Shown one piece after another: positions 1-22,711 of a DNA stretch of 22,711 nucleotides. The DNA lies in the NCBI GenBank assembly GCA_003614675.1, contig ML002217.1:62001-84711 (forward strand), in the 5' to 3' direction. The DNA comes from Dimargaris cristalligena. Its lineage: Eukaryota. The notes beneath the pieces were generated by a model. The model was not told where the DNA came from, made no database searches, and saw nothing but the letters and a program-made list of their open reading frames with translations. Each line of letters begins with the position of its first letter. Positions within the stretch are counted from its first letter, which is position 1. The position numbers and the translations under genes are program-made.

Positions 1-1250
1 GGTCGCGAGGGGGAACATACAATTTATAGTGGCTATACTACCCAACAACGACGTTCACCCTCAGGCCAAATGAGCGACGCGGGAAGGTGGGCAGAGGTCG
101 GGTTGAAAAAAACGGTATAATAGGAGAGGCCAACCGGGTAAGCTACTTACGTTTCAAGCAGCTATAAGCATGCACTGTATACAAAATGGATTAAAAGGTA
201 TTGCGAATAACACAAATAGTGGAAAGAGAGAACAAGGGGGAAAGCGGGGAACGAAGGAGCGGAACATGCAAATATGGGGCTTGGAGCAGGCATTATTTAT
301 CCGTCGATTACAGAAGTGTCTGGAAGGGGGTGATTGGTGAATGCGCATATATTGGTAGATTTCGCGGGAATGTTGGGGGGGTTAAAAAATAATGGATTTG
401 GACTTGAGAGAGAGGCCCCCTTGGTTCAGGGATATAATGTATCGCAGCAATACTGCACACACTGCGCTTGTCCCTGGCTCTCCCGGCAGCTATAACGCCA
501 GTATCACTGTGACCACCCTGCAACCGGTGGGGAGGGGGATAGAAGTACCACCATTGGGGGAGAGGATAATGGCCCCCAGGCTAATTACCCTCACCACATC
601 CGTATTATCTATTTGTCAGTGTTTTGTCATAGATAGACTGTTAAGCATACGTGGGTTAGTTTCTTATCCCCACTAATCCTACTATACTGGTATATTGTTG
701 GAAGAACCCTGCGGAGCCCCTCTCTATAAGTCTATTTTGGTGTGACATTTAATGCCGATAAAATATATGCCCGGCTGACCTAACCCAACTTTTGTCAACC
801 TGGTCCCAGAGCTGTCAAAAAACCACGCATGTGACAAGGGGGAGGGGTTCACTACTGTGGTTGCTTAATTATGATGCTCGGCAACTCATGTGATTACAGA
901 ATTACACCCTTTAATCTAAAGTGCCCCTTAGTTCAGTGGAATTACGGAAATCGGCGTAAAGCGGTCAACCATAAGGTAATTACTTTAATTGGCCAGGCTA
1001 ATTTATAATAGGTTAACTACGCTGAATACGGAGAGCCCCGTCCAAGTAAATTATATGTTAAACCTTATCTCCTTGGTGGGTCAGTATTGGCAGGGTAAAG
1101 ACACGTAGCTTGGGTATTTTTACATTTGCACAGGATTAGAAACCATAAATAGCCGGGTCGGACTTTTACTATGTGTGTATTTCGATCTTAAGGCCAATTG
1201 TGGTCTGTGAAATCACTAAAGTTTAGAAAGATTGGCACTATGGGTGCTTA

Positions 1251-1958
1251 TGTATTGCTGCTTAGTGCAGGATTAGGAGGAAGTTAAATGCTTATCGATT
1301 TCTTACCACACTTCATCAATTCCAAAATTATGCATACTACTCTGAAACGGACGTCGCCATCGGGCCCACTACCTCACGTCAATTAGTATCTCTGAAACCA
1401 TGAGAGGAAACGGCTCCACTAGCGGTGAGATGAGAAGCACCAGTGGAGCATGGTCAATTCCGGAGAACTTGTTGCCGGAAATCACATAGCCATTAACAAA
1501 GCCGTTCATTCTTAGGTTTTGCTTTTTGAGTATTTAAACCCGCCTGTTCTGCTCCTAAGTTCGGGAAGCGACCTAGTTTGCATTATTATTAAATTCTTTA
1601 CTGATGAATTCTTCTAAAAAAAATATTATTTTGAAAACCCCAGTTATCTGAACAATTTATTTAAAGACTATTGAAGAGTGAGAACGAAAAGTAGCCATGG
1701 TCCTCGTATTCATATATTTTGACTGAAGAAAAGCATTTTTTTTTAAATAATAGTTTATTTTCCCGTATTCATTCAAATATGTTCCGCTTCAAGTGTCCAT
1801 ATGCTGGAAGCCCAGAGGCATCACCCTCACCGCCTCCATCCCGCCCTCGCTCGCCGTTAGAGCGGTTGGTCCAGCTGACCTCCTCGTCGCGACCCGGTGC
1901 ACCTCAACCCGGCGGGGCAATACTAAACCCTCCTGGATCCCCGGGCTGCCTCAATACA
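1251..1958 (+). repeat. Left arm of long inverted repeat (pairs with 2989-3738)
   Basis: 1251-~1517 vs revcomp of ~3467-3738 shows about 11 substitutions and 3 small indels (~94%). 1545-1958 still aligns at roughly 65-70%, e.g. ttttgaaaaccccagttatctgaacaatt vs ttttaaaacccgagttatttgaccaatt, and cctggatccccgggctgcctcaataca vs cccggatccccggaccacctcaatgca. Confidence 0.93.
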
Positions 1959-2041
1959 AGTGGTGTTTAAAAGCAGTGAGACCAGGGGCGGTCAAGTAGC
2001 GGGAAGAAAGGGCCCAGGAGAACATAGACGGGATTTCGAGT

Positions 2042-2467
2042 TTAGGCCTTGACAGCGAGTTTGCTGTCGGCCTTGATCTTCTTGTTCTTCAGCTTGGCGA
2101 AGGCGAGCTTCTGGTTCTTGAGCACCTTGGCATTGGTGCGGCTGTTGGTGGCCCGGATGCTGGGGATGTAGCCGAAACCACCGAGGCCTCCCGCACCCCC
2201 GTAACCGCTGGCACTACCCGCGCCGCCGTGGCCCCCGGAATAGCCGCCATCGAAGTCACGGCGCACTAGGTAGCCATAGGAGTGGAAGCGGTCGTCGTGG
2301 CCGTCGAACCAGGCGCGGCGTTCGACGTAGTTATTGTAGTCGTCATCAGCGGGCTCGTAATCACCGACCAGAGGGGAGCTGTCGTCGAAGGTGTCATCCT
2401 GAGCGCGCACCACGGAGAGGGTAAGGGCGATGGCCAGAAGGGCAACGGAGGCAAACTTGAACTGCAT
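2042..2467 (-). CDS. Small secreted protein, 141 aa: signal peptide, acidic segment, two dibasic (RR) sites, Gly-rich tract, Lys-rich C-terminus; probable peptide precursor
   Basis: ATG in AAAATG context; hydrophobic signal MQFKFASVALLAIALTLSVVRA|Q; strong GC3 codon bias; intronless ORF; TATAAAA ~160 bp upstream. Family not recognised. Confidence 0.88.
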   Translation of the reverse strand: MQFKFASVALLAIALTLSVVRAQDDTFDDSSPLVGDYEPADDDYNNYVERRAWFDGHDDRFHSYGYLVRRDFDGGYSGGHGGAGSASGYGGAGGLGGFGYIPSIRATNSRTNAKVLKNQKLAFAKLKNKKIKADSKLAVKA

Positions 2468-2624
2468 TTTGCGGGAGTTGGGGAGGCGGTACGAGATGGC
2501 TAAAGAAAGCAGAGGGAGATGAGAAGGTAGCGATGGCTGTTGACACTGGCTAGTGGTGGAGGTGAAGAGGCTTGGAAAGATGTAGAAGCTGCTGAATAAC
2601 TCTGGAGGGGCGCCAGTAGCCGGG

Positions 2625-2631
2625 TTTTATA
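2625..2631 (-). promoter_or_regulatory. Putative TATA box of the secreted-protein gene
   Basis: TATAAAA on the minus strand ~160 bp upstream of the ATG at 2467, followed by a pyrimidine-rich leader. Confidence 0.55.
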
Positions 2632-2988
2632 GAAAGTGGGAGTCCAGCAGTAGACCTCATTCTTGGTCAATATGGGAGCCTCCTGGGCCTAATCCTCGAC
2701 AACGGTCTGTAAGCGGTGAATTGGTGAGACTTATTTGGGCCCAGAGATATGCGATACCAGCTACTGAATCAAGGATTTATCTTCTATAACTATTTATCAG
2801 GTATAAATCAATCACCCAACTCCTATCTAATGTATAGTCGCTTGCTGGGTGCGAAATACAAGAGTCGGGACTTTAGGTCTAGTGAGCAGCGTGCCTGATA
2901 AATCCAAGTGACTGCTACAGTCCTGTGATATAATAAGACTATCCAGCTGTGATTGGCAGTTCAAGGACCATTAGCAGATTGGGGGAAG

Positions 2989-3738
2989 TGCATTGAGGTG
3001 GTCCGGGGATCCGGGAGATTTCGGCGTGGCCCTGTCGGGTGGAGGCACACCGGACTGCGACGGGGAGGCCGGTCCAAGTAACCACTCCATCAGGGAGTGA
3101 GGGCGGGACCAAGGTGGCGTAGGGAACTGTTCATTAGGCGATACGACGTACGAGATTGTATGGTGGGTGATGCGGCGCATTGGGGACCGTGGAGCGCAGC
3201 GTAATCAAAAGAACACCAGTAAAAATCAATTATAACCAAATAAAAATGCCTTGTTCAAGTCAAAATGTACGGGTTCGAAGACCGTGGCTACTCTATATTT
3301 TCGCCCTTCGACGGTCTTGTTAAAAATAATTGGTCAAATAACTCGGGTTTTAAAAGATGGTTTAATCAGGAATAGTCAGTCGGTCGAGTATTCAAAATTG
3401 ATATAAACAGGGTCGTTACTTGAACATATGGACTTAATTGGCGGGGTTAAATATCCGAATAGCAAGACCTAAGAATGAACGGCTTCGTTAATGGCTATGT
3501 GATTACCGGCAACGAGTTCTCCGGCATTTGACCATGCTCCACCGGCGCTTCTCATCTCACCGTTAGTGGAGCCGTCCCCTCTCATGGTTTCAGAGATACT
3601 AATTGACGTGAGGTAGTGGGCCCGATGGCGACGTCCGTTTCAGAGTAGTATGTATAATTTTGGAATTGATGAAGTGTGGTAAGAAATCGATAAGAATTTA
3701 ACTTCCCCCTCCTAATCCTGCACTAAGCAAGCAATACA
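2989..3738 (-). repeat. Right arm of long inverted repeat (pairs with 1251-1958)
   Basis: Reverse complement aligns to the left arm; high identity over 3440-3738 and diverged identity over 2989-3439. Confidence 0.93.
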
Positions 3739-3762
3739 CTTACAAAGACTATGTCCGATAGT

Positions 3763-3770
3763 GTCACGTG
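3763..3770 (+). promoter_or_regulatory. GTCACGTG E-box (Cbf1/USF-type bHLH site), possible WDR5 promoter element
   Basis: Exact GTCACGTG ~630 bp upstream of the WDR5 ATG; the same 8-mer occurs at 18074-18081. Motif match only. Confidence 0.25.
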
Positions 3771-4094
3771 ATCTATATATTGCCAAAGGGCAGTGGGTTC
3801 TCTACAGGGGGAGCACAATACTGGAAAGGTTGTTTGAATTAAATATTTTTCGAGGAACGGGAGATATGCGTGTGTATAAAGTCATCTCCCCCCCGGTACT
3901 TTAACTATATCCCTAATGTGCCTAGGATAGAAAAAATGATATACCATTTTCGAGGTGGAGAAGGGGCGGGTAAATTAGTCGAAGCTATCGTTATTGATAC
4001 AACAACAGACCTCTAGGTCGTTGAATGGCCTAACCCAGAGGACGGATATAGTTTTGCTCATCCGTGGAAGTCCCTGGACAATTGGCATAACTGA

Positions 4095-5796
<1,702 letters not shown>

Positions 5797-7985
5797 AGGA
5801 AGCGTGTGTCTAATCGACTTTATATATATAAAGTATGTGTTTGCTATACGGCCATTTCGCTGACCCACTCACTATTCTACTTTACTTGTTTCTTTTTTTA
5901 TTTTATATATGTTCCTTTCTTTAGTGTATATATACATACCGAGGTTTTTTTTGTGGATGCCCCTACGGGCTTACTGATTAACCAACCTGCCATCTGTCGC
6001 CAGCATGCGACCTCCCCCTCCTATTTGTTTAATTTATACCACCATTTCTACCAGCCTCCCTTCTTATATTTCGACATTGCCTTTTGCTTTTAATTCACCA
6101 ATACCAATCAAAGTACTATGTACACCTGGCTTTGGGTTATATTGTGATAATTTAGTGCGATGCCACACTGACATGTTCGGCCAATTGTCAAGCCTTGAGG
6201 GGAAGGGTCAATGGGATTGAATGTCGTAAATCAAATAGAGAAGAACGGGCTATTAAAACATGCACATCCATTCATGCTGGGGAGTGCCCCCATGGGCTTG
6301 GAGAAGGGGATATACATTACGCCGAATACATCATTAAGGTCATCAGCCTAATGCCGTATCGCCTGTGCGAATCTTTTGCTAATTCACCTGTAAATTTCAG
6401 TCAATCACCTAGAGTGAAATGGGGTATTGAAGTGTGTTGGCAATCCCAGAAATTACGGCAAGTCTTAGAATAATATTTATGGCACTGACTGGGGTGTTCC
6501 GGGCCATGGTCTATACAGTGAACACCCTCCTTGAAGGCGATTACCAATGAGGAAACAGTTCGCCAGTGGGCCTTTTACCCAAATGTGGATGCGACAGGAG
6601 GTCTTATTTCCCAGAATGTGTTAAGCGGAGTTTAATGGAATATGTTATCTAATTTATGTACTTTGCGTGAATGAGACGTGGAAATAAGAATAAAGTGATC
6701 AACAAACGCCGTGTATGGTGGACGCACAGAGAGATTACTGGGAAGCTTGGAAGTTGATGGAAGTATTGCAAGGAAAAGGGTGTATTTGGGAAACAAGGAT
6801 TACAGTGGCCAATAATGATGAACGTAAATGCAAAACAAGACAAAATAAAGTAGGTGAGAAACCCTTTTGAGGGCCAGCATTAATAAACTAAGACGGATAG
6901 ATAGACAGGGGACGGGAAGGGCGGTGCAGATGGTGGAATAGACAGGCCAGGGCCGATCATTGGATGACGTTCAAAGGAAAACATAAATGGAATTTGGCAC
7001 TTGGGATGCGCAAATCCCGGTATTGACATGGCAATATCGGTTCTATTCGTGTGGAAATCGTAGAATCCGATGCACCGAGCATGATCAAACTCCCTCAGTA
7101 AAGGAAACCTAGGGCGTTTGTTGATAGATCAATGTAGGAAGAGAGGAGAGAACCTCCCAAAATGGATATTGAAGGAGTGTGACGATGTGAGAAATCAGGC
7201 AGAGCTGAGAAAATAGGCCAAGGTACGTGGGTTGGTGGTCCATATGGGTCAATGGTGAAACAATGGTGATTGGAAACCCGTAAAGTCATCACAATTTCAC
7301 TAGAACATGAGAAGAACCAGCCTAATTAAGCGAAAGAATTGGCAGTGCAATGAATACGGCCACGATCACGGGAGCTGTGAATACCTTCGGCAGTGCGCCG
7401 CTGTGGGAGTATAAGGGCGGATGGGTATCAATAGTGTATTGTGCTATTTTTTTCTCTTTCTTTGAAGTAGGGAGATATCGAATATCGTACACAACATGTC
7501 GCTAGGGAATGACAAATCGCCTGCTTGTGCTACTGTTAGCTGAGGTAAACTTGTGGCCAGCTGAAATGAAAAATAATTTGTCAGACACCCAAGGATTACC
7601 AGCACTCACCACCACTCCCACCTCCTCACTCGTCCGCCTACAATGGAGATACAAATACGAGGCACTGTGAGGACGAATGGCGAACGGAAGGAGAGGGGGG
7701 ACTGACACATGTATGATAAATGTATAGAAATATAAAAATAAACTGAAGGACGAAAATCATAAGCGAGAAGGTTATGATCGCCCCCGCCAGCTATTCACTG
7801 ACTCGTCGTTGCTAAATTACATAGGAAAAGGGGGGCGACTGCAGGAATTAAGAGGAATTAAACCAATGGAACATTCTAATAGAGAAAGAACCTGATATAA
7901 AATAAGAATAAAAGCCGAATAGGGGTTAAATAGCGTGCGTATAAGGTGTATGGTGAGCGGAAAAAGAAGAAGAAGTGAAGTAAGA

Positions 7986-9507
7986 TTAGTAGCCGGCCTG
8001 GGCGGGGATTTGAAAGCGAGCAGGAACGGGATTGTGCTGCCAGCGACCAGCATGCTGACGGTCGTGGTGCTGCTGCTGTTGTGGGGGGTGGGTTTGGTGC
8101 GGGCGCTGGTGGTGCAATGGTTGTTGCTGCTGTTTCTGTTGTTTCTGCTTCTGCGGATTGGAATGGGGGCGGTTAGGCAGGGATTGTTGACGGACAACCT
8201 TGGCCAGAGAACCCGACGCAGTGGAAGCGGGCCTAGATTGGTGAACGGGACGAGGGACGTACCGCTGTTGTTGCTGTTGCTGGTGTAACTGGGCCTTTTT
8301 GATTTGTGCGGCCTGAAACTCAGCCAACGAGAGTCGGTGGGGGTGGGACGATGCCATCTGGTGGTTCTGCGGAATATTAGTAATACGGGGAGTAGAAATG
8401 ACGGAGTTGCAGACTGACGAGGCAGGCGACCATTTTTTCTGGGACATTTGCTGGTGGAGCTGTTGTTGTTGTTGCTGCTGCTGCTGTTGCTGGTGGAGTT
8501 GGAAGTGCTGTTGTTGAAGTTGGAGCTGTTGTTGCTGTTGCTGTTGCTGCTGCTGCTGCTGAAGCTGAAGGTGTTGCTGCTGTTGCTGGAGTTGCATTTG
8601 TTGCTGCTGTTGCTGGTGAATTTGCTGGGAATAGCGCGGAGTTTGGGGCGGGGTTACAATCGAAACCCGGCTAGAGCTCCGACTGGGGGAGATGCGGGTA
8701 GGCTGGGTAGTCGGCGGGGTGTCCAGGCAGTACGTCCGGTAGCTCTTGGCCTTTTCCTGGCGGGACATGGGTGGGGAGTCCTGGGGATAATAGACTGACA
8801 TGGCCCGGCGCGGCAGGGTTTGGCTGCGGTCATTCCGGCTGGTCGGGGGAGTGGGCGCGTGGGGCAAACTGGGAGGAGTTAGGGAGTGTCCCGCGTGATA
8901 GCGATTGAAATCAACGGCGCTAACGGGGCGGATGAGGCCGGTTCGAATGGGGGTGCGTGGGTGGAGAGGTGGTTAAGTTATTGGTGGTAGACGCACGCCG
9001 CTGGCGGAAGGAGGGGAGGGGGTGCAGAGGGGGGGCTCCACTAGGACTCGACGCGCGTGACGAAAAGAGGCCCGAAGCACCACCTCCACTGGCATTACTG
9101 ATCAAAGTAGCCTCGGTAGCGGCCGATAGGGAGGAGTGGCGGAGGGACCGGCGGCGATGGGTGTTGGCCGATATGCCTTCGCTGGACGGCCGTTCGCAGG
9201 GTGCTTCAGCGTATGAAATATGATTGGACATACGCCGCGACTGTTTCAGCCGGTCGAAGTACTGCTGCTGCTGGCGGATCAGCTCCAGGTTGCCTTGACC
9301 CGTTGGGGTAGCAGTGGCGGTTGACGACGACGACGATGTGGTGGAAGACATGGCCGACAGGGTCGCGGCTTTGGAAGTGGGTTTCTTCTCCGGGTCGGAA
9401 GCGGACCGGGGCCGGGGGGAGGCGGAGCGACGCTTGGTTAGGATGGACTCCCATTTGGCCCGGCCAGGACCCTTACCCTTCTTGTCGCTGGAGTACAGAT
9501 TACCCAT
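7986..9507 (-). CDS. Low-complexity Ser/Pro/Gln-rich hypothetical protein (~506 aa if joined) with N-terminal MGNLYS myristoylation-like motif; two ORFs joined by a +1 frame break near 8920-8973
   Basis: The ORF from ATG 9507 (MGNLYSSDKKGKG...) stops at 8920. The second frame is open from ~8973 (..PIRTGLIRPVSAVDFNRY..) to TAA at 7986 and holds the polyQ tracts. Both halves share RRxS/RPxS-rich composition. Removing one base from the C5 run (G5 at 8949-8953 on +) fuses them. Confidence 0.7.
8448..8627 (-). repeat. CAG/CAA trinucleotide repeat encoding a polyglutamine tract (45 Q in 60 codons)
   Basis: Direct translation QQIHQQQQQQMQLQQQQQHLQLQ12LQLQQQHFQLHQ11LHQQ. Confidence 0.95.
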
Positions 9508-9689
9508 GTTACGAGGTCCAATGCAGCAAAAGGTCCACGTAGGAATAGGAATGCGGAAGACCGATGGCGGGGGGGGGAGGATAATAAGAGGACTGGAGTG
9601 GGAAAGTAAGGAAGACAAAGAACTACGTTGACGGTGAACGTGGGAGGGGAGGGTATATGCACACCTATATATGCACTTTTATATATGCA

Positions 9690-9693
<4 letters not shown>

Positions 9694-9729
<36 letters not shown>
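9694..9729. repeat. (TA)18 microsatellite, preceded by ~3 imperfect copies of TATATATGCACTTT (9654-9693)
   Basis: Read directly from sequence. Confidence 0.95.
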
Positions 9730-9731
<2 letters not shown>

Positions 9732-9958
9732 TATCCGTATCTATTGAACGGGTTCTTCTGACGTTTAGCACCCAGGCAAATGACGGAGAGTGGGAGTGTA
9801 TATTATAATAGTAGGGGATATTTTGAAGTGAATGGAAAGCGAAACCCAGGGCGTATATATAGATAAAGAGCGACGCAGGAGGAGATAAATGGGAGGGACC
9901 AGGGAGGGCTACGCAGGTTGAAATGAATGGGACGGGCCAGCACCACGCAGCGGGAGCC

Positions 9959-9962
<4 letters not shown>

Positions 9963-9990
<28 letters not shown>
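9963..9990 (+). repeat. (AC)14 microsatellite
   Basis: Read directly from sequence. Confidence 0.95.
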
Positions 9991-9991
<1 letters not shown>

Positions 9992-10867
9992 ACACTCTAA
10001 CGATTGGGAATGGTTACTAATACCAAAAGCAGATGATGATATAAAGGGGGGGAAATGCACCAGAGAAGCTGACGTCGGCCAGTGGGGCGCGATAGTGGGG
10101 GCTTTATAAAGCAATCCGGAGAGAGAGAGAGGAGAGAAAAAAACGCAGTGTGGCGGCCAATACCACCCGGACAGGACGAAGTATAAGAATAATAATAGAG
10201 AGAGGCAGGGGTGTGGTACACATATACACAATATCGCCACACAGAAGGATTAGAGAGAATGAGCGGGCCAAGCGAATTCGAATAACCACAATAGCAGCAG
10301 CGGCGATCGTTGGGGCGAGGGCGCTATATATATATATCATACAATAATAGCCCCGCCGCCTATTATCTCTCTCCTCACTCGCCATTTGGCTGCCTTTGAC
10401 CACTGCAAAGTTCCCGATATGAAAAGGGGGCAGTCGGCTATTTGCAGCGAGGGGGGGGGTTCTCTCCAACTACCAAAGGCTGTGAGATTATGAGAATCCC
10501 CGCACCTCTTTGTACATTATATATATATCTATATCTATCTACCTACTATGCAAATGTAGGGGCGGCGGCCATTCACATCCCCCAGCCTAGAGGTATGCCC
10601 ACTTTTCTCCTTGGCCACGCGGGGTCTCATTGATACCTTGTCCTACACATGTCCCGTAGCCTTGGGTGGGGGAGGGTTGTTATATGGAAGACTCCTCCCG
10701 CTTTCTTACTCCTCCACACTTTGGTATGGCTCCCTCCTATTACCACTCTACTAATCAGAATAAGCGGGGGCATAATCTATTGGGCACGCTGGGCCCGTTG
10801 TACGATACTATTCGTTGGCTTATCCTTTCCTGCTCACTCCACCAGAACAAACCATCGCGAACCTGCA

Positions 10868-11743
10868 ATGATATCTTTTCTAGAGTCCATCCAAGTTAAT
10901 CTGGCCCGTTTGTTCACCGTGCCAAGCTCCCCATGCCCTGGCGGATCACTGCGCCTTAATATATTCCATCCCCAGTTAATTAGGAAACGGTATGGTACTG
11001 CTTACCTTATTTTATTGATACGACATCCCTTATTACCCAACCGCTCTCCCTGTATGGCCCGCTGCCCGTTCAGCTGCGCCCCCCCCATCCACGGGGATTA
11101 CAACCATTATCCCATTTATACATATATTATCTATTCTACTCTGATTACCACCATCTCTTAGTAACTACTGAATAACACGGCTTCGTTGGGAACTGTCTGC
11201 CGGTCGTTTTTTCCTTGTTATAGAATTTCTCCCCTGTCTATCCGTCCACCTACGAATGCGCAATAACAATGCACCGTACTTGTACACACATCCACATACT
11301 GCCACCTTGGTACTCTCCTCCGTCGGTCATTTTCCACCTCCAATTCCCACCCACGACCAAACACTCGGCCGGGTTCCAATGCAAGTCGGCGTTGTAAGAG
11401 TGCACCTTGGTTATTTCCCAGTCCGAGTCCTCCCCTTTTCATCGACCGCCTATCCACCCCTTTATCACTTGGCCGATCCCCCGTAATTGGGAGGGGACAA
11501 CGACCTCTTCTAATTACGCAACCACTAAAAGACTTGGATACCACTATTACTATTACTATTACTACTACTACTACTACTAGTGGTAGTAGTAGTATTAGTA
11601 GTTTCAGCCGCCCACTTCCCGGCTCAATTAGAAATGGCACCGCGGTACTTGCAGAGGGTCACGACGGTACAGGGTTAAGCCGCACTCACCCCAATTCCTC
11701 CCGGTCAGCGGGTAAAGTTCCGTCCAATCCTGCAGTCCCTTGA
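10868..11743 (+). pseudogene. Possible two-exon Ser/Thr/Pro-rich gene (exons 10868-10989, 11224-11743) interrupted by one in-frame TAA at 11264-11266
   Basis: ATG at 10868, donor CG|GTATGG at 10990 and strong polypyrimidine acceptor TTTTTTCCTTGTTATAG| at 11223 in matching phase 2. After the single TAA the frame stays open for 158 codons to TGA at 11741-11743. No recognisable domain. Confidence 0.3.
11543..11602 (+). repeat. (ACT/ATT)n followed by (AGT)n: quasi-palindromic trinucleotide microsatellite
   Basis: actattactattactattactactactactactact-agtggtagtagtagtattagtagt; the two halves are imperfect reverse complements centred on ACTAGT. Confidence 0.8.
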
Positions 11744-12875
11744 CCCTACCTACTAGCCGCCGCCTTTCATTCATTAATTCATTCATTCCTCACCCAAACC
11801 TCCTCCAGCGCCACCAGCCCCGACTCGCGCGATTTGTTCATCATTATTCTTATTATATCCATCCCTCTCCTTCACCCACAATGCTCTCCCCCCCCATTCA
11901 CGGATTTAGGGGGAGGGGGCCCTTTGACGTTATATTAAACCTGTGGACCGATTTCACACTCATCCGTATACCCACACCAAGAGGGTTGCGTCAATCCACG
12001 TAAAAATCCAAATGGAGCCAGGGTAGGAGGGAGTCGTCACCCCATCGGTGGATTCAGGCGGATGTCGATGGGTCATTGGGAAGGGAAGGTGGGCTGCCTG
12101 TGCATACCGGGAGTGTGCCTAATACCGAGGGCCAGAGGCCTTTTTTAGTGCCATTAATATGCTAGGGTTTGATGGGCTACCGCCGAGTTTATATAGTTTG
12201 GTTTTGATGGGTCTGCGTGTGCTTTTCCATCGATAACGAGCTCGTTTTTAAGGGCCAACTCCCCTCATCTAAGTCTCGTTAATACATTAGCCATCAGGGA
12301 TTATTCTCTACAATGGGCACCGGTGCCTCCGCTAAACTCCATTTTCATGATTTCTCCTTGAAGTAGAGAGAACCCAATAAAATATAAGCCAGGTCGACTG
12401 AGGGAAGAAGGCATGTGTGAAGCTGGCTGGTGGACTCTATACCTGTGATTCGTGATATCCTTATCGCATGAGGTCATTAGGAAGCGCCCTATTGGCGAAC
12501 TTCGAATGAAGGATTTCTCGGGCAATCGGGCCCCCCACATCCATATCCCCCCTCCCTTACTCTCTCATCGCTCAAACCATTGTTCTTTCATCGACACCTC
12601 GGTATGGAGCGGATTCGATTATGCAATGTAATGGGATGTGGGTTGGTCATGTTACAAGGGGGTATGTTTGAAAGGGAGAGCGCATGGGGGGTCCTTGCGA
12701 CTCGCTGTGTAAAGTATTCGGATATATCTCTAAAGTGCTCTACATGCTGGTTGCCTATAATTCCCGAAACTAGTGTGGATTAGCAGTATTTCGGCTAGCG
12801 GGCTACTGCATGTAATTAGATCTACTAGGCCAACATTGGAACCAACTCCGGCATCCCCTTATCCTCTCGGTAGAT

Positions 12876-13014
12876 ATGGGTGAAATTCAGCCCAGCTATA
12901 TAAGGGTTTACATTATACGTGTATGGGAGAATATATGGGAAATTTATTTTTAACTAGTAATATTAGCCGAATCTAATGGATTTTTCGTTATATAGCTTAG
13001 ATGAACTTCTCCCA
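12876..13014 (+). repeat. Left TIR of element 2
   Basis: ATGGGTGAAATTCAGCCCAGCTATATAAGGGTTTACATTATACGTGTATGGG... matches revcomp of 14804-14942 at 132/139. Confidence 0.95.
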
Positions 13015-14803
13015 TATAATAACCCATCCTCCCTGGCACCATCGACGTAATTTGTTAGAAAGGCCCACCCCCTTGGATTAACTGATTAATGCCGTCTCAG
13101 GTATCACATGGTCAATAAAGCCATTCACCCCCAAAGGCGGGGCGTAGTCGGCCACCCGGTTTTTTAGGACAGTTGGGTATCGCTATTATACCAAGGCAAT
13201 CCAGGCCTTGCTATTTTATTTTTACCGCCGGAACGGAGCACCCAGAGCCAATCGGAAGTTGAGAGGGAGGCAGGCGGGAATTAGTGGTGATTGTGGGGGG
13301 AGAATTGATATGATGGCACCAAGTCGGTCGATCCTTACTTAACCCCACTTCAAAAAGGATTGCCCGCCATTTAGGGGGCACTGACCTCCTCCTCATTACC
13401 TTCCGGTGGCACGGTGGGTTTCGTTGTGAGAATGGTAAAAAAACTGGCATCCACAGTAGTACGAGCCCCATTCATGATTGGGGACACATCATAGTATCCT
13501 TCGGAATATGTTAATGGCGTCCCAAACACAGTTTCGAATACTGGGCAATACTCTTTTATCCACTCCCCAGAGCCCACAGCGCGAACAGTGGGAACCGAAC
13601 CTGAGCCCCGATTAATATGTACACGAATCGCATAGCAACTTCATTTTATTTAGGTTGGCAGTTACTTCCAGCCGGCGAATCCCAAATATGCACCCAGGTA
13701 GGTAGGTAGGTTATATTGCTCCCCTCGACCACTCTTTTGGTAAGCCGCCTTCTTCAGGGAACCAATAGCCAAGGCACTATTACTTTTATTCAGACCCAAC
13801 TTGTTCATCCCCCCCCAAACATTTCTAGCTTGTCAAAGAAATAAAAGAGATTCCCCCCTTCTTTCTGGGGGTGTTGCTGACCGTCATCAAATCACTGCTG
13901 TCCTTTCCGCGAATGACAGGCGCGGATGGTTAGAAGCTATATTATTAGATGGTCTTTAAGGTGAGTTACACACACCCCTCACATGCCCAATATCCCCCCG
14001 CTCATCCACTGCCTTCCGATCATTTGTTAGCATGCTTGGCACACCACCAATCATAGGGTCTTTAAGTGGGTTGCCTGATAAATAATAAGGACAATGAAGA
14101 AGTCGGGCTGCTGTGGCTGGATCAATGAAATCATTATCTAAGGTCCGGTAAACGCCGCAGCCTAGGAGAAGGAGGGGCAGCAGTATTACTGCTAGTGACC
14201 AATGGTTGGTTAAGCAATCCTTTTCTGTCCGCACTAATACCAATTTCCGACTAGCTAGGGGCTCGCCAACTAGAAAGGTTCTGTTCAACGACTCTCCCAA
14301 CCATTACGCCGAAACATCCCATCGGGGGCGCGTGAAAAAAAACTAAAAGAAGAAACCCCGAAAGAACAAATCTAGTGCATTAAAGGTATTGTTCGGTGCT
14401 TTGGGAGATGTTGCTTGGCCACAAACAGATATGTGGATGCCGTATGTGTTGTAAGGGTCTGGGTATCTGCATGGGTATGAAGTGTGTGTGTATGTGTATG
14501 TGTATGTGTGCGTGCAAAGGAAGAAAGGTAGAAGGAGGGGGATGGCGCTGGGAATAAAGGCTGGTGCAGTCTCTCTCGGTCACCATCTGTAATTCATCAA
14601 TCGAACTGTCTGCATTTCGGCGGCTCTACCGTACCTCCCTGGATGGAAGGAGAGTGGGAGGGGGGCGGCCGCTGGTGTGAGCGTTCGGACTCTACCGTGA
14701 GTCGACCAACAACCGTCCATTCGCGGCAGAGCGTTGTTTATACCTTATCCAAGTGTGTCGTCGCTGGTGGTGTATTTATTTTTACTCATTCTCATCTACC
14801 ATT

Positions 14804-14942
14804 TGGGAGAAGTTTATCCGGGCTGTATAACGAAAAATCCATTAGATTCGGCCAATATTACTAGTTAAAAATAAATTTCCCATATATTCACCCATACACG
14901 TATAATGTAAACCCTTATATAGCTGGGCTGAATTTCACCCAT
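14804..14942 (-). repeat. Right TIR of element 2
   Basis: ...CCCATACACGTATAATGTAAACCCTTATATAGCTGGGCTGAATTTCACCCAT is the reverse complement of the left arm. Confidence 0.95.
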
Positions 14943-15921
14943 TTAGAACCATCGAGGCGGCCCATGTGGGGCACTCGACAACAATTCCGAATTTGAAATT
15001 TTGTTATTGAAAATCGACAGAACAAAAATAATAGTGGTGGGGGGATGGTGATCATTGCAATGTGGCGCGTTGGGGAAAAAAAAGGCCAAATGTAAATTAT
15101 TGTCTTGGTGTCTGCCCCATTTCCCCCCCAACATCACGGGCACCATACATCAATAGCGGATTTTGCCATGAGTCATGGCCTAAATCATAATAAGCCAAAT
15201 GAAATGATGGGTCTCCCCAGGCCTTCTTTTTCGTTCACCGCTTTCTACTTCTATCTGGAAACTCCGAACCTTTTCTGCTCTAGCCCTTCCAAAAATTACC
15301 AGGGCGGCAAGTCTGATCAAATAATGAAATTCCGCCATCCCCGGTGGGAGGAGAATACCCACCCAGTCAGCCGTGTTTTGATTCAGGTGGTCTATTTGTT
15401 TTACCCTTAGGTAGCCATGCATTCACCACTATTATCGGGAAGCTCCTGCTAGATTCTCAAAAAAGCCGCGGCATCTAGAATGCTGGTCACCGTGAGTGTC
15501 TCTTCCTTTCATCCTTTCACCAGAACATCGGCATCGGATTCTGAAATGAGTCGATTATTTAGGAATACCAAAAATACAACACCCATGGGACTTTTTCCCA
15601 CTATTAAGCATCCCAATTGCCAACATCCCCAGTAATGATAAGATGTGAATAAGTGGCCTGGGGTGCCCAATCCAACACTATAAGGCAACCGTATATTATT
15701 AAAGCCTGTGATCCACTTTTGCCTATTTAGTAACCCCACCAATGAGAAAATTTGCCGTTCATAAAACCGGTTTGGGCTCTTGGTCAATCGCATACCTGGT
15801 AGTATTGTATTGGGCACCCAGCCTAGTATGGGACAGGCCGTCGGTATGTATCGAGTAACACTTGACCATTTTAATAGCAAATTCATTAAAAACGGCCTTA
15901 CGAAAACATGCAAAACTATCG

Positions 15922-17777
15922 CTAACAGTCGGTGGAGAGCGTCCAGTCGGGCACTTCGCCTTTAAAGTCGTCGCGGGATATCTCCGGACCGGGGCATTTG
16001 ACCGAGCCAATGAGCGAACCTAATACAGGGAACATCAAGTAGAAATATTGGTGTAGTAAGGTATGCAAAAAATCACCGAGTTAAGTGAAATTAATCAAAT
16101 ACCGGCGGGTACATTCCTGGCAGGGCATGTAGGGTTCCGAGGGTAAGTATTCGGAGCTATATATATATATATATGTGTGTGTCTGTGTGTATGTATATAT
16201 ATATATAGTTTGTTTGTTTTTTAAAAAAAAGAAAAGCAACTCCTATATCAGTCGAGTAACGTACCTCCGATCCAGGTCCGGTTCCCCCGGGGAAAGGTCA
16301 GGCCGTTCGTTTTAGCATCCTGGAATTCGAAGCGATCCGTTAAATGGATGAGGGCGGGTTTGTATTTCGGATGAGAAGTGATGAGCGAGCGGAGTTCTAT
16401 ATGCAAACGGTGGGTGAAATTAGGGAGCGACGCCGCACTCCCCGTCAAGAGACAGGTCGACGCCATGAGGTGGCGCAGGTCCAACGGAACCTTGAGAAGT
16501 ACATTGAGCATGGTGGCGGGGATACTTTCGATATCCTGGTCGGGGTCGCCCTGGAACCAGATTTCGGCAGCTCGTTCCCGGATCCAACCGGGGATGCGCA
16601 GATGGCGAATGGTGCGTTGGGGGAGGGCGGAGGGGTCGGAAGATGTAATGGTCGTAGACAGAGGGGAGGTTGGGTCGGGGGCCGGGAGGGGATAATCAAC
16701 ATCGGTAGTGGTGGTCATTTCCTGGTACCAGCGTATCCGTTCTTCGGGAGTGCCCCGGGGTTGACCGACCCGCACCGGACTAGCAAATAAGAGTCGGCAC
16801 TGAATGTCCTCAACGACGCCGGGGGAAAGCCACGAATTAAGCAGATCCGATGATGATGAACTACTGGCACCTGTCGCTCCTGCGTTGGTTGCCGAAGAGC
16901 TATCCGATAACAAGGTGGCGTGCTCTAGTAACAGAGCACGGAGGTGTTTGCCGAGGGCGGCACCCGCGACGGGGGTGGTTCGAATATGGTGAATCAGTGG
17001 GTGAGCGTCGTATACGGGCAGGACCGCTGCTTCTAAATGCCCGCAGTCCACCACCAAACCCGTCGTGGTTCCCGTGCTAAGTAACGCGAGGGTGGGGGCA
17101 GGGAAGTACAGCACCGCGGGCACCTGGAAATGGTTAAATAAAATATCCGCGACCAGCTTTTTGAGCGGTAGGGGGCACAGCGGGGAGTCGCAGATGAGCA
17201 CTTTACGGAGTTTAGCGTCCGTCATGAGGGCCTGCGTAAACATGCGGTGGAGGTGGTAGATTACATGGTCGCGGAGTTGCTGGGGCGGGGCCGCATGCAG
17301 GTCCAGCGAGTACAGGCCCGGCTGGTCACTCTGTAAGTGACCAAATACTTCCGGAGCGACCGGGCCCAGCGTACCGGCGGGGGTGTTGCGATTCGTGAAG
17401 GGTAGAGCCGCGCGGGGCTGCCACCGGAAATGGGCGTCGAGGGGAATGACCGCCCGCGGCTGGGCTTCGCCACTAAACCCGCATTTCAGCGAATGGCTAC
17501 CTAAGTCGAGTACGACGCGGTCCTCGGTACCGTAGACGGAGTAGCGTTTGATGAGGCCAGTCACACCGAGACCGGTGGTGGTGGCGGAGGACGAGAGGCC
17601 GCCGCCAACTCCACTACCGCCCGCTACGCTGCCACTACCACTACTACTACCACTACCACTGCCGGTCCCCAACTGCTGGGCGAAACGAGCCGATAGGTCA
17701 GCGGCAGATGTTGGAGTCCGACCCAGACCCGGTGTGGCGGACAGGCGACTATAGGAAGAGGAGGACGAGGAGGACAT
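15922..17777 (-). CDS. ARP10: Actin-related protein 10 (ACTR10/Arp11, dynactin pointed-end subunit), 536 aa; exons 17777-16265 and 16019-15922
   Basis: Actin-fold motifs with ACTR10 character: VVLDLGSHSLKCGFSGEAQPRAVIP, RKVLICDSPLCP, LFNHFQVPAV, GLVVDCGHLEAAVLPVY, RERAAEIWF. Phase-1 intron 16264-16020 (GTACGT..TTAG) restores WIGGSLIGS and the C-terminal VPDW motif; stop TAG at 15924-15922. Carries a ~75-aa Ser/Gly-rich N-terminal extension. Confidence 0.9.
16158..16207. repeat. Compound (TA)n(TG)n(TA)n microsatellite in the ARP10 intron
   Basis: Read directly from sequence. Confidence 0.9.
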
Positions 17778-18073
17778 GGCGGCCCCAGTCTAACGGAATA
17801 GATAATGGTTGGGGAATGTGATGTAGGACTGTAAAGGTGGTGGAAAAGTAGCGGCTAGTAATTAGGGTGTGAGTGGAATAGCTGAATAAAACAAGGTAAA
17901 CGTAACCGATAGTCTTGGGGCCAGGAAGGTAAATGTTAACCGGGTGGCTAGGCAGAGAGCCTGGGTGGTGGTTTGGCTTGTTTGGTTTAGGTTCGGTTGC
18001 TTTTCTCTCACACCACTTGGTTTTGAGCTTTTACTTCCGCTAACCTTGAGGACTCCGCTGTAATGGGAACTGG

Positions 18074-18081
18074 GTCACGTG
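18074..18081. promoter_or_regulatory. GTCACGTG E-box in the divergent ARP10 / Zn2Cys6 intergenic region
   Basis: Exact motif ~300 bp upstream of the ARP10 ATG. Motif match only. Confidence 0.25.
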
Positions 18082-18455
18082 GGTTTTTAGTTAAACTAGA
18101 TGGCAATCATGGTCCCGCCTTATCACGAGCTATACTGTGACTGTCGAAGCTGGTGCAATTATTAACCCTTTCCAATACCATTTAGAAAAGCGGGTTGTAC
18201 TAGAATAGAACAGCCGGGCCGGATTAAGGACTGGGGTGACTAGGCGCTGCAAGAGTCCCCAGTTAAGCACCGACTCCACACGGGGCTATCCTTTCTCACA
18301 CCGCATTAGCCTCCTCCTGGTTCACTGTGTCTGCTTCAGAGTGCTGCCCACTCGACTACTCGTGTTCTATCGCAGGAAGGAAAGCAAGAGTGAAAGGAGT
18401 AAAGTAAGGATAGGGATAGAGGCGAACCGGCCAGCATATATGCAGTAATGTGGAT

Positions 18456-18463
18456 TATAAATA
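18456..18463 (+). promoter_or_regulatory. Putative TATA box of the Zn2Cys6 gene
   Basis: TATAAATA ~250 bp upstream of ATG 18709, followed by a pyrimidine-rich leader. Confidence 0.45.
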
Positions 18464-18708
18464 CTCGCATTAATCCGTCGTAGTCCTCATCAGTTTAAGT
18501 CTCCTTCTGGTCTCTCGCATTTATTTCGATCGGACTTACAAATTCTTCCTGGTTAAAAACACAGTGTTTGATGTGATCCAGAATATTTCACTCTCTTTCT
18601 AATTTTCTTGGCTGATTATTGGCTGTTCCCATTTTTTCGGCAGTATCCATCAATCCTTTTTAACCTAGTCTTTCCTTCTTAATTATCGCTATAAGCCAAT
18701 TTAACCGC

Positions 18709-20785
18709 ATGATTTCCGCATGTTCCACTGCCGTATCCAACTCGGCTGACCTGTCGGTCCCGTCCGAGGTCAAATTGCGCCGGGTGTGCGACCATTGCTC
18801 AGCACGGCGCTTTCGGTGCAACGGCAAGAACCCGTGCGGCAGTTGTACCCGCCGCCTCTACAACTGCCACTACAGTCCATTTGCTAAACGTAAACCGCGT
18901 CTAGTGCCACCCACCAAAAACAATGCCCAGGCGGGATTCCACTCCTTCGTATTGGCCAACCCTCCTTCGCCCCCATCGCCCGCCCCAACTAAACCGAAGG
19001 ACTCGGTCCGCATCCAAACCAAGGTAGTTCCAACACCCGCCCCTCTTCCCGTTGCTGCCACTGTAACCGGGGCGGTTGGCGCTTCCTCTGCTGCCATTAC
19101 TACTACTACTACTACTACTACGGCGGCCGCGAACCCATTCCCAACTCCCACCGCCACTCGTTTCCAGGCCAGGCCAGCGTCGCCTTCGGTTTCAGCAACC
19201 CCGGACCCCTTCGTCGGTTCCCTGGTATCCGGGGGGGGCTCCGGACTCGGCCGCCAACACCATGGGTCCCCAACTTCGGGTATTCGCTGAGCGCCTAGAG
19301 ACCACCTTACGCAACCTGTACACCGCGGACTTGCCCGCCTTCTCCGTCTCTTCCCCAGCATTTGACCCGGGCCATCTGACTCCCAGTGAACTGGCCTGCC
19401 TGCATAACAGTATCCCGCCCTCCATTCCCTGCACCGAAGATGTTTTTTACCATCCCGGGCTCATATACCCCTTGGTCCAGCACTTCTTCGACAGCTTCGC
19501 CCGCTTCCGTCCCTATTGGCAGAAGCAGCGGTTTTTCAACCATTTGGCCGCTAACCAAGTCCCGCGATCCTTGCTTAGTTCCATGGTCGCGTACTCCGCC
19601 CAACTCTACCCCTGCCAGGAGAATTACCGCCATTTCATCGAAACGTGTATCGCTGAACATACCCACCGGGCCGAGCAGTTAGTGGCCCAGGAGCTTGAGA
19701 CCGCCAATATGGACACCATCACCTCGGCCCTCCTCCTGTGTCTTATCGCTTGCAATTACTGCGAAGTCGAGAAAATGGATATCTACGGTTCGTTGGCCAT
19801 TCGGCTCTGTTTCTACTTGAACCTGCACAGCGTGGACGCTCCCGCCCCGTCGCCAACCGGGATGTCCGTAGCCGATGCGAAATCGGAGCGACTGTGGCGC
19901 GAGCTCAAACGCCGCACCGCCTGGAGTATCTTTTTCATTTGCTCCATCGCCCGGTTACTAGGCAAAGTCACCTATGGCCTGGATCTGGACCTCGTTAGTA
20001 TTGATACTGCGGATGACAAGGTTCTCATTTCCCTGCTGTTTCTGACCACGGCAGCGGACGGTCCGCCGACCTATCCCCTGGTGATCTGGCCTCTGTTCAA
20101 TAAATCGTTCGGTACCGCGTCCTGCAATTCACTTGTACGCATTGCCAATCGCCTTACTTACCACCGACGTCGCTGCCAGCTCGGGCACCCCGTGAGCATG
20201 ACGCGTATCTGTGAAATCAACCAGGCCCTGAAAATATGGCGAAGTGACCTGCCCGAATATTGCCAACTGGACCTGGTACCCACTCGTACCCGCTACGTGA
20301 AGACCACACCCCTAGTCCTTAACGGCTTGGTCCACTTCCTGCATTACCTATGCTATTTCTACAATAACTCCACCCTTCTACTGGCCCCCGTCCGGGCCAC
20401 CCACCCCATTGAGGTCTATCATTGCGAAGAACTGGCCACCGAGGCCTTCCAGAATATGTGCCAGGAGCTTATCGTGCCCATGGCCGCCGTCCCTATTGCG
20501 CTGCGTCCGCTCAACTGCTTTTTCTACGGCTACTTTGGGTTCCAGGCCTGCCTGCTGAACTCGGCCGACGGTGCGGCGTTCAATGTACCCCGCCAGCTCA
20601 AACTCCTCGACCACGTCTACGTCCTGCTATCCGATTTCTTCCCGCACTCCAAGTTTAGCCAGGCGTTGGCCGAATCGCTGGGAAGCCTCTTGACCAAGTA
20701 TAATTTGCGCTGGGATCCTCCCTCCGCCAACATGGAGGAATTGGACGTGGAGGAGGGGGAGAACTGCGAGGCGGAGAATCCGTAA
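18709..20785 (+). CDS. Zn(II)2Cys6 fungal transcription factor with middle-homology (Fungal_trans-like) region, ~691 aa if joined; +1 frame break between the domains
   Basis: ORF 18709-19290 has C-x2-C-x6-C-x5-C-x2-C-x6-C (CDHCSARRFRCNGKNPCGSCTRRLYNCHY). The overlapping ORF to 20785 has MHR-type motifs (LVQHFF, SLAIRLCFYLNLH, ELKRRTAWSIF, INQALKIWRSDLP). Removing one G from G8 at 19231-19238 fuses them; an intron 19024-19177 or 19024-19195 would as well. Confidence 0.88.
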
Positions 20786-22288
20786 TACTAAACCGGCCTC
20801 TATATACATGGTGCATCAGCCCTCCCATGCCTGGGTGGGGCCCATGTAGAGGTATGCATATGTATTAATAAAATATTATTAATTATAGTTCGGCATGCCT
20901 GCCCGGGATTTATCGTCCAATCCAGCAGCCGATCCACCCGATACGCTGAGCCATGGGGCAATACTAGAGGACTGGCTTTGCTCTGTTGGATCCATCCCCA
21001 TTCAAGCCAACAAGTGGGTGGTGCCTGTACCACCATTTCCACGGCAAGTGGCGCCTGGGGGAGAGGATGTTTGAGACATCCAAGTGAAGAAACTGGTTAA
21101 CCTGCTTCTTCAAACCCATAGTGATTATGGGCCAACCAATACCCCACAACAACTATGCCCAACCACTCCATCTGGGTTCATATTATTGTAGCCCAACCCA
21201 CCACCACCTTTTATGTCGAAATACTTCCAGTCCCCAAATGGATAGTTTCCACAGATAATCAACATGGGCACTCGAGTCGGAGGGAAGGGTTCCCACCTAC
21301 ATACCGGTTTTCTAAACCAGTTCGAAAGAGACCGTGCATGCTCAATATAAACAATAGTCCTGATTTGGACACATTTAATCTACACGATAAAAGTGGACCA
21401 CCAACCTATTCCAACATTGATCATCAGTTTCCCTTTGCTGGTGGAGGGTATGCTTTGTGGTTGAGGCTAAGACTGGACATATTGTTGCTTGGTTAAAGGC
21501 CCGGTTATTTCAGTGGAATGCAGAGTCGACACAGTCCGTATAGGCGGAGATTAATCAAGGGCGGCAAACTTCCGACAATTTCAGTGTTCAGGACATTGAA
21601 GCAGCCTGCAGTGGTGGGGACATTCGAAGGAACGAAAACACAAGTTTCAAAAATAACGGAACGGCGGTGGGGTGTCAAGGGGGATATAGTTAGCTTTATG
21701 GAAAGGCTTGCAGCCGTGCAACCAGTATCGGGCTGAGCAACCCCGGTTATAGGCCAAACAATAGCTCATTGATGGAATGTAATATATAACTAGCTTAATG
21801 AAAATTTTACTGCCCAGGTATTTATTAAGCACTGTGAAGGTGGCCAATATAGTACCAGATATAATGGGCGGTTGACCTATACAGCAGGGGGTGCCAATGG
21901 CGATAATTATAATGAATTAATTGCGCAAATAAAAAACTAAAACAAGATTTGGATTGGATCGGTAGGATTGGACGGGCGATAAAAATAATAATCAGGCCAC
22001 CCAAAGCCCAAAGCCCAAAACTCGAAATCACACTACACTGAAAACAATCGTTGTAAAATAGCAAAGGTCAATCCCGACCCGAAACTAATCAAATAAACAC
22101 ATACAATTATATACGTATATAGATAGATATTCTAAAACAACAACAAAAGCGAAGCACTCTCACACTCACATTTAAAAGAAAAAAAAGGTCGAGTTTATCG
22201 CAACAGGGAGCAAAGGGATCTCCCATTAATGACACCCTCGCCCCTCCCCAATTCAAACCCCATACACCTTCGGGCAAGGTGGATAGCT

Positions 22289-22711
22289 CTATTCGGGCGG
22301 CGTAACAAACGAAATCTTGGTTCGGGACTGGTTCAGCAACAGGACATCGATATCCTCGTACATCCGCACCACTTCCAGCAAGTCCTGTTCGCTGTAGCCC
22401 TTGGCCACCACCCGTTCCAGGACCGCCCGGAAGGGTAATTCCAGGGTAAGGTTCCCGCCCGCCCGGGCCATTTGCCGCAGAATGGCGAAGATGGCGTCAG
22501 GCGTCGACCGCGGTCCACCGGCTCCCCCCCGGCCTGCACCAGCTGCGCGACGGTTACCCCCCGCCGTGGCGTGGGCCTCCAGCGTATGCTGAGCCGAATC
22601 CATCAGCCGCAGGGCTTCGTCAACATCGGCCTCGTCCACTTGGTCGGACATCCGGACCCGCGCATGGGCCTGGGCCAAGCGGAGCACGGCCAGTAGGGTA
22701 CGGGGTGTGAT
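22289..22711 (-). CDS. MCM7: DNA replication licensing factor MCM7, C-terminal part (gene continues beyond the window)
   Basis: ITPRTLLAVLRLAQAHARVRMSDQVDEADVDEALRLM is the MCM lid. The winged-helix tail DAIFAILRQ..RVVAKGYSEQDL..YEDIDVLLLNQSRTKISFV resembles the MCM7 C-terminus (..YEELNVWQVNASRTRITFV in human, from memory). Confidence 0.92.
   Translation of the reverse strand: MTPRTLLAVLRLAQAHARVRMSDQVDEADVDEALRLMDSAQHTLEAHATAGGNRRAAGAGRGGAGGPRSTPDAIFAILRQMARAGGNLTLELPFRAVLERVVAKGYSEQDLLEVVRMYEDIDVLLLNQSRTKISFVTPPE

Follow-up and report, generated by a model that had tools for sequence, protein, structure and literature searches.

An inverted-repeat block around a secreted-type protein gene in Dimargaris cristalligena as a possible old composite insertion

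Within the window, by which we mean the whole stretch of 22,711 nucleotides that was analysed from the fungus-parasitic fungus Dimargaris cristalligena, a block of 2488 bp (1251–3738) is located among ordinary host genes, namely WDR5, an actin-family gene and a Zn2Cys6 factor. The block starts with TGT (5' letters TGTATTGCTG), ends with ACA (3' letters AAGCAATACA) and is placed between two copies of CTTA at 1247–1250 and 3739–3742, which form a direct repeat identical at 4/4 bases. An earlier note on this DNA had described the unit, its ends and a CTTA pair exactly where the similarity of the arms stops, and both coordinates and letters agree with that description. Two arms in inverted orientation enclose a core of 1030 bp (1959–2988), the left one (unit U_L, 1251–1958, + strand) being 708 bp and the right one (unit U_R, 2989–3738, − strand) 750 bp long. 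Relaxed blastn pairs positions 1–708 of the left arm with 3738–2989 of the window (74% over 754 columns, E 5e-137), and in a MAFFT alignment 544 of the 707 aligned positions (77%) are equal with 45 gap columns, which makes the arms 23% diverged overall. Their inverted similarity ends exactly at the outer ends (3/10 alike beyond) as well as at the inner ends (1/10 alike beyond). The arms of about 700–750 bp proposed earlier are indeed inverted end to end; the lengths given here replace that estimate, and the identity is very uneven, with 95.6% over 1251–1500 and 64–66% over 1546–1958.

In the core lies a gene, accompanied by its promoter and its 3' region. As had been stated before, this gene is complete: on the − strand (2042–2467) it runs from the ATG at 2467–2465 over 141 codons to the TAA at 2044–2042, and the letters TATAAAA (2625–2631, − strand) are found 158 nt upstream of the ATG. 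The reported lack of a transposase agrees as well, as none was found in the block and neither the cargo nor the ten longest stop-to-stop frames of the arms (50–91 aa, E≤0.1) gave a Pfam match; without a transposase inside, the block is non-autonomous. No TE protein was found in the rest of the window either. The cargo protein shows an N-terminal start that resembles a signal peptide by eye, followed by an acidic stretch, the dibasic sites ERR and VRR, a Gly-rich stretch and a Lys-rich tail. Of the earlier designation as a secreted-peptide gene the intact gene in a fungus stands, and the secretion is suggested by this start. The protein is 100% identical to residues 55–195 of a public D. cristalligena hypothetical protein, P0001. 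In this predicted 195-aa model a 5' exon within the right arm (3046–3180, − strand, 43/45 residues identical) is joined to position 2500 by an intron with GT...AG donor and acceptor letters, and P0001, the locus's own model, was the only longer protein matching the 77-aa frame of the right arm.

The gene belongs to a family that is restricted to Dimargaritales; D. cristalligena has two close copies, and Tieghemiomyces also has two. Paralogues of the cargo are BJ085DRAFT_38911 (P0003) and BJ085DRAFT_36391/H4R33_001579 (P0002). When metagenomes were scanned with the family alignment A1, none of the 484 pattern matches was a relative, and the ESM Atlas returned no usable match for the cargo. The core had been described as a unique sequence of about 1 kb, which is correct within the window, but a paralogue of the cargo with 93% protein identity is present on another contig of the genome. 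Core and paralogue are 90–100% alike: paralogous variant contigs show 12 differences and a 9-nt insertion in 2112–2255 and 10 differences in 2432–2573, and a contig covering 2544–2915 is common to both and has double depth. This homology begins at 1960, 1–2 nt from the arm end at 1958, and reaches its right-hand limit at about 2933, where indels follow and which is not the arm end. Since the likeness of core and paralogue is far above that between the arms, the gene may have entered the block, or may have been overwritten, later. We also considered an arm-like start of the paralogue P0003 and rejected it, as nothing in the window significantly matches its first 67 residues, and its best local alignment to the arms scored 32, a value that 168 of 300 shuffles (mean 32.8) reached.

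Both arms are discrete repeat units with inverted termini of the general form TGTATTG...CAATRCA. In the left arm the TGTATTG start and the CAATACA end form a 7-bp terminal inverted repeat (7/7), and the right arm reads TGTATTG...CAATGCA (6/7), corresponding to a TGCATTG start and a CAATACA end on the + strand. CAATACA occurs only twice in the window (1952 and 3732), both times as an arm end, with about 1.4 occurrences expected for any given 7-mer. Because the end of each arm is the reverse complement of its start, any outward-facing pair of ends would be valid for one enzyme. Each arm thus has the TG...CA ends and short inverted termini of a solo LTR, and a TSD of its own of 3–6 bp is absent: at 4 bp the flanks of the left arm alone agree at 1/4 and those of the right arm at 0/4 positions, against 4/4 for the outer pair, and at 3, 5 and 6 bp the flanks of each arm share 0–1 bases. 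By eye, no primer-binding site or polypurine tract adjoins the arms. An exact 44-nt word of the arm gave 0 matches in metagenome scans.

To see the locus in other sequence data we used contigs of four sequencing runs (three samples, two studies) with at least 80% likeness; results refer to the pieces listed, outside of which there are 94 more, and such contigs are better at showing presence than absence. The site is filled in all four runs, with both junctions bridged. In the run of the second study contigs span the left flank, the left arm and the start of the core (301–2090) as well as the end of the core, the right arm and the right flank (2886–4676). As the arms are diverged and this run has the same layout, a chimera from amplification or assembly is ruled out. 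An empty site was seen in none of the four runs, nor was a joint of 1250 to 3739, the only joint reported being located elsewhere. No extra contig among the pieces listed matched the outer arms at ≥80% in any of the four runs, a result in which contigs cannot prove absence, and over 1251–1800 and 3151–3600 the depth is the same as for the contigs of the locus itself (157.6 and 162.8 in run X5, for instance). These results give no support to the proposed vehicle, one that would mobilise the gene today.

The inner part of the arms behaves differently in the same survey. A G+C-rich block (1879–1945, + strand, with 3003–3040 as its partner in the right arm) is dispersed in the genome, as extra contigs have loose ends at 1804, 1879 and 1918 in the left arm and at 2993, 2999, 3003 and 3040 in the right arm, and the depth in X5 is 480–824 at this block versus 158–163 at the single-copy flanks. 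The dispersed block is not a known RNA gene, because no tRNA was found in the window and the sole Rfam match there is a chance-level mir-1277 at 16155–16210 (E 0.75). Three other genomic copies, read from loose contig ends by eye, start with TGTATTGCC, TGTAGTAACA and TGTCTTGAGG in register with 2989, and the letters upstream of them are unrelated (3/16, 3/18 and 6/26 matches). As these copies start with TGT in register after unrelated letters, the inner end of the arm is where a dispersed repeat truly ends. One other copy of the unit seems by eye to continue into core-like letters as the arm does here (9/16), which could mean that arm and gene were duplicated together as a segment and not transposed. 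Two outcomes had been named beforehand as speaking against a mobile vehicle. An arm found nowhere else together with no empty site is what we observed for the outer arms in all four runs, with the inner arm being dispersed; of solo dispersed repeats each with its own TSD, the dispersed inner arm with its own TGT end was found, but neither arm has a TSD of its own.

Between the arms K2P is 0.05 in the outer 250 bp and about 0.5 over the remainder (~400 bp), and the near-identical outer zone of the left arm (1251–1500, K2P 0.046 to the right arm) includes exact common runs of 41 and 75 nt. In a second strain (run X5) the left arm differs at 11 clustered sites in 1290–1386, and at 9 of these 11 the left arm of the window is equal to its own right arm, which defines a gene-conversion tract at about 1296–1386 of the left arm. 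Because of these clustered differences the outer identity is due to arm-to-arm gene conversion and not to a recent insertion. RIP-like mutation as the source of the arm divergence was rejected, as 99 transitions stand against 64 transversions in both directions and the X5 differences include A>G, T>C and C>T. The arms are old, and their K2P of about 0.5 means either a very old insertion or units that were already unlike when they were joined.

The most plausible reading of the sharp ends together with the perfect 4-bp duplication is a single insertion by an integrase-like DDE enzyme. An identical 4-mer at the spacing of the block was obtained in 0.43% of 200,000 random placements within the window, and the CTTA match does not extend (1/5 bases at 5 bp, 1/6 at 6 bp). 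TG...CA ends with a 4-bp TSD are given as the mark of such enzymes in the part of PMC10045372 that compares TSD lengths (4 bp for Ginger1, 4–5 bp for Ginger2, 3–6 bp for LTR elements). Our preferred reading, which stays tentative at a probability of roughly 0.45, is that a composite, IS-pair-like non-autonomous DNA element was inserted long ago at this single locus and became fixed. In it, two inverted units of ~0.7 kb with TGT...ACA ends and 7-bp inverted termini would bracket a segment of 1.03 kb; the unit would be LTR-like or a MITE with few diverged copies elsewhere in the genome, and the segment would hold an intact gene for a small, Gly-rich protein of secreted type with dibasic sites, from a family specific to Dimargaritales. 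An integrase-like DDE enzyme making a 4-bp staggered cut would have used both outer unit ends together, once, leaving the CTTA duplication, so the block would have moved as one piece with the gene travelling in it. It would have been immobile since then, the inner two thirds of the arms drifting apart to a K2P of about 0.5 and arm-to-arm gene conversion keeping the outer 250 bp alike. Counting against a composite insertion are that a 4-bp match can be chance and that the case was chosen for that match, further that no second outer-arm copy or empty site was seen among the contigs, the high arm K2P, the closeness of core and paralogue and the other arm-core joint.

An alternative is two separate arrivals, in which dispersed TGT...ACA repeats, for example solo LTRs, were inserted or ectopically copied in opposite orientation around a resident gene and CTTA matches by chance. 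We regard this as unlikely, although several observations fit it: both arms form complete units, each having inverted termini, the inner part has copies elsewhere in unrelated flanks, and arms that are 64–66% alike over most of their length are expected of different family members. LTRs keep their 3' part more than their 5' part among copies, and the same is seen for the unit here. Against two arrivals, neither arm alone has the duplication that the outer pair shows with a chance of 0.43%, a low-copy repeat landing twice within 1 kb is unlikely a priori, and the missing primer-binding site and polypurine tract (by eye) do not fit LTRs. An inversion between two independently inserted units was rejected as well, the restored flanks being CTTA/CTTC (3/4) and CACT/CTTA (1/4).

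The closeness of core and paralogue is a point for an improbable second alternative, in which a palindrome of unit plus inverted unit, a foldback, was inserted at CTTA first and the 1.03-kb gene segment was copied later by break repair from the paralogous locus into its fragile centre. The 90–100% likeness and the 93% identical proteins, much above the arm-to-arm values, as well as a homology that starts right at the arm end would agree with it; however, a mosaic of identical and 7–11% diverged stretches fits later conversion between old paralogues equally well, and the right-hand limit of the homology is off the arm end. We know of no empty foldback copy.

A local inverted duplication, in which replication or repair error copied a 0.7-kb stretch by the gene in reverse to its other side, would do without transposition, with TGT/ACA and CTTA being coincidental and the 'other copies' being flanks of paralogues in the gene family. 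Outer arms at a single locus in four runs (contigs at ≥80%, among the pieces listed), arm-to-arm conversion as in other genomic palindromes and the apparent joint of one other unit copy to core-like letters (by eye) would be in line with it. It is nevertheless rather improbable, as three coincidences are needed, namely the CTTA pair (0.43%), the 7-bp termini of each arm and the TGT starts of three other copies.

The earlier note had assigned the block to the Ginger type. In the defining passages of PMC2836005, Ginger1 has CCGG or CCGT/ACGG TSDs, TGTNR ends and TIRs of 40–270 bp, and Ginger2/TDD has a preferred RTATAY target, a TSD of 4 (or 5) bp, TGTNR ends and TIRs of 50–180 bp. The block resembles both in its TG...CA ends, 4-bp TSD and TIR architecture, but against these definitions the assignment fails in three respects: the 4-bp TSD has the sequence CTTA, both outer ends are TGTAT with a pyrimidine (T) as fifth base, and the arms of 708/750 bp, which are highly alike over no more than about their outer 250 bp, are too long. 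The reconstructed target G-CTTA-C agrees with RTATAY at 4/6 positions, which is weak evidence as this target is a preference and not a rule. An active or recently active non-autonomous 'Pack-Ginger' transposon of the Ginger superfamily spreading an effector gene is very improbable, since its TGT...ACA ends and 4-bp TSD, Ginger-like rve elements being widespread in fungi (as stated in a part of PMC5751038) and gene fragments in related GingerRoot elements (as described in a part of PMC6839031) are outweighed by the failed Ginger1 TSD, Ginger2 target preference, TGTNR fifth base and both TIR-length ranges (passages of PMC2836005 cited), by arms with a K2P of about 0.5 whose outer identity is explained by gene conversion, and by the same filled site in 4/4 runs with no extra outer-arm copy among the contigs listed (≥80%).

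Compared with known systems, an arm is like a solo LTR in its length of ~0.7 kb, TG...CA ends, short inverted termini and dispersed low-copy family, and unlike it in that there is no TSD per arm, the arms are inverted instead of direct and gag-pol, primer-binding site and polypurine tract are missing. Composite transposons are known from bacteria (Tn5/Tn10 type), and in eukaryotes macrotransposons are formed from two nearby elements. With these the block shares two inverted units with their own inverted termini around an unrelated gene and a duplication at the outer ends only, but its units are without transposase, 23% diverged and found at one locus, and transposition as a unit was not observed. 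ToxhAT belongs to the hAT class, which differs from the enzyme class implied by the ends of the block. It is described in the relevant part of PMC6737239 as a 14-kb TIR transposon with ToxA in wheat pathogens that was reported to have moved between species; like the block it is a fungal element with terminal inverted repeats and an intact secreted-protein gene, but it is far larger and the block shows no movement. Host DNA between TIRs, an outer-end TSD and no transposase, all found here, are also features of Pack-TYPE elements (Pack-MULE and Pack-CACTA, in parts of PMC8903248 and PMC6379663), which together with GingerRoot (in the part of PMC6839031 on its gene fragments) are non-autonomous TIR elements with host-derived DNA between the TIRs. 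As far as these sources describe them, these elements form multi-copy families of plants, have autonomous partners that are known and TSDs of other lengths (6 bp in GingerRoot), and carry mostly gene fragments, in contrast to the one copy seen among the contigs listed and the whole gene with promoter in the block.

Even on the ordinary readings the locus is a clean small case of an inverted-repeat pair in which gene conversion between strains preserves part of the identity, and it shows that identity of TIR tips, even if high, is no proof of a recent insertion. Should the whole block have moved together, it would represent an uncommon case among eukaryotes of an entire gene, with its promoter, being carried between inverted TG...CA units by an integrase-type enzyme. 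This case would stem from an early-diverging lineage of fungi for which mobile elements have hardly been described, and would bear on the kinship of LTR ends and TIR transposons. Bao, Kapitonov and Jurka proposed in the passage of PMC2836005 on Ginger1 origin that its TIRs stem from two opposite-facing LTRs around a gene, which is the anatomy found here. A bolder and quite unlikely reading takes the block for a composite transposon that arose naturally in a eukaryote out of a pair of inverted LTR-derived units. It would exemplify, in a living organism, the LTR-to-Ginger route outlined in that passage, and would have moved a mycoparasite's secreted-protein gene, whole and working. If this were true, such carriers would explain why the gene family was duplicated repeatedly within Dimargaritales.

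Two copies of CTTA (1247-1250 and 3739-3742) enclose 2488 bp which begin with TGTATTGCTG and end with AAGCAATACA. A 4-mer match at this spacing arises by chance in 0.43% of cases (200,000 placements drawn at random within the window), and when tested at 5 and 6 bp the match showed no extension. In a relaxed blastn comparison one arm aligned to the inverted other end to end (74%, 754 columns, E 5e-137), and in the MAFFT alignment, which has 45 columns with gaps, 544 of the 707 aligned positions agree. Beyond the outer arm ends the inverted match falls to 3/10 and beyond the inner ends to 1/10. As the similarity stops exactly at these points, the limits can be set at 1251-1958 for the left arm (708 bp), 1959-2988 for the core (1030 bp) and 2989-3738 for the right arm (750 bp). 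The block described in the earlier note, with its CTTA pair, 2488-bp unit and inverted arms, is thus borne out by coordinates and alignments. No further arm sequence was found elsewhere in the 22.7-kb window, the block region contains neither a tRNA nor an Rfam family, and the whole window holds no transposon protein. Among the open frames within the arms, none of the 10 longest (50-91 aa) matched a Pfam family at E<=0.1.

Each arm is a bounded TG...CA unit, since the unit ends are reverse-complementary (TGTATTG and CAATACA exactly so in the left arm, 6 of 7 bases in the right arm) and the two copies of CAATACA in the window both lie at arm ends. Such a unit resembles an LTR or a short-TIR MITE, and the layout of the block is shared with composite transposons. 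Among the contigs listed from public sequencing runs, extra ones with loose ends stack on 1804-1918 and 2993-3040, where the depth in the second strain (run X5) reaches 480-824. In three of them, inspected by eye, unrelated sequence gives way to TGTATTGCC, TGTAGTAACA and TGTCTTGAGG, respectively, in line with 2989. The inner arm end is therefore a genuine terminus of a dispersed repeat with few copies. In the flanks, ACTATG stands on either side of the insertion site, at 1232-1237 (9 nt outside the left CTTA) and at 3748-3753 (5 nt outside the right one), as a mirror-like pair that may have arisen by chance. A 22-nt direct match (86%, E 0.36) between 1028-1049, left of the block, and 3060-3081, which lies in the inner, conserved portion of the right arm, is either the trace of a third, decayed copy of the unit or chance. 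The window reads CGC at 1020-1022 and the contigs of all four runs compared read AAA, so the record probably contains a minor assembly error here.

The arms are unevenly diverged. Arm-to-arm identity is 95.6% over 1251-1500 (K2P 0.046), 64% over 1546-1800 and 66% over 1801-1958 (K2P about 0.5), with both transitions and transversions contributing. In the flanks X5 differs from the window by about 0.3-0.5%, and in the left arm 11 differing sites fall between 1290 and 1386; at nine of these the window's left arm equals its right arm and at the other two X5 equals the right arm. The contigs of X1, X2 and X4 break at exact arm-shared runs of 41 and 75 nt, and the X5 contig is unbroken. From this pattern we infer that, once the strains had separated, at least about 90 bp of the two arms became homogenised in the lineage of the window, which rests on the window assembly and the break pattern, the listed contigs of X1, X2 and X4 being without 1321-1377. 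The identity of the arm tips thus reflects concerted evolution and is not evidence of a recent insertion.

Five public runs contain the stretch, none recorded as RNA, and four were compared over 301-4800 at >=80% likeness: X1 and X2 from one sample, X4, and X5 from another study. Contigs span both block junctions in all four. No empty site was found among the joints listed for these runs, the sole joint (1868 to 3045, opposite strands) being of another kind. The depth on 1251-1800 and 3151-3600 is equal to that of the locus's own contigs (157.6 and 162.8 in X5), and no other contig among those listed matched the outer arms at >=80%. A small excess in the X5 bin 3601-3750 (222.6) may reflect contigs of the other arm that aligned here. 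With the site filled in 4/4 runs and no other outer-arm contig among those listed, present mobility is not borne out.

How did the block arise? We favour, with a probability of about 0.45, that it integrated once as a whole through its two outer ends. This fits the outer CTTA pair (4/4), the lack of any duplication around the single arms (1/4 and 0/4) and the symmetrical unit ends. The enzyme would make a 4-bp staggered cut and recognise TG...CA ends, as expected for the integrase-like DDE class; according to PMC10045372, target site duplications measure 4 bp in Ginger1, 4-5 bp in Ginger2 and 3-6 bp in LTR elements. The single locus, the filled site in all runs compared, the old arms and signs of a possibly separate history of the gene segment count against a single integration. 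Two separate arrivals of the unit would agree with arms that are bounded units, leaving the CTTA pair to chance, and we regard this as doubtful. An empty foldback that was filled later from a paralogue is improbable. An inverted duplication of non-transposon kind, which would leave the CTTA pair and the symmetrical ends to coincidence, seems improbable as well.

The active Pack-Ginger element of the earlier note is very unlikely: measured against the definitions in PMC2836005, the block departs from Ginger in the sequence of the target site duplication, fifth terminal base and TIR length, even if its anatomy matches the hypothetical origin of Ginger TIRs from an LTR pair that the same paper discusses. 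GingerRoot (PMC6839031) differs by a 6-bp duplication and carries gene fragments, Pack-TYPE elements (PMC8903248, PMC6379663) and ToxhAT (PMC6737239) are known gene-carrying TIR elements, and a Helitron-like carrier of ToxB works by a different mechanism. Of the earlier interpretation, insertion as one non-autonomous gene-carrying inverted-repeat unit is plausible, and neither Ginger membership nor present mobility is borne out.

The cargo gene lies on the minus strand (ATG at 2467, 141 codons, TAA at 2044-2042; TATAAAA at 2631-2625). It is divergent from a WDR5-type WD40 propeller gene with at least two exons (4398-5482, plus strand; PF25175, E 4e-134) 660 bp right of the block, and X5 carries insertions of 16 nt behind 4647 (two 8-mer copies) and of CC behind 4602. 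Further right follow a 271-aa ORF very rich in glutamine runs (7986-8801, minus), in whose region the longer open frames 7989-8972 and 8923-9678 gave no Pfam family, an actin-family protein (16251-17789, minus; PF00022, E 2e-33) and a Zn2Cys6 fungal transcription factor (18664-20782, plus; PF00172, PF04082).

The cargo protein had no match in Pfam. It agrees at every residue (100%) with positions 55-195 of P0001, a hypothetical Dimargaris cristalligena protein in public databases, whose predicted 195-aa model has an additional 5' exon within the right arm (3180-3046, GT...AG intron join). Searched with phmmer, 1.84 billion representatives yielded seven proteins at E<=0.001, five of which (P0001-P0005) are family members; P0006 and P0007, long, repetitive and matching over only about 40-50 residues, were excluded. 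In the alignment the family members have a hydrophobic N-terminus and a basic tail that is conserved; an acidic stretch, a Gly-rich stretch and an RR without variation also stand out. Read by eye, this combination suggests a putative secreted protein with Kex2-type processing. P0003 (93%) is encoded in the same species and assembly on another contig of 22,107 nt, P0002 is present in two Dimargaris cristalligena assemblies and P0005 belongs to Dispira parvispora. A close core paralogue matching P0003 shows up in variant contigs on 2112-2255 (12 differences and a 9-nt insertion) and on 2432-2573 (10 differences and 1 gap), in a contig of double depth at 2544-2915 and in a loose end just before 1960 in X1, X2 and X4; its homology starts no more than 1-2 nt from the arm end. 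A 7568-nt contig matching 2042-2176 represents a more distant paralogue similar to P0002. P0004 from Tieghemiomyces parasiticus has a near-identical second copy of the same cluster, P0008, on another contig and, as this is another genus, recent duplication of the cargo-gene family recurs in the Dimargaritales.
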